Source: Curvularia clavata | Lineage: Eukaryota | Reading direction: 5' to 3' | Length of the DNA stretch: 64,000 bases | Assembly (NCBI GenBank): GCA_023920165.1 | Contig: CP089275.1 | Location: forward strand, 2,542,001-2,606,000 | Part shown: positions 1-64,000 of the stretch, in pieces | How positions within the stretch are numbered: the first letter of the stretch is position 1 | Layout of the letters: the number at the start of each line of letters is the position of its first letter | Made by a program: the position numbers and the translations under genes | The notes under the pieces: model-generated | Told to the model about the DNA's origin: nothing | Database searches by the model: none | Seen by the model: only the letters and a program-made list of their open reading frames with translations

Positions 1-1593
1 ACAGCGTGCGAGAGCCTGGCGGCTAACACCTAATCGCTCTCCTCCTTGACGCTCTTCATGAGCAATCTGCTGATCAGCCTCGCGTTGAGCAAGTAGATCC
101 TCTCCAGCTCCCTTTGTAAGCACTCCTTGCTTCTGTATACGCTTCTTTTTACGCTGTCTACGTTCTGTAGCTGCCTCGTTAGCCTTTTCAAGGCTGGTAA
201 TTCGATCGCGTATTAGCTCAGCTGAAAGCATCATTATCTCTACTCCCTTTTTAAGCTGGCCAATCGCTGCAATAATTGAAGCTGGTGACGAACTTTTATG
301 CTGTCGAACGCGATTACTTATTAGTGTAGATTGAGCTTCAAGCTCGCGTACGTTGCTCGGCGTACAGGCCTGCCAGAGAGCTTCTGCGAGAGCTGGTAGA
401 GCTGGCGTAGTTGGCGTACGTAGCTGTACGTCAAGCTTTGACAGAACAGTGTCTGGCTGGAGAGGAACAAGGCCTGCGCCTTGAAAAGCTGAGCAGATAT
501 TGGCTGACGTGAACGATTGATCAAAGGCTGCCTTGAATGCTGGCAGAAACTCAAGCTTAGTGATATGGTTAATATGGTTGCGTATTAGGCTCTCCACCTC
601 ACGGCTATACGCGCGCTTCAATGGCGAGAAGCAGCCAACGTCAAGAGGCTGGAGCAGGTGAGACGAGTGAGGCGGCATACAGAGCGTGTAGATGTTGTTC
701 TCCTTATAGAGCTCTTGAAACGCAAGAGAGTTATGGCTCTCATGGCCGTTAAGGATAAGTAGACGGCGCGCGCCTACAACGCGAGTCTTTGTATAGGCGT
801 CAAAGTGCTTTAGCCACTCAACTCCTAGCTCGTTGGTCGTCCAGCCATTGTCGCTGACAGCGATCGCCCAGTTGCGTGGGATATCTGCCTCCTCGTACCA
901 GGCAGATAGGTGATACTTGCTAGTAAAGATTAGAAACGGTGGGATAGACTAGCTAGCTGTATTAATTCTAGCGATAAACGTCACCCACTCGCGACCACCT
1001 GGCTGAATGGCCTTTGGCCGGCCTCTTCTCTCTGACGCTGTAATGACAAGCTGAGTAGTAATCTTGCCCATTATAAAGCCAGCTTTGTTAAAGTTGTAGA
1101 CGTCCTCGTCACAGATGCCGTACTTGGCCTTTGTCTGCTCTATAAGCTTAAACCAGCTCTTAATTAAGACTGGATCTTCACATAGAGCTCTCTGTCTATT
1201 GTACGCCCGATTGAAACGTGTCGTAAGATTGTCTGTACGCTTGACAAAGTTGGCTGGCCACTTCTGCCCAACCTGGCCAGCGCTACGCGCAGCTAGTAGC
1301 TTATTAGCCATATCGCGCATAGCAGCGTACGTGGGCGCAAATCCACGTGAATCAAGATTGAGTATGTGGTCAACTATCACCTCCTCTTCTAGCTTAGTTA
1401 GCTTCTTTGAGTTGGGCTGGCAATCGCGTCGGGCAGTTACGCCAGCGCGTCGGCGGCGGATTGTTCGTTCAGACACGCTATAGATAGCAGCAGCACGACG
1501 ATTACTCTGTATTTGATGAGAATTAATAGAAGAAATAGCAAGCTGGATATCTGCTTCATTTGAGGCTAATAGAGTAGCTCTGCGTTGAGCCAT
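1..1593 (-). pseudogene. DDE_1/CENP-B HTH transposase, inactivated
   Basis: HTH N-terminus, then YNF(N)(K)AG, LLIL(N)GHESH and [23 protein letters not shown]->TAG stop at 949-951, with the frame continuing to the window edge. Confidence 0.92.
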
Positions 1594-1674
1594 TGTTCGT
1601 TATGATGGGAAAGGTGTGCAGAGTTCGTGAGGTGCGGCGCTCGCTTGCCTGCGGCGCTCGCTTATCCACAACGT
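1..1674 (-). mobile_element. pogo/Fot1-like (Tc1-mariner superfamily) DNA transposon, RIP-mutated, truncated by the window start
   Basis: The minus-strand terminus reads TA|ACGTTGTGGATAAGCGAGCGCCGCAGGCAAGCGAGCGCCGCA (TA target at 1675-1676). It contains a 14-bp internal direct repeat TGCGGCGCTCGCTT at 1633-1646 and 1650-1663. The transposase ATG is at 1593. Confidence 0.92.
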
Positions 1675-2170
1675 TACCGTACATACATATATACAATCTC
1701 ACCTCTCGTATACCTGTACTTTCTCTACTATAAGAAAACGCACTTAGTGGCCTATTTTGATGACGTCGAAACCACTATGACCAAAGATAATTTAACTAAC
1801 AGGTTCTTCAATCATTTTGCAAAGCAGTGTAGTACAAGCTTATCCATGAGAGAAGCTTTATCCTGGTGAAAAACCAATATACGGACAGAATTTGGACATT
1901 CTTCTCTAATGAGTGTTATTCTATACTAAAGTGGTCTTGTCCTAGATAGCTACTGTGGTCAAGCCACCAATATAGCCGCATTGGACTGTAGAGAAATACA
2001 AGGCTTGGCGCTCCATACAGCTACAAATTTACCCAGGGACTGTGTTACGTGGTTTTGGGCAATGATATCATCTCTTAGCCTACTAGCAGGATGATCAGAC
2101 ATCTCCAAGGTGAAAGACGAAATTGATCGTGGCCGCATCATAATGGCCAATTGATGGTGCGGTTTTCAGG

Positions 2171-2206
2171 CGCGTCGCGAAACACGCGCGTGAACGTCTG
2201 ACGTCA
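2171..2206. promoter_or_regulatory. Cluster of CGCG (MCB/SCB-like) boxes plus a CRE palindrome
   Basis: CGCGTCGCGAAACACGCGCGTG (2171-2192) and TGACGTCA (2199-2206), about 150 bp upstream of the ORF at 2351. Confidence 0.4.
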
Positions 2207-2350
2207 AGCCCCCGTCGCGCCTCACCCTCACCTTCACCATTCACTCGCGCTGGCGCTGGCGCTCAGCCCGTATCATTCTTTTTCTGGTTACATATCTTCT
2301 CTTCTTCCCTGTCAGCATGAGCTTGTCATCTTGTTCCACCGTTTTCTCCC

Positions 2351-5035
2351 ATGATGCCTTCAAACCCCTTTGAAGCAGCACTTAGCCAACCAGAAAGCGA
2401 CTTGCCACATGCACAGCTCGTTACCCTGCTTTCTGTCGGCGAATTTAGTGATCCTTACCTTCCTACAATCGCAGAGAACTACCTAAGTGCCTTCTGCGAT
2501 CCCAGCAGATCGGAGGTACAACGAAGATGGATTGGCATCACTCTTGCGCGCATGCTGGAGAAGTCCGATCGTGTCGCGCACCTTCTACGACTGTCAGACC
2601 AGTTAAAGAAATTGGGTGTTATTATCGTGAGCCATGAGGAACAAGGAGTGATCAAAACCATCGCCGGCCTCATTATGCGACAAGGATTAGAGCAGGATAT
2701 CGAATACCACAAGTTTTGGCCGACCGAAAAGCTTGCTCATAGCGCGCTCGATTTTCCAAGACGCCCTGATTCGAGATGGATGAGCGATTTTCACACATTC
2801 CTCAATTGTTTTGACGAATCGACCATCAGCAACTTGAGTAATCAGAGTTATATTGGATACATTGCTTCTATGGCTACTTCAGACGGATTCACATGTGGAG
2901 AGCCTGTCAACGACATCTGTGCTGTCATCCTTGAGACTGGAATGCTGGCCATCATCGTCTCTGACATACACCTTGAAAACTGCCATTTCGTGGACATATC
3001 AGTCAGTCATATCATCAGTACACGATCGGAATCATCGAGGCCACACGACGTCCAAACCCGACCGACAGGATGCGAATCATGCAGCGTTATACTGTCACTC
3101 AAATCTATACCCTGGGCTTACTGTCTGAATTCTAGGCAGCGAATCGCGACGGAGATATCACTGTTGTTCAAGCGTTCAAAGGACGCTGTGCAATGGGAGG
3201 ACTACATCAAACGACATCAAAAGGCCCACGAAGCGCATCGCCGCATCTCTGACATCTCCGTCGATACAAACCCTTTGCCATCGTGGCAAGATCGGCAACA
3301 GAAGTCGCCTTGCGGTCGCCCGTCACATTGCTTAGCAGATCAATCAAGTCTCCAAAAACCCTCCAAACTCTGTCACGATTCTTTATCATACGCACGGCCA
3401 CGTCGAACTAGGTCGCATACATCACTACAAGAAGAAAACAAAAGTTTGTCGTCACAGTGCAGACATGTAGAATGCAGCAAGGAAAGACAGACTCACGCTT
3501 CTCGAGCCGCCAAGCAAAACGCCTTGAAAAAGCTAGGTTTGCAGTCTGGTAACGTCGATGGATACGATCAAAAGGAAAGAGGGCAACAACAGACGGACTC
3601 AGACGCGCCCAGTACAGGATCATCATCCAAGGGGAAGGAGGTTACCAAGTCAGGCAATGTGCATATTGGACACACGGTCAAAGATGACGAAGAACATCCT
3701 CCAACTCAGAAAAGGTCAAAGAAACGAGCTAGTACCAAGCGTAAGGCGGGTTTGCAGCTGGCCAAGAACGGGGACCATATGAAGAGGTCGCGGGTACACA
3801 CGGATAGCCATGCAGACTTGACTATCACAGCGAAAATAGAACGAGATCGACCACAAATACCCGCTAAACCATTCTCATCTGCGTTGTTCTCCCGACACTC
3901 ATTGATCGAAGGATTGGAAGGTTCACAGGAGCTAGCTGATTCTGATGCATCATTCAAAAAGCCAACACTGCCTGCACCGAGCGCTCGATATCCGTCAACT
4001 CCAACAAAGCCGAAACAACAAGTCCTAGAGACACAACGAAGACTACAGATCTCGAGAGTTCCAAGGTCTTTCGATGTCGATATTTTCTCCCAGATGCCAT
4101 CATCACCACCGATACCCTATCAACCAAACGAGGGAATGGGTTGGTCACGAGAAACTGCAACTGAGGCAGCAATATTATCAAGCAACAGCAAACCTGTACC
4201 TGCATCGCCAAACGCGGAATCAACAGCAATATCTGGTCACGCAGATAATGATGATGTTGCATTTGAGAAACGAACAGGGGATTCCCAGATTGCGAGAAGC
4301 GATCCTTTCACACGGAGGTCCAAGGGTGGAAAAATTACATCTTTCCTACGTCGTTTGACAGGAGAAGAACCAATAGATGTAGCTTCTAACCTGGGAACCG
4401 ACGATTCGCAAATTGCACTGGCTGGAAATATAGATTCTAGTCCTGCTAGATTGGATGGAGCAGTGATTGAGCCACTTCCACAGCCCAGGTCCGGTCGGAA
4501 GAAGACGAACCACCCTGCTCTAGCTGGCACGCAGGAAATTGACGGGGGTCATGGTGTGGAGAATGGCATTCTGAATGGCGGTATCTGGTATGATGAGCAA
4601 CGCTCTTCAGAATCTGATCTTACGCCGGTTTATTTCAGTTCCTCGCCGCCAAGATTGGGATCGCTCACCAGTCATAGCTCAACTTCTGCTACGCCCTTGC
4701 TTTCTCCTCACTCTGCACTATTTTCATCGGATGTTAACGAAATTTGTCGGGAAACAAGTCCGGAACCTTTCCAGCGCAATTGACACAATCTTTTGGCTCG
4801 CGCATCGAAAGAGGTCGTGCATTGTATTGTTGCTAGCGATTCTGACCCTAGCGATATTGAGAAGTTCATGAAAGATCATAATCTTGTACTGCAGTCGGTG
4901 TTAAGCCGATATAACAATGACTACGAACGCGTGTTTGTAGACATGGAGGCCAAGCGTGAAGCGGTCTGCGAAGAGCTCGATGGCGTCATTGAGCTGAAAG
5001 CTGATGAAGGGAAAAAGGTTGATACTCCCATCTAG
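2351..5035 (+). CDS. Large hypothetical protein, candidate meiotic axis protein (Red1/Rec10/SYCP2-like architecture), interrupted by an in-frame TGA at 4781-4783
   Basis: An 810-aa ORF, with the 4793-5035 ORF in the same frame. Helical N-terminus, beta-rich PH-like segment, long S/P/K/R disordered middle, helical/coiled-coil tail. The gene is well supported; the function is inference. Confidence 0.6.
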
Positions 5036-5500
5036 ACTTGTACAATACTTATTGTATGTTACAGTTGGGATGTTCTTCTAGACCACAGCACCGGTCATTA
5101 AAGCCTGCATTGCTGATCTACCCCATCAGCATTACCAAGCAACGAGGAGACGTGTCCAATGTGTGTAGTATGTTTACCCCAGGAAATCTAGCCAAGACGA
5201 ATCGAACCCCGATTGAACTAGCCGCAAGTGACTTAGTTTCATGCACGCTCGCAGAACAATATATAGGTCGGCGGAGCGCCAAAGCTAATATCCGCTCAAC
5301 GCAGCCCAGTTCTTCGCCATTGCTATTGTAGCAATCTGCAGACAAAAGCTTTTCACCATTTCTTTTCTGTTCAGCAACAGCAATAAATTTAGTTGCCCGT
5401 AAATTTCGACCTCAAACTGACACTCCTCCATTCCGCGAACCTGTTACGCATACCAGTCACAACTGGAGAAGGCTGGAGAAAGGCAATACTCGACTCCAAG

Positions 5501-5980
5501 ATGTTGTCAATCACTCCCTCCTATACCCACATTCCCAGCTTCTATCGTATCTTCTTCACCTATCTCGACCCCCTCATCTGCGTCTGGGGTGCATACATGG
5601 ATTTTTTCCTGCCTTCGCTTGTCCTCTCTTCACATATTCCCTCGCCACCTGTCCCAGACCAGGGTCATGCCATGGTTCTAACACAGCGTGGAGGTGGCAT
5701 GCTGAACTTTGGCATTGTATCTGCTGTGCTGCTGCGATATACAGAAGACGTCAACGTGTGGGCAATCGTACAAGTGGCGTGTTTTGTGGTGGACCTGGCC
5801 TATTATTGGAGTGTATGGCGTGTTTTGAACAGCCAGGGTCGCTTGAGTCCTGCGCTATGGCGGGCCGAGGATTGGGGGAGTGTGGGTATTACCGCAGTTG
5901 CGGGGGCAGTTCGGTTGGCGTTCTTGATGGGGGTGGGGTTCAACAGGAGAAGTGTCATCAAGGGTGCGAAGGGGCAGTAA
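5501..5980 (+). CDS. Small multi-pass membrane protein (fungal DUF7704-like), 159 aa
   Basis: ATG at 5501; about 4 hydrophobic helices; YRIFFTYLDP...W.IVQ...VDLAY pattern. Confidence 0.7.
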   Translation: MLSITPSYTHIPSFYRIFFTYLDPLICVWGAYMDFFLPSLVLSSHIPSPPVPDQGHAMVLTQRGGGMLNFGIVSAVLLRYTEDVNVWAIVQVACFVVDLAYYWSVWRVLNSQGRLSPALWRAEDWGSVGITAVAGAVRLAFLMGVGFNRRSVIKGAKGQ

Positions 5981-6179
5981 AACTGCCTGCTTCTCATTGC
6001 TTATTGGCGCGTGTTGCGTTAGAGAGGTTTAGCCTCCGAGCTCGTATTGCATGAGAGTGCCAGCGAAGCTGACGCTTAAGATAGCGTTACCTAGGGTCCA
6101 AGGCGTTTGGGTATGCCTCATGTGCGCTGCAGCGTCTGGTGTAACAGTGAATGAAATATATCATTGAACTGCAATTAGA

Positions 6180-7456
6180 CTACCTCTTAGTAGCACGCTC
6201 TGAGATGTCAACCTGAACATTGGTTACTTTAGTAATGCTCAAGTACTTGGCCTTCATAGCGGGTTCGCAAACCTCGAGCTCCAAGTCCCCACACGTCCCC
6301 TCCACAATATTGCGCTCTGACTCTGAGCAAGAATTGGTGTTGGACTTTTTTCTGCCGTTTTTAGATGTGGTCATTGTTGCGCCGGTCAGTTCTGAGTGGT
6401 GGGTTGCATCGACGGATGGGAGCGAGCGGCGGTTGCTGAACAGACTTGTCCTCCATGAGAAATTTTCCGCAAGAAGGCGGTAGAGAGGGCGCAGCGTGGA
6501 GAGAGAGCCAGCAGTGATAGCAAGACTCATTTCGATCTCTGACCAAATGGCAATGGGGACCGTTGCATATAGAAATTCTGGATCTCGAAAGGTCTCCACA
6601 TACGCTAGGCGAACAATGACTGCTGAGCTTGCACTAACGAGACATCTTAGCAGGCCACCTCGGCAGCAACTAGAAGTAATGGGCGAACTTACATGCACCC
6701 CATGCTGAGGATGGGAACAAGTGCAAACTTTTGATTGCGACTCATGGATAGGCCTCTGACTAGAAAAGCGGGCAGAATAGCGAAAGCGAAATCGGACGCG
6801 GCGAAAATAGCAGACATGACATATGTCAAAGTTATAATGACATCCATGCTGATACATGTTCCTTTGTCGCCGATAGCTCTTGTCCAGAAGAAGTGAACAG
6901 GTCTGCACTGAAACATTGCTAGGAGGCCGTACGCAGCGCCTATAACAACGCTGATCCAAATGGCAAAGTGTGTGATGTATCGGGACCACACCTGTGTGAA
7001 AGGTGTGTAGCGCAGTAGCGAGAGACCTAGGGATACTTTGGCACTTATCATGGTCAGGCAGTACGTCCAGTAACATATCCACCAAAACTGAAGGAGAGCA
7101 AAGGTTAGCATATGCATACTGATCAACATTTGGCTGGACTTTGTTTACCCGTAAGGCCATCATCATGCTATGAGGAGGAATGTCCTTCATGAGTCTTCCA
7201 GTGCCAGTGAGCGCGCCTCCAGTGGCACATATCACATTTACCGTATGTATGACTTGAGCGAAGACCATACACCGGTCATCCCAGCCAAAGGCTTTGACTA
7301 CAAAGGTTCGAACGTAGATCCGTAATACCACAGCTATCCATGATATAGATAGAAAGGCAATCTCAATCTATTCACCCTCGTCAACCCATGTCCAACATTG
7401 ATCATGTCTTACTTTAGTACCCGAATCATCTCCCTGGCGCGATGTCCGATCGCCAT
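6180..7456 (-). CDS. PTH11-like (non-CFEM) rhodopsin-domain integral membrane protein, 4 exons
   Basis: Exon 1 at 7421-7456 (MAIGHRAREMIR), intron 7368-7420. Motifs LRIYVR..GWDD, AKVSLGL, QCRPVHFFW, DFAFAILP, IWSEIEMSLAITAGSLSTLRPL. Confidence 0.88.
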
Positions 7457-9719
7457 GATGGTTTAGCAAAACCTGGGCCGGGTGAACAACAAGGCGGTGT
7501 ATCAATATGGTGGTGGTGGATCGATGAGCGAGAGGTCTACTGGGTAGCACTTATATCCCAGAGTCATGTACACATCCACATGGCAACATGCTATGCACAT
7601 TTCTGGGGCGGTACCACACTCGTTTGCCACGCTAGTATACGCACCCAAAGTGCAGAGGTACGGAATTATCCGAGTAAAGTTGAAGTCACTAGTGTCTAGA
7701 TCGCGGCTGGGCAACATGATGTTCCTGCAGTTCCGACCACGCGGTTACCCCGTGCGGAAGCAATGGTCAAGGTCGCCGAGTTTTCCGGGTGAATTTACCG
7801 CCTGGCTTCGCTTTGTTCTGGCGTTAAGCTGGGAATAGAGTTTAGCTTTCAAGGGCCCTGTGAACGTCGCCCAAGATGGGCTGGAGCACCATGGGCTCAG
7901 GTATCGTAACCTAGTCAGATGATTGCAACGCCTCTGCTAGTGCTCATTGGATCGCATTCCTTGTATTGTTGTTTTTCTTTTGTGAAAATCGCGCGATCAC
8001 TTGCTTCTGGATCTCTTGGCTTTGTAGCAATGCGCGTAATGCGGGCCAAGATACCGATCATCATGCCAATGTGGCGGGTTTTACGATTCGGTCGTGACCC
8101 CATGTTCCCCGTTTCCCAGAAGCTCTCGGCCGCCATACCCAGACAAGAGCCTGGGGCAATGTGTGCACCAGGACTGCCTACTTCTGTTGTTCCGCTCTTA
8201 TTCCTTCGAAAACAAGGACATTAATTTTGGGTTTCTCCTTAATGACATTGAATATGCTCTGTGTCGTAGGGCAGCATTGCTCCCACGAGATCTTGTTACA
8301 CTATAGGTTGCCGATCACTAGTATGACAGCGCCTCGTCCACGCATAAGGGACTCACTACTCAGCTCGGCTCAGCTCGGGCCAGTAAAAGTCGCCAACTGA
8401 GCTACTTACCTCAAGCTTGACTGCGTTTGTGCTGGCAGAGACGGGACCGACATGTCTACCACGCGAAAAGGGGTGGGGATGCGCTTTAGCTATGTTACTG
8501 TAAGCGACACGGAAGCAGCTCCGATAGGTATGCAAACTAGGATCTCATCCGAACTAGGAGCTAATGACTCTAACGTGTACCTCAACCAAAGTGCAAGTTC
8601 CGAATTTCGTCACGTCTTTGGATTTGAGCCATCATCTCCAAGGCGCTGTGATGGTGGTGTACCACATTATAATTTTCCTTCAAGATATACCCTGAAAATA
8701 TCTGCGCACAACAGTTATGGCGGGAAACTTATCTGCAGATGCATCATTTCTCCTATGGCATTGTTGCTCTAGAATCACACCAGCATCGGAGTAAAGGTCA
8801 GCCGAAACTAAATCACATGTGTCATTGCGATATTTCCGACCCTTTCGTTTTGGGGTCCAATCATCCCTCATGGATCGCTGTCGATGTTCCTAGTTTAGCC
8901 TGTCTTTGAATCGCCACCAACATCATTTTGTCCATCTCGACACTTCAAGCGGCGGGCACGGCGCGGGCGGTTCAGATGCCGGAATGTCACTATAGCGTCC
9001 ATACTACCGGTGAATTGAGTCGCGAGTGCAACAACACAAAACGGAATAGAGGCTATACAGAAACACTGAACATCAAATGCAAGCTTTTTGATCGTCAAAC
9101 GCTATGTCTTCCACGGAGCTCTCAAGCCGACTGAAAGGTACCTATGGCTAGCCCATACTTGCTCCAGTTTGTGGTTCTTCAATCTCGACTCTGAACAGAC
9201 TTGGCTTCCTGTCTTTATCGTTGTAACCCTGGGTAAAGGGGAGGGAGTTAGAACACACAGCTCAGCGAGGCTACTGGACGCATTTTAAAGGTCTTTGTAC
9301 ATTAACCGGGCGCAGCCAGTTTGACACCTAGAGAAATATTACCGACCACTTTTCAATTCATCCCGGCTGATTTCGCAACAAATAGGCTAGAGTAATACAG
9401 AACGTGTCCTGTTTTCGTGCAGGAGATCTTCGTAATCAAGATCGTAGCCTCGACTGAACCATCTTGGAGAAGAGTAGATCAACATCGATGTTACCAGAAT
9501 ACACAACAGTGTCTACGGCACCATGTTGTCTGGTGTATGATTCCGTTGTGAGAGCCCATGACGATCGTAAGGGATGAATTTAGATAGATGGTCAGAGACC
9601 TGGAGCAAAACTCTTCAGTCATTCATTACCTCGCGACGCACGTGTCCTATCACACTGAGTCCCTGCTCACCAATATACAAGGAATAACTGGCAATGTTGC
9701 CAGCAATGCAATGATTCTT

Positions 9720-11436
9720 GCCACCCGAAGCGCAAGCAGTCTTACGCCTACGCATTGGTATGCAAGGTTATTAAGGTCGTGGCATGATGACGAGCAGGCG
9801 CTACCAGTGGCTATGAAAACATGGTCAGGTGCGAAAGGTTGTTCCGTATAGTTCGCAAAGGGACAGTATCCATGTATCTAGTTACCATAGTTGGGAAGCG
9901 GCAAAATCAGACGTTCTAGTTTCCATCTCATGAGATTGCTACGTTCCACGTCATCGGGCTCAACGACCAAATTGCTGTTTCTAACTGTGAAAGAGATAAT
10001 TTTCGGCACTCCTCTTGAGAAAATAGTTGAAAGGAAAAATTGACAATTGCGCTGGAGGTTAAACAGGATTTGGTTGGCTAGATCGTACTTCGATGCGATG
10101 CTTTTAAAAGCGAGAGAGCACGTTTCAGTAAGCAGCTTCGTGGTTTCAATCGCCAGGTAACAAGATGCGGCTTAGTGATCGAGCTTCTTTAGAAAAGGGG
10201 TCTTGAGAAGGTTGTATCCTTGCAGGATGGTGTTGCCTATGTTTCCGGAGATATCGATAACAAGCTTCTTCTTTCCAGATCGCTTGGCATCCTTGAGAAA
10301 TCTAGCAGTACGAGTCCCAACTTCATCTGTGTCACATCTCGGTTTTGAAAGGCTATTACAGCGACATCAGAGCAGTTCCCCTCAAGGTAGTAACCGCCAG
10401 TTTGGTTAGCTGACAAGCGGAAAATCGGAGTTGGGCAACCTGGCTCTGGAACTAGAGCTGAAGGGTCGGGATTTGAGACGACAAACTCGATAGTCCTGCA
10501 AAATTTGTGCCTTCAGCGGGGAACGTGGATGGGTCACTTTGTGCGAAGAACTGGGGTAGGAGTTCACCATCAGGGACTCCCTGGAAAGAAACCAGAGCTT
10601 CCGCATGATTCTCATATGTCGAGCTCATGTCATTGGCAAATTTGAATGCATTGAAAGCTCCTGGGTGTTTGGATTGAGTACGGCTAGCACCCACAGATCG
10701 ACCGCTGCCACCCGCTGTCAGCAGTTCGAGAGAGAAGGGTTCCAGCTCGTGGAATAAGCCATTCTGTAGGGCGCCACGATCTTGAGATTATCTCATCTGG
10801 TTGTAATCCTCTAGCAACTGGATAGCATCTTGGTCGTTGATATGGGTAACGTGTAAAGGTATGTTCAAGTCCTTTTGTCAACGATTCTGTTAAGATACAG
10901 TCACGGAAGCTCTTTGCCATCGCTAGAGATAGATGCCAGAGGGAAAGACGACCAATGTTGAATTTCAGAATACAACAGAATTAAAGATCCCGGGCGTCAG
11001 TTGTGGTCTTGTAGAGCTCAGTGTCAGACTATCAAAGTCAACACCAAAAAAAAAAATAGTTATATAGTAACTTGCCTCGTAATTACTTGAGTACTATTCA
11101 GTGACGGCCTTATTACGAATGTTTTAAAGCTAGCCAAAATACAAATTGGTGTTTGAACTGTTTAAGCACACTCCTGTGGCAGATGAACAAGCTAGGCAGT
11201 AAAACTATGCTATCATACGTAGGGCATGAGGCTACAATAAAAGTGCTTTGGTTGAAGAGAACAGAAGCAATAAGTTTGTAGGCTAGTTGTGCTGAAGCAC
11301 AGCGGTTAGGAACATTAATCCGTTTAGCAGTTAAAGCACTAACTTGAGCGCAAGGGCTCGTAAAACTTGCATCTCGCAAATTAAGTTGCGACTTGAGGAG
11401 AGGGCAGACAGGAATTGAGGCCAGAGAGAGACTCAT
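9720..11436 (-). pseudogene. Degraded secreted peptidase S41-family (UstP/CPAF-like) gene
   Basis: Collinear fragments across frameshifts and stops: SPCAQVSA..AQLAYK..SV.FNQS; PLASISSDGKELP*; HINDQDAIQLLE..QDRGAL; GCPTP..GGYYLEG..DVAVI; FLKDAKRSGKKKLVIDISGN..TILQGY; TEQPFAPDHVFIATGSACSSSC. Confidence 0.8.
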
Positions 11437-12600
11437 AATAATACTAAACAGAAGCTTCGTTATTTCGCAAAAAAGAAAACAATAGATGATGTATCGAGCG
11501 TGCTGAGCCATCAACAACTCCCACAACGATCATCCAATATCTAATTGATTGAACAGCGCCACCACCCTGCTTTATTACGCCATTTTTAGGTCTTGTCTAC
11601 TTGGATACAGTACTTTGGCTAGTACCCTGTACATGCATATGCGGTCAACTCGCCGACTGCCTCGTCCAACCAAACTTGTGATGCTACGTGTTTTTAGAAC
11701 CTTTATCTCTTTTCGTCTGCTGCCAAGCCATTACATGCTCGGCCAGCTAGGGAGGCCACAAGCAATAAGATTGACCGTTCACCCGTGCACTCTAGATCCT
11801 TATACACATGCAGTAACGTTGTTTCTTACGAATTTGCAACGCGGTTGTGATGAAACTAACTCTTAATATATGCATATGTACTTGACTATGACATATGTCC
11901 ATTGGTGCTCAAATAGGTAGTAGATGATATTTGTACTATGTTCAACTGATCTGCAAGATTGGAATAGCTCTGACAATAGTTTGCAAGAAGGTACGGTTTA
12001 AGAAGCTTTTGTACTCTACGTAAATGCTTATGGAACAGGCAGAACACTTATGTCGCGCAACAGTTGACGTCATTATCAATATTAACAACAGCCAAATGTT
12101 CTATTTTTTTTGGCGTTCGTCCGCCTTCTTGTTAGCCCAACTTAGTCAGCATCGGTAATCAAGGAAACGGATGGCCAGAACGGTTCACCAGCAATTCTCC
12201 TCAGATCGAACCGACTATGATTTTGACTGGTTTACATCATCTGCAACAGTAGCGTGTCTTAATCTGCCCAACAGCTCAACAGAAGGATCCAAGCTAAAGT
12301 TAAAACTTGCCTGATTCATGCTATTTGCTTGAAAGGCGATGCTCAAGCATAATGTCGTCTCAAGTGCTTTGAGCGACAATGTGAAGCTCACAAGTTAATG
12401 AACGCGATTCCACGTATACACCAGCGATGATTGTCCCGACTAGTTGGGCATGGCAGGTAATACAAGAAGTTCAGTGGAGAGAAGAGGTATATAAAATTAT
12501 TTCTGTCTTTACAAGGCGATAAGCAAAAGTCTATACAAGGACAAGAACATCTCATAACACATGGTAAATACAGGTCGTTTATTGGGGTCCTGAAATCGTC

Positions 12601-14280
12601 TCACACAGCCTCCTTGGAGTTAACCTGCTCAAGATGAGCAGAGGCTCCCTTCTTCTCTGGATAATCGCTCTCGTCATCGCTAACATGGAAACTATCGACC
12701 ACGGTAGTAGCGAACTTCCTGGCAGGGACCCGTCTCTCAAAGAGAATATCAAGTTCACCATATGTCCTGCCTTTGGGCTCAGGGAGACGGAAGAAAGCCC
12801 AGACGAAGCAGCCAAAGGCAGTTGCTGCATAAAAGAAGCCGCTCTTGGCGCCCCAGTTCCAGGCGCCAGGATTGAGCATGCGCGGAGTTATGATGTTGCC
12901 AATGATGGAGCCTATGTTGTAAAAGTTTCTGGCCAAGACGACTGTCTTCTGGCGGAGACGGGTCGATGGAATCTCAGCGACGATGGAATAACATACTGGA
13001 CCGACTGTGCAGTTGTAGGCGGCGGCAAAAAGCAAGAGCATGGCACCAATTCCCCATTGCGCACTGACATTGCCCTTGGGGATGACACCGAGACCGCCAA
13101 TAATGCACAAGAGTATGACCATGACCAGGTCACCGAAGACGTACAAGGTCCGACGTCCGACTCGTTGAATGAGAATCCAGGCGGCCAAGACACCCACACC
13201 GCCAATTGCGTATTGGCCAAGACTCATAGAAAAGGCGTTGGAGTCGCTGAGGCCGGCTTGCTGGAAGAAGTAGGTACTGTAGCCAATGAGGCCGGCTCCA
13301 CAAAAGGCCTGGGTAAACCAAGCCATGGCAGCAATTTCGGTTCGTCGAAGGTCGGTTCCCTTGAAGCAGTCGAGGTATGAAGTGCCCTCAGACACTGCCA
13401 TCTCCATAGCGTTGGTGTGTCGCATCATAGCAATGGTTTCATCGGCATTGAATTCGGGGAGCTTTTCAGGAGATGTCAAGCGCATCAGCATCTTCTTTGC
13501 CTCGTCACAGCGGTCCTTGCGTACGAGCCACCAGGGCGACTCTGGTGCAAAGGAGATTCCAATCATCAATGGGACTGGCCAGAGCCACTGCAGGGCGTAA
13601 GGGATGCGGTAGGCCCACTGATCAGGAATCTCAGCTACACCCTTGAGCACACCCGAGGCGAGAAACTGGCCAATGACCCAGCAGAGGTTGACGTAGGTGG
13701 TAAGAATCGGGCGCAGAGGAACAGGCACGACTTCGGCAGCGTACGTGCAAGTTAGAGTCTGGAAGACTCCCCATGGAATGCCGCAGAGGATGAGACCGCC
13801 TAGGAGCATTTCGATGTTGTGAGCGAAGAACACAATAAAGATGAAGCAGTTGGTGGCAAACAAGGCTCCAATCATTGTCTTCTTGTATCCGAATCGATCT
13901 GCGATAAGACCGTTGAGCAGCAAACCCGTAAACTCGCCGACATAGGCGCCATTGGTGAGTCCAGCTTGCCAAGCTGCGGTCACCTCGTAGGTGCCATTAG
14001 GAAGCTGTTGACCAAATTTGCGTTTGAAGGCCGGCACCGCCATCAGGTTGGCAATGAGCACTTTGTCGAAACCCTCCATGATGATGGCCGCAGAGAGTAG
14101 AACCGACCAAGCTATGGCCTTTGGGTACAGGTTGATGCCCTGCTTGAGCGTCATCTGCTGCTCGGCTTTTGTTCCTTTGCTGGCATCGTGGACGACCTGT
14201 TTGATGTCCGGGACAGTAATGGAGAGGCGCCGCGCCTGCTCGGGATCGACTGCGACAACACTGCTGTTGCGGTGAGCCAT
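12601..14280 (-). CDS. malP: Maltose/alpha-glucoside:H+ symporter (sugar porter MFS, MAL11/MalP-like), 559 aa, intronless
   Basis: Motifs AIIMEGFD, DRFGYKKT, YAAEVVP..LR..LTTYVNLCW, PESPWWLVR, YLDCFKGTDLRRTEI, EIPSTRLR, LPEPKGRTYGELDILF. Confidence 0.93.
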   Translation of the reverse strand: MAHRNSSVVAVDPEQARRLSITVPDIKQVVHDASKGTKAEQQMTLKQGINLYPKAIAWSVLLSAAIIMEGFDKVLIANLMAVPAFKRKFGQQLPNGTYEVTAAWQAGLTNGAYVGEFTGLLLNGLIADRFGYKKTMIGALFATNCFIFIVFFAHNIEMLLGGLILCGIPWGVFQTLTCTYAAEVVPVPLRPILTTYVNLCWVIGQFLASGVLKGVAEIPDQWAYRIPYALQWLWPVPLMIGISFAPESPWWLVRKDRCDEAKKMLMRLTSPEKLPEFNADETIAMMRHTNAMEMAVSEGTSYLDCFKGTDLRRTEIAAMAWFTQAFCGAGLIGYSTYFFQQAGLSDSNAFSMSLGQYAIGGVGVLAAWILIQRVGRRTLYVFGDLVMVILLCIIGGLGVIPKGNVSAQWGIGAMLLLFAAAYNCTVGPVCYSIVAEIPSTRLRQKTVVLARNFYNIGSIIGNIITPRMLNPGAWNWGAKSGFFYAATAFGCFVWAFFRLPEPKGRTYGELDILFERRVPARKFATTVVDSFHVSDDESDYPEKKGASAHLEQVNSKEAV

Positions 14281-17099
<2,819 letters not shown>

Positions 17100-17253
17100 A
17101 TGAATTGATGAATACACTTCCACTGTTCGAGACAGAGGCTTACGTGGTTTAACGAAGCTCATCTTGCTTTTTTTTTAATGAGTTCTTTGCTCTTTCTATT
17201 TCGTCATCATAATCTACTACAAAATTACAAAAAAGGTAAGATGCTTGTATCCG

Positions 17254-19036
17254 CTATACATGACCAAAACTCGCCACCTGCATTGTCAAGCGTTTCGAAA
17301 TGTTATTCCATGTCGCCAATAAGCCCCTCCTCGCTTCCGATCTCGGCGCCTCTTGCTCTGGCGGCTGTATTCCCCCATCAGCCATGACTTCGAGTCCAGC
17401 CGCTGTCTTCGACTGCGTAGCCTGGTACCAGGGGTCATTGCCAGCGCCAGGGCTCTGCAGGTCAAGCGGCATATTAGGAGAGCTGGCATTGCTGAGGACC
17501 TCGGGAAACATGGTTTGCAGGCGTTCGAGCTTTTCCAGCAAAATGCCACGCCGGGTTGCGTCTAGATGTGGGATAAGCAGGACGAAGTCGAGAATGAAGA
17601 GGAAATCATCAATACGGTGGGCTGTCTCGTCCAGCGTGGCGGCGGGCACATGGATCAGCACGTCAGCAATGGTGTCTGTGATTTCAAAGAGCTTTTGCGT
17701 GATGCTAGTGCCGTGCACTTCAATGTCTTCCCGTGACATGCTGGAGACTTGCTGCCGGAGTGTTTGGGAAAGACGCACGGGGAATAGGAGTGATAGGCAT
17801 TCTTTGGAAGACCGGGATGAAAGGAGGGTCTGGCTCATGGCCAGACGCCAAACTAAAGTGCGCAGCCACTCGCGGGTAATGCAGAGATCGGCACGCTGCA
17901 TCATGGAGAGCATGGACATCTCGCGTGCGTCCGACTCCGGGTCGCCTTCCAGCTCGCGAGACTTAGCCTCCACCCAGGTGCTCGTGACATTGGCTCCCTG
18001 CGAATCGAGCCAGCTATCAAGAAACTCTGTATCGAGCAGTCGGAAAAGTTTAATGATTTGATTGAATCCTTCGTGGACCTGGGTTGGAATTGTGGGGTCG
18101 TCTTCAGGCATCGTGTAAAGTGGTGGCAAGATTGCGCGGCGGTAATCAAGGATGGCCAGAAATCGCTCGTGAATGAATGCTTGCCAATACAGCCTTTGCC
18201 GGCGAGACCGCTCTGGGGGCGATAGTTGTGCCGTATTTTCCGGGTTGTCTATCCTCAGGAGCTGGATGATGGTGATTGCGTCGCGCATGTAGAAAAACGC
18301 GGCATCACTGCCCTGGAGACTCTGTAGGCAGTTGTGAATGAACATGGACTGCACTGCCCGCATGACAGAAAAGTGCATGTGCCTGTGACCTCGCGGCATG
18401 GTGTCGATGGAATAGTTCATGAGTTTTTCAATGGTCTGGACCACCTCCTCTGTTCTTCTGTCGCCATAACGAGTGAGATTGAGGGTGCACCCACCAAAAG
18501 AATACACAAAAGAGCATACATCTGGGTCAACGTCCATTGACTCAATGTACTGATGGAGCTCGTAAGCGGTAATGACCGGATGCACTGGATACACTCCCTC
18601 GACATAGTCGGGTATGAGATCGAGAAAGAAGGACTTGGTGTACTGTGAGGTCAGGGAAGACGCGGGAGATGCTGCCTGGGGTCAGCAGCAGCATTTCACA
18701 TTGTGTCTGGAGGGCTCAGAGCGACGTACTGGCTTCTGCTTCGTTGCTTGCGACGGTTGGCGAAATGGGCGTGTATACCGTCTGGAAGCCGCCCTGGCCT
18801 GGATGGGCAGGCAGAATGGGCGGAGCTGTAGCTGGCGAAGAAGACGTCTGGTTTCTGAATTCTGAAATGATATGGCCTCTCTTGCCCTGAGATCTTTGCT
18901 TGCTAGACGGCGAGTAGATGCACCGCAGACCCAGGTGCGCACATTGCTGGCAGCGCGCCTGGCCATTGCAACGCACCTTTCGCCGTTTGCATGCGTCGCA
19001 TGCTTTGGAAACTCTTTTCTGCGATGTTTGGTCCAT
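17254..19036 (-). CDS. malR: Zn(II)2Cys6 transcription factor, MalR-like; intron about 18672-18729
   Basis: CDACKRRKVRCNGQARCQQCAHLGLRC plus a middle-homology region (RRQRLYWQAFIHERFLAI, QRADLCITREWLRTLVW). Adjacent to the permease and maltase. Confidence 0.85.
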
Positions 19037-21924
19037 GGTAGCGGGTCATGTTGCGCGCGTAGAGCTTCTTCTTTTTTTCTTCTTCGAGCGTCGGAGTCGG
19101 AAAGGTCAGAAGATCCGGGGGCGGGACATACAAGTGCGGAGAGGTGCGCTAACGCCGGAGCTCCATTCCCAAAGTAGCCTGCCTGCATCGTGGGCTTATG
19201 CGATGCACCGAGTCAGGCAGGTCTAGGTGGTTTTGCTGGCGGTGTGGGGAGCTTGTTGGATTACACGTACCTGGATCGTGGGGATGGCCTCATGCATGTC
19301 CAACCTGCGTCATGCGCGTTGGACGCCGCTCACGGGCGGGTAAGCTCAGGGATCAGTTCACCACGCAGGCTTCCATGCAGCCTAGAACATCGTCTACGCA
19401 TGCATGTGATAGTTGGACAGGGACGGGGTGTGCAATAGACGCGGAGCGTCCTCGGATACCTGCTGGTTGCTTCTCCCCCGTTGGACTTAGTACTATACCA
19501 CACCCTTCCCCATACCAACTTCTCCATCTGCAGACAACACGCACGCTTCGGAAATTACCTTCATATATCTCTCACCAGCGCAGTGGACGTGTCTACAATG
19601 TGCATACACCACCTTCCTCGCATGAAGAGGCCATTTTGGTTGTTTCATCCGGCAAAAGATTTGTCAGGGAGGTTTTCGTCATTTGATCGATTGCTTACGG
19701 CTACGCCATACATTACTGTTTCCATCCATGCCAGAATGGCACACGCTCTGTGTTGTCTCCATTGAGCGTAACTCGGATTCTCAATGTGTATAGTTTTGGA
19801 ATACGTCTTTGTTGTATAATGTAGTTACGGAATGTCCTACCAGCCGTTGGACCAAGGCTGAAGCTTCCATGTGACCCGTTGCCGTTAGTCACGGCCGAGT
19901 ATCCAGATGCTGCATAGTACACCAGCACTTGTTTCAGCCATCCATGCCTATTAGAATAACATCCGCCATCCACCTGAACTAGCAGTTCTCGTGCAATCTA
20001 AGCACAAACATTGATGCAGAACATACGGTCTCACGTAGCTCTTCTTGACGCCACAAAGCGGGATAGAAAGCTACAATAGAATCACAAACAGGCCACACGC
20101 TATGGATTACATACGGCAATGTATACAAAAAAGGTCAAGAGAGCCGAACCTGATGTACATCATAGCAAAGTGGAGTGAGATGCACATCTACTGGGATGCG
20201 GCCCGACACGAATCAAGGGTAAGAATTAGTGGAACATTGGTTTAAAGCAGCTAGCAGAAACAAACAATCCTATTCTTTTCAGCAGACAGGAGTGTTTTTC
20301 CTCGACAAACCTCTTTTTGTCACACTTTGTCTAGAAGGCTTTCCATTGTTATCTTGTGTCCATCTCTAATGTTGTACAACTTCGACTTTCATGGTTCTAG
20401 TTATTTATCCCCTCTGCTATACGTCACTCTTCCTCCCCTATCCTTGATCAAGGTACCGTTTGGGCCTTCTACCATGAATCGGGTTTCTCCGTTACAATAT
20501 AACGATTTACGTCTCGTACTACACGACAGCTAGAAGATATTGGTCTGATGGAATTTCCCATTATGTGATTGGCGTTGGTAGATCAGGTGATCGGAGCTTG
20601 GCAAGAATATCATGTCCGATCTGCTGTCAGGTCTTTTCTTGGGTTGTGGAGTCAATTAGCCGGGCCATATTTTATTGGTTACCAAGTAGTCAACAACACA
20701 ATTTATATCCACGAGTACTACTCAGTCAAAGACACCTTTATGCAATCAGATAGGCTACCATGATTACCTAGCCCCTACGTCCCAATGACTTCTTTTCGTT
20801 GCGCTAGTACTGGTTTGGCATGGCTATCTGCTTTTTACTAGAGCGCCCAGTATGCAGCCACTCAAAAGGTTCACTTTCCATATTTCCGGATGGCTTGGCG
20901 GGGTATACTCGTTACATTGGACCCCTATTACAGTACCAACTCGATAATTGTTACACACTGCTCCTGTATCACCTAGCTTTTAGGCATCTGATTCCGGCAT
21001 CTCTGTAACAACAACGATGTTCAATGTTCCTGACGGTTTGCAGATGCTATGTTCTTGCATTTTCAGAAAGGCTTGTCTAACCCATCTCTGGACTGTTGCA
21101 TACGAAGTCTCCCTGGGTACAAACATATCGGATCGTTCTGTTGGTCAGGGGATATGGTGGACAAAGTCCGATATGAGCAAGTCAGTACTCCGTAGGGCGT
21201 GTTAGTGGGGTATGTAACAGTAAAAATACGCGGAGTATTCGTACATCTATATTAAGCATTTGCTAGTAGCATCAATGGTCAAAAGCAGCAATCATCTTCG
21301 ATGCACGCTATAGGCCGCAGGAACGAAGACTTATCTTTCAAGAGGGTGTGGTAAGAGAAAATCCGGACGACCATATCATTGTCGATAAAGAGCTATTAGA
21401 CTGTAGACAGAGTGGCCGCATACTGAGAAGCGCAAAAGGAAGGGACATGATACCTTCAATGGAGCAAAGGACAGGAAACAAACATCAAAATCTAAAGATT
21501 CGCAGCCTGCTACATCTGGTATGCAGCTATGCGTTGAGCGCTTTGGTCTTAGTTGATGTCGAATTATTCAGCTGCGTATGGCAAGAGTGCAGGTCTTTGT
21601 GGCGCATTGCTATTAGGAACATAACCAGGGTTCTTCGAACAGGCCGAATCAATTATCGCTATCTGAAGCTGCATTTTACAATGCTTATTACTTTTGTTTG
21701 CGATAAAGTATAAAATGAGGTCGGCAAACCTGATTACGCTTTCAGTCAGAGCAAGTAATCTCTGCAGCAGGGCCAGGAATAGCTACAGGGTTCACCTTTG
21801 TATGTAGACCCACCAATATTCAAGGATCAAGCAAGATGATGTGAGACCTAGTCATAACGCGTTTTGCCTACAGTAGGCTTGTCTTCGTATAAGCCAAGAC
21901 TATCACGCCACAGACAAAACATCC

Positions 21925-22937
21925 CTAGCTGAACGTATGGGTTGCCACTTCAGCACCTTCATTTCCGTTTGCTCCCCTATTCTCAGCTTGTTCTTTGGCC
22001 TGAATATACTGGTACTTGAGACGAGCCGCCTTGAGCTCGGCCTCAGCAACCTCCAGCTCAGCCTGCAGCTTTTGGACTGCGAGAGGCTCGCTTGAGGTAT
22101 CGACATCGCGCAGGGGATCGCCTTGAGGACCAGGAGAGAGGGAGAAGGTAGGTGTGGGACGGGCCAGCACAGAGCGGGCTTGAGAAGACCTGGCAGACCT
22201 TATGTCGACGTCGTCATCTTCGTCGGTGAGAACAGTTCGGTTCGCACGGCTGGCAGCGCACCGGGAGCTGCTGGGTGTACCGCCTGCGCTTTGGCGCTTC
22301 TTCGCGGCTGGATCATGGCGCTGGAAACCGCCTGACTCGCTTCGACGGAGACGCCTAGGCTTATCTGCGGCGCATGAGTATTCGTATGTTGGGATTTGGA
22401 AGGCATTATTCTCCACTCACTTTTGTGACGTTTTTCCATAACACGCGCCTCGTAGACCTCTTGGACGCCGCTGCGACGACGCTTCGTGCCCTTGAGCCCA
22501 TCCGGCTCAACCAACTCTTCAAAGTATGAGTCAGTTGATGAGCTCTCGGAAGATTCTTCGACTTCGACTCTGTTTTTGCGCTCCGGATGTTGATACTCGT
22601 CTTTGAGCTCCTTTATGTCGTTCAAACGACACCAAGGATGCTTGGGCTCGTGTAGCGCACACTTTGCATACAGATCGGCTTGGAATGCTGCAAGATCTCC
22701 ATTCTTGAGGCGTGAGATGGCCATGAGGTCTTTTAGAAACTGGACGCCCCAGTTACGAGGGTCGTCCTCGGTCTCATCCTTGATGTGATCACGGCGATCG
22801 CAATCCCACGCGCGCATGCGGATGTCCTGGGGGATGATGTCGACGGGGTCGGAGACGCCAAAGGAACTAGCTAGGGCGGGAAGGAGGCATTGCACTAGGT
22901 CCTTGGTCTCGGGATTCAATGTTTCGAAGCGGCGCAT
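21925..22937 (-). CDS. Hypothetical protein with basic NLS-like stretches and a C-terminal coiled coil; intron 22365-22420
   Basis: A GTGAGT...CAG intron joins the 245-aa and 163-aa ORFs in frame. Confidence 0.75.
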
Positions 22938-24140
22938 GATGAGAGTTGATGTCTTGTAGTTGACTGTGTGGTGGGTATGAGGGTTGAGTGGAAGCCGTTT
23001 TTGAAGCTCTCGAGCGGAGAAGGGATGTCTACAGCGGTGAGTTCAGCAAGGCAGGGTGTAAGGCGAGAGGCGAGTTCTGTTGAATTCAAAAACACGCTCA
23101 CTGCAGCACACCAAGCAGACTTACCTTGATGGATCCTTCCAACAATGTGTTCTTTAACTGAAGGAGTATGTTGTATGGGATAGTGGATGATACAGAGTCA
23201 CGACCGAAACGTATAAATTTATATGTGTTTGCCTGTGGTGTGCTATGAGTAGTCATGCTTCGAGCCGATTGCATGCTAAAATAGGTGTAGTTTCCGTACC
23301 GAAAATCAGGGTTCGCATTATGATAGGTCGCATTAGTATCTTGGCGGTGAGAGGTGTGCTAGAGATTGAGAAGTGAAGGACAGCATGGACATATGAGTAC
23401 CTTGGGTGCTAGCAACCTTCACAACTTTTATTGAGCTTCTTGCTTGATTTATGGGCATAGTGGTGTTAGCGCAGGAGACACGAAAGCAGCTTTGAAGAAA
23501 ATATGGAAAATGCTGCTTATGATGGATCAGTCGCTGAAAAGAAAGTAGCAAAGGAATGCCCTTGGCCCCGTCTCGGCATCAAACTCTGGTACTATCAATC
23601 TTGACTAGCCCGAGAAATATATCAGTTTTTCGTCCGTTAATCGAAGCCTATGAAGCTGAGCTAATTGAACCGATTGTTAGCAAATCTGCTTGGCACTCAA
23701 TTTGCCAAATAAAAGAGGATGCCTTTTTCATAGTGTCTATGCTAAAAGCTCACTGTTCGCTATTAGTGTATAGATGACACAACTTCTACGTGCTCAATTG
23801 TTCCTAAGTGGCAAACTCGGCCTGACTCAAGAGACGGCATGCTATCTCAGTAAGTTGGTGCATTCGATAGTAGCTGTAAACTCCTGACCTGGTAAGCCCA
23901 ATGTATCTCGAGTGCCAAATGCATTGATAACTAGAACATGAGTATCTGGGCAAGAAATTTTGACGACAAACAGCTTGCATTCCAGATTGACGAACAAAGC
24001 TGCGGTTTGATCAAGAGCGACAGGGGTCCTAGCGTTCGTTCCCAATCCCTGTCATGTACCTATGCCAATTAGCCCAGTATCTCCACCTCCGAACCAACTG
24101 CATCAACACATGCTATGAAAGAACAATAAGACAAAAAAGC

Positions 24141-24992
24141 ATGGCTGTGAAAAGGCAACACTCTCCACCCCCAGGCTCGTCAGAACTATACTTCTCCAGC
24201 CCAATTTACGAACAAACATCTACCTTCACAGCCGCCTTCTCACCCAGTCTCTCTCCCAAAGCCTTGCAAGCCCTCCCTGAATTCCGCAGCGCAACCCATC
24301 GAATCACCGCATGGCGCAAACCCTCGCGACAGAAGTCACTCAAACCGGGGACCCACACGCTCTACGACACAGGGCATGACGATGACGGTGAGAAATGGGC
24401 CGGCACGCGCCTCAGCAAGGTCCTCAACGACACGAACAGCAGTGGCGCCGTGGTCGTCGCGCGCTGGTACGGCGGGCACAATATTGGACCCATCCGCTTC
24501 AGGCACATTGAGGCGAGCGCGAGAGCCGCAATTCATAATGCCCAAGTCGCATCTTCATCTTTATCGTCATCGTCATCGTCATCACGTGCCCAACCAGACA
24601 ATCACTCCAGTGCAAAGAAGCAAAAAATAGATGCAGAAGCACAGGAGGCACAGCGCAAAGAGCTCGTCGCTGCACTGCAAGAAAGAGACTACAACATCAC
24701 TGCGCTGCGAAAGCTGCTGAGCGAGAAAAAGGCTAGGCTGCTAGGCGAGCCAGGGGAGGAGGTGAAGACGCCGCAGAAAGGTGTGGAGTACGAGGGCATG
24801 AGCCTGGATGCATTGCTGAGGCTGGACAAGGCGAGGGACGCGACCGTCGCGTTTGTTTTAAAGCAGATTGACAAGGTGGATGAGGAGATGAAGCTTGTGG
24901 AGGCTCTAGAGGGGGAGGGCACAGAGGAGGCAAATCAAGAGGCGGAGAGAAAGGAGGATGCAATGAAGACAGCACCGGCGACACCTGAATGA
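24141..24992 (+). CDS. IMPACT/UPF0029 (YigZ-like) domain protein with C-terminal coiled coil, no RWD domain
   Basis: Motifs SATHRITAWR, DDDGEKWAG, VVVARWYGGHNIGPIRF. Confidence 0.85.
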   Translation: MAVKRQHSPPPGSSELYFSSPIYEQTSTFTAAFSPSLSPKALQALPEFRSATHRITAWRKPSRQKSLKPGTHTLYDTGHDDDGEKWAGTRLSKVLNDTNSSGAVVVARWYGGHNIGPIRFRHIEASARAAIHNAQVASSSLSSSSSSSRAQPDNHSSAKKQKIDAEAQEAQRKELVAALQERDYNITALRKLLSEKKARLLGEPGEEVKTPQKGVEYEGMSLDALLRLDKARDATVAFVLKQIDKVDEEMKLVEALEGEGTEEANQEAERKEDAMKTAPATPE

Positions 24993-25501
24993 AGCAGTTC
25001 ATTTTGAGCATACCGTCTTACCCAGGACTATGGTCACGTGGACTCGTTTACATCAGAGAGATTGAGGACGATGGGCAGCTGCTTTGATGAAAGCGTTAGC
25101 AAGTCGGCTCAACGCAGCTCAGAGAGTAGTTTCAACAGCCGATACGTCCGCATGCTGGTTAAAACAGGCCAAAGATGTTCCAATTTGGCCTTTCAAAAGG
25201 ATCTATAGGGAGCCCCTCCCAGAGTATGAGTGCATCCATACTTTCAGAAACCCGACAGATCTCCGAACCCATGCATATCCTTCGTAGGGCATGCAGCGTT
25301 CAAGCATGGCACACAAACCGTGTATAGACCATTCTTCCATTTTGTTTTAGCAAGTCATTTAGTGCCTCGGCTACTACAGACTCATACAAGAAATGTTCTT
25401 CAAACACTCATAAATTCGAGACTCATCTTACACGTCTATCCCAAGCCATGCATACAAGGAAAGAAATGAAGAAAGGAAGAAAGATAACAGCCAAATCCGA
25501 C

Positions 25502-25988
25502 CTAGTGACTGATATTCCACCTTCCCTTCTTCAACCGCCTCATGATGGTCTTGCGCCCCTTCTTGGTCCGTAGCCGGCTCAAGAACCCATGTCTGCGCTT
25601 CCGCACCAGATGGCTGGGATTATACGTGTCGCGGGGTCCACATCGGATCTGTGTGTTGCCCAGGCCAGGATGCGCTGATATCTTGCCTGCTAGGTCGAGC
25701 GTCTCTGGGCTGGAGAGAGCGGATGGCGAATAAGAGCCTGGTGAGGGTAGGGTGGAGCAAAAGGAGTGTGTAGCAGGAAGCATGGGGCGGCGGGGTGTGA
25801 GGAGAGATATTTGGCGGGCTTGTGATGCTGCAGATAGCCTGAGAGAAGAGAGTCAGTACCCAGGAGGACATTGAGGTCCTAGGGGATCAAGCGTACCCTT
25901 TTGGTGCTACTAATATGCGTGGTCGGAGAAGTGTGCCAGTGCTAGCAGTTGAGCGGGCAGCGATCCTCAGGCACCGAAAAGCATTCAT
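25502..25988 (-). CDS. MRPL34: Mitochondrial ribosomal protein bL34m, one intron
   Basis: Arg-rich presequence plus RDTYNPSHLVRKRRHGFLSRLRTKKGRKTIMRR.KKGR. A GTACGC..CTGAC..CAG intron restores the frame. Confidence 0.93.
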
Positions 25989-26273
25989 TGTATCTCTTGT
26001 TGGCCCCCAATTAGATTCTTCTTCTGTCCTGTCTCTCTCCCCCTTTAATTCGCCGTAGAGCTGGTGGTAGCGTGGGTGTGGTGGTGGGAGTGGCTTGGCT
26101 GGAGTCTCTGATGCAGACGTGCAAGCCCGGCGCAAGTCCGCAAAGAAAGATTGTCGGCGTCTGTGCGCAAAAAGTTGCGTCTTTCCCTTCCTCCTCGCAC
26201 ACAACTCAACTCTACACGTTCTCGGATCTCCAGGCAACAAACCGCTTTTATACGATCGCACGAATCCGCCAAA

Positions 26274-26861
26274 ATGCTGCTCGAAGCGCCCCCGCCACGC
26301 CGCCACATATCGAGCGCCCCCGTCTCCCTCAGTGCCACATCAGCAACACTCGACAAGTACCTACAAAACTCGGAGACACATGCGCACCTGCACCCAGATG
26401 CGCTCATCACTCCCGATGGTATCACTTTCAATGCGCAGGGCGGCGCCATGGGAAATCTGCTCATGCATCATTTGCGACGTGTAGCTGCGGGTCTGCGCGG
26501 CGAGTACTTGGCGCCAGACAAGTCACTTGATGTGGAAGAGGAAGAGGCTGCTGGTGCTGGCGCCAAGGGCAATGGGAGCGCCGCAGCAGATGAAGGATGG
26601 CAAGACATGGCTTCGTACCAGGCCGAGCAAGGCGCCGTTGAAATTGGCGAGGTGGGAGATAGGACCAATGTTGTGCAAGAGGGTGGTGAGGAGCCACAAG
26701 TACAGACCAAAGACAAGAAGAAAAGGAAGAAGGGTCAGGCAGAAGACGAAAAAGTGCTCGCTGAAGGAGAAGTGGACAAGGAAGCGAGAAAGAAGGCCAA
26801 GAAGGAGCGGGACTTACAGCGCAAGAGGGAAAATGCTGCAAAGGCAAAAAAGTCTGATTAA
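26274..26861 (+). CDS. Probable RNA polymerase I subunit A14 (Rpa14/Ker1-like) with Lys-rich tail
   Basis: ATG in CCAAAATG context; L.KYL..SE.H.HLHPDA...LRRVAAGLRGE core; KKE-rich nucleolar-type tail. Family recalled from memory. Confidence 0.55.
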   Translation: MLLEAPPPRRHISSAPVSLSATSATLDKYLQNSETHAHLHPDALITPDGITFNAQGGAMGNLLMHHLRRVAAGLRGEYLAPDKSLDVEEEEAAGAGAKGNGSAAADEGWQDMASYQAEQGAVEIGEVGDRTNVVQEGGEEPQVQTKDKKKRKKGQAEDEKVLAEGEVDKEARKKAKKERDLQRKRENAAKAKKSD

Positions 26862-26956
26862 GATATTGTCCCAAGCACTCATGCATGGCATTGGGCTCGA
26901 TGCTACCTAATCATCGCATACTATTCCCAAGCCATCTCACACAACACCACCCGCGC

Positions 26957-28508
26957 CTACAGTTCCCGATCCGCTGCCTTGACAGGCTTGTCCTCGTCTG
27001 CTGCCTTCTCGTCGACAATCTTCTTGTCGCCAGTCCAGTTCATAGCCTTGAGGCGCTCTGTCAGAATAGGATGCGAGTGGTGGAAGCTCGAGTAGAACCA
27101 GTCTGCGTCCATACTCGACAGGTTCTGAATCTGGAGCTTGATCAACGACGCGCCCAATTCGCGCGCATATCCGAGCCCTACAGCAAAGGCATCTAGTTCA
27201 CGTTAGTCTTGATCTCATATATACACACACACAACTATGCGAGTCGCGTACCTGCTTCATACTCCATGCTGCGGGTCCATATATTAAGGAGTAGCTTGAC
27301 AATTGCGTCCGTGGGCGACAGGATCTCGTTGAAGAGCATGAAGCCAACAATGGTTGGCTGCTCCCGATAGAAACCAAAGTCAGCATACAGCGATTGGTTG
27401 TTGATGAAGACGGAGAATAGGGCAAAGATGTAGAATAGATGCGCCTGGCTAATGAAGAGAAGTCGCGATGTGTGATTCATCTTCCAGTGACCGAGTTCAT
27501 GTGCCAAGACAGCCTCAACCTCCTTCTCTGTGCTCTTTTCCAGTAGAGTGTCGTAGATAACAATCTTCTTCTTGCCAATCCATGGCAGTCCTGTGAAGTA
27601 GGCATTGCTGTGTGCACTGCGCTTGCTGCCATCGATGACCTGCAGCTCAGACAGAGGAAAGTTGAGCTTGGAAGCCAGAGCCTCGACCGACTCCTTGAGC
27701 TTACCAGGCTTGAGCGGCTCCAGCTTGTTGAACAGGGGAACAATAAGGATCGGGTAGATGGTCATGCCAGTAATCTGGACCATAAGCATGAACATCCACA
27801 GGTAGTAGAAGAAGCCCTGGCCTGTTTTGTTGATGATGGCCAAAAAGGCACTGCCAATCGGAATACCAAACGCTATGGCAAGGGCCTGGCCCTTGATCAT
27901 ATCCGTGATCCATAGCTTGACAGTCATTTTGTTGAAGCCAAACTTTTCTTCCAGGACGAAGCTGTGGTAGTACGACAAGCCGAGGCCAGCAACTAGATCG
28001 ATCCAGCCGAGCATGTACATGAACAGAAGCGACTGCGAAATCTCGCCGGAGAAGCGGGCGGGAGCATAGCGGGCAACGACAGTGCCGGCAGCAGCCCACA
28101 CGAACGGGTAGAGGTTGAAGTAGAGAGAGGCAAGATGTTTAACCTGGTTGAAGAGACCGGAGATGAAGCTGAACTTTGCTTTGGCGCGACCATAGGCCTG
28201 TAGTCGACAAGTAAGTTTTCTGTTACCAGCATGTCCTGCACTTTGCAAAACGTACTTGGGATTTATCAAAAGTTTCCTTATCTATTTCCTTATCGAGAGC
28301 CTTGGGGACAGAGGTACGTTGGAGGACACGGTATTGGCGGTAGAGGAGCCAGTTTTCGAGGGCGAACTCTGCGAGAGAGAAGCCGACGACGAGGCGCTTC
28401 CATGGGAAAAGCGGCCGGTCAAGCCAGCGGGCCAGGCGCTGGAGTGCATTAGCCTTGAACTGAGTAGCAATTGAGAGAGTGATGTACCTGGAGAAAAGCC
28501 TGGATCAT
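26957..28508 (-). CDS. STE24: CaaX prenyl protease 1 (M48 zinc metalloprotease), 4 exons
   Basis: Motifs FVLEEKFGFNK, DGSKRSAHSNAYFTG, HELGHWK (HEXXH), SMEYEAD, DWFYSSFHHSHPILTERL. Confidence 0.96.
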
Positions 28509-28858
28509 GGCGATGATGGTTGTTGGATTATGAAGCAGCAGCACACGCGAGTTGAGGCCAGACTGCGAATGCGCGTCAGCGCTAGCGCAACGGTCTCTTG
28601 ACGTAACACGCTGTCTCGTAATCTGTCCTACTACTACACGCACCACCACCACAACCGTAGTCAGAATCTGAGTTTGTACACCGCCACGGTGTCAGAGCAA
28701 TGTTCTGGCCAGATGAATCTTTTTCTCGGTTTATGTATCGCCTTTGGAAGGTAAAAGATGCAATTGATTACCCCGCCTTACATGCATGAGCGATGTCTAT
28801 ATTGCCATTAAAGCCCCAGCATTACAATTCAAGTCTATTTACACGATGGCCAAAACTC

Positions 28859-30082
28859 TCACGACTGGTACTTCCAATCAAATTCCTCTTTAAGCCTTCC
28901 AAAGCCAATCCTTGGCTTGTACTCCGCTACCTTGTCAGCGCCAAAGTCGAATACAGAGTAGTACCTCTGGAGAAACGCAGCGCCGACAAGCGCAAACGAG
29001 GCTTGATCGCTACTGTCAAATGGCGGCATACATTGGGACCCAGGCTCGAGGAACTCATCTCCGCGAATGCTGAACGAGACATCGTCCTCTGGGGCACCAT
29101 CGCCAAGGGTCAGGGTAACGGCCCACGAGGCGTTCATGGCCTCGCAGGTAAATCGCTGCCTGCCCTCAAGGAGCGCTTCGTAGTCCCATCCCAGGTTGAA
29201 ATACATTGCTCCAATGATGTCGTCGGGTACAGCAAGGCGGCCAGCCCCTGTATCAAAAACGGCAGTGCCATAGCCGAACGTAGACCACGTAACATTGGCC
29301 TCTGGGAAAGTACCGTTGGCCAGGTGCGTGGTGGGAAGTTTGCCGACTTCAGTCTCTACCACGGAGTTTGGGTTGGTTGGGTCTTGGGCGACGAGGATGT
29401 TAACACTTCTCAAAGGTGTGCGCCATAATTCATATGTATCCGTCTTAGACAAAGGCGCGTAAACTACGTCGCCGTCAACATACATGTCTTCGTGGCTGCC
29501 GCCAATGCTTAGCACTCCATCTTGAGGGCCCTCGTTAGCCAGGTTTTTGCCGTAATACAGGCCGAACCGAGGCTGGTCGAGCTTGCCGTCCCAGAGTAGT
29601 GTCTCCACTAAGGTCGTCGTGTTGGCCTCTGCGATTGACGAGAAACCAAGGCCCAGAAACCCGTCTGCGGTAATGAACCGCCACGAGCTCTCGTTGACAG
29701 CTAGGAAGGTCTGGTTCCATTCTACGGTGTCTTCTGAGTTGTTGAAGGTATCCATGTACGTCTCGCCCTTGACGTTGCCGCCCAGGTAGGGAATCGAGCT
29801 GGAAGTGCGTAGGTCAACGCCGGTGGACGACGCAGATGCGTTGTAATATTGTCGCGTATACCACTGGCCATTACCATACGGACACGACTCCTCTGTGCAG
29901 GCAGTGCTGACGGTCCAAAGTGTTGAAGAACCAGTATCGAATAGCAAGCGGTGTTCCTTGGGAGGGGTTCCAATATCAAGTTTGACGCTGGAGTAGGAAT
30001 CTCTAATAACAACAGGCAGGTCGAGTACAGCTGCGGATGCAACACCGGCGACTGCCAACAGTCCGTTTACGCTTTTGATCAT
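28859..30082 (-). CDS. Secreted pepsin-like aspartic protease (A1), intronless, 407 aa
   Basis: Signal peptide; both catalytic motifs LLFDTGSS and VFDTGAG; DGFLGLGF; LVGAAFLQRYYSVFDF..RIGF. Confidence 0.92.
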   Translation of the reverse strand: MIKSVNGLLAVAGVASAAVLDLPVVIRDSYSSVKLDIGTPPKEHRLLFDTGSSTLWTVSTACTEESCPYGNGQWYTRQYYNASASSTGVDLRTSSSIPYLGGNVKGETYMDTFNNSEDTVEWNQTFLAVNESSWRFITADGFLGLGFSSIAEANTTTLVETLLWDGKLDQPRFGLYYGKNLANEGPQDGVLSIGGSHEDMYVDGDVVYAPLSKTDTYELWRTPLRSVNILVAQDPTNPNSVVETEVGKLPTTHLANGTFPEANVTWSTFGYGTAVFDTGAGRLAVPDDIIGAMYFNLGWDYEALLEGRQRFTCEAMNASWAVTLTLGDGAPEDDVSFSIRGDEFLEPGSQCMPPFDSSDQASFALVGAAFLQRYYSVFDFGADKVAEYKPRIGFGRLKEEFDWKYQS

Positions 30083-31315
30083 TTTTGGTGCTGGTGTACA
30101 AGGGAAGCTTATACTGGAGTGCTGGATGACAAAAAAGACTGCATGAGACACAATGGCAGGGGCATGGGATGCTTATTTATCTAGACAGTGTAGCTCCCTG
30201 CTCGGCGTCATGGTGATCATGGCCGTAATCTATAATTACCAAAGCTGAACTTTGTCCAAAATTGACGGTGTTAAAGAACGCGGCTGGTGAACAATAGCTA
30301 GGGAGAAGCGCGCTAGGCTACTGGCAGCCGTCGTGATTAAGAATGCACGGTTGCTCAATTACCGAGTGATCCGATGCCCGTGGCAGGTATCATTGCCTCG
30401 CTATGGTGTCATCGGTACACTTGCGGCGCTTTCGGTGTTTGGTAGAACTTCTAATTAGTTAGCCTAGCTCTTGGTGCGTTCGTATAAGAGCACGTCTTCT
30501 GGATTTGTTTTGGTATGGGAAGATCTGGCGGCTTGTACGTCACTCATGGAGTCTGCTGGCTGCCACCGTCCCGTCCGGAGCATGCGATTCAGCGGCAATG
30601 GCAATTTCGGACTTGCTGTTCGTAAAAGTGGCAAGTGAAGATCTACGTCAAGCATGTTGAGAATACACATTGAGCGAGCGAGGAATTAGCTAATGTTAAC
30701 TGACCCGGATACCTGGACATGTACATAATGTAGGTGGACCCTGACGAAGCCTCAAAAACACCGATTCAGCGGAACGGCAACGGGAAGAGCAGAGGCGGCT
30801 GTGGCGTTATAGCATGAGTGCAAGGACGTGGGACACTAACTGGCTCATTCAGTTGAGAGAGGCATGCAAACCAGACTCCACCTACATAGCATAGCTGCCC
30901 CTGAGAGAAACCTGGTGAAACGTGGGTCTCATGCTGGATGCCCACCCTCGTTGTTAGCGTGGAAATGGTGTTACGAAGAAGCCCATGCCTCACAGACTTG
31001 CAAGTTGAAGGACTCGTGACTAATTGTAGAGGGAGCTCTTATACCCAGCGACATGAAAAGAATGGCATTGGTACTGTTGCATGCCAAGGGGAAGCTGTGC
31101 GAGCACGTATCACGTGATTGTTGACGCGCATTGGCTGCTGCGCCACGCTCCGGCCCGGGTGGCGACTACTCCCTCCTTTCCCATGCTGTCCTTCAACATC
31201 AAGTCATCCCCGCCTCAATTCCATAATCAACAAGCAGGAATTCCTTCTTTCTTTCTCTCTCTCTCACAAACACATTCACATACAAGCTTTCAAAAACAAC
31301 GAAAACACCGCCACA

Positions 31316-31792
31316 ATGGACGAAGATGTTGTCGCTTTCGCCATTGTAATGCTGCTGTTCCTGGCCTTTCCCTTCTTCAGCGTCCTAGGCATCACCGGAT
31401 GCATCGCCCTCTCGCGCACTCGGGCGTGGGACAAGGCACGAAACCAGCGTGCCGTCAGCCTCGAAACGTCGGAAACCAACCGTCTCGTCAACGAAGACGA
31501 TGAATCGGACTTTTACGACACTGAGGACGAGGAGGAGCACAACAAGCGCCAGGCCGAAGAGGAAGCCGACAAGCACATTACGTTTGGCCAAAAGTTCCGC
31601 AAGGAGTTCCGAAAGGTGTGGGCAGGAAAAGGAAAGGATGAGATTTTGAAGCAGAAGGAGCGCGAGGAGAGGAGGAAGCTGGCCAAGGCTGTGGCAAGAG
31701 AGCTAGAGCGCCGTGAGAGAAGGAAGGCGAGAAAGGCTGCAAAGAGCATGCAGCAGTCTTGCGAGGACTTGCCCGCCTACACCAAGGCGTAG
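31316..31792 (+). CDS. Small single-pass membrane protein with acidic cluster, charged helix and C-terminal LPAY motif
   Basis: ATG in CCACAATGG context; N-terminal hydrophobic helix; coding-like composition. Confidence 0.75.
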   Translation: MDEDVVAFAIVMLLFLAFPFFSVLGITGCIALSRTRAWDKARNQRAVSLETSETNRLVNEDDESDFYDTEDEEEHNKRQAEEEADKHITFGQKFRKEFRKVWAGKGKDEILKQKEREERRKLAKAVARELERRERRKARKAAKSMQQSCEDLPAYTKA

Positions 31793-32784
31793 AGTCTGAC
31801 TGGGTTGGACAGTCTGGCCTTTGCGACAGAGTGGCACGGTTGAAGTGCTGCAATATAGTCGAGGCAGGGCACATTTCTCATTTGGCTACAAATTGATACC
31901 CGCTATTATCCAATCTGTGTATTCCCATGTGTGCATAGCTGACTGTTCCACATGTTCAATTCTGGAGCGGGTGTACTTGACGCAGTGATGCTGCCTTGTC
32001 GTCGGCAAAATGCACGTTGGGCTTCGTTTCTCAACATTGCCGGTGCGCTTTCTCGATTCAATTTGTCTTTTTGCTTTTTTAATAGAATAACAAAAGACGG
32101 TTTGCGCAATGGACATATTCAATCCATCTCGCCAACCGATACGTCACGCTACTTTGATTCTAGAGGTTCTCTCTCTCTCTCTTTCTCGACGAGGTCTTTC
32201 GTTTTGATTAGCCACGTCATGGTAGAAAATACCTAATACAGATACTACACAGACATCTGGCACCGCCACAATAACATACTTGTAGAGCAATGACGCGATG
32301 CTAGCCCTGCACAAGGCGCTTGACGAAGCACGATGATTTACTCGATAGCACTTATCTTCCGGCATTGGTAAGGCGCGGTTATTTGGTTAGGCGGATCGGC
32401 ACCAACTAGGCAAGCATCCACACGGTCCGTACAGCAAAGGCCCTTTGGCAATCCAAGCAGCAGCGGACCACGAGCATCGACTTGTTGCGCAGCTAAGAGG
32501 ACAAGCCATGGTGGACCAAGACTGGGCGTGTGTGGGCGCCGCAAAACCATGGTTCGCGTGGGGAACTAGACGCGTGCTTGGTATAAAATCGATCCCCAGA
32601 GCTGCGTCGCGCCTTTGTTCCGCCATTCCACCCGCCTCCCCCATTTAACCCCGGAGCCATCTGCATACCCGGCATTCTGGATCCATTTGCATCCACGCCC
32701 ACCACTCGCCCTTTTCTTTTGCACCCACAACCACCACCACTACAACCACTACAACAACAACCACCGCCGCCGCCCCCGTCCACC

Positions 32785-33795
32785 ATGGCCGCCAGCATGG
32801 CCCACTACCAAGGCCACCACCCCAACACAATCTCCACGGGACGCCCCGAAGCAGTTGCCCAGTATGCGCCGCGCCGACCAGAGCGAAAGTACCGCCTCGA
32901 GGTCGAGCAGCAGCCTATCCGAGCACGCATGTGTGGCTTTGGCGACAAGGACCGCCGTCCCATTACCCCTCCGCCCTGCATCCGCCTCGTCGTGCTCGAC
33001 GACATGGACCGCGAGCTCGACTTCAACGAAATCGACAGCACCTACTTTGTCCTCATGGTCGACCTGTGGAACGAGTCAGGCCAGTCGGCCGTCAACCTCG
33101 TCCGCCACAGCAGTGCCGCCCCCACCGTGTCCATCAGCAGCAGCACCACGACGTCGTATCCTCCACCCCCAGAGCGAAGCCACTACGTCGCCACAACCAT
33201 TCCCGGCTATGACCCGCAAGCCTACCGCCACCAGCAGATGCAACCGCCTCAGGCCATGGCCGCTGCTGGCTACGGCGCGCATGCCCCCGTGCCCGTACCC
33301 CAGTACTATTCCCAACCCCCAACTGCCAGCTACCAGCCGTACCCCGCTGGCCCTTATGGCCAAACACCCACCCAGTCGGCCATGATTCCTGCCACCCCCA
33401 TGAGCTCCAACCACACGCGCAACCTCATTGGCATGAACGCCGTCAACGCCTGCCGCCTCAACGACACAAAGAACAAGCCCGGCCTGTGGTTTGTCCTGCA
33501 GGACCTCAGCGTCCGCACAGAGGGTACATTTCGCCTCAAGCTCTTCCTCTTCGACATTGGCGCCGGCGACGGCACAAACGCGACCGTTTCCAACGAAGGC
33601 CCCACGCGCGGAAAGGGCAAATGCCTCGCCGTCAACTTCTCAGACCCTTTTACTGTTTACTCGGCCAAAAAGTTCCCCGGTGTCATTGAGAGCACCCCGC
33701 TCAGCAAGTGCTTTGCCCAGCAGGGCATCAAGATTCCCATTCGCAAGGATGGACCAAAGTTGCCCAACCAGGCAGAGTACGACGCTGATGATTAG
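32785..33795 (+). CDS. velB: Velvet-domain regulator VelB (split velvet domain), intronless
   Basis: QQPIRARMCGFGDKDRRPITPPPCIRL, VDLW..VNLVRHS, a P/Y/Q-rich insertion, TRNLIG, WFVLQDLSVRTEGTFRLK, VYSAKKFPGVIESTPLSKCFAQQGIKIPIRKD. TATAAAA at 32582. Confidence 0.93.
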   Translation: MAASMAHYQGHHPNTISTGRPEAVAQYAPRRPERKYRLEVEQQPIRARMCGFGDKDRRPITPPPCIRLVVLDDMDRELDFNEIDSTYFVLMVDLWNESGQSAVNLVRHSSAAPTVSISSSTTTSYPPPPERSHYVATTIPGYDPQAYRHQQMQPPQAMAAAGYGAHAPVPVPQYYSQPPTASYQPYPAGPYGQTPTQSAMIPATPMSSNHTRNLIGMNAVNACRLNDTKNKPGLWFVLQDLSVRTEGTFRLKLFLFDIGAGDGTNATVSNEGPTRGKGKCLAVNFSDPFTVYSAKKFPGVIESTPLSKCFAQQGIKIPIRKDGPKLPNQAEYDADD

Positions 33796-34818
33796 CCAAC
33801 CCCGTCGGCCTTCATTCTCTCCATCCTTTCTCGATTTTGTCATGATCCAATCCTGCAGAGTGAGGCGTTTTGCATCTTTATCGTATTTTTCAAATCAAAA
33901 GAATCAGCCTCTAGATTTGCGAGCGGGTCTGTTTGGGATTTTGCCCAATCCTTTTTCTTGTTTTCTTGGCCCTTTAGTGGCAAGGCGCGTGGGTATCTCA
34001 GACGTGCCTTCTTTTCTTTGGGCGTTCTTTTTCTTTTCCCATCTTTATTCTGGTTGGTCCACAACGCATCCTCGAATGCGAAACTAAGCTGCAGGCGGTC
34101 TTTTGACGGTGAACATGGTTATATTGTTTTACGACCTTCAAACAAGACACGCGAAAAAGAGGAAAAGGTGTTGCTTCACTAGGAGCCCGCGTGAAGAATA
34201 ACTGCGTGGCATTGATTTCGTTTATCGAATAGATTAAGGGAACCCTGGGTGACCTACCCTATCACCCGCTTTCCTCCTTCCTTCGTCTCTGAGCAACCAT
34301 ACAACTCTCTCTATCTAGTTCTTTCCTGTTCAATCTAGTCCTGACCTTTGTCTGATCATCAGCATAAAGACTTGGACACATCATCCGTTCTATCAATACC
34401 GTTTATTTCACGTCATAAGTGGATACGGTTTTCCCGAGGGACACCCGAGCGACGACTCGACGTCCCCTGTTTTTTTCTCTTCACCCTCCTGACCTTTTAA
34501 TTTAGGCTGGAAGACAAAGAACATATTGTTGAGTCTCCCACGACGTCGGCTGATCCAAGCAATGTCCGGTATGAGGCACGTGGTGAGAGACGTCAAAGCT
34601 CGCAGAGTCTTGCAGAGTCTGGCAGGTATTGGATGCATCCAGTAATCCACTCCGCGGTGCAGCTCAAATAACAGCAAGGCGCGCTTCTACGTAATGTGAC
34701 GCTGTGCTTCCACCAGCCTAGCAGATGTGGCGCATGCCATCCGCTTCATGGCAGCACTTTCGCCTTTACTAAACTCAGGCTGATTGCCCAGAAGATGCGT
34801 CATCTACTTGGGGCTACA

Positions 34819-36695
34819 TCATACGATGGCGAAGTGATTCGACGACGCAAAGAGCTCTGAACTGACAAGCCGGCAATCCATTCGCCTCCCGCCCTCGTCT
34901 TGCTTTTTCTGCACTACTTCAAGCAGATCAGCCGTAGCTTTCGCATTGGTAGCTTCGGTGCTGAGATTTCGAATGGCGTCGAGAATCCACTTTCGCTCTT
35001 CCAGGTCGTCTTCCTCGCAGCCCCACATCAGCAGAGGCCACAATACATTAACCGGTAGCGATTCATCTGATTCGGCCATGAGATGGCACAAGCGCTTGAT
35101 GTTTGCCATGGCGTTAATGACGTCTTTGGTCTTGGGGTATTGAACGTAGGCGACGCGGTGCAGATGGATGAATGAGGCGTAATAGTTGACCAGATAACAT
35201 CTAAATGACCTAGTCAAGGGCTTAGCAAGACTCTTGGCCAGGTGCTTCTCAGTCAAATTTCCAGCCACAGCATGGTCCATCAGAACCGGTCGTTGGCTGT
35301 AGAGCGCGTGCAAGTCCTTTGAGATTTGCGCAGCCAGCGCCATTACCTCCGTTTCGTCCTCGACCGTCCCGCGGCTTCGGCGCCAAGGATCAATGCGCGT
35401 GATTCTGCCAGAAAAGGTCTGCACTTGCTGAAAAAACAAAATCCCCGGGTGGTAAAGCACATCGAACAGAACCTCTTCGATTTCAACATCCAGGTTCTCA
35501 GATTCGGCCCCAGGATCAGCCGCAGGTGAGGCGTTGAAGATTGTCTCGTCCGTATCAGCGAGAAACAGACCTTCTCCGCCTGCTGTCGACACAGCACGTG
35601 CATCGAGTAAACGGAGCCAGGAGACTAGTCGGCGCTCAGGAATTGAAAAGGCTGCCTTCTTTGCGTTTTGAATGAGCATATAAGCCTCTCGCAGATTTGC
35701 GTGAGCTCGGGGGAGCGTTTCCGTAAGAAGGTCAGTATAGGTAAGCAAGAACAGTGCAGCAAGAACATGTTTGAGACCAGCCCTGGAAGCAACGTCTGCC
35801 TTCTCAGACAATTGCACCTTGGCTGAGCGATTGGGTAGTTGTCTGACAGCATTATCGTATAAGGCTCTCCAGTCGAGTTTTGCTGTGTCTCCGCCCAATC
35901 CGTTCCGTTGAATCTGCATAGCTGCAAAAGCCATGATTGCGCTTCTAACAACAGGTGATTCTGCTGCCATAGTAGCAAAGAAAGCACGCGTAGACGCCCA
36001 CTTTGGACCCACCTCCACTGGCGTCAAGATGGGCGGCATGAGCATCTGAAGGAAGGAACTCAAGAGAAACTCTTCGTTAGGATGACCATTCGGCGCACCC
36101 TCAGTCGACAAAGGCGATGTCGAATTTGGATCAGGTCGGTAATTCCGGTGGTCTGGCATGTGTGTCTGGCTTCCCGCGACAGGAGCAGCGCTCAGAAGTG
36201 GGCCCGAAGACTGATGGGGATCGGGAAGCTGGTAGAGCGATTGTGCTGCTGCCAGCGAATCAGCAGGGAAAGAGTTTGGGCTAAGCAGCATAGCTTCGTC
36301 CCAGGTGCCCACGCTCAGCGGGCCTGAAAATTCAAAGCCGAAGCTGTATCCATCCAAGGGAAACACTCCCGAGGCAAAGGACTGAGGTTGACCAAGCGGG
36401 CTGCTCGTCACCAGAGACTGCTGCGAGGTGCTGCTGCTTCGCGCTGGAGGCGGACGGTGCCATGTGCATTCAAGATTCAGACGCTCGCAGTGCGAACAAC
36501 GCGGCCGCTGTTCGTTGCATCGTACCTTGCGCCTCCTATTCCCATGAGCGCTTTTGCCGGACGAATGCTAATGCTTTATGCATACCTGCATGCATTGCAG
36601 CCATTTTTGGACCGCGCTGGCCGAGGCTGTGTTGATGATGGTTCTGAAGACGTTGCTGGTGTCTGCTGCTGTTGGCTTGCGAGTGCCTGCGACAT
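34819..36695 (-). CDS. Zn(II)2Cys6 transcription factor with Fungal_trans_2-type domain; intron 36536-36585
   Basis: Spliced product RSKNGCNACRRRKVRCNEQRPRCSHCERLNLEC; C-terminal LWPLLMWGCE..ERKWI. Confidence 0.9.
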
Positions 36696-38710
36696 GTGCG
36701 ATATAAAAGATAAGAAGATTGGGATAGAGAAAGTGAATTGAGCGTGGCAAAGCGCAGCAGGGGTGCATTGCGACAAAATATGGAGCTGGTCGTAAATTTG
36801 CGGGGGGCCAATGAGACCAGCCCGCTAGCGAGTCAAGGAGTTGCGCTACGATGCACGTCAAGCTTTGAAGAGACGGAGCACTAGGTTGGACTTACAAAAC
36901 ATATAAGCTGGCGGGGCAGATTCCCAAAGTCTTGAGAATATATTATTGGCAGTAAAGCTTGCACGGGGAGAGAAGGTACGAACACGATCGAAAGGGCTTG
37001 AAGGCTCGATGTGGGCTGGGAAACTCGACGGAGAGGATCTTGAGTAGAGGCAAAACCTTCACTAAAAGATGTCAGAGCTAGAAGTTACAACGAAAAAATA
37101 AACCGGCCTGAGGCCCAGTACATGTAAAGAAAAAAAGGACGCGGGAATACGGAAGAATGCCTTATCAGCGCTGCTTGGGAGTTGCAGATACAGGGGAGCT
37201 CTTCGCGTTGCCATGATTGGCCTTATACCACAAGCCTTATGCAAAGCGAGAAATACTCTCTCTTTCTCCTCTTCAGGCTCGTCGAAAGCAGCCTTGCGTT
37301 TACGCCGAGTAGATCCTGCAGCAGACTGGTCAGAGTGAATGTCAATGGCGCCTACGAAGAATAGACACGGGCTGCGGAGTTCCTTGACACATGGACAAAA
37401 GCATCATGAAGTGTCCTGTTAGCTTTTTGAACAATAACTAGGTTATGACAAACATTAGCTTGTGCCTGACATACATAAGCAAGGAAAATTTAGAGAGGCT
37501 CCCAGCTGTGGTTATTATGAGCGCAGTTATAGTAACGCATACGACTTTTTGGATTGATGCAAAGTACTTTTCAACAGCTCTTCATGCCGTAGGAGACAAA
37601 GCACACTCCAGAACACTCCCTACTCAAGCTCCTGGCATTTGATATCGGACTCTGGACTGGTATAGCCACAATTCTTCAGATTGAATAACAGAAGAATTGC
37701 AAGACATTTGTTAGACAGCAGGTTAGCTTACTCGTTCTCCCAGCCATACTTGGAGAGCGGAGGCGTCTTGGAGTTTCAGTGTTACTAACAACCACGCTGA
37801 GACAACCCATAGCGTTCTTACATTTGAGAAATTCAACACAACTGTGTTACACATTCATGTCCAATTCCTTTGCTCGGAATCGATTCATTGATTCTTTGGG
37901 TCAATCTTTTGGCGTTTGGCCTTGCCCCGAGCAATAAAATATATTTTGCTAACCCAACAAGTTCTTTGCCCTACACATTCCATTACCGTAAATCTAAAAA
38001 ACAAAAACAAAAAACGTAATACTAAAATATTACACTAGATTTACCAAAACCTTCGCTAAACTGTAGCGACCAAGTACAAAAAACTATTTGGATAAGCAAT
38101 CAATTGTGCATCTTTCGTCCGAGCAATGCCAAAGCCAATTTCCCAAATCTCGACGCGTAAGCAGCACGCGAGTTATTCTGTAGTTATGCATGTCGCTTAT
38201 GAACAACATCTGACTAGCAAGATGCATAGACTTCAGACGCATAACGATGCCAAGGTAATACATATAGTAGTTCGTTCGGACCGACTCACGTCCTGACAAG
38301 TTTTCCGTTCATGACGGTATCTCTAGTCGAGCTTCACACACCATCAAGCGACTCTATGATTGAACTCCCGACTGAGTCGCCTTCCTTCTGCATCTTAATG
38401 TGGAGTCACAAAAAAAAGGGCGTCGACTAACCCCCACCGGGGAAGTCTCATAGTCCAGCCCCGCCCCACTTCCCCATCCGATTGGGCCCGGACGGACCGT
38501 TTTGGGCAGCGGACGCGCTAAAGAAAAAGGGCTTCAACTACCAAGCACTTATCCCCGTCATTGTTGGATTCTTTTACTCCACGTCTGATTGTATATAACC
38601 TGCTCCCCAGTAGATCCCTCGCTTGACGGTCGGTAGAACGCAAACAGGTGTTTTTTTACGATTAGCGCCAATTTCCTTTGTCGTGCTGTTGGTCATCATT
38701 ATACCGGGAT

Positions 38711-40596
38711 ATGGAGCAGCTACCTACCGCCACGACAGAAAGAAAAGATGGGACAAGAGAAATAGGGCAGCGAGAAGAGATGGAACAGGGCGATCCAAGT
38801 GCGGGAGTAGTGACGAAAAGAAGCAAAGTGAGGGTCTTTGCCATCTTGACTGCGTTATTTGTAGGTCCCTTTTCGTTTCCTTTTGACTCTTGTATGTTAC
38901 TCTTCGACCTTGCAAACATGAACAGTTTTCCAGTTCAACAAGAGCAAAGTTCGGAGGAACCAACCCCTTTCCCTCCCGAAACACGACCACACAGAATATC
39001 ACTCTCTACATCTCACCCACCCCTACTAATCCCTTCAAGCTCTCCCTCTTCGTCTCTGCCCTCGACGCCACCATCATCGCTACAGCTGCGCCGACCATAT
39101 CCCGTGATCTCAATTCGGCTGCAGGCTACACGTGGATCGGAGGCGCGTACCTTCTCGCCAACGCGGCCTCTGGCCCCATCTGGGCCTCCTTATCCGACAT
39201 CTGGGGCCGCAAACTCATTATGCTAGCGGCGCTGGCCCTCTTCTTCGCCAGCTCGACTGTCTGCGCCGTCGCAAAGACGATGCACGAACTTATCATTGGC
39301 AGGGCGTTTCAAGGTGCCGCGGGCGGCGGGCTGATTCTGCTTGTGCACGTGTGCATCAGCGACCTGTTTAGCTTGCGGCAGCGAAGTCTGCTCATGGGGT
39401 TTACCGAGGGAATCTGGGCACTGGCGGGCGGCGTGGGGCCAGTTGTAGGTGGCTTGTTTGCCAGTTTTGTGACGTGGCGCTGGTGTTTCTACCTGAATCT
39501 TCCCATCAGCGGTATCGCGTCGCTGCTGATACTATTCTTCCTCGATATCCGGCACGAACACACGTCATTTGTCCAAGGGATCCGCGCAATCGACTGGCTG
39601 GGCATTCTCACTTTCCTAGCTTGTACGCTCCTGCTGCTGCTTGGCCTTGACTTCGGCGGCGTGCTGTTCCCCTGGTCGAGCCCGAAGATAATTGTCCTCT
39701 TAACTATTGGCGGCGCCATGATTTTCGTCTTTGTCTACAGCGAGGCCAGGATCGCAAAGTACCCGTTGATCCCCATGCCGCTGTTCAAAAGCATGACCAA
39801 CGTTGCAGTCCTCTCTGTTGTCTTCCTCCACGGCTTCGTCTTCATCGCCGCAGAATACTATATGCCGCTGTACTTTCAAGCGGTGCTCGAGGCCACTCCT
39901 TTACGCTCCGGTCTGCTACTCCTCCCCTTCATCGTCACGGGCGCTCTAGGCGGCGTAGCCTGCGGCGTCATCATGCATAGAACAGGCCAGTTCCGACCTA
40001 TAATGTGGGTTGGCACGCTCATACTTACTGTAGGCTTTGGCCTCTTCATTGCCTTCTCGGCCACGACTTCGACTGCCGTCGCCGTCGGCTTTCTCATCAT
40101 TGGTGGTCTGGGATCGGGCGTCCTCTTCGAAGCACCTCTCATTGCCATTCAGAGCCAGGTCGAGCAAGCCGATGTAGCCAGCGCGACCGCCACACTCACC
40201 TTCATCCGCAACATTGCCGTCGCAGTATCCACCATCGTGGGCGGAACCATTATCCAAAACTCCATGGATGCCCAGGCCTCGCTGCTGCGCGACGCTGGTG
40301 TCCCTCAGCACATCCAAGAGAAGCTCGATGGCGAGCACGCCCTCGCAAACGCCATGTTGCCCGCGACGCTGGCTAGCAGTAATCCGGCGTGGGAACTCGC
40401 TGCCAAGCAGGCATTTTCCTACGCCATGCGCAACATGTGGATCACGTACACGGTCCTGGCGTTTCTAAGCTTCGTCGCGAGTCTGTTTGTTGCTTCCGCG
40501 GTGCTGGGAACTGAGCATGTCGAGACTGTGACGGGGCTTAAAAAGAAGGAGAAGACGCCGACGCCGACGGAAAGCAACACGACAGCTAGCTCGTAG
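38711..40596 (+). CDS. MFS drug:H+ antiporter (DHA2, 14-TMS); intron 38861-39039
   Basis: Motifs LSLFVSALDATIIATA, SDIWGRK, GRAFQGAAGGG, WRWCFYLNLP, YYMPLYFQAV. Confidence 0.92.
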
Positions 40597-40774
40597 TCCC
40601 TATTATAAGTGGAAGATTTCCTGAAACAAAAAGTTTGGTTTGTCTAATGTTGATATTGCCCAGGGCTAAGAACAAAAGGTACTGGTTTTTGTCTGAATTC
40701 CCAGAGACCAAAATTTTGTAACTATGTACTTGTGTGTATCTAGGTAGAAAGAAAGATCAGTATCGACAGCATCC

Positions 40775-43700
40775 TTAATAAGGAATACCGTTTGTAATAA
40801 GCTGAAATCGATCATATGTCCCCGTCGAGTAACTCGACCTACTCTTCTCAATCAAGCCGCGCATATACTCGGCCGCCTCACGCTCACTCTTATCCAGCAC
40901 AAAGCGATCCCGAAAGTTACGCATCGACTCTGGCTTGAAGCACGGTAGCCCACTGTCAAGCATGACCTGAACCACGTGGCAAAGGTGCTCGCAATGCTGC
41001 CTGCTGGCGAGGAAGGCCTTGACGGTAAGCTCCTCGAACCAGCGGTACGCCTGTGAATTATACGGGTTTGCCGCGTTCTTGCCAGACATGACAGCAATCA
41101 TTTCGGCCGTGAGCTTAAACGGCGCACGCTCAAACTTGATCCCGCCGGGCGCAATGTCGAAGCAGAAGCCAAAATCGATGTGGATAATGTGGCCCGCGTC
41201 GTCAATCATAATGTTTCCGTTGTGCCGGTCCTTGAACTGGAGCAGGAAGCTGATGACTGAGTAGGCGGCCATGGATTTGACAAAGTTGGACCGCGCTTCC
41301 TGGTACCGGATCGAGTCTTCATTGCCGTACCGCGACACAAAGTAGTCGTCAAGCCGATTGACTGCTTCGCGACCGAGCATGTCGCGCGAGATGGAGTTGG
41401 GCAGCACGTCAATGACACCGCAGCCAGGCGCAGTAGCTGTAACGCGGTAAGGGAATACCCAGACATCTAGACCAACCGTGTTGAAGATGCCTCGGAAGGC
41501 GGCAATCATCTGAAGCGCGAGCACGTCTTGACGGCAATCGTCTCCTACTTTGAAAATGGCAGACAACCATGTCTCATAGCTATTGTCCTTCTTCTGCGAG
41601 ACGCTGCGGTCGTCCTCGTCGACTTCTTCCGACCCTTGATCATCAGGCCTGTTCTTCCTGATGCGGAACGTAGCCATGAACGGTGTCTTTGCATGACTCT
41701 GTAATGGTTTGCCAGACTTGCGGTCGATGCCAATGACTTGGCCGTCAGGGTTGGAAGGGAGATAGACGCCAACCTCCACCTTGATCTTGCGCAGTTCCTC
41801 CTCGATTTTCTGTTTCTTGACCTCTTTAGGCTCGTGCAAAACCGATCGTAAAGTACCCGAGATGCCAGTGACTTCGTTGAAAAACGCAAACTCGCGTTCG
41901 TAAAAGGCATGGTCTTCTGGCGAGAAACTTGATTCCAGGCTGGCCATGACCTTGTCGAGCGTGGGCTTGACGGGATCTGGAATCTCAGCAGCCTCGTCCT
42001 TGTATGCGTTGGCCTTCATGTTCCAGATGATTTGATGAGCAAAAAGCTGTGAGAACTTGGCCGTCTCGATAATGTATCGCTCAACGTAGCCCAAGACGTC
42101 GTATCGAAGCGTTTGCACAATCTGGTAGACGTAGAAGAACATGACATCTACTGAGTGGCTCTCTAGTGCCCTCATTGCGTACTGAATAATGAAGGGGTGG
42201 TTGCCGTAAGCTGGTAAAAAGTATGTAACAGCTGTAATGGGGTTTACTGGTGCCCAGTATAGCATGTACTTGGCAGAGTTAGCAAAAAGAAAAGTCCTAG
42301 AGACGACTTCGTACATACCTTGAGCTGGAAGGAAACATCGCCAGGCAGCGAGTTACCCAAAAGTACCTCTAGCGCATCTGGCTCGTCCAGAACCTTTTGT
42401 GGGAAATTGAGTACCTGCCACCTCACCTCATTGTTGAGACGCTGGGACTGGAAGCGTTTAATGAGATGAATGGCGATTCCAGGATGCTCAGCCCAGGCCG
42501 TCTTCAAATGAGCAGTCACAGCAGCCTGGCGGGGTTAGCGTACATAATTTCTTGAGAGGGAAGACTTACATCAGGGAGTGTATTGCCATGACGCCCAGAG
42601 GTAAAATGGTGCTTTTTGCCATCAAGAGGGAACAGCCACACCGTCAGGCGAGACTGTTCGTTCGAAACGAGCAGAGACAGTAGGTCTTGCTTTGCCTTGA
42701 GCTTTGCACCAATGTCAGAGGCAGTAGTGACCTTCCCAATAGCATCGATTTGCGCCTGAACATCAGCCAGGACATGAGTCTCGGCCTTGATCTGCAGTCT
42801 GTTGCCTCCGAAAGACCATTGAGGAGCCTTGGCAAACCATGCCAGAGCAGCAGTCAACACGCGGTCTGTCAAGCGCCACCTAATCTTGGGCGAAATCGTG
42901 GTACAATAGTGCGTAATACGCAGTCCAAGCAAGATGATATGGAAGTAAGACTCGCGGGCAAGAGGCTGCTCGCATCCCGCGCTCATTGCATCCAGCGTGA
43001 TATGCATCAGCCGAACATAGACGCGCTCGACATCCGACTTGCTCAGTCGCGATGCGTTAAAGTGGCTGGACAAGAATTGCAGCAGGCGGAAATGAGGTGC
43101 AATTAGATTGTACACATGCTGCTGTCGTTTCGACAGCGCCTCTTTGTCCGTAGCAGCAAACTCTTGCTTTCCGTAGAAAGGATCGGCGTGTTTCAATGCA
43201 GGGCTAAAGATACCACGACGCTTGCGCACCGTGTTCTCCCAGTTTTCAGCAATGGCAACTAGGATCCGGGACTCCATGCGAGGATTCTCCTTGGCAACGC
43301 TCGTCCATAGCGAGATACCAAGCTTGATGGACTGCTTCGAGAAGACTGCGAACGGTATGCCGACTAGATGTTGGACGATGGGCGACTGATCCGTCTTCAC
43401 GCGGCACAACAGCGCGGCGGCTTTCCGTAGTATGTCGCGTAGCTCTGCAATGGCGACATGCTTGTGTCCCATGGTGCGGGTTTCCAAATCCACCAAAAGG
43501 CTAGTTGCTTCATGCAGGCTGCGTGACAGATAATTAGACCTAGACTCAGAAGCGGGTGCACCCTTCAGCCATTCTTCCTCCTGATCTGTTACTCCATCTA
43601 GGAACTTGTACTCCTGCCTAGTAGTGTACTGAGTAATAAAGTCTGAAGCGGTGTTGATATTGATACCCTGGCGTTCCACAGCCCCGAGACGCTGGTCAGT

Positions 43701-46700
43701 AGACGGAACGACAGAGCCCATCTCGAGAGCAAAAGACCTTCCCAGAGAAATGTGACCAAATGTCATTTCATCATCAAACTCGGAGAGATATGACTGGAGA
43801 AGTCCTTTGACATCAAGAGGGGCAACATCGAGCGTTCCCTTGACCCAGGCAGTTGCGCGCTTGTGTAGCGCGTCGAGAGTGGCTCGTCGAAAAGCATAGT
43901 CATCCGACAGCTCGACAGCGATATTGGATCGTTTGGAGGTAAAGGTCGACTTCCAAGTGTACTCGTCCGTCTCTCCTTCGAGACAGCTGTACCACATCAT
44001 GGAGAGGAGTTCCAAGAGAGCAAACAGCGCACTCTTTTGGCATAAAGTCGATGGCACTTCACGAATGACAACATCTGCACAGGTAGCAGCCGCTTGCTGA
44101 ACGCGCGCAATGCGGTGACAGCATGCAGCGAACATGGTGGCTAGCTGCTTGGCCAAGTAAGGCGTCGAGAAGGTATGTGATTGACCCGACAATGTCTTTG
44201 TCAGGTACGTTCGAACTGCAGTCGTTGTGATGGCAGACATGCAGTTTCCGACTGCACCTGTTCGTAACTTGGGATCAAGGAAGTAGACGAGTGCCTTGGT
44301 GCAATCGCCTGTACTTGCTCGTAAATCCTCCACTAGGTATGCGGTACTTAGGAAAACAGCTTCCTGGTAGCTGAGCGACTTGGTATCTGCTTCACAAGAA
44401 GGAAGCAGCTTGCCCAGGCGTTTCTTCTGCTCGACAGTATGCTCGGGGGACTTGCCGCGACGCAGCACCGTGTTCAATTCGATGTCACTTTCTGAAAGGA
44501 AGGGGCGCTCTTCGGTAATCAATGGCTTGCTAAACCGCGCAAGCGTACGCAGCTCTTCGCGGTATTGTTTACCCAAGTCGGAGAGCAAGTCAAATCCATG
44601 GACGACAATGTTGAACCAAGCATCGCGCTGAAGACCGATGATGGAATCATCCAGCTCAGCATACTCGGGGCGTTCAGCATTTCTCTCGAGCAGAACCGCA
44701 AGCGGCTTCAGCAGCTGTGCAATTTCCTGTGCCGCAAGTTCCGTGTCGCGAAGATGACGATGGGATGTTTCCTGGGCGTCCCCCTTGCTGACAATGGTGT
44801 CCAGCAAATGCGTGAGGTAGATTTCAAAAGCAGGCTCGCCGACATGGATTTCCTTTGAGAGGTTGAGGCGCGCAGTCATGACCTAGACAAGACATTAGTT
44901 ATGACGAGGTAGCTGTCAAAGGAGGTTACTCACAGCGTCCAACTTCGCCGCATCATCAGATACCAGCGCATCATGCGACAGCTTCGTGTAAAGCTTAAGC
45001 AGGGATTTGAATTCTCCAGGCGGACTGTGTATACCAAGGAATGCTGAATCGGTAATGATTTTGGCATCCACCACCTTGCCCGAACGCCCAACCTTTTGCA
45101 CGAGCATTGACAGAGCAAGCGCAGTAATTTTTGGATCCTTGCAGTTCCTCGCAACTGACACAATAGTCTCAACTACCGTGGTATGCACATGGTGGGGCTC
45201 ATCTACGTCGCTTGGGGCTAGAGAGATTGCACTGCCATGCTGGTGGTTGTATACACCGTCTGTACGCGCGGTCTTACTGGCGGTGCCATTCAATGCGGGA
45301 GAGGCAGAGGCGTTTCGCTCAGAAGCAGGAGCCACACTAATGACGTTTCCAAGGCTATAGAGTGTTGTAATGATGACATCTTGAGGAAGCAGACTGAGAA
45401 CTGAAGCAAGAGATTCTGCTGCCACCGAAGTCGTCCGGTGATCAAAGTTGGCTTGAACAATAACCCGAGGCAGCGAGCGGCCCAAGGTTGATGCGAGTTG
45501 TGGGGAGACTTTGGCCAGAATATCCATGATTCTCAAAACAGTAGAAGCAAGCTCATGGTCCGCACTTTGTGCAGGGTCGTTGAGCACGTTGTCCAGCCAA
45601 GTGGTCAGGACTTCAGCATCAGTGATGTCCGTGTCGTTGTCGTACACAGTACAGCAGAGGTATGTCACGAGCACTTTTGCCTTGACTGAGGATGCCTGCT
45701 GCTGTTGCCAAGCTGATCCCACCCGCTGGAGATATTCGAGATCATTTTCCAGGCGCTCCATTTCCTCCGCGGCAATCTTGGCTAGTCCTTCGGCCAGCGC
45801 ATTTTCGGCTGCCGCTTTGATGTGCGGATGGTCTCTGCTATCTAGCCAACTCTGAAGGTGGCTGAGGACGGAATTCTGTGAAGCAAGATTTCTACTAACT
45901 CCAACAAGCTGGGAAGCCGAGGCAAGCACGAGCTTCAGAAATGAATCATGCAGGACCATGGCTCCAAGAGGCCGCCCAGTCGCAGCATAATGCTTGGTAT
46001 ATCGCTTCCACTCTCGCAGCTCGTGCTGGTGCGAATGCGCATTACGCACAATAGACAGGACAGTTTCAAATGCAATCAGGAACTTCTCCGTCAAGTTTGT
46101 CCGCACATTTTGAACAAGCTGTAGGATATCGTAGGCATTCCAGAAACCAACGTGCTCTGCAGAAGCACTCAGGAAGCCCAGAAGCGACAGACTATGCGTC
46201 ATGACCCGCGCCAGCTCGCCATCAGCGCCGAAGTCGTCTTTTCCATCGTCAATAAACTGCTGTTCTGACAGCTGGACAGCTGCTGTGGCCCATCCCGTAA
46301 GATAACCTTGTAGCGCAACGGCGGCTTGTGTTCGCAGCTCTTCATGCCGAAGGCCCAAGGAGAGAACGGCTGACGTGAGACTGTAGGTAAGGACTTCGTA
46401 AGGAGCGGGTTCGATGGTGCGTAGACTGGGCGACGGCGCAAAGGTCTGAGCGTAGGATGCGGTGAGGTAGGGGGACAGGCGAGCAAGCAGCTTTTCGGCA
46501 ACATCAAACGATGCGATATAGGGCGCGGACTTGCACAGAGCCAGGATGGCCTCGAGTTCTTGCAGCTTCATGGCATTGGATGCGTTTGAGAATCGCTTGA
46601 ACATCCTTGTGTAGTCGGAGCCAGTTGTCTCTGCCGACGACGACTGCGCCGACAGGCGGGCAAGCTTCTCGAGCGCATGGCTGCGAATGGTACGCCTGAT

Positions 46701-46757
46701 TATTTACAGATTAGCAGGTTGAAATTTCTTGGAAGTTCGACTGAGTGCTCACGCCAT
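40775..46757 (-). CDS. STT4: Phosphatidylinositol 4-kinase type III alpha, multi-exon (5-nt first coding exon ATGGC)
   Basis: PI4K catalytic domain FKVGDDCRQD, FKDRHNGNIM, HIDFGFCFDIAPGG..FERAPFKLT, ending NGIPY. Four large ORFs joined by GT-AG introns. Confidence 0.96.
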
Positions 46758-47159
46758 GTTTCATAAAGACTTGCGCGATGTTGAAGCGTAGGGCAGTAAT
46801 GAAGTGTCGCTGGACAGATAAGTGACGAAACTAAAGTCGGGGTCCGGAGCTGCCTGTGTTCTGATTGGACAAACCGCCCTTACCTATCCTACCAGCTCCA
46901 ACGTTCATTCTGGGCGCCAATGACTCGCGATATGAACAGCCGGTTTGCAAGGTGGGAAAATTGGTCATTATCATTGGCTCATCAGTGTAAAAGCAAGTAA
47001 CAAAGAAAAACATGATTGCATATACGCTGCAATGAGTCGGTGGCACCTTGGCAGCCTCATTGCCAAAACGCCTTCGCCAAATACATAGCATATCGAACCT
47101 AGAAAACACCAGCCAATGCATTCAATGTTCAACGCCAGAATAATAAAGACCTGCTGAAC

Positions 47160-49410
47160 TCAATCATCAGCAGGCTCAACCCTCACAAGCACCTCTTCCA
47201 GGAATCCTTCTAAGAATCCGGCTACCTCCCCGCCCATGCCGACTTCGCCCTTTTCGTCCCATTTATCCAGTTCGCTGAATTTTCCCTTGATCTCATTGAC
47301 AAGCCTGACCACTTTGTCGTGGCATTCCTGTCGCTGCCTTCTACGCTCAATAAAGCCTTGCGGATCATCTAACGACTGTGCAGACTCTTGTTTATTCCTG
47401 AGGTTGAGGTGGTACGTCCGTCGTGAGAGTGCAGCATCAAGCGCCGGGATGACGACTCCGCTGAGCGCCGTGATCTCTGCAGGCGCCGTTGGTGAGCTCG
47501 GTGTCTGAACTGGGCCGAAGTGATTTGTGTTAGGCTTCGGGCGGCCAAAAGACCCACGCGACATTGGCGAAGGTTTACTAGAATGCGGCGGAGGCGCTGG
47601 CGGTGTTGAGTCTGTGGCGTGTTGGGATTGTGGGTTCTTGTTGTGTCCATATGGAGTGCCAAAAGGATCGCTTGACGTCGCCGAGTCAGTACGCATGTTA
47701 GAACCTGGACTGATTGGTGCAAATGACTGCTGGGATGGCGGCAGCGGTTTCTGACCAGACAGAGCCGGTAGGTTTTGGGTTCGTATGGGACTTTGCAGCG
47801 GCTTTGGTAACTGACTGACGTGTGAGTTGCCTGTGGCTGGACTTGCCGACTGTCCTCGAAACGGTGGTATCTCAGGTATTGTCATCTGTGGAAGAACTGA
47901 GGCCCGGCTTGGTGTAGGCACTCGTTGCTGTGGAGAAGCAATATCCATATTCTTTAAATCCGCAGCTATTTCGCGTTGAATGAATTCATCAAAGGTGTGT
48001 TGCAATGGCGTTTGCCGTCTTGGTTGTTGAGGGGCCTGCGCTTTGGTTGGTGTAACCAAGCCCTTGTTTGATGATGGTGAAAACAGGCCGGGAACAGGTG
48101 ACTTTCGTGGAAAGTCTGAGGCGGGTGGCGGAAACAGTGGAGCGGTTTTCTTCTCTGGAGACGGTGGAAGCGGTATTCTCGCTGCAGTTCTCACCGAGGC
48201 TGCGGATGAGCCATTTGTCTGTAATGTGGATAATCGCTTCGTAGGAGAAGGGGGTTGGCTTTCTCGAATGGTATCGTCGTTTTCATCACCATAGCCATTC
48301 TTGGACTGTGCCATGGGCTTGCGCTGAGCATTTGCGCCAGCCTCGTTCATTGGGGCTAGAGCCGACCCCCGACCACCCCCGGCCGGCCGTACTGTGCCAA
48401 AGTCCCACAAGTCTTCATTCACCGGCTCCCTTCTCTTGACAGGTGTGGCCTCGTCATCGGAATCAAATGCTTCCTTTGGATGTCTGACCTTCCAGTCCTG
48501 GTATCTCGAAATGAGTTCTTGTAGACGCGCAGGCTTTCCAGCTTTGCGGATGAAATTTGTCTGAAGGAGTTGCTTTGCGCTTGGTCGCTCCCTAGGGTCT
48601 TTTCGAAGGCAGAGATCGACAAACTCCTTGAAAGCAGGCGTAAAATTGCCTTGCAATACTGGTGGTGGGTTTTTGGGGATGAGAAAGAGGACTTTCATGG
48701 GATGGATGTCGGCATAGGGGGGCTCGCCGTTAGCCAGTTCCAACGCTGTGATGCCGAGAGACCAAATGTCAGCCTTGCCGTCGTAACCGGACTGCTTGAT
48801 CACCTCGGGCGCCATCCAGAAAGGCGTGCCCACAAAGGTGTTTTTCTTCGTCATGGTCGCCGAAAGCTGCCCCGAGACTCCAAAGTCGGCAAGTTTGACC
48901 TGGCCATTTGCGCCAACCAGTATGTTTGCCGCTACAGATTGTTAGCAGATGTGGATAAGAGGGGCCGAGAGCAAGCTGTTGCGCCAACCTACCTTTGATG
49001 TCTCGATGCAGCTTGTTGTCGTCGTGCAGGTAACTAAGGCCCATGAGCAGCTCCTTCAAGATGACTGCGATTTCAGCCTCTGCTATGCTGCCAGGCTTCA
49101 TCAGGTCTGCGCAACTGCCGCCGGAGCAGAACTCCATGACGATCCACAGGTCGGAGCCGGCGAGATAGGAGCCGTAGTACTTTGTGACATAGGGCGAGTT
49201 CATGCCGGAGAGAATCATAATCTCACCCATGATGTCGTCGACCTCGTCCTCTGCGTTTTCGACGTCAATGACCTTGATAGCGACTGTGTGGCCGGTCCGC
49301 CGGTCGAGGCCTTTGTAGACCTTGCCAAAGCTGCCGCCGCCTATGCATTCTTGCTTGGTGTAGAGAGTGTTTGGGTCGACCGATTCATTGGCGCCTACTT
49401 CGGCCGCCAT
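47160..49410 (-). CDS. mst-1: STE20/GCK-III germinal centre kinase (MST-1/STK24-25-like), one intron about 48932-48992
   Basis: Motifs IGGGSFGKVYKG, LHRDIK|AAN, TMTKKNTFVGTPFWMAPEVI, HPMKVLFLIPK, WDFGTVR, and a C-terminal FLEGFLEEVL helix. Confidence 0.85.
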
Positions 49411-49794
49411 TGTGCTAAAGGGCGGCGCGGGTGGGATCGAGACGAGGCGGGAGCGGGTAAAGCGACAGACGTTGGGGGTGGTGGTGGTGCAGCGAAAGAG
49501 CGGTCACAGCGAAGCGACAGGACAGAGCTTCGAGGCCAGATGGAACAACAAACGTCGACGGCTCGCGAAGCGGGTTTTGGCGAGGCCGTCGCAGCGATTG
49601 CTGCCACAAGGGAGGAGGAGATGAGAGAGCGGGCGCGCGGTGTAAAGATGCGCCTGCGATGGGGAGGCCTTGTTTCGTAAACACGCAATTGCGAGGGCAA
49701 CGGCGGGGAAGTTGTTAGCGAGGGACGGGGAGAAGAGAGGAGAGGAGAGGATGGATGGATAGAAGGATAGCGAAGAGTGAGAAAGAAGGAGCGA

Positions 49795-49814
49795 AGAGAG
49801 AGAGAGAGAGAGAG
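49795..49814. repeat. (GA)n microsatellite
   Basis: About 10 perfect AG units upstream of the kinase. Confidence 0.9.
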
Positions 49815-50530
49815 ACAAGAGACGAGGCCGGGCGGCCTCTTGATCAAAGAGCCAAAACAATGGCCAACGAGATGCTAGGCCCGGGGGGTTTGCGTGGGTG
49901 CGGGCGGGTGTTTGTTATCCTCGCGCGCCGTCTGCCGTTGTCATGGAGGGGACATGCATGCGCGTGAGCAGGGATGATTGCTCCTCTACTACCATATTAC
50001 GCCGCCTTCATCCTGCAAAAGCAACCGGGCCAAACTCGTTCGTCTCTTCATCGCCCTCTCGTCTCCATGGTCGCATCGCATCGCATACCATGGCCAATGC
50101 CAGGCCTGCCTGTCGCGCCGTGTAGGTGCCATGCGTTTGATACAGCGGCCCATGGCACGGCGTGATTGGAGCACAATCGGTACCATCAACACGTCGAACC
50201 ACGCCCATGCCAACCACCATGATGGCAGCGATCCCACGTGACGTCATTGCTTCTTGCCCCAAGAGTAAACAATATACATTTCGTAAATACACTGCCTTTG
50301 CGCCAAGCCGAGGCCACACAGCCTGGCTCATCGTCCTGCTCTCTCGAAATTTGGGTATCCATATGTTGCGGCCGTCATCTCAAACCATGAAATCGTATCC
50401 GCCATGGTACACCCCGAACCATAGACAAGAACGAAAAACTCCAATCAACAACATGATCAACAAATAAAAGAAACTCCGTCAAGATGCCCAGGCCCGTCCC
50501 AGTTTTGCTTCATCCATTCATCCATCCATC

Positions 50531-53272
50531 CTAGAACCGCCTGCGTATCCGCTCCGCGAGTGCTACGTCCTCCTCGCTCTCCTCCTCGACAGGCGCTGGC
50601 GTTCTTCTCTCACGCGCCCGGTGAGCCTTCCTTCTCCGGTTGTTGCTGACATTACTGGCCGAGTCGTCGGGTCCAATTTCGCTCTTAAGATCGTCGATGC
50701 CTTCATCCGGGTCGCGCATGTTGGCCGGCGTATCCGTCCTGACTTCAATGCCACCCATACCAGCGCCCCTGCGTCGCTGCGCCACCATGGACAGCGCAGC
50801 CGCACGTTCGCGCAGCCGTCGCCGTACCGTTTCGGCCTGGTTGTGCAACTGCTCAAACGCATCCTCCATGGCCTCCATGCCAAGGTAGATTTCCCGCTCG
50901 ATTTCTGCCAGCACGGCAATCTCCGTCTCTTCATCAATCTGCACTGGTGCTCCCCCAATTGGGCGCACGGATCCCGGCCGTGCGGATCCAGGTCGTGAGT
51001 AAGGAGTGAAGGGTGACGCGAATCGCTGCGGTCCGTCAGCGGGCCGCATTTGACCCGCTCTCGAGCCCGTCCGAGGCGGAGTGCCATTCAGTTCTGGCAA
51101 GTCCTCGGCGCCAGACCAGAGGAAGCCATCAAATCGCCCAGACACGAGAATCTCCCATTCGTGCTTGGTGACTGCGGCTAGTGTTGCAAGCATGTTGTGC
51201 ATGTCGGCATGCTGGATCAGGTACATGACCGTCAGCTGGTCTCGTGGCGGGCCGCTGAGTCGGTAAAGACGCTGAAGCGCCAGGCCAGCCTTGACAAGGT
51301 ACGGTGGCGTGCCCGTGTCGGGCTTTTGCGTTCTCGGGTTGGGAAGCTTCTCCAACCCCCATAGTAGTGCGTAGAAGAGCGGTCGCTGAGGTTGCTCTAA
51401 GCGCGTGAGCATGATGAATGTGAGTGTCTCATCGTCAGCGTCTTCGGGGACATTGTCCTGCTGATCTGACAGCCAGGATTGCACAGCAACTTTGGTCTTC
51501 TTCGACTGCTTCTCGTAGTGTTCACGATACTGTTCGGGGACATCGACATCAATGCGCTGGCACGGTGCTTCCAATTCGGATGAGATGCCTAATCCGGGTC
51601 CTGGGCCTTCCTCGTACGGTGGCCACGGTGGCAGCTCACAGCGCCCGGAAACTAGTTCCAAAACCTCTCCCCAGTTCACGCCTGCGGAATCTTCCACAAC
51701 GGGCTGGTCAAAGCACATCATGCACTGGCAGTGCTCAGACGAAATATTGCGAGCAAAAACGTTTTCAAGGCGATCAAGCAGGCGCCGTGCAACTGAACGG
51801 TAGCCCGTAGCAACAGCTAATGACCCACTCGTGTCCATGACGGTGTTGTAGCTGTTGAGAACATTCTGGAGTGGCTTGAAAAACGACCGGACGTCGTGAG
51901 CCTGTGCGCCAGATAGTCGCGGTGTGGTGTAATGAGAGTACGAGGCGGCAGGAACTCCGTCAATGGCTGCCAGTAGACTTCGTGGAATTGGCTTGGCGAG
52001 ACCACCGTTTTGCAGCAGGTAGTCGACCCGAGGCGCTTCCATCATTGCTGGTGGAGGCGGTGGAGGCGGCGGTGTCAAGGGGGATTGCGCATAGCTATGG
52101 TCCACAGATTGGGTCCGGGACATGGGATCAGTCATGACCTCGATCACGGGTGGTCCATCTTTGGCAGAAGATACTACAGACGGCAAAACCGAGTGCTGAG
52201 TGGGAGTGCGCGGAGACGAATCCACAACGGACGAGGGTGATGCATCTGACTGTGGAGGAGATGGGCCACGATGATGGGCATTGTGGTCTTGGACAACCGA
52301 GGTGGCATCCGAGTCCAGGGTATATTCAGAGGGCGCCCTGCTCTTAACCTTGACTTTGACTGGCGTTGATGTTCGTGTTGGCGTCGACGTCCTCACCGGA
52401 GTCGAAGTTCTGCCTGGCGGCCGAGCATTGGAAGGACTTGCTGTCTTGGTCCGCGGCAGTAATTGCGGCGACTTTGCACGGATTGTGCTGGGCTGCGATC
52501 CCGTGGTCGAGGTGAGATCAGTGCCGTCAAACTCATCGCCCTCCCTGACACTAGAGCGTGACGCTATTCGAGGCCCAGCATGCGACGTCATACGGGTGCC
52601 GCTGTCGACACTGCGGCGGCCGTCCTCGGTGTCTCTGGCGATGGTGTCTGCATCCTTGCGCCACATGCTGTTTGCGCTGGCGGCTCGTCTCAAGTCTGCA
52701 GCCGTCGTGGCCGTGAGCGGGGGACTCGGAGGCGCTCGCGATGGTGGGGGTGGTACGTGGTTGGATGGCTGTGCTGCGGCAGTCGTCTCATCGTCATCAT
52801 CCTTCTCTGCCGACGAGGCCTCGACGTCTGTGGCTTCCGGAGTCATGGCCGACTTTCTTCTGTCAATGTTGTCGCGGGAGTAGATGCTCTCTTTGGCATA
52901 TGTCTTGGAATGCGAAGGATAGGGCAAGCTGATCCTCGACGTGTTGTCTGAGCCCAACGAGCCACGGCGGCTCATTTCGGGCACGACTGCCATTTTGTGC
53001 GACTTGGACGTGTGCGAGGACGCCAGCGTCGACGACGACGTCGAAGTGCGCACTCTCTCAGACGAAGGGCGTTTGGGCAGAGGCGGCTTGTCGGCGGTGG
53101 TTGTGTTGCTGTGATGGTCGTCGTCGTCCCTGGAGGCCGAGGAGCGAGTCTTGTGGGAGCGGGACCTCTTATGGCGTTCCCGATCCTTGTCCTTGTCCCT
53201 GGTGCGAGAGCTCCTGCGCTCGCGGTCGGGATCCTTTTTGCGACGGCGGTGCGAGTCTGAAGAATTCAACAT
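50531..53272 (-). CDS. Hypothetical protein, 913 aa: RS/RD-rich disordered N-half, folded Cys-containing C-half, coiled coil
   Basis: Single long ORF with coding-like composition; PRVDYLLQNGGL, GYRSVARRLLDRLE, CQCMMC, EWEILVSGRFDGFLWSGAE. Confidence 0.85.
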   Translation of the reverse strand: MLNSSDSHRRRKKDPDRERRSSRTRDKDKDRERHKRSRSHKTRSSASRDDDDHHSNTTTADKPPLPKRPSSERVRTSTSSSTLASSHTSKSHKMAVVPEMSRRGSLGSDNTSRISLPYPSHSKTYAKESIYSRDNIDRRKSAMTPEATDVEASSAEKDDDDETTAAAQPSNHVPPPPSRAPPSPPLTATTAADLRRAASANSMWRKDADTIARDTEDGRRSVDSGTRMTSHAGPRIASRSSVREGDEFDGTDLTSTTGSQPSTIRAKSPQLLPRTKTASPSNARPPGRTSTPVRTSTPTRTSTPVKVKVKSRAPSEYTLDSDATSVVQDHNAHHRGPSPPQSDASPSSVVDSSPRTPTQHSVLPSVVSSAKDGPPVIEVMTDPMSRTQSVDHSYAQSPLTPPPPPPPPAMMEAPRVDYLLQNGGLAKPIPRSLLAAIDGVPAASYSHYTTPRLSGAQAHDVRSFFKPLQNVLNSYNTVMDTSGSLAVATGYRSVARRLLDRLENVFARNISSEHCQCMMCFDQPVVEDSAGVNWGEVLELVSGRCELPPWPPYEEGPGPGLGISSELEAPCQRIDVDVPEQYREHYEKQSKKTKVAVQSWLSDQQDNVPEDADDETLTFIMLTRLEQPQRPLFYALLWGLEKLPNPRTQKPDTGTPPYLVKAGLALQRLYRLSGPPRDQLTVMYLIQHADMHNMLATLAAVTKHEWEILVSGRFDGFLWSGAEDLPELNGTPPRTGSRAGQMRPADGPQRFASPFTPYSRPGSARPGSVRPIGGAPVQIDEETEIAVLAEIEREIYLGMEAMEDAFEQLHNQAETVRRRLRERAAALSMVAQRRRGAGMGGIEVRTDTPANMRDPDEGIDDLKSEIGPDDSASNVSNNRRRKAHRARERRTPAPVEEESEEDVALAERIRRRF

Positions 53273-53819
53273 GGCTGCGGGATGGCGTGGAGCTACGGGC
53301 TGGTAGTATGACTGTGGGCCGGGAAAGCAGGGCAGGGCCTCTGCGGGCGAAAAGGCCCAGCGCGGCTATGGGCTCGTTGGATTGGGCGTTGGCGGTGGGC
53401 ACGTTGCGCGGTTGCGCCTATCAGGAGAGCAGCTCGCCATGCATCGACGAGGGATCTGGCCAAGGTGCGGTGAGGGGTTTGCGGTTCTGGGTGCGCTGTT
53501 GTGAGAGTTTTGGGAATCGAGTGCTCTGACGTGTAGCAGCCAAGTGGACCAGCGCTCGGGACGCATTCATCGAGCCACCAAGGCCCGTTCGCATTCCCTG
53601 CACATCACCGCCCCCATCCCATCTCCCCGCTGCCTGTGCCTGCCAATTCATTTGCTTGTTTCGGCAAAACCTGTCCAGCTAATGACATGGCGGCATGGGT
53701 TAAAAAGAAGCCTCGTGCCCTCGCCGTGCTTGGGCGCAGCAGAGCCCTAATACAAGTGTACTTACTATCTCTCTGCCTATACAACCGGTCCAAGGAAGAT
53801 GCTGGAACGACCCAGCCCA

Positions 53820-53838
53820 GTGTGTGTGTGTGTGTGTG
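53820..53838. repeat. (TG)n microsatellite
   Basis: About 9 GT units. Confidence 0.9.
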
Positions 53839-54407
53839 GCTTTGCATGCACATGCTTCGTTGGCGTTGTACGTCACACAGACACACATCCAATACACACT
53901 GACCACCACGGGCGGACACACTACTTGAGCAAAGTCGTCGTTGGGCATAAATTCTCGTCACTTTGTCACCATTATAATCGTCGGCGTCGTCTAGCCAAGC
54001 AAACACTGAGATAAAACTATAAATGCTAATTGTACAGACACGGAAGAGTGAGAGCGATAGAGAGTGAGAGAGAGTGTAAGAGTAAGAGCGAGAAGAAGAG
54101 ACGGGCCAAGTGTGCGAAACAAGGTCAAAATATTGAGTGCATGCAATCTTAGCATGGGGTATCATTGTTACATGCTCGTCGTGATGCCGGACGTCTGTCG
54201 ATCCATGTGTAAACCTGAAATGTCGTCTGTTGTTCAATCTTGGGTTTGTACGCCGTAGAACGCCTCCGTCATTTGCCAGTCAAGCGCGCCAAATGCCATT
54301 CAGTACGACGACACGCGACCACATGGTGGGGAAAGAAAAGACCAAACACATTGAAATCAAAACATGAGAGAACCCCTCGTCCTTGTCGAGGTTAAGGGTC
54401 CCCCTTG

Positions 54408-56306
54408 CTAGTGACTTTGCTGTTGGGCTTGTGCGTTATTGACATGCTGCTGTGCAAGTTGGGCACGCAGCGTTGTAATTTCGTTTTGCAGGGTGGAGAT
54501 TTTGTCGTTGTGCTCCTTCTCCATACGAGCCATGCGAGCCTCAATCTCGCGAACATAGTGCCACACGTCGACTTGGTTGCCCATGGCCTCACGCGTACTG
54601 CTACTACCGCTTCCACCGTGACTGGAGAGGCTACCCGGCTGTGAAGCGCTTGCGGGAGCTGCCATGGCCTGATGCTGGAGCATGCTGGGGCCGTTGCTTT
54701 TGCCGGCCTGGGAGCCTTGCTTGGGGGGCATGGGACTGAGCCCAGGCAAAGAAGGCAGGTGTGGCCCGTTGCTTGTGGGGGGAGCCAGACTGACGGGAGG
54801 CGTGCCTCGACCGCGCGCGTAGTTTTGCTGGTGCATGTGATGCGACAGACTGGGTGAGCGGGAGCCGGGCAAGCTGCTTTCTGGCGCACCAAGGCGGTGC
54901 TGCTCCTGCTGACCTGGCGAAAGTGGCCTGGGGCTCTCCGTCATGCTGCCCTGCGCAAAGACATTCGACTGCGAGTTTGCATTGTGGACAGAGGCAATGC
55001 TGGACGGAGCTGCCTTGGGCGAGACGTTGGCGGCTTGAGCAGAGGCGCCAGGGTAGTAGGGTCGGAGGCTGTTCTGACTGCCGGAGCCGCGGTTGGCGGC
55101 GATTGGCGGATAGGTGCTCGAGTGCTGATGGTACGAATCCTGCGTCGAGGTTCCGGTGTTTTGTCTCTTGCGCGCTGGCTCGCTAACGCGGCGGCCATCG
55201 TCATCGTCGTCGCCGTCACCGTCCGGCTCGCCAGTGTAAATGACGCCATCCATGCCTTCGTCGCCTTTGGAGTCGCCAAGATCGTCGTCGATGCCGAAAC
55301 TGGAGCGGCGGCCTGCACAGCCACCCTGGCCTTTGTTGTGTCTGGCGAGGGCGTCTCCGCGAGCAAACCTGCGGCCACACTTGTAGCAGGTGTGCGGACG
55401 CTCGCCAGTGTGAAGTTTCGTATGGCGTTTCAAATCATGTAGACGGCGGAAACGTGCTTGGCAGGTGGGACATTCATAGGGTTTTTCTTGGCTATGGGTT
55501 AGCAGATGGCTCTTGAGGTTGTGGTGTCGGGTGAAGTCGGTGGAGCAGTAAGGGCACTTGTGGCGTTTGGTCGAGGGCGACTTGGGAGTGCTTTGGCCGT
55601 ATCCCGGAAGACTCATTTGGCGGGTGGGGGCACGAGGGTCAGGCTCTGGCGGCAAGGGCCCAGGAAAAGTGAAGGCGCGGTTGCCTGGGTTGTCGGCCGG
55701 GTTGGGTGCAATGAGCTGGTGGTGATGTTGGCTGTTGTTACTGTTGTGGTGCTGGTGGTGGTGCTGTTGCTGCTGTGGCTGTGGCTGCTGAGGCGCTCCT
55801 TCGCGGGAGTTGTTGCCAAGAGCAGCACCGCCTTCTGTGGCAGAAGCTCCGGTCGCGTTTGGCGCATCTCCGTCGCCGAAGCTGGACAGGCTGACTGGGC
55901 TGGTTTGCATGTTTTCGCCAGTGACTGCATTGTTGTCTGGGATGATGAGCGGCTTCGCGGCCTTGTCTGCCTTTGACGTGTGGGCAGTTTCGTGGGGGGC
56001 GGCTGAGGAATGGCCCATGGACTGCACGCTCCCGTTCAGACTCTGGAGCACGGAAACGGCTGGATTGGGGCTCGTCTGCCTGGATGAAGAGTCGCGGAAG
56101 CGACGCTCGTCGGCGAGGGCAGCGGCTCCCGTGAGGGGCTGGGGCGACAGCTGGGGCGACAGGCCTCGCGGCGACTTTGTGAGGTGAGTTCCAAAGGTTG
56201 CGCCCGTGTGCGAGTTACGCGCTGCTGAGCCTGGTGTGCTGGGGCGGGCAGGACCATTGAAAGGATTTGTGGGCGTGGGCGTGAGTGCTCGCGTCGTGGC
56301 TGCCAT
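54408..56306 (-). CDS. C2H2 zinc-finger transcription factor (three fingers, the last atypical), polyQ/H tract, C-terminal coiled coil
   Basis: CPYCSTDFTRHHNLKSHLLTH-SQEKPY-CPTCQARFRRLHDLKRHTKLH-TGERPH-CYKCGRRFARGDALARH. Confidence 0.92.
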   Translation of the reverse strand: MAATTRALTPTPTNPFNGPARPSTPGSAARNSHTGATFGTHLTKSPRGLSPQLSPQPLTGAAALADERRFRDSSSRQTSPNPAVSVLQSLNGSVQSMGHSSAAPHETAHTSKADKAAKPLIIPDNNAVTGENMQTSPVSLSSFGDGDAPNATGASATEGGAALGNNSREGAPQQPQPQQQQHHHQHHNSNNSQHHHQLIAPNPADNPGNRAFTFPGPLPPEPDPRAPTRQMSLPGYGQSTPKSPSTKRHKCPYCSTDFTRHHNLKSHLLTHSQEKPYECPTCQARFRRLHDLKRHTKLHTGERPHTCYKCGRRFARGDALARHNKGQGGCAGRRSSFGIDDDLGDSKGDEGMDGVIYTGEPDGDGDDDDDGRRVSEPARKRQNTGTSTQDSYHQHSSTYPPIAANRGSGSQNSLRPYYPGASAQAANVSPKAAPSSIASVHNANSQSNVFAQGSMTESPRPLSPGQQEQHRLGAPESSLPGSRSPSLSHHMHQQNYARGRGTPPVSLAPPTSNGPHLPSLPGLSPMPPKQGSQAGKSNGPSMLQHQAMAAPASASQPGSLSSHGGSGSSSTREAMGNQVDVWHYVREIEARMARMEKEHNDKISTLQNEITTLRAQLAQQHVNNAQAQQQSH

Positions 56307-57925
56307 GGTGACGAGAGAAAGGGGATGGATGCACGTCTTGAGAAGCGCGTCAGAGGAGCCGCAGCGGGCGTGGGCAGGTTGCGCAAGGCTTGGTGGAATC
56401 AGTCCGGTCGTGGTCGTGGTGGTGATGGAGGAGGAGCATGCAGCGTCGCGGTCGTGCTAACCTTTGTTTCGCTGGGGCTGGAGATGAGCGCGCCTAGGGC
56501 GTCGGCTGCCAGGCGTCGAGATGGCGGCGGGTGGAGAGGGCCAGGGCCAGGACAGCGATTGAGCGACGCCGGGATGTGTGGCAGCAATTGGCGACGGGCG
56601 AGGGCAGCTCGAGGTGGAGGGGTCGAGCAGCGAGGCACAGGACAGGCAGAGCGACGGTGCAACGGCAGAGGCGGATGGAGCAGCAGGGCGTGCCAGTGGG
56701 TGGTTTGGCGACGGGTAGTGAGGCGCAGCGTGGTGAGCAGCGTGGTCAAGCAACCAAGTCAAAGAGAGCCGAGGGCGGGCGGGTGAGGGAGCGAGACGAC
56801 GTGGATGGGCTGGTGGTGTGGCTGAAGAGACGGCCCCTAGGCGCAAACCAGACAAGCACCGCCGGCCCTGGCACCGATGGCGAATGACGCCGAGTCAGGC
56901 TCGCCGCCGCGGACCTTTTTTTGTTTTTCCTTTTGGCAACGGCCCTTTTCTGGCTGGCACGTCCCACCGAGCACGAGGCGGGCGATGGGCAATGGGCGAG
57001 GGGTGATGGCGACGATGGGATGCTGAGGGCAGCCGAAAGGCAGAGGGCCGGCCGGCGTCAGGGAATGGCGGCGCAGCAAAAGGGAGGGGCGCGAGCACGC
57101 CAACGCAAGCCCATTGGGGCTGTGTAGGCGCACTCGGCCTATGACGCCGCACGCCCCACTGCCAAACAAGGCCAGCCAACAGGGCGTCACACTCCGAAAC
57201 ATGCTCTACGCACTACCAAGTCGTCGTCCCCCGCAAGCTGCCTGCTGGCCGCCAATCACCAGCGCCCTCGTCGTCGTCGTCGCCGTCGTGGCGCTGCAAA
57301 CCAAACCGCCGTCGCACACACTCACTCACGCATGGCTGTCGTCGCCGTCGTTCACGGCCGCCAGTGCAGCGCCGAGCATTGCTCTCCTCTCCTCTCCGCC
57401 ACGCTCCGCCCTTCGGAACCATACTTGCGCCGCTGCCACTCCGCCACGGTTGCACTGCGTCATATACCGTCCTGCCCGTCTACCTATCGATCGTCAGGCA
57501 CGCCATCTGCATCTAGCCTCATGGTCGCCGGCACCCAGTCAGTGCAGCATCCGCTTTGTACTGCCTGTCTACTACTAGTATACCGTTCCCCAAGACGCCG
57601 TTTGTTTGGCAGTCCGCACACCAAGATTTTCTCCCTTGCCCCCGCCACATGCGCCACAAACATGCACGCCACACATCGGTCGCTCCGCATTGGCTAGCGC
57701 TGCAGCGACGTTTTGCCGATTGGCTGTCGCTGCTTTAATCTCCGTGCCTCCACCCTGCCTGCCTGCCACACAGGTCATTGTCAGACGACACTGCTGAGCA
57801 CTACAACTAGGCGATAAGCCGCCTTCACGTGACATCAACAACCCCCCAAAAGCTACTGACGACCCAAGGCACATCGCGTCTGGCTATTCACTATATTCAC
57901 AAACACAGCCTCATGTACAACACAC

Positions 57926-59783
57926 CTACAGGTGCGCTTTGAGCTTTGCATCTTCCCGGAACCGTCTCGGCCAAATGCCCTGCTTTCCCGGCGAAAGGAT
58001 GCCCTTTGGATCTACCGCATCCTTGATCGTCTCGACAAACCTCCGATAAGCATGGTCGTTGAAATCATACAGCGAAGCCACCCGATCTGCTCCAAGTTAG
58101 CCACTCATGTGCTGCTTTAGCAACTAACAAGCTCACTTACCCATCGCATTCACATGACTGCGATATTTGCTGTACCCCTTCTTCTTGCCGGCCTCGAATA
58201 AGTCGTCAAAAATCCTCTCAACCACCTCCCGATGCCTAGCATTCGTCTTGTCAAACGTAAACATATTGACGAATACAACGTGGCGCTCGTGCATGAAAAA
58301 GTCGCAGAACAGCTCAAAGCCATGCTTTTCGTAAATGCCCTTGGCCGTCTTGATCCACGCAACAATCTCCTTGCCATTCGACGGGATAATCGGGCTGTAG
58401 TCATAATGCGCCCCAACGCCCCCTCCACGCTTAGGAAGTCTGAACTTGACCATAGGCAGCGACCAGAGTGACGGTATGCCCACAAAGAAGCCGCCCTCGG
58501 TCTCTGGCACAGATGTAGGATCCAGCGTTTCTCCCTCGGCCGCAGCAAACATCTTGCCTTGAAGACGGCCTTTTGGTGCCTTTTTCTTGATAATCTTCTG
58601 TAGCTCGTCAAAGTGCGCCTGAATCACGTCTTTGGCCCCATAAAAGCCGAATTTGGCGTTCCAGTACCCAAGCCCAAGCTGCGTCTGGAGTTCTCGGATA
58701 CGCCAGTCAGGAATCGGCGTCTCGTGCGGCCAGAACTCTTCGCGAAGGCCCATCATGCCCAGCCATTCCGTCACGTTGGACACATACACCGTGTTTGGAA
58801 TCAGGCCGTCGCGCCGAAGCGGTCCAAATATATCAACAATTGTCTCGACATCTTCAAGATCGGGCATGTCAAAGGTGCACGACATGTATGCCTGCGGAGC
58901 TGGTGTGAGCCAAATCCCCAACTTGGTCACAATGCCTAGATTCGACTGCAGAAAAAGCCCTTCGATGCTAGGGCCAAACGTAAATTTAGAGAGGTGTGCC
59001 GACGGTGAGTTGGACATGGCGAATTGGCCGCTTCGCACAAGATCGCCATTGGCCAGCATGACTTCTATACCAGCAATGTGCTGGTGGTGTGTCGAAGTCG
59101 GCGTGAAGCCTGTACCGCGATCTAATGTGTTGCCTACGACCGAGCCCCAGCCAAGTGACGGAACAGAGGGCCACACTTTCAGCTTGTTCTTGACACAGTA
59201 CTCGTACAGGTCGCCAAATGTGACGCCTGGTTCGACAACCGCGTAGGCATATTCGCCATTGACTTCAATGATTTTGTTCATGCGGTGGAGATCCAATGCT
59301 ACAGAGCCTGTGACTCTTGGTGCCGGTCCCCCATAGCTATTCCATGTCAGCGTTTGCCCTCTTCATTTAACAAGCACTTCCACCTTGTGAATTAAGTGAA
59401 AAAAAAAGAGAGCCTCACCCAAGGTTCTTGCCCCTCGAAAACGTCCATACCGGAATCCCAAACTCCCCCGATACCTCCAGCACCCTTTTCAATTCGTCTA
59501 CATTCTTGGGCCTCACAGCCGCACTCGGCACCTTCCTCGCCCCCGCATCCCCCTCATGCAGCTCGTATGGATCAATGTATTCCACCAGCTCGTCGGTCTG
59601 GTCATATACCTGGTCCGCCCCAACAACCGCCTTGTACTGTTTCAGCGCAATGTCAAAAGTCGTCTGCGAAAGACCCGGCGGGAGGACGCTTGTCAGGGGC
59701 GTAGTGACCGAGTCGCGAAATAGCGTCGAGTGTGTGGATTGATAGGCTGCATCTGTGTACGCAGCTGCTGGACTAGACGGCAT
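57926..59783 (-). CDS. VAO/PCMH-family FAD-linked oxidase (4-phenol oxidase-like), 3 exons
   Basis: SRGKNLG|YGGPAPRV, VEPGVTF, QSNLGIVTK, GAHYDYSP, KYRSH, and last exon KDAVDPKGILSPGKQGIWP (stop at 57926-57928). Confidence 0.92.
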
Positions 59784-61271
59784 GCTGTGTGTTTTGAGCC
59801 AAGGGGCTTTTTTCTTACGAGTATTCGATGATATGGTGAATTAGCCCCTCGAATAGATAAATTCCTGCACAAATGAAATCTCTTTTGCGTCTTTTTGGCC
59901 CTTTGTTTTGTCTACTCGTCCCAACAGTGAAAAAGTCACACGGAATTTAATACTTATATCCAATGTCTATCTACTACTTGAAACATACTCCGTATGCCGA
60001 CAAACCCATGTCTCAACCTTCCCCACATTTGCGGAGCAAAGCGGGACCACTCCTCTTACCCCACATTTCACCCTATTTCCCTTTCTCTCTTCCCCCTCTT
60101 CTTTCTCCAACGCTTGTTTTTCTGGGCAATTGGCTTTCTCGGGCCGCGCTATCGCGCACACGATGCCAGGGGTGGCGTGGGGTATCAGGGTCGTATTTAT
60201 CATGGCTAAATGTGGACTTTGTGCAACCCCCGCAACACAGATTGGGCTTTGGCTACAATACAGCCATGTCTATTTCATAGTTAGCGAAAGTCTTCGATGC
60301 CTTGAGTAGGCAGCTATTCAAGTTGTGTATGGCCAGATTCCAAGTAGATGGAAACTCTTGTATTTGCCACAGATCCACGGCTGCCACTATCCATCATCTG
60401 GGGCTTGTGCGGTGCCCTCACAGTTTGCATTGTGAGTGGATACATCGCCAGTGTTACTATCACTCCAGCCTGGAACTGTGCCAGTATTATTATCGGTGGA
60501 CTCGTCAGCGTTATTTTCACCCAACTAGGTGCCTCGCCAGAGCTGGCAGCGGCTTCGTCAGTCTCTGGGCGTGGCTGGGCTGGGAGCTCGTCCAGGTCAA
60601 TAGTAGTTTCCATGCGATTGACAATGTTACTTTTATCTTGATCGTAATCTTCGTCTTTATAATGAAGGTTTGCTCACAGCCGCCAAGGACGTGCTGTCCG
60701 ATATATGTTCTGTCTCTTATGTCGTGTACCGGTAGATGAAGCTCAAGCTCACAAGAATGTAGGGCCCAACTAGTTGCATTACTAAAGAAGGTTGATAGCT
60801 CCGCTCCTATAGAGGAACATCCCTATAAGGCCTCGGACCCAAAAACTTTACTCAGCTGCCACTTGCGCTACCTTTTGTCCCTGTATCGAGAGCATCGATC
60901 TTGAGTGGAAGTACTATAAAACTTTTGGTGTCAAGACTCTGGAGGTTGGTTTTCATGGATAAACAACAGGGTGCAATGAACTAGATGGTACTCCAAGTAT
61001 AATGTCTATACTGTACTTGTACTCGTAACTTGAGTGAGTTGAACACATCGAGCCATAAGGGCTCAATGCCCATTACTATATACTAAGCGAGGGTGGTGAT
61101 CGTGTACGATCAGTCACGTGGCATGCGGCATGGTTAAGAAGGATTCGTAAGACTACAGTCACTGCGCTGCTGTACCGTATTCCTCGAAACTGATTACAAC
61201 ACTGCCAGCGCAAGCAGTTTTGTCGGTTCGTAACAGATCGTTTTAATTTTGGGAATCTAATGAACGACATT

Positions 61272-62768
61272 TCATGTAGGAATAGGATAAACAGCAGGGC
61301 TCTTGTATCCATTCGTACCCACCGCCCTGACTCCAAAAATGACATTGTCCTTGCTAAGAGGAAGGGTCACAAAGTCAACTTTACCCACATCAACTGTATG
61401 GGTCCACAGGCTGGCGGTAGTTGACCGCCAGACAACCTCATATCCTGCCACTTCAGGACTGTCGTCCTTGATCCACTTGATTCGTGAATCGTTGTCCAAT
61501 ACAGTAGTGTCAATGGTGACGTTTCGCGGCATGCCGGGAGCCTCAGATAAGGACCAGAGTGTGGCAAGGTTGACTTTCCCAACACGTGCCGTGAATTCAA
61601 AATCAACAAACTCAATTAAATCTCCATATACTGTGCCATTCTCTGTACGGATGTCTTGGTGCTGGTGAGCAAAGTTCTCATTCGGCTCCGTATAGCGGAT
61701 TGCTGGATATCCAGCGCGAAGGAAACCAGTGTGGTCGCCACCCCGCAGAAAACGATCGAGACGGTAAATTATGGCGATATTCATCCCAGTAGCGTTGTTT
61801 GCGGCTACTTCAGCGGAAAATCGAGCAAGCTCTCGTGCAGGAGTATCGTTCTCCCCACCGATTTGAAGGCGTCGCGTAGGGGTGATGTTGCTATCGCCTG
61901 TCAGAGACACGCCTTCGGCGAAAGCGCGTATAGTAAAAGGATCTTTCTGCCCGCGGTCGCCCGTGGAAGACCCAACTATATCACAATTAAGCATACCCTG
62001 CACGTCCGTGCTGGCATTCTTGAGTGTATTGGCAAGATACGTGGAGCCGTAAAGACCTTGTTCCTCGCCAGCGACAGCTCCGAGGATAATTGTGGATTTG
62101 GGCTGGTGCTTCGATAATACACGAGCAATCTCCATGGCAACTATCTGAGATCAGCCTCTCTGTCTGCGCAATAATAGACAAAGTCACTTACTAGCCGTCC
62201 CACTGGCGTCGTCGTTGGCACCTGGTGAGTCTGCCTCGTAGTTGAGAACATCCGTAACACGACTGTCATAATGTCCAGTCATAACGTAGACGCGGCTTGG
62301 ATCTTGACTTCCTTTGGCGGTTGCTAAGACATTCGAGATGGTGACGGGGAATGGAATTCGGCTGGCCACACCTTGGACGTAGCTTTGAACTTCGACCGTC
62401 ATGGTGCCGTTACTCTGGTCGGCATACTTTTGCATTTCGGAAGCAATCCAATCTCTCGCTGCATGAATGCCACGCGTTGAGCTGTTATATGTCGCAAGCG
62501 TGTGGCGAGTACCAAAGGAAACCAGCTTCTTGATGGTAGCTTCGATGTTTGCAGCGCTCACTTCACTCAACATTGCCCGCATCTCGTCATCCGGCGCTTG
62601 CGGGATAAGCTCACGACCAACGTTCGAGGGTGGCCATGCTGCATTCGCACATTGAATGTACGACTGGTCATTGACTGCAACTGGGGGTGGCAGAAGATGC
62701 TCATGATCATCATGAGCGCATACCACAGAGAGCAGCACGCTGGTGCATAACACTAGTGGCAGACGCAT
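61272..62768 (-). CDS. Secreted M28 zinc peptidase with C-terminal FN3-like domain; intron 62141-62191
   Basis: Signal peptide; GHYDSR, PGANDDASG, GEEQGLYGS, NCDIVG, GGDH, HQH. Confidence 0.92.
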
Positions 62769-63622
62769 TTTGAAATACGCAGAGGGGCGGATTTGGATAT
62801 AGTTCATGGTGGTTTCCCAATGGCCCTTATAAAGCGAGCGAATGGCCCATGGCTAAGATAGCATGGCGGCATGTCATGACATCAAACGGCACTGGATGTG
62901 TCCGGGTTCTAACGAGCTTCCTGTAGTGGTTAGTAATCTCAATGCCATACCAATGCAATAGCCGACATCTAGTCTTGTAATTGTCTTTGAATAGCCGTAG
63001 TCATCGGCTCGGCGGGAGCAAGCACACACAGCCGCCTCAGCCAGACAAGGATCGGGTCAGTGATTACCCGTATAGGCAGGAGGTGGACGGGACTACGTAA
63101 CGTGGGTCTACTACACTCGACGGAACGATAAGGAAGATGGAGAAGAGCTCAAGGCGATGAGAATAATCATTGCGAAATGGTATTGTATACCAGCCAGCGT
63201 GTAGTAGCGGCGGGGCATGAGTGTCGACTATGCCCAGGACGAGGAGTTTTGGGAATAGAGTTTCCGGGATGAATGGGCGAGATTGCTGTGACGGTATGGC
63301 AGAAACTCCAAAACGCTCAATTGCTCGATTTATGAAGTGTTGAGACTCCCCAATGCGTGTGTTGAAGAGCGTGTCGGGAGAGTGCTTCGCATAGGGTAGG
63401 AAAGAGACGAGGTGGGGAGAAGTGGTTATGTCTAATTAGGCTAGCGCAAACCCTACCGCAGGCACCAAAGATGGACACTCGCGATGATGCAATGTGTCAA
63501 GTCAGCGAAAGAATTACATCCCAGGCGCCAATCCAGTCCCAGCTATCCAAAGTTGCTGTATCTACCCTCCCGATACTACTGAAACAATTCTCGACGCGCG
63601 ATCACGACTGGAGAAGCTTGTC

Positions 63623-64000
63623 ATGGTTCGTCTTCTCGCGCACACTTAGTGCGGCGCAAACTCACGTCGCAAACAGAACGCTCTATTCAATTCAGCCTTG
63701 CGGCAATCTACCTCGATACGGAAGGATCTGGACCAATTTGCCGATGCATCTTCGCCCTCGCCGCACCTCCAGGCCCAGCTCAATGCCTCCCTCGCAACAT
63801 TCGCGCGTACCATTGATGACTATGGCAAACTCGCCAGGCAGGAACCGGTCCAAACAAAGGCCGAAAAGGCACAGGAGAGATTGAAGAACTTCCGAGCCGA
63901 GCTGGAGGAGTATCGCGCGAGCTTCAAACGCATAAAGAGTGCCAATGAGGACGTTGTACGTTTCGAGCTGCTGTCCGCTCCCTGAGTCGAAGCCAACATT
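63623..64000 (+). CDS. BOS1: ER-Golgi Qb-SNARE Bos1/membrin, 5' part (runs off the window)
   Basis: ATG-only first coding exon, intron 63626-63676, then NALFNSALRQSTSIRKDLD..IDDYGKLARQE..KAEKAQERLKNFRAEL. Next donor GTACGT at 63956. Confidence 0.85.

What the first reader, a model, noticed from the sequence alone, without database searches (positions are those of the whole stretch)
2351..5035. Orphan gene with the full architecture of a meiotic chromosome-axis protein (Red1/Rec10/SYCP2 family)
Seen: about 155 aa of amphipathic helices, then about 130 aa of beta-strands ending in one helix (..ISLLFKRSKDAVQWEDYIKRH). After that come about 500 aa of disordered S/P/K/R-rich sequence with many SP/TP sites and an about 85-aa helical tail; about 894 codons in total. 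Established: ARM-like + PH + disordered + C-terminal coiled coil is the shared layout of yeast Red1, S. pombe Rec10 (N-part) and mammalian SYCP2, which diverge too fast for simple BLAST. Inference: this is an unannotated axis protein in this lineage; the MCB-like promoter boxes fit.
Basis: partly seen in the sequence, partly recalled or inferred. Interest (0 to 1): 0.75.

Follow-up and report, generated by a model that had tools for sequence, protein, structure and literature searches.

The report
Truncated Red1-like meiotic axis gene
This fungal gene looks like the local version of the Red1/SYCP2 protein that builds the chromosome axis in meiosis, but it is not an orphan, and in this genome a stop codon cuts off its already decaying tail.

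Summary
The described layout is real. AlphaFold2 (pLDDT 91.4) gives helices to residue 155, a PH-like beta domain at 167-273 and a closing helix at 276-299. After that come about 495 poorly conserved residues and a helical tail. The best PDB fold match of residues 1-300 is the SYCP2 N-terminal domain (5iwz, E 6e-5). The helical half alone matches armadillo repeats, not DH domains.

- The gene is not an orphan. A profile search finds 250 relatives (103 at E<=1e-30) in Dothideomycetes, Lecanoromycetes and one Eurotiomycete, and every one that carries a name is called 'hypothetical'.
- The '894 codons' contain an in-frame TGA at codon 811 (4781-4783), where four homologues have Leu or Val. No intron can remove it.
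- SP/TP sites are at chance level, and no conserved motif follows the PH domain.

No sequence method links the family to Red1 or SYCP2 (no Red1 or SYCP2 match in Pfam; no SYCP2 match in the PDB sequence searches). A 2026 preprint already describes Pezizomycotina Red1 homologues with this layout.

The tail here and in the nearest relative scores about 55 bits, against 120-155 in other members, so it was decaying before the stop arose.

Verdict: this is probably a Red1-family member, truncated in this genome. It is a new member of a known kind and of moderate interest.

The parts
2171..2249 (+). CGCG-rich promoter cluster (six CGCG cores, one CGCGAAA). An exact TGACGTCA lies inside it at 2199-2206. 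The cluster sits 105-180 nt upstream of the ATG.
   Evidence: It is the densest CGCG window of the 64 kb, at 6 per 100 bp. It has no exact ACGCGT. Function is inferred only.
2351..4783 (+). Coding frame as written: 810 codons ending in TGA. The second ATG at 2354 matches the start of the homologues.
   Evidence: It is colinear with four homologues and needs no intron.
2351..2824 (+). ARM-like helical domain, residues 1-158.
   Evidence: AF2 pLDDT 91.2. Foldseek best matches are designed armadillo repeats and beta-catenin repeats 1-4 (TMq about 0.5, E>=0.05).
2828..3250 (+). PH-like beta domain with closing helix, residues 160-300.
   Evidence: AF2 strands 167-273 and helix 276-299. The whole 1-300 model best matches SYCP2 5iwz.
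3251..4720 (+). Poorly conserved, S/P/K/R-rich central region (residues 301-790) that carries short conserved islands.
   Evidence: Composition. Conservation blocks are 0.14-0.36 outside the islands.
3476..3535 (+). Conserved island 1, residues 376-395 (SK..LP..S..AAKQ.ALK.L type).
   Evidence: Invariant S376, K377, K388 and Q389 in the 5-sequence alignment. Weak in the 81-sequence alignment.
3890..4015 (+). Conserved island 2, residues 514-555 (SRHSLI.GL ... FKKPTLPA ... PSTPTKP).
   Evidence: Invariant columns R515 to P551.
4166..4369 (+). Conserved island 3, residues 606-673. This is the best-conserved stretch of the whole protein (LSSNSKP.PASP.AESTAISGHAD ... SDPF ... T.F.RRLTG).
   Evidence: Mean column identity is 0.75 (606-634) and 0.70 (663-671) over 81 sequences. 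It is 91% identical to P0004, against 59-75% for the other regions.
4631..4699 (+). Conserved island 4, residues 761-783 (SSPP....PSSHSSTSA).
   Evidence: Mean 0.62.
4781..4783 (+). In-frame TGA at codon 811, inside the conserved start of the tail.
   Evidence: It aligns with L, L, L and V in the four homologues. The frame stays open after it.
4721..5035 (+). Family's C-terminal helical tail (residues 791-894 if read through, then TAG). The last 83 codons lie behind the stop.
   Evidence: The domain score is 56.0 bits, against 120.4-155.0 in 18 held-out members.

Best explanation
The locus holds the Pleosporales-type member of a widespread Pezizomycotina family with the Red1/SYCP2 layout. The family is most likely the meiotic chromosome-axis core protein.

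Shown: an N-terminal ARM-like plus PH module, a long weakly conserved middle with four short conserved islands, and an amphipathic helical tail.

Inferred from what is known of Red1:
- The N-terminal module anchors the protein on the axis.
- The islands are docking motifs for partners such as the Hop1 HORMA domain and the Rec8 winged-helix domain.
- The tail joins copies into tetramers and filaments.

In this genome the gene is damaged. A TGA at codon 811 removes the last 83 residues. The tail had already lost constraint in the lineage shared with the nearest relative. As written, the product would keep the N-terminal module and the docking islands but could not self-assemble. That fits a decaying or strain-defective meiotic gene.
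For: - Fold: pLDDT 91.4, pTM 0.90. The best of the PDB matches is 5iwz 'Synaptonemal complex protein' (E 6e-5, prob 1.00, 362 columns), and only 2 matches reach E<=0.001. The helical half alone matches armadillo repeats.
- Layout: of 162 stored proteins with a match (the window's own entries included), 106 have the N domain, 111 the middle island, 118 the tail, 81 both N domain and tail, and 71 all three.
- An Arachnomyces (Eurotiomycetes) protein of 1536 aa has the N domain (E 3.8e-10) and the tail (E 1.6e-14) about 1000 residues apart. This matches the preprint's description of Pezizomycotina Red1 (median disordered region 1032 aa, four patches, coiled coil).
- Atlas features: a Red1 (PF07964) cluster scores 0.92 with 205 shared features for P0005, and SYCP2 clusters score 0.81-0.87. 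These are leads only.
- Stop and decay: TGA stands opposite L/L/L/V. Tail score is 56.0 (window) and 54.5 (P0004) against 120.4-155.0 bits in 18 held-out members. The tail is the least conserved region between the window and P0004 (59%), but among the most conserved between two intact members (55%, against 25-54% for the regions other than island 3). The window also replaces the tail's invariant Trp and a nearly invariant Leu.
Against: - No sequence-level link to Red1, Rec10 or SYCP2. Pfam gives 0 families for the window at E<=1. None of 34 full-length members hits a Red1 or SYCP2 model at E<=0.01, and none of 16 N-terminal pieces does at E<=10.
- PDB sequence and profile searches do not find SYCP2.
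- TM-score to 5iwz is only 0.30/0.26 with rmsd 14.4. DH-PH proteins follow at E 8e-4 to 1e-2.
- 5iwz is not among the listed matches of the helical domain alone, where 0 matches reach E<=0.001.
- No conserved motif lies where Red1 has its closure motif.
- The tail's periodicity is 3.6, not the 3.5 of a classic heptad.
- Expression, localisation and partners are untested.
- The stop could be a sequence error. I saw only this one assembly.
Confidence: 0.55

Rival explanations
1. The family is an ARM-PH scaffold with a long disordered region and some other nuclear role. Its likeness to Red1/SYCP2 is convergent or too distant to imply axis function.
For: All sequence-level tests against Red1 and SYCP2 failed. 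Foldseek TM is 0.30, and helical-plus-PH proteins of unrelated function score within about one to two orders of magnitude. ARM and PH are both very common folds.
Against: 5iwz is still the top match of at least 500. The C-terminal helical tail completes the criterion of Tromer et al. (ARM-PH plus a C-terminal coiled coil; PMC8131943, passages). Atlas features place Red1 and SYCP2 clusters among the nearest named ones, with 9 of the ten best named hits in one family or clan. The layout matches published Pezizomycotina Red1.
Confidence: 0.2
2. The gene is effectively intact at 894 codons. The TGA is an assembly or base-calling error, or a private mutation of the sequenced isolate.
For: It is a single-base difference from a Leu codon (TTA to TGA). 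The frame stays open for 83 more codons that still align with homologues. The nearest relative, P0004, reads through.
Against: The protein collection holds an 809-aa protein identical to this ORF that ends at the same stop, on a 5.88-Mb contig. The tail shows independent signs of decay that one miscalled base cannot explain: loss of the invariant Trp, Leu to Pro, and a score less than half that of other members.
Confidence: 0.15
3. The stop is bypassed on purpose. Sexual-stage A-to-I editing (UGA to UGG) or read-through of the leaky UGA-C context makes full-length protein only in meiosis, as in the edited 'pseudogenes' of Fusarium graminearum.
For: Restorative editing of premature stops in sexual-stage genes is established in F. 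graminearum and N. crassa (PMC10776026, passages). The stop is TGA followed by C; that this context is leaky is recalled, not tested. The tail frame is still open.
Against: Fungal editing prefers U at -1 and hairpin loops, and corrects UAG (PMC11156358, abstract start in the listing; PMC10776026). Here the A follows G and lies in a stem of a fold no better than shuffles (z -0.44; 63 of 200 shuffles fold as well). 'Dothideomycetes' does not occur in the main text of PMC10776026. The tail is decaying.
Confidence: 0.04

Closest known systems
Pezizomycotina Red1 homologues, represented by Aspergillus fumigatus Red1 (B0XRH4), as described in bioRxiv 10.64898/2026.07.03.736430
   Same: Both have ARM/PH at the N terminus, a much expanded disordered region with several conserved patches, and a C-terminal helical or coiled-coil domain. 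The family member from Arachnomyces (Eurotiomycetes) has a spacer of about 1000 residues, like their median of 1032.
   Different: The Pleosporales members are shorter (816-1100 aa; the window's middle is about 490 residues). I could not compare sequences directly, because B0XRH4 and their Dataset S1 were not available here. The window copy is truncated.
Mouse SYCP2 N-terminal ARM-like plus Spt16M-like (PH) domain, PDB 5iwz
   Same: It is the best structural match of residues 1-300, with both domains aligned in the same order (E 6e-5, prob 1.00).
   Different: Identity is 11% and TM 0.30/0.26, so the relative position of the two domains or many details differ. No sequence or profile match was found. 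SYCP2's tail pairs with SYCP3, whereas fungal Red1 self-associates (as stated in 10.64898/2026.01.19.700424, section 5).
Saccharomyces cerevisiae Red1 (ARM/PH 1-345, closure motif 346-362, cohesin-interacting motif near 546-569, coiled coil 733-827; 10.64898/2026.01.19.700424, sections 5-6)
   Same: The order of modules is the same, with short conserved motifs inside a disordered middle.
   Different: There is no Pfam PF07964 match. No conserved motif lies directly after the PH domain. The strongest motif sits about 310 residues after the PH domain, and its partner is unknown.
Premature-stop 'pseudogenes' of Fusarium graminearum restored by sexual-stage A-to-I editing (PMC10776026)
   Same: Both involve a gene expected to act in the sexual phase that carries one in-frame stop in an otherwise open, conserved frame.
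   Different: Those stops are UAG with U at -1. This one is UGA with G at -1, with no hairpin and a decaying downstream region.

Membership tests
SYCP2-type axis core proteins (Red1/Rec10/SYCP2/ASY3) | N-terminal ARM-like repeats followed by a PH (Spt16M-like) domain | tested here: met
   AF2 pLDDT 91.4. The top Foldseek PDB match is SYCP2 5iwz at E 6e-5. The helical half matches armadillo repeats at TMq about 0.5. The TM to 5iwz is low (0.30).
SYCP2-type axis core proteins (Red1/Rec10/SYCP2/ASY3) | Significant sequence-profile similarity to the last ARM repeats plus PH domain of known members (criterion of Tromer et al., PMC8131943) | tested here: not met
   No match to PF07964, PF18581 or PF18584 for the window (E<=1), for 34 full-length members (E<=0.01) or for 16 N-terminal pieces (E<=10). 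Profiles against PDB sequences do not find SYCP2. Profile-profile search (HHsearch) against those families could not be run here.
SYCP2-type axis core proteins (Red1/Rec10/SYCP2/ASY3) | C-terminal coiled coil that self-assembles (tetramer, filament) | tested here: inconclusive
   The family tail is amphipathic-helical with period 3.6. Between 0 and 1 of 1000 shuffles reach it in the three spans that cover 880-944. In the window, the tail lies behind the TGA and scores 56 against 120-155 bits. Self-association was not established.
SYCP2-type axis core proteins (Red1/Rec10/SYCP2/ASY3) | Closure motif that binds the meiotic HORMA protein (Hop1) | not testable with these tools
   No Hop1 from this lineage was available. 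Residues 301-360 directly after the PH domain are among the least conserved stretches (0.20-0.21). Conserved islands lie further downstream.
SYCP2-type axis core proteins (Red1/Rec10/SYCP2/ASY3) | [quoted passage not shown] | not tested
   No Rec8 from this lineage was available. The T.F.RRLTG stretch (663-671) is a candidate by inference only.
SYCP2-type axis core proteins (Red1/Rec10/SYCP2/ASY3) | Meiosis-specific expression and axis localisation | not testable with these tools
   No expression data. The promoter CGCG cluster is only suggestive.
Dbl-family RhoGEF (DH-PH) | Dbl-homology helical domain in front of the PH domain | tested here: not met
   DH-PH structures appear at E 8e-4 to 1e-2 for the two-domain model. 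The helical domain alone matches armadillo repeats, with no DH entry among the listed matches. There is no Pfam RhoGEF match.
Pfam PF25380 PH_25 (fungal PH-like domain) | Score above the curated cut-off of 27 bits | tested here: not met
   One of 16 N-terminal pieces (P0083) scores 17.3 bits, E 0.0048. The window scores nothing.

The most novel reading that the evidence does not exclude
The gene is not dying. In this sub-lineage the axis protein works without its self-assembly tail. The ARM-PH module and the docking islands stay under constraint in both the window species and its nearest relative (75%, 71% and 91% identity), while the tail is the fastest-evolving part (59%) and is finally cut off. 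This would be a natural separation of the scaffold and docking role of a Red1-type protein from filament formation. It is comparable in spirit to seed-plant ASY3 having lost the ARM-PH end.
Probability: 0.1. Interest if true: 0.6.

Novelty: new member of a known kind. Interest (0 to 1): 0.38.

Why it matters
- Every family member that carries a name (21 of the 30 representatives whose clusters I looked up; 9 have none) is called 'hypothetical protein', and none matches a Red1 or SYCP2 Pfam model. A fold-based assignment would therefore give a name to a gene found in many plant-associated and lichen-forming fungi.
- The family's best-conserved part is a 65-residue island in the disordered middle, not a folded domain. 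The two 2026 preprints leave open how Pezizomycotina Red1 binds cohesin, and this island is a concrete candidate to test.
- The truncation, with a tail that decayed beforehand, marks this genome as one whose meiotic machinery may be eroding. That bears on whether the fungus is still sexual.

Tried and rejected
- **Intron across the stop.** Rejected. The four homologues are colinear through the site, and the window keeps similarity on both sides of it.
- **Self-association of the tail.** Four copies of P0005 residues 840-944 were sent to complex prediction. The result was no verdict (score 0.00, own fold uncertain, alignment not used, controls not folded). It counts neither for nor against.
- **The search for homologous proteins.** With alignment A2 and lengths 'longer', it searched only 3417-5000 aa and found nothing. 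With 'near', it added only two proteins.
- **Sequence and profile searches of the PDB**. The only matches were low-complexity or generic helical hits; SYCP2 was not found.
- **Pfam at loose thresholds**. No Red1 or SYCP2 match.
- **Helical domain alone against the PDB**. It shows an ARM fold but does not single out SYCP2.
- **Editing hairpin around the TGA**. No structure beyond shuffles.
- **Failed runs.** One alignment of 88 long proteins failed internally and was repeated with 60. Two MAFFT runs timed out and were replaced by a fast mode, so the alignment of the disordered parts is rough.
- **Not checked.** The bioRxiv supplements are closed; Dataset S1 with the 36 Pezizomycotina Red1 accessions could settle membership. 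The supplements of PMC8131943 are not held. The rest of this genome was not available, so no search for a rival Red1 candidate or for Hop1 and Rec8 was possible.
Full report
**What is at the coordinates.** The + strand holds one long frame from ATG 2351 (a second ATG at 2354 matches the start of the homologues) to TAG 5033-5035. It is not open throughout. Codon 811 is TGA at 4781-4783, so the ORF as written is 810 codons. The same frame then runs on for 83 more codons.

**The stop is a lesion, not an intron signal.** A word-based search found four relatives besides the window's own 809-aa entry: P0004 (68% identical), Exserohilum turcicum, Stemphylium lycopersici and one JGI protein. All four are colinear with the window through the stop, and they have Leu, Leu, Leu and Val where the window has TGA. 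The window keeps similarity on both sides of the site. Any intron that removed the stop would also delete conserved residues. A single base separates TGA from the Leu codon TTA.

**Not an orphan.**
- A profile of the five sequences, scored against 1.84 billion representative proteins, found 250 proteins at E<=0.001, 156 at E<=1e-10 and 103 at E<=1e-30.
- I looked up the clusters of 30 of the 150 listed representatives. The names place them in Pleosporales (Clathrospora, Phaeosphaeriaceae), Botryosphaeriales (Saccharata, Neofusicoccum, Macrophomina), Patellaria, many Lecanoromycetes, and Arachnomyces of the Eurotiomycetes.
- Every one of them that carries a name (21 of the 30; 9 have none) is called 'hypothetical protein'.
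- In a local search of the 165 proteins then stored, 162 matched. Of these, 106 had the N domain, 111 the middle island, 118 the tail, 81 both N domain and tail, and 71 all three. These counts include the window's own entries.

**The fold.**
- AlphaFold2 on residues 1-300 with a 69-row alignment gave mean pLDDT 91.4 and pTM 0.90. Helices run from 6 to 155, strands from 167 to 273, and a closing helix from 276 to 299.
- Foldseek against the PDB put 5iwz, 'Synaptonemal complex protein' (the SYCP2 N-terminal domain), first: E 6e-5, probability 1.00, 362 aligned columns, 11% identity. The TM-scores are only 0.30/0.26 and the rmsd is 14.4.
- Only two matches reach E<=0.001. The next group is DH-PH exchange factors at E 8e-4 to 1e-2.
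- To separate these, I folded the helical half alone (pLDDT 91.2). Its best matches are designed armadillo-repeat proteins and the first four repeats of beta-catenin (TMq about 0.5). None is significant (best E 0.052; 0 matches at E<=0.001). Neither a DH domain nor 5iwz is among the rows listed.
- So the module is ARM-like plus PH, as claimed. The two-domain combination points to SYCP2, and the helical domain alone does not.

**Sequence-level tests all fail.**
- Pfam gives no family for the window at E<=1.
- Pfam gives no Red1 or SYCP2 family for 34 full-length members at E<=0.01. The only row is a sub-threshold STAT coiled-coil match.
- Pfam gives no Red1 or SYCP2 family for 16 N-terminal pieces at E<=10. 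One piece has a sub-threshold match to PF25380, a fungal PH-like domain.
- phmmer and two profile searches against PDB sequences do not find SYCP2.
- By the criterion of Tromer et al. [quoted passage not shown] The first half of that criterion is not met with the tools I had. Profile-profile comparison to those families could not be run.

**Softer support.** Language-model features of residues 1-300 list SYCP2_SLD (0.87), a Red1 PF07964 cluster (0.85) and SYCP2 (0.83) among the nearest named clusters. For the intact relative P0005, the Red1 cluster scores 0.92 with 205 shared features, and 9 of the ten best named hits share a family or clan. The tool itself rates such scores as leads.

**Comparison with the literature.**
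- bioRxiv 10.64898/2026.07.03.736430 (passages, section 12, the methods passage and the legend of Fig. S7 read) reports 36 Pezizomycotina Red1 homologues found by iterative PSI-BLAST. Aspergillus fumigatus B0XRH4 is the example. They have ARM/PH domains, a disordered region of median 1032 aa with four conserved patches, and a C-terminal coiled coil. No recognisable cohesin-interacting motif was found.
- The Arachnomyces member of the present family (1536 aa) has the N domain at 131-319 (E 3.8e-10) and the tail at 1384-1507 (E 1.6e-14), which is the same spacing.
- bioRxiv 10.64898/2026.01.19.700424 (abstract and sections 5-6 read) gives the Red1 map: ARM/PH 1-345, closure motif 346-362, cohesin-interacting helix near 546-569, coiled coil 733-827.
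- I could not compare sequences with B0XRH4, and the preprints' supplements are closed.
- Hop1 exists and acts in meiosis in Sordaria (PMC11244814, abstract start in the listing and one passage), so a Red1-type partner in Pezizomycotina is expected.

**The disordered middle.**
- Over 81 sequences (the window plus 80 members with both ends; fast MAFFT mode, so disordered parts are roughly aligned) the best-conserved stretch of the whole protein is residues 606-634 (mean column identity 0.75).
- Next come 663-671 (0.70), 648-655 (0.62), 761-783 (0.62) and the start of the tail.
- The 60 residues after the PH domain, where Red1 has its closure motif, are among the least conserved (0.20-0.21).
- SP/TP sites are at chance: 9 observed against 8.0 +/- 2.5, with 825 of 2000 shuffles reaching 9. 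SQ/TQ sites are at chance too: 8 against 6.0 +/- 2.1, with 442 of 2000.

**The tail.**
- In the family alignment, the mean hydrophobicity of the last ~100 columns has a period of 3.6-3.7 residues. For 880-944 and 895-940, 0 of 1000 shuffles reach it. For 845-944, 1 of 1000 does. For 845-880, 107 of 1000 do. Pro/Gly-rich columns occur at only three places.
- This confirms amphipathic helices but does not prove a coiled coil.

**Decay of the tail in this lineage.**
- I built domain models from 16 other members. The window's tail (read through) scores 56.0 bits and that of P0004 scores 54.5. Eighteen held-out members score 120.4-155.0.
- The tail-to-N-domain score ratio is 0.17 for the window and P0004, against 0.31-0.63 for the held-out members. 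The N domain and the middle island of the window score within the family range.
- Between the window and P0004, identity is 75% (ARM), 71% (PH), 65% (disordered parts), 91% (island 3) and 59% (tail). Between two intact members, the tail (55%) is among the best-kept parts.
- The window also replaces the tail's invariant Trp and, like P0004, a nearly invariant Leu by Pro.
- Constraint on the tail therefore relaxed before the two species split, and the stop came later.

**Could the stop be bypassed?** Restorative A-to-I editing of premature stops in sexual-stage genes is known in Fusarium and Neurospora. It corrects UAG and prefers U at -1 and hairpin loops (PMC10776026, passages; PMC11156358, abstract start in the listing). 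Here the A of UGA follows G. In the predicted fold it sits in a stem, and that fold is no better than shuffles (z -0.44; 63 of 200). Read-through of UGA-C is possible in principle (recalled). Nothing here supports it.

**Promoter and surroundings.**
- Six CGCG cores lie at 2171-2249. This is the densest such cluster in the window (6 per 100 bp, next best 5). It has CGCGAAA and ACGCG but no exact ACGCGT. 'MCB-like' is a fair description and proves nothing.
- Upstream lies a Tc5/pogo-type transposase fragment. Downstream lie a DUF7704 protein and a weak fungal-rhodopsin-like ORF.
- The rest of the window holds ordinary fungal genes.

**Verdict.** At fold and layout level this is a Red1/SYCP2-type protein, and it very probably belongs to the Pezizomycotina Red1 family already described in a 2026 preprint. 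It is neither an orphan nor intact here. I rate it a new member of a known kind, with interest 0.38. The most useful leads are the strongly conserved island at residues 606-673 as a candidate partner-docking site, and the lineage-specific loss of the tail.

Noticed in passing
window 949-1593 (- strand) and 1501-2000: An ORF of 214 aa carries Tc5 transposase DNA-binding and Psq helix-turn-helix domains (E 1.7e-6 and 0.0029), so it looks like a pogo/Tc5-type transposon remnant just upstream of the gene. The adjoining 500 bases have the lowest GC of the first 9 kb (0.406).
   Followed up: partly
window 2199-2206: An exact palindromic TGACGTCA (CRE/ATF-type site) lies inside the CGCG-rich promoter cluster. 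A CCAAT lies at 2147-2151.
   Followed up: no
window 5501-5980 (+) and 6180-7268 (-): The downstream neighbours are a 159-aa DUF7704 protein (E 1.2e-19) and a 362-aa ORF with a sub-threshold fungal-rhodopsin domain match (23.1 bits, cut-off 27).
   Followed up: partly
window 32785-33795 (+): A velvet-factor gene (PF11754, E 1.4e-88). Velvet factors are regulators of fungal development. There is no evident link to the finding.
   Followed up: no
window 40775-46604 (- strand): Three consecutive ORFs carry PI4-kinase N-terminal, PIK and catalytic domains. They are probably one Stt4-type PI4-kinase gene split by introns.
   Followed up: no
homologues P0132 / P0157 (Gyalolechia fulgens, one 9177-base contig): The family member appears as two neighbouring gene models (1780 aa and 354 aa) that fall in one 90% cluster. 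This is probably a split annotation.
   Followed up: no
homologue P0007, residues 1-81: This JGI protein starts with V and has an 81-residue extension before the conserved Met. It is probably a wrong or partial gene start.
   Followed up: no
family alignment, window residues 606-673 (nt 4166-4369): The best-conserved part of the family lies in the disordered middle rather than in a folded domain, and it is 91% identical between the window and P0004. Its partner is unknown.
   Followed up: partly

Follow-up and report, generated by a model that had tools for sequence, protein, structure and literature searches.

A premature TGA at a conserved leucine codon of a putative meiotic axis core gene in a Pleosporales fungus

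An in-frame TGA interrupts a gene whose product resembles, in modeled fold and domain architecture, the meiotic axis core proteins of the SYCP2/Red1/Rec10 type, and which would be their counterpart in the Pleosporales. With a probability of roughly two in three, we take this stop to be genuine and to have arisen in this lineage by a nonsense substitution in a conserved Leu codon, from which a hypomorphic or null allele would be expected. Among the three readings offered by a first-pass annotation of the same DNA, a nonsense allele in a decaying gene is the best supported, both by the Leu that occupies the stop column in homologues and by the recurrence of the TGA in three other sequencing runs.

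Results

Reading frame on both sides of the stop

The ORF that contains the gene spans positions 2321-4783 (+ strand) of the window, by which we mean the whole 64,000-nucleotide stretch of DNA that was analyzed. The first Met lies at 2351, and the annotated product (P0001, 809 aa) starts from the second Met at 2354. The features considered below are as follows.

2351..4783, + strand: ORF of the axis-core-like gene, ending with the premature TGA; 810 codons when counted from the first Met
2351..3250, + strand: N-terminal folded region, residues 1-300, in an AlphaFold2 model
4172..4246, + strand: near-invariant motif ILSSNSKPVPASPNAESTAISGHAD, I608-D632, in the disordered middle (invariant alignment columns)
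4781..4783, + strand: premature stop TGA, followed by C at 4784; hydrophobic column, inside the first predicted helix of the C-terminal domain
4784..5035, + strand: cut-off tail of 83 sense codons plus TAG, homologous by alignment to the conserved 84-residue end of the family's proteins
5070, + strand: polyadenylation site; 14 non-templated A follow 5070 in X9 record 17, where the genome reads TGTTC

Upstream of the TGA the ORF closes as ...PEPFQRN; beyond it, in the context TGA CAC AAT, the same frame reads HNLLARASKEVVHCIV... for 83 open codons to the TAG at 5033-5035, and the full protein would have 894 residues if the TGA were read through. The first-pass description of a single in-frame TGA followed by C, with the frame open for 83 codons past it, is therefore correct. 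A run of 83 stop-free codons has a probability of 0.015 by a base-composition estimate; however, because 6.4% of the 4371 stop-to-stop runs in all six frames of the window are at least as long, openness by itself is no more than suggestive, and it is homology that decides.

The only consensus-like intron donor near the stop is GTATGA at 4588, and its use would remove a conserved SSPP...SHSSTSA block; the other candidates (GTCGGG, GTCCGG, and GTTAAC) are poor. Thus, as the annotation had held, no convincing donor spans the stop. Moreover, the homologues are colinear through the site, so no intron is expected there.

The TGA in other runs and in a transcript

The TGA at 4781-4783 is genuine and not an assembly error. 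It is unchanged in contigs of three other runs (X4, X8, and X9), which come from three studies, and these contigs contain no joints. Record 4 of X4 covers 3592-4848 and has three differences from the window, all outside the TGA; record 11 of X8 covers 4399-5221 and has a single difference, at 4458; record 17 of X9 covers 4558-5070 and has none. The possibility of a sequencing error, raised in the first-pass annotation, is refuted by these three carriers, as far as contigs can tell. Over the pieces compared, less than about 1% separates the sampled carriers from the window. A further run, X14, represents a more divergent lineage, 2.2% different from the window; its differences include five G>T and eight A>G, of which three and two, respectively, fall outside the 40 of 70 differences listed.

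The non-templated A14 at 5070, together with the Illumina adapter carried by another X9 piece, points to X9 record 17 being an unspliced and unedited mRNA with a polyA end, in which the TGA and all of the tail are present. In this one RNA-like contig the polyA site lies 35 nt past the downstream TAG and 287 nt past the TGA. The gene is therefore transcribed in some sample, the stage of which is not stated. The annotation had suggested looking in sexual-stage RNA for an intron or for a TGA-to-TGG edit, and neither is present in this contig.

Homologues at the stop column

Relatives of the gene are annotated as "hypothetical protein" throughout the Pleosporales, and the family comprises 316 relatives at E<=0.001. 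Of 47 aligned homologues, 44 have Leu at the stop column, one has Ile, and one has Val; the remaining homologue is without the region. A comparison with relatives, which the first-pass annotation had proposed, thus finds a sense codon in 46 of 47. Exactly 84 residues follow this column in 41 of the 47, and none terminates at or near FQRN; orthologues all ending there was the pattern that the annotation had named as contrary to its interpretation. The 83-aa tail aligns end to end with orthologue C-termini, is identical to that of the closest (P0002) at 46 of 79 positions, and keeps the invariant columns I826, D842, F862, E866, and L876. By this alignment, the conserved C-terminal part of the family is homologous to the tail, which is the deciding point in favor of a real frame.

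Searches beyond the aligned homologues produced one lead. A metagenome scan with the exact 32-base stop context, in which the middle base of the stop was set to N, gave no matches. When metagenome contigs were searched with the tail alignment, 240 stretches matched patterns taken from the near-invariant central motif, and none was confirmed against the 83-aa tail. A fragment search among shorter proteins (residues 700-894) gave one match in 320 candidates, a 72-aa tail ORF (P0049) that was called on a separate 3935-base contig and starts inside the tail. P0049 is the product expected of a gene caller if the same upstream stop is present on its contig, and we regard it as weak evidence. The short family members look like fragments of full-length genes, starting upstream of the stop column or at contig ends.

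Family identity of the encoded protein

The AlphaFold2 model of the head (mean pLDDT 88.5, pTM 0.88) consists of helices at residues 6-152, strands at 167-273, and a helix at 276-299. By prediction, an armadillo (ARM)-like helical domain takes up about residues 1-152, and a PH-like beta-sandwich, closed by a C-terminal helix, takes up about 167-299. The model thus shows the arrangement expected of axis core proteins, in which a complete PH-like domain comes straight after an ARM-like one. With the head as query, the sole Foldseek match at E<=0.001 was SYCP2 (5IWZ; E 1.7e-4, prob 1.00, 283 columns). The top match in VIA-align (wide) was 5iwz_A (Z 12.4, 252 residues aligned, model 1-293), which is the only one among the matches listed to cover both head domains; the next matches, at Z 12.1-10, cover one domain each. 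The named language-model neighbors included SYCP2_SLD (0.87), Red1 PF07964 (0.85), and SYCP2 (0.83), all under the 0.9 lead threshold and taken as leads only.

Sequence families give no such match. Pfam returned no families at E<=1 for the window protein in three forms, and none for P0003 and P0032; no Red1/SYCP2 Pfam family was found in 35 distant homologues (37 homologues scanned in all). The curated models Red1 PF07964, SYCP2_ARLD PF18581, and SYCP2_SLD PF18584 do not match the protein, and a sequence-profile search of the PDB gave no matches. The first-pass assignment to a Red1/SYCP2-like protein therefore stands by fold and architecture and fails by sequence family. The near-invariant motif in the disordered middle, ILSSNSKPVPASPNAESTAISGHAD, may be a partner-binding motif, either a HORMA closure motif or a cohesin-interacting motif.

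In the C-terminal 111 residues the prediction places two helices, one at 806-828 and a longer one at 833-890, the latter with pLDDT 81-95. The tail accordingly comprises the end of the first helix plus the long second one, is strongly amphipathic across the family, and begins behind a stop that falls on a hydrophobic column. The annotation had called the region behind the stop helical, with which the predicted helices agree; the alignment to orthologues shows it to be conserved as well. Its further description as a coiled coil is unproven, since the hydrophobic period is 3.6-3.7, against 3.5 for a heptad, and there is no clear heptad register. Red1's C-terminal domain assembles into tetramers and filaments (PMC6349405; bioRxiv 10.64898/2026.01.19.700424), and, in the available text of the former, Red1 minus its last seven residues gave a spore viability of 2% (PMC6349405). 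By analogy with Red1, the tail may be a self-assembly module.

Constraint in the gene and its tail

Several hints of relaxed constraint were found. Trp800, nearly invariant in the family, is Arg in the window lineage, and Pro217, also nearly invariant, is Ser in the window strain alone, all four compared runs having Pro. Between the window and X14, pN/pS over 2351-4458 is 0.65 (26 nonsynonymous and 12 synonymous differences, with about 29 nonsynonymous expected if neutral). However, gene-wide decay is not demonstrated, because departures from near-invariant columns (18/118 in the window) are not clearly more frequent than in the intact closest relative P0002 (15/115) or in P0041 (15/114). The tail has no second stop or frameshift and no excess decay; its unique changes, added up across 11 outgroups, number 74 in the window and 71 in P0002. 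An undecayed tail fits a young mutation and continued translation equally. A literature search on the decay of meiosis genes in asexual Pleosporales returned nothing pertinent.

Discussion

A probable young nonsense allele

We propose that the stop arose by TTA to TGA, which would be the simplest path and is the only one-step route from Leu, TTA being the presumed ancestral codon. This T-to-G transversion in a Leu codon agrees with the annotation's statement that the change is not of the RIP type. Termination at 4783 would give an 809/810-residue protein that retains the ARM-PH head and the conserved central motifs and loses the last 84 residues, which make up most of the predicted two-helix amphipathic C-terminal domain. 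Since the corresponding domain is the assembly module in Red1, the allele would by analogy be a strong hypomorph or null for axis assembly. A mutation that is recent against the shallow divergence among the isolates sampled would explain why the tail is still open, without any need for it to be translated. Relaxed selection on meiosis in the lineage may accompany the allele.

Alternative explanations

Functional readthrough is the best of the alternatives, albeit an unlikely one. It holds that the UGA-C leaks, that a small share of full-length protein, carrying Trp, Cys, or Arg at 811, is made beside a major tail-less isoform, and that the tail is under selection, so that the stop would serve axis self-assembly as a dosage valve. 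Termination is weak at a UGA with C behind it; some full-length protein is therefore probably made, and low-level readthrough may occur here. The C directly after the stop is in its favor, as are the intact tail, which keeps the family invariants and changes no faster than that of P0002, and the mRNA 3' end just past the downstream TAG, as if the old 3' UTR were retained. UGA C and UGA CU contexts are described as promoting readthrough in fungi and animals in the available part of PMC4207609. However, no readthrough signal was found at the UGA-C in conservation, context, or downstream RNA folding. The stop is not conserved (a sense codon in all but one homologue, as above), the context is UGA CA, which agrees with the fungal core UGA CU(A) described in that source at the C alone, and the 126-nt stretch beginning at 4775 folds no more stably than shuffled versions (MFE -26.1 versus a shuffle mean of -30.2, z = +1.16; 179/200 shuffles fold at least as well). 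The features that mark fungal readthrough, UGA CU(A) and a conserved stop plus extension or an RNA structure, are thus not found at this site. An open tail is also expected without selection, since the TGA carriers are so close to the window, and Leu is absent from the residues reported to be inserted at UGA. Programmed readthrough, as the annotation had suggested it, is thus without positive support. Still more speculative, and in our view improbable, is the idea that the UGA-C, at a hydrophobic core position of the putative assembly domain, is kept rather than merely tolerated, in which case it would set the ratio of an assembly-incompetent isoform, bearing the head and partner-binding motifs, to rare full-length protein and so regulate axis filament formation, a meiotic scaffold thereby coming under a translational switch.

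We give little credence to stage-specific A-to-I editing of UGA to UGG in sexual development, by which the full-length protein would be made only in meiosis, as with the edits that correct premature stops in Fusarium and Neurospora. A third-base edit would indeed yield a sense codon, but Trp would then stand in for a conserved aliphatic residue. The stop-correcting edits known in fungi turn UAG into UGG, the edited A coming after a U, whereas here the A follows G, and an A preceded by G is a disfavored editing context. To our knowledge, mRNA editing has not been reported in Dothideomycetes. Position 4783 is A in the one RNA contig, although contigs drop minor variants and the developmental stage is not stated. 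Meiosis genes are a class with known restorative editing in Sordariomycetes (PMC5496914; PMC13123824), but UGA is treated as an unedited terminator in the accessible portion of the second source, and the available portions of the fungal mRNA-editing literature that we searched contain no report of editing for Dothideomycetes.

A natural split, in which the tail is made separately from an internal start (either the ATG found in frame at residue 28 of the tail or some non-AUG codon) and acts in trans like an SYCP3/ASY4/Rec27-type partner, is similarly hard to credit. SYCP2-type proteins elsewhere do pair with short coiled-coil paralogues (PMC8131943, in the part available), and a gene caller gave a 72-aa product from the tail. 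However, no homologue is divided at the stop column, the sole transcript contig is continuous across the stop, the first tail ATG would drop the first helix, and eukaryotic ribosomes are not expected to reinitiate behind an ORF of 810 codons. The annotation's proposal of a split is therefore not supported by the 47 homologues. Its statement that S. pombe encodes the tail separately as Rec27 is imprecise: in the available text of Tromer et al. 2021 (PMC8131943), Rec27 figures as a paralogue and SYCP3-type partner of Rec10 rather than as a tail detached from it.

The least probable explanation is an artefact, either a sequencing or assembly error or an intron removing the stop, for which we found no support in the contigs, the alignment, or the donors, and against which stand the same TGA in runs from other samples and studies, an RNA-like contig without a joint, and, for the intron, which we rejected, unspliced RNA, colinear homologues, and no acceptable donor. 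An alternative nuclear genetic code was rejected, as we know of none in the Pezizomycotina. Selenocysteine at the UGA was likewise rejected, fungi being described as without the machinery in the available part of PMC4207609.

Taken as a whole, the first-pass interpretation is borne out in part: it holds for the stop, the tail, and the lack of an intron or a RIP change, whereas sequencing error is refuted and programmed readthrough and a natural split find no support.

Significance

Red1/SYCP2-type proteins diverge very fast, which accounts for the "hypothetical protein" annotations across the Pleosporales, and recognition of the family would open a way into the biology of the meiotic axis across a large, plant-associated group of fungi. 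Being common to several isolates, the truncating allele would be a marker for whether the lineage has lost or is losing meiosis, and it would let nature test whether the C-terminal domain is needed as much as it is in yeast. Regulated readthrough, if it occurs, would add a new type of control over axis assembly, for instance in a rarely sexual fungus.

Comparison with known systems

Mouse SYCP2 (5IWZ) shares with the modeled fungal protein a head in which an armadillo-like helical domain is followed by a PH/Spt16M-like sandwich, and in each the middle is long and disordered and the C-terminus helical. In contrast, identity over the head is 10-11%, with TM-scores of 0.38/0.32 and an rmsd of 9.5 (Foldseek) or 6.4 (VIA), and the fungal protein is much shorter and without a Pfam SYCP2_ARLD/SLD match.

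The likeness to Red1/Rec10 extends to the ARM-PH head, conserved short motifs in a disordered center, and a C-terminal helical domain of roughly 95 residues (bioRxiv 10.64898/2026.01.19.700424, in the part available). The lengths are comparable, Red1 having 827 residues according to the same text and the protein described here 894 if read through. The differences are that PF07964 matches neither this protein nor any of the 37 homologues scanned, that the tail period is 3.6-3.7 and not 3.5, and that oligomerization is suggested here only by analogy.

The premature-stop-corrected (PSC) genes of Fusarium graminearum, such as AMD1 and PUK1, are likewise sexual-stage genes with an in-frame genomic stop and a conserved frame behind it. 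Theirs, however, is a UAG edited to UGG in a Sordariomycete, whereas here a Dothideomycete has UGA, in which the A comes after G, and the only RNA contig is unedited.

The Ustilago readthrough genes Tpi1, Art1, and Rpe1, as described in the available part of PMC4207609, also have a UGA followed by C and a functional-looking extension behind it. Here, in contrast, the second downstream base is A and not U, the stop is not conserved, and the extension is part of the ancestral protein rather than an added targeting signal. On present evidence, the stop in the axis-core-like gene is an ordinary young nonsense mutation.

A premature stop in a conserved C-terminal domain

The gene under study is laid out on the plus strand as follows.

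2321-4783, plus strand: uninterrupted open reading frame, first Met at 2351, closed by TGA at 4781-4783
Through 5035, plus strand: tail of 83 sense codons in frame past the TGA, closed by TAG at 5033-5035

Coordinates and peptide strings in the first-pass annotation match the sequence exactly, and the base 3' of the TGA is C (context UGA CA). Base composition gives p = 0.015 for 83 codons staying open; because 6.4% of all 4371 stop-to-stop runs in the window are as long as the tail or longer, the open frame alone is weak evidence. Of 8000 candidates scored against the read-through product, 48 proteins passed E<=0.001. Every homologue that carries a name is from Pleosporales (Alternaria, Exserohilum, Stemphylium, Clathrospora, Pyrenochaeta, Plenodomus, Neocucurbitaria, Bipolaris, and Pyrenophora), and all are annotated as hypothetical. 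The window's own annotated product, P0001, has 809 aa and terminates at the TGA; the nearest relative, P0002 (888 aa, 67-69% identity), has no stop at this column.

The window protein, with X at the stop, was aligned with the 47 homologues other than P0001. At the stop column, 44 of the 47 have Leu, one has Ile, and one has Val, P0048 being without the region; distant family members also have Ile or Val here. Exactly 84 residues follow the column in 41 of the 47, the other lengths being 80 (P0002), 83 (P0028), 74 (P0033), 79 (P0047), 92 (P0044), and 1 (P0048). The aliphatic column and the shared length show that the tail belongs to the ancestral protein and is conserved in length, and that the TGA has replaced an aliphatic residue that is otherwise conserved. 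Among Leu codons, TTA alone leads to TGA by a single change; a T-to-G transversion in a presumed ancestral TTA is thus the simplest history. Such a change is not RIP-type, as the first-pass annotation had noted.

Residues 784-894 were modelled from 34 sequences with the stop read as Trp, the residue expected from readthrough or editing. Helices are predicted at 789-801, 806-828, and 833-890 (pLDDT 81-95 over the long helix), with the stop inside the second. Across 44 family members, hydrophobicity has a strong period of 3.6-3.7 residues, the stop column is hydrophobic, and no heptad register stands out. Given this period, the domain is best modelled as an amphipathic helical module: the coiled-coil tail proposed earlier holds as helical and conserved, with a canonical coiled coil undemonstrated.

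Identity of the gene

The Red1/SYCP2 identity assigned at first pass finds its support in fold and architecture, not in sequence models. Pfam gave no match for the protein, the tail, the read-through form, or two orthologues, no Red1/SYCP2 Pfam family was found among 35 distant relatives scanned, and a PDB profile search gave no match. A profile search of 1.84 billion representatives found 316 relatives at E<=0.001; the family is therefore large, though uncurated. The model of residues 1-300 (37-sequence alignment; mean pLDDT 88.5, pTM 0.88) predicts a helical ARM-like domain to ca. 152, then a beta-sandwich with a long capping helix (167-299). Foldseek matched a single structure at E<=0.001, the N-terminal region of SYCP2 (5IWZ; E 1.7e-4, TM 0.38/0.32, 283 columns). 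VIA-align ranked 5iwz_A first among 48,161 chains (Z 12.4, rmsd 6.4, 252 residues, model 1-293). Matches to an ARM or a PH domain singly reach an equal Z, and among the matches listed 5iwz_A alone has aligned residues over both domains. Named language-model neighbours (SYCP2_SLD 0.87, Red1 PF07964 0.85, SYCP2 0.83) all fall below the tool's 0.9 mark and serve as leads only. Because predicted fold and layout agree, our working identity for the gene product is an axis core protein of the SYCP2/Red1 type.

The stop in other runs and in RNA

The gene or part of it is present in 19 listed runs from 13 studies, and contigs from four (X4, X8, X9, and X14) were compared with the window over 2200-5300.

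Contigs from three runs compared with the window
X4, record 4: 3592-4848; three differences (3747, 4284, 4458)
X8, record 11: 4399-5221; one difference (4458)
X9, record 17: 4558-5070; no difference

None of these differences falls in the TGA, which is therefore unchanged in all three. The stop is common to at least three other isolates or samples besides the window, and on these contigs the sequencing or assembly error raised earlier is rejected. X9 record 17 ends in 14 A's foreign to the genome (TGTTC from 5071), and another X9 piece starts with an Illumina adapter; the simplest account of X9 is therefore polyadenylated RNA whose 3' end lies 35 nt past the downstream TAG. In this one RNA contig the stop-bearing gene is transcribed, and its dominant transcript is unspliced over the stop, with an unedited A at 4783. 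No joints were reported in any of the four runs. The sole consensus-like donor, GTATGA at 4588, would delete a conserved block if used, in agreement with the earlier remark that no convincing donor spans the stop. An intron removing the stop is ruled out. P0049, a 72-aa ORF starting within the tail on a separate 3935-base contig, points weakly to an upstream stop there too.

X14 spans the stop site and differs from the window at 66 of 3064 positions (2.2%; 2234-5297). Forty of the 70 differences are itemized, all at or before 4458; further X14 changes include three G>T and two A>G. X14 bears the organism label of the likely source and is 2.2% different at this gene, so that one name may cover a divergent lineage or a cryptic species.

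Other features of the window

1-1599, minus strand: pogo/Tc5-type DNA transposase (HTH_Tnp_Tc5 and HTH_psq, 952-1596; DDE_1, 1-948, E 8.6e-32)
5501-5980, plus strand: small neighbouring gene for a DUF7704 protein (Pfam E 1.2e-19)

The transposase frame extends past the window start and has one in-frame TAG (949-951), the second single in-frame stop in this window, possibly derived from CAG via a RIP-like C-to-T change. The DUF7704 protein is hydrophobic and probably a membrane protein; its gene has no evident link to the premature stop.

Alternative readings of the stop

The main rival to a truncating allele is a leaky stop yielding two isoforms, which we consider unlikely. A UGA with C after it terminates weakly, and basal leakage probably gives a little full-length protein. 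The programmed readthrough proposed at first pass is unsupported: the stop is not conserved among homologues, the context is UGA CA, where the fungal readthrough core is UGA CU(A) in the available text of PMC4207609, and the downstream 126 nt are no more structured than shuffles (z = +1.16). A-to-I editing of UGA to UGG would also restore the frame. Against it, the edited A would follow G, the single RNA contig, of unspecified stage, is unedited, and the host is a Dothideomycete, whereas the fungal stop corrections described in the excerpts of PMC5496914 and PMC13123824 convert UAG to UGG in Sordariomycetes. A separately translated tail, the natural split of the first-pass annotation, is rejected: none of the 47 aligned homologues is divided at the stop column or ends near FQRN, the last residues before the TGA. 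Rec27, cited there as a separately encoded tail, is instead a paralogous partner of Rec10 in the portion of PMC8131943 at hand. Selenocysteine at UGA is excluded for fungi, according to the available part of PMC4207609.

Age of the allele and selection

Over the pieces compared, the TGA carriers X4, X8, and X9 are separated from the window by only 7, 9, and ca. 17 differences. The intact tail carries little information, because at such divergence its 249 bases should have gained few mutations or none. Unique changes relative to 11 outgroups (summed) number 74 for the window and 71 for P0002 in the tail; over the 50 residues that precede the stop, they number 53 and 19. Counted leave-one-out over 44 sequences (fragments P0033, P0044, P0047, and P0048 dropped), the window departs from near-invariant columns at 18/118, P0002 at 15/115, P0041 at 15/114, and the next highest at 8/116. 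Nine of the window's 18 departures are common to P0002, and five of the nine private ones lie within residues 795-872, Trp800 to Arg among them. This near-invariant Trp800, 11 codons before the stop, is Arg throughout the lineage (4748-4750); near-invariant Pro217 of the PH-like domain is Ser (TCA, 2999) in the window strain alone and Pro (CCA) in the four runs compared. The 38 itemized coding differences between the window and X14 comprise 26 nonsynonymous and 12 synonymous (pN/pS 0.65), where site counts predict ca. 29 nonsynonymous under neutrality. P0002 is the sole close relative whose frame is intact, and in the conserved helix just past the stop column it carries R814C, K817E, and a 4-residue deletion. 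Evolution of the C-terminal domain seems unusually rapid across the whole clade. Taken together, these results hint at weak constraint in the clade, at the C-terminus especially, and fall short of proving decay.

The stop is thus a real premature one, at a conserved Leu within the helical C-terminal domain of a gene resembling SYCP2/Red1. Most likely (confidence about 0.68), the allele is young and truncates a meiotic scaffold on which selection is weak in this lineage; of the earlier proposal, the nonsense allele is favoured and decay is unproven. The finding is sound, though of an ordinary kind; it is chiefly valuable as a marker of sexual status in Curvularia clavata and as a pointer to an unannotated axis-protein family in Pleosporales.

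Comparison with Red1

Tromer et al. (2021) recognize axis core proteins by a full PH domain and a C-terminal coiled coil (PMC8131943, available portion). The modelled window protein appears to fit this description, with a predicted helical C-terminus of no clear heptad register. Its long, low-complexity, disordered middle is poorly conserved apart from a few near-invariant motifs, among them two successive blocks, the second reading SDPF..R..K.TSF.RRLTGE and the first being:

4172-4246, plus strand: near-invariant 25-residue motif I608-D632, ILSSNSKPVPASPNAESTAISGHAD

By analogy with Red1, both are candidates for a HORMA closure motif or a cohesin (Rec8) interacting motif. Red1's C-terminal domain builds tetramers that assemble into filaments, and deleting the last seven residues of this domain eliminates the filaments, with spore viability at 2% (PMC6349405, as excerpted); by this analogy, the stop at 4783 should disable self-assembly of the axis protein. 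Overall, as in the Red1 layout of ARM-PH head, motif-bearing middle, and helical C-terminus (bioRxiv 10.64898/2026.01.19.700424, in the part available), the window protein combines a predicted ARM-PH head and a low-complexity middle with a conserved helical C-terminus of ca. 95 residues.
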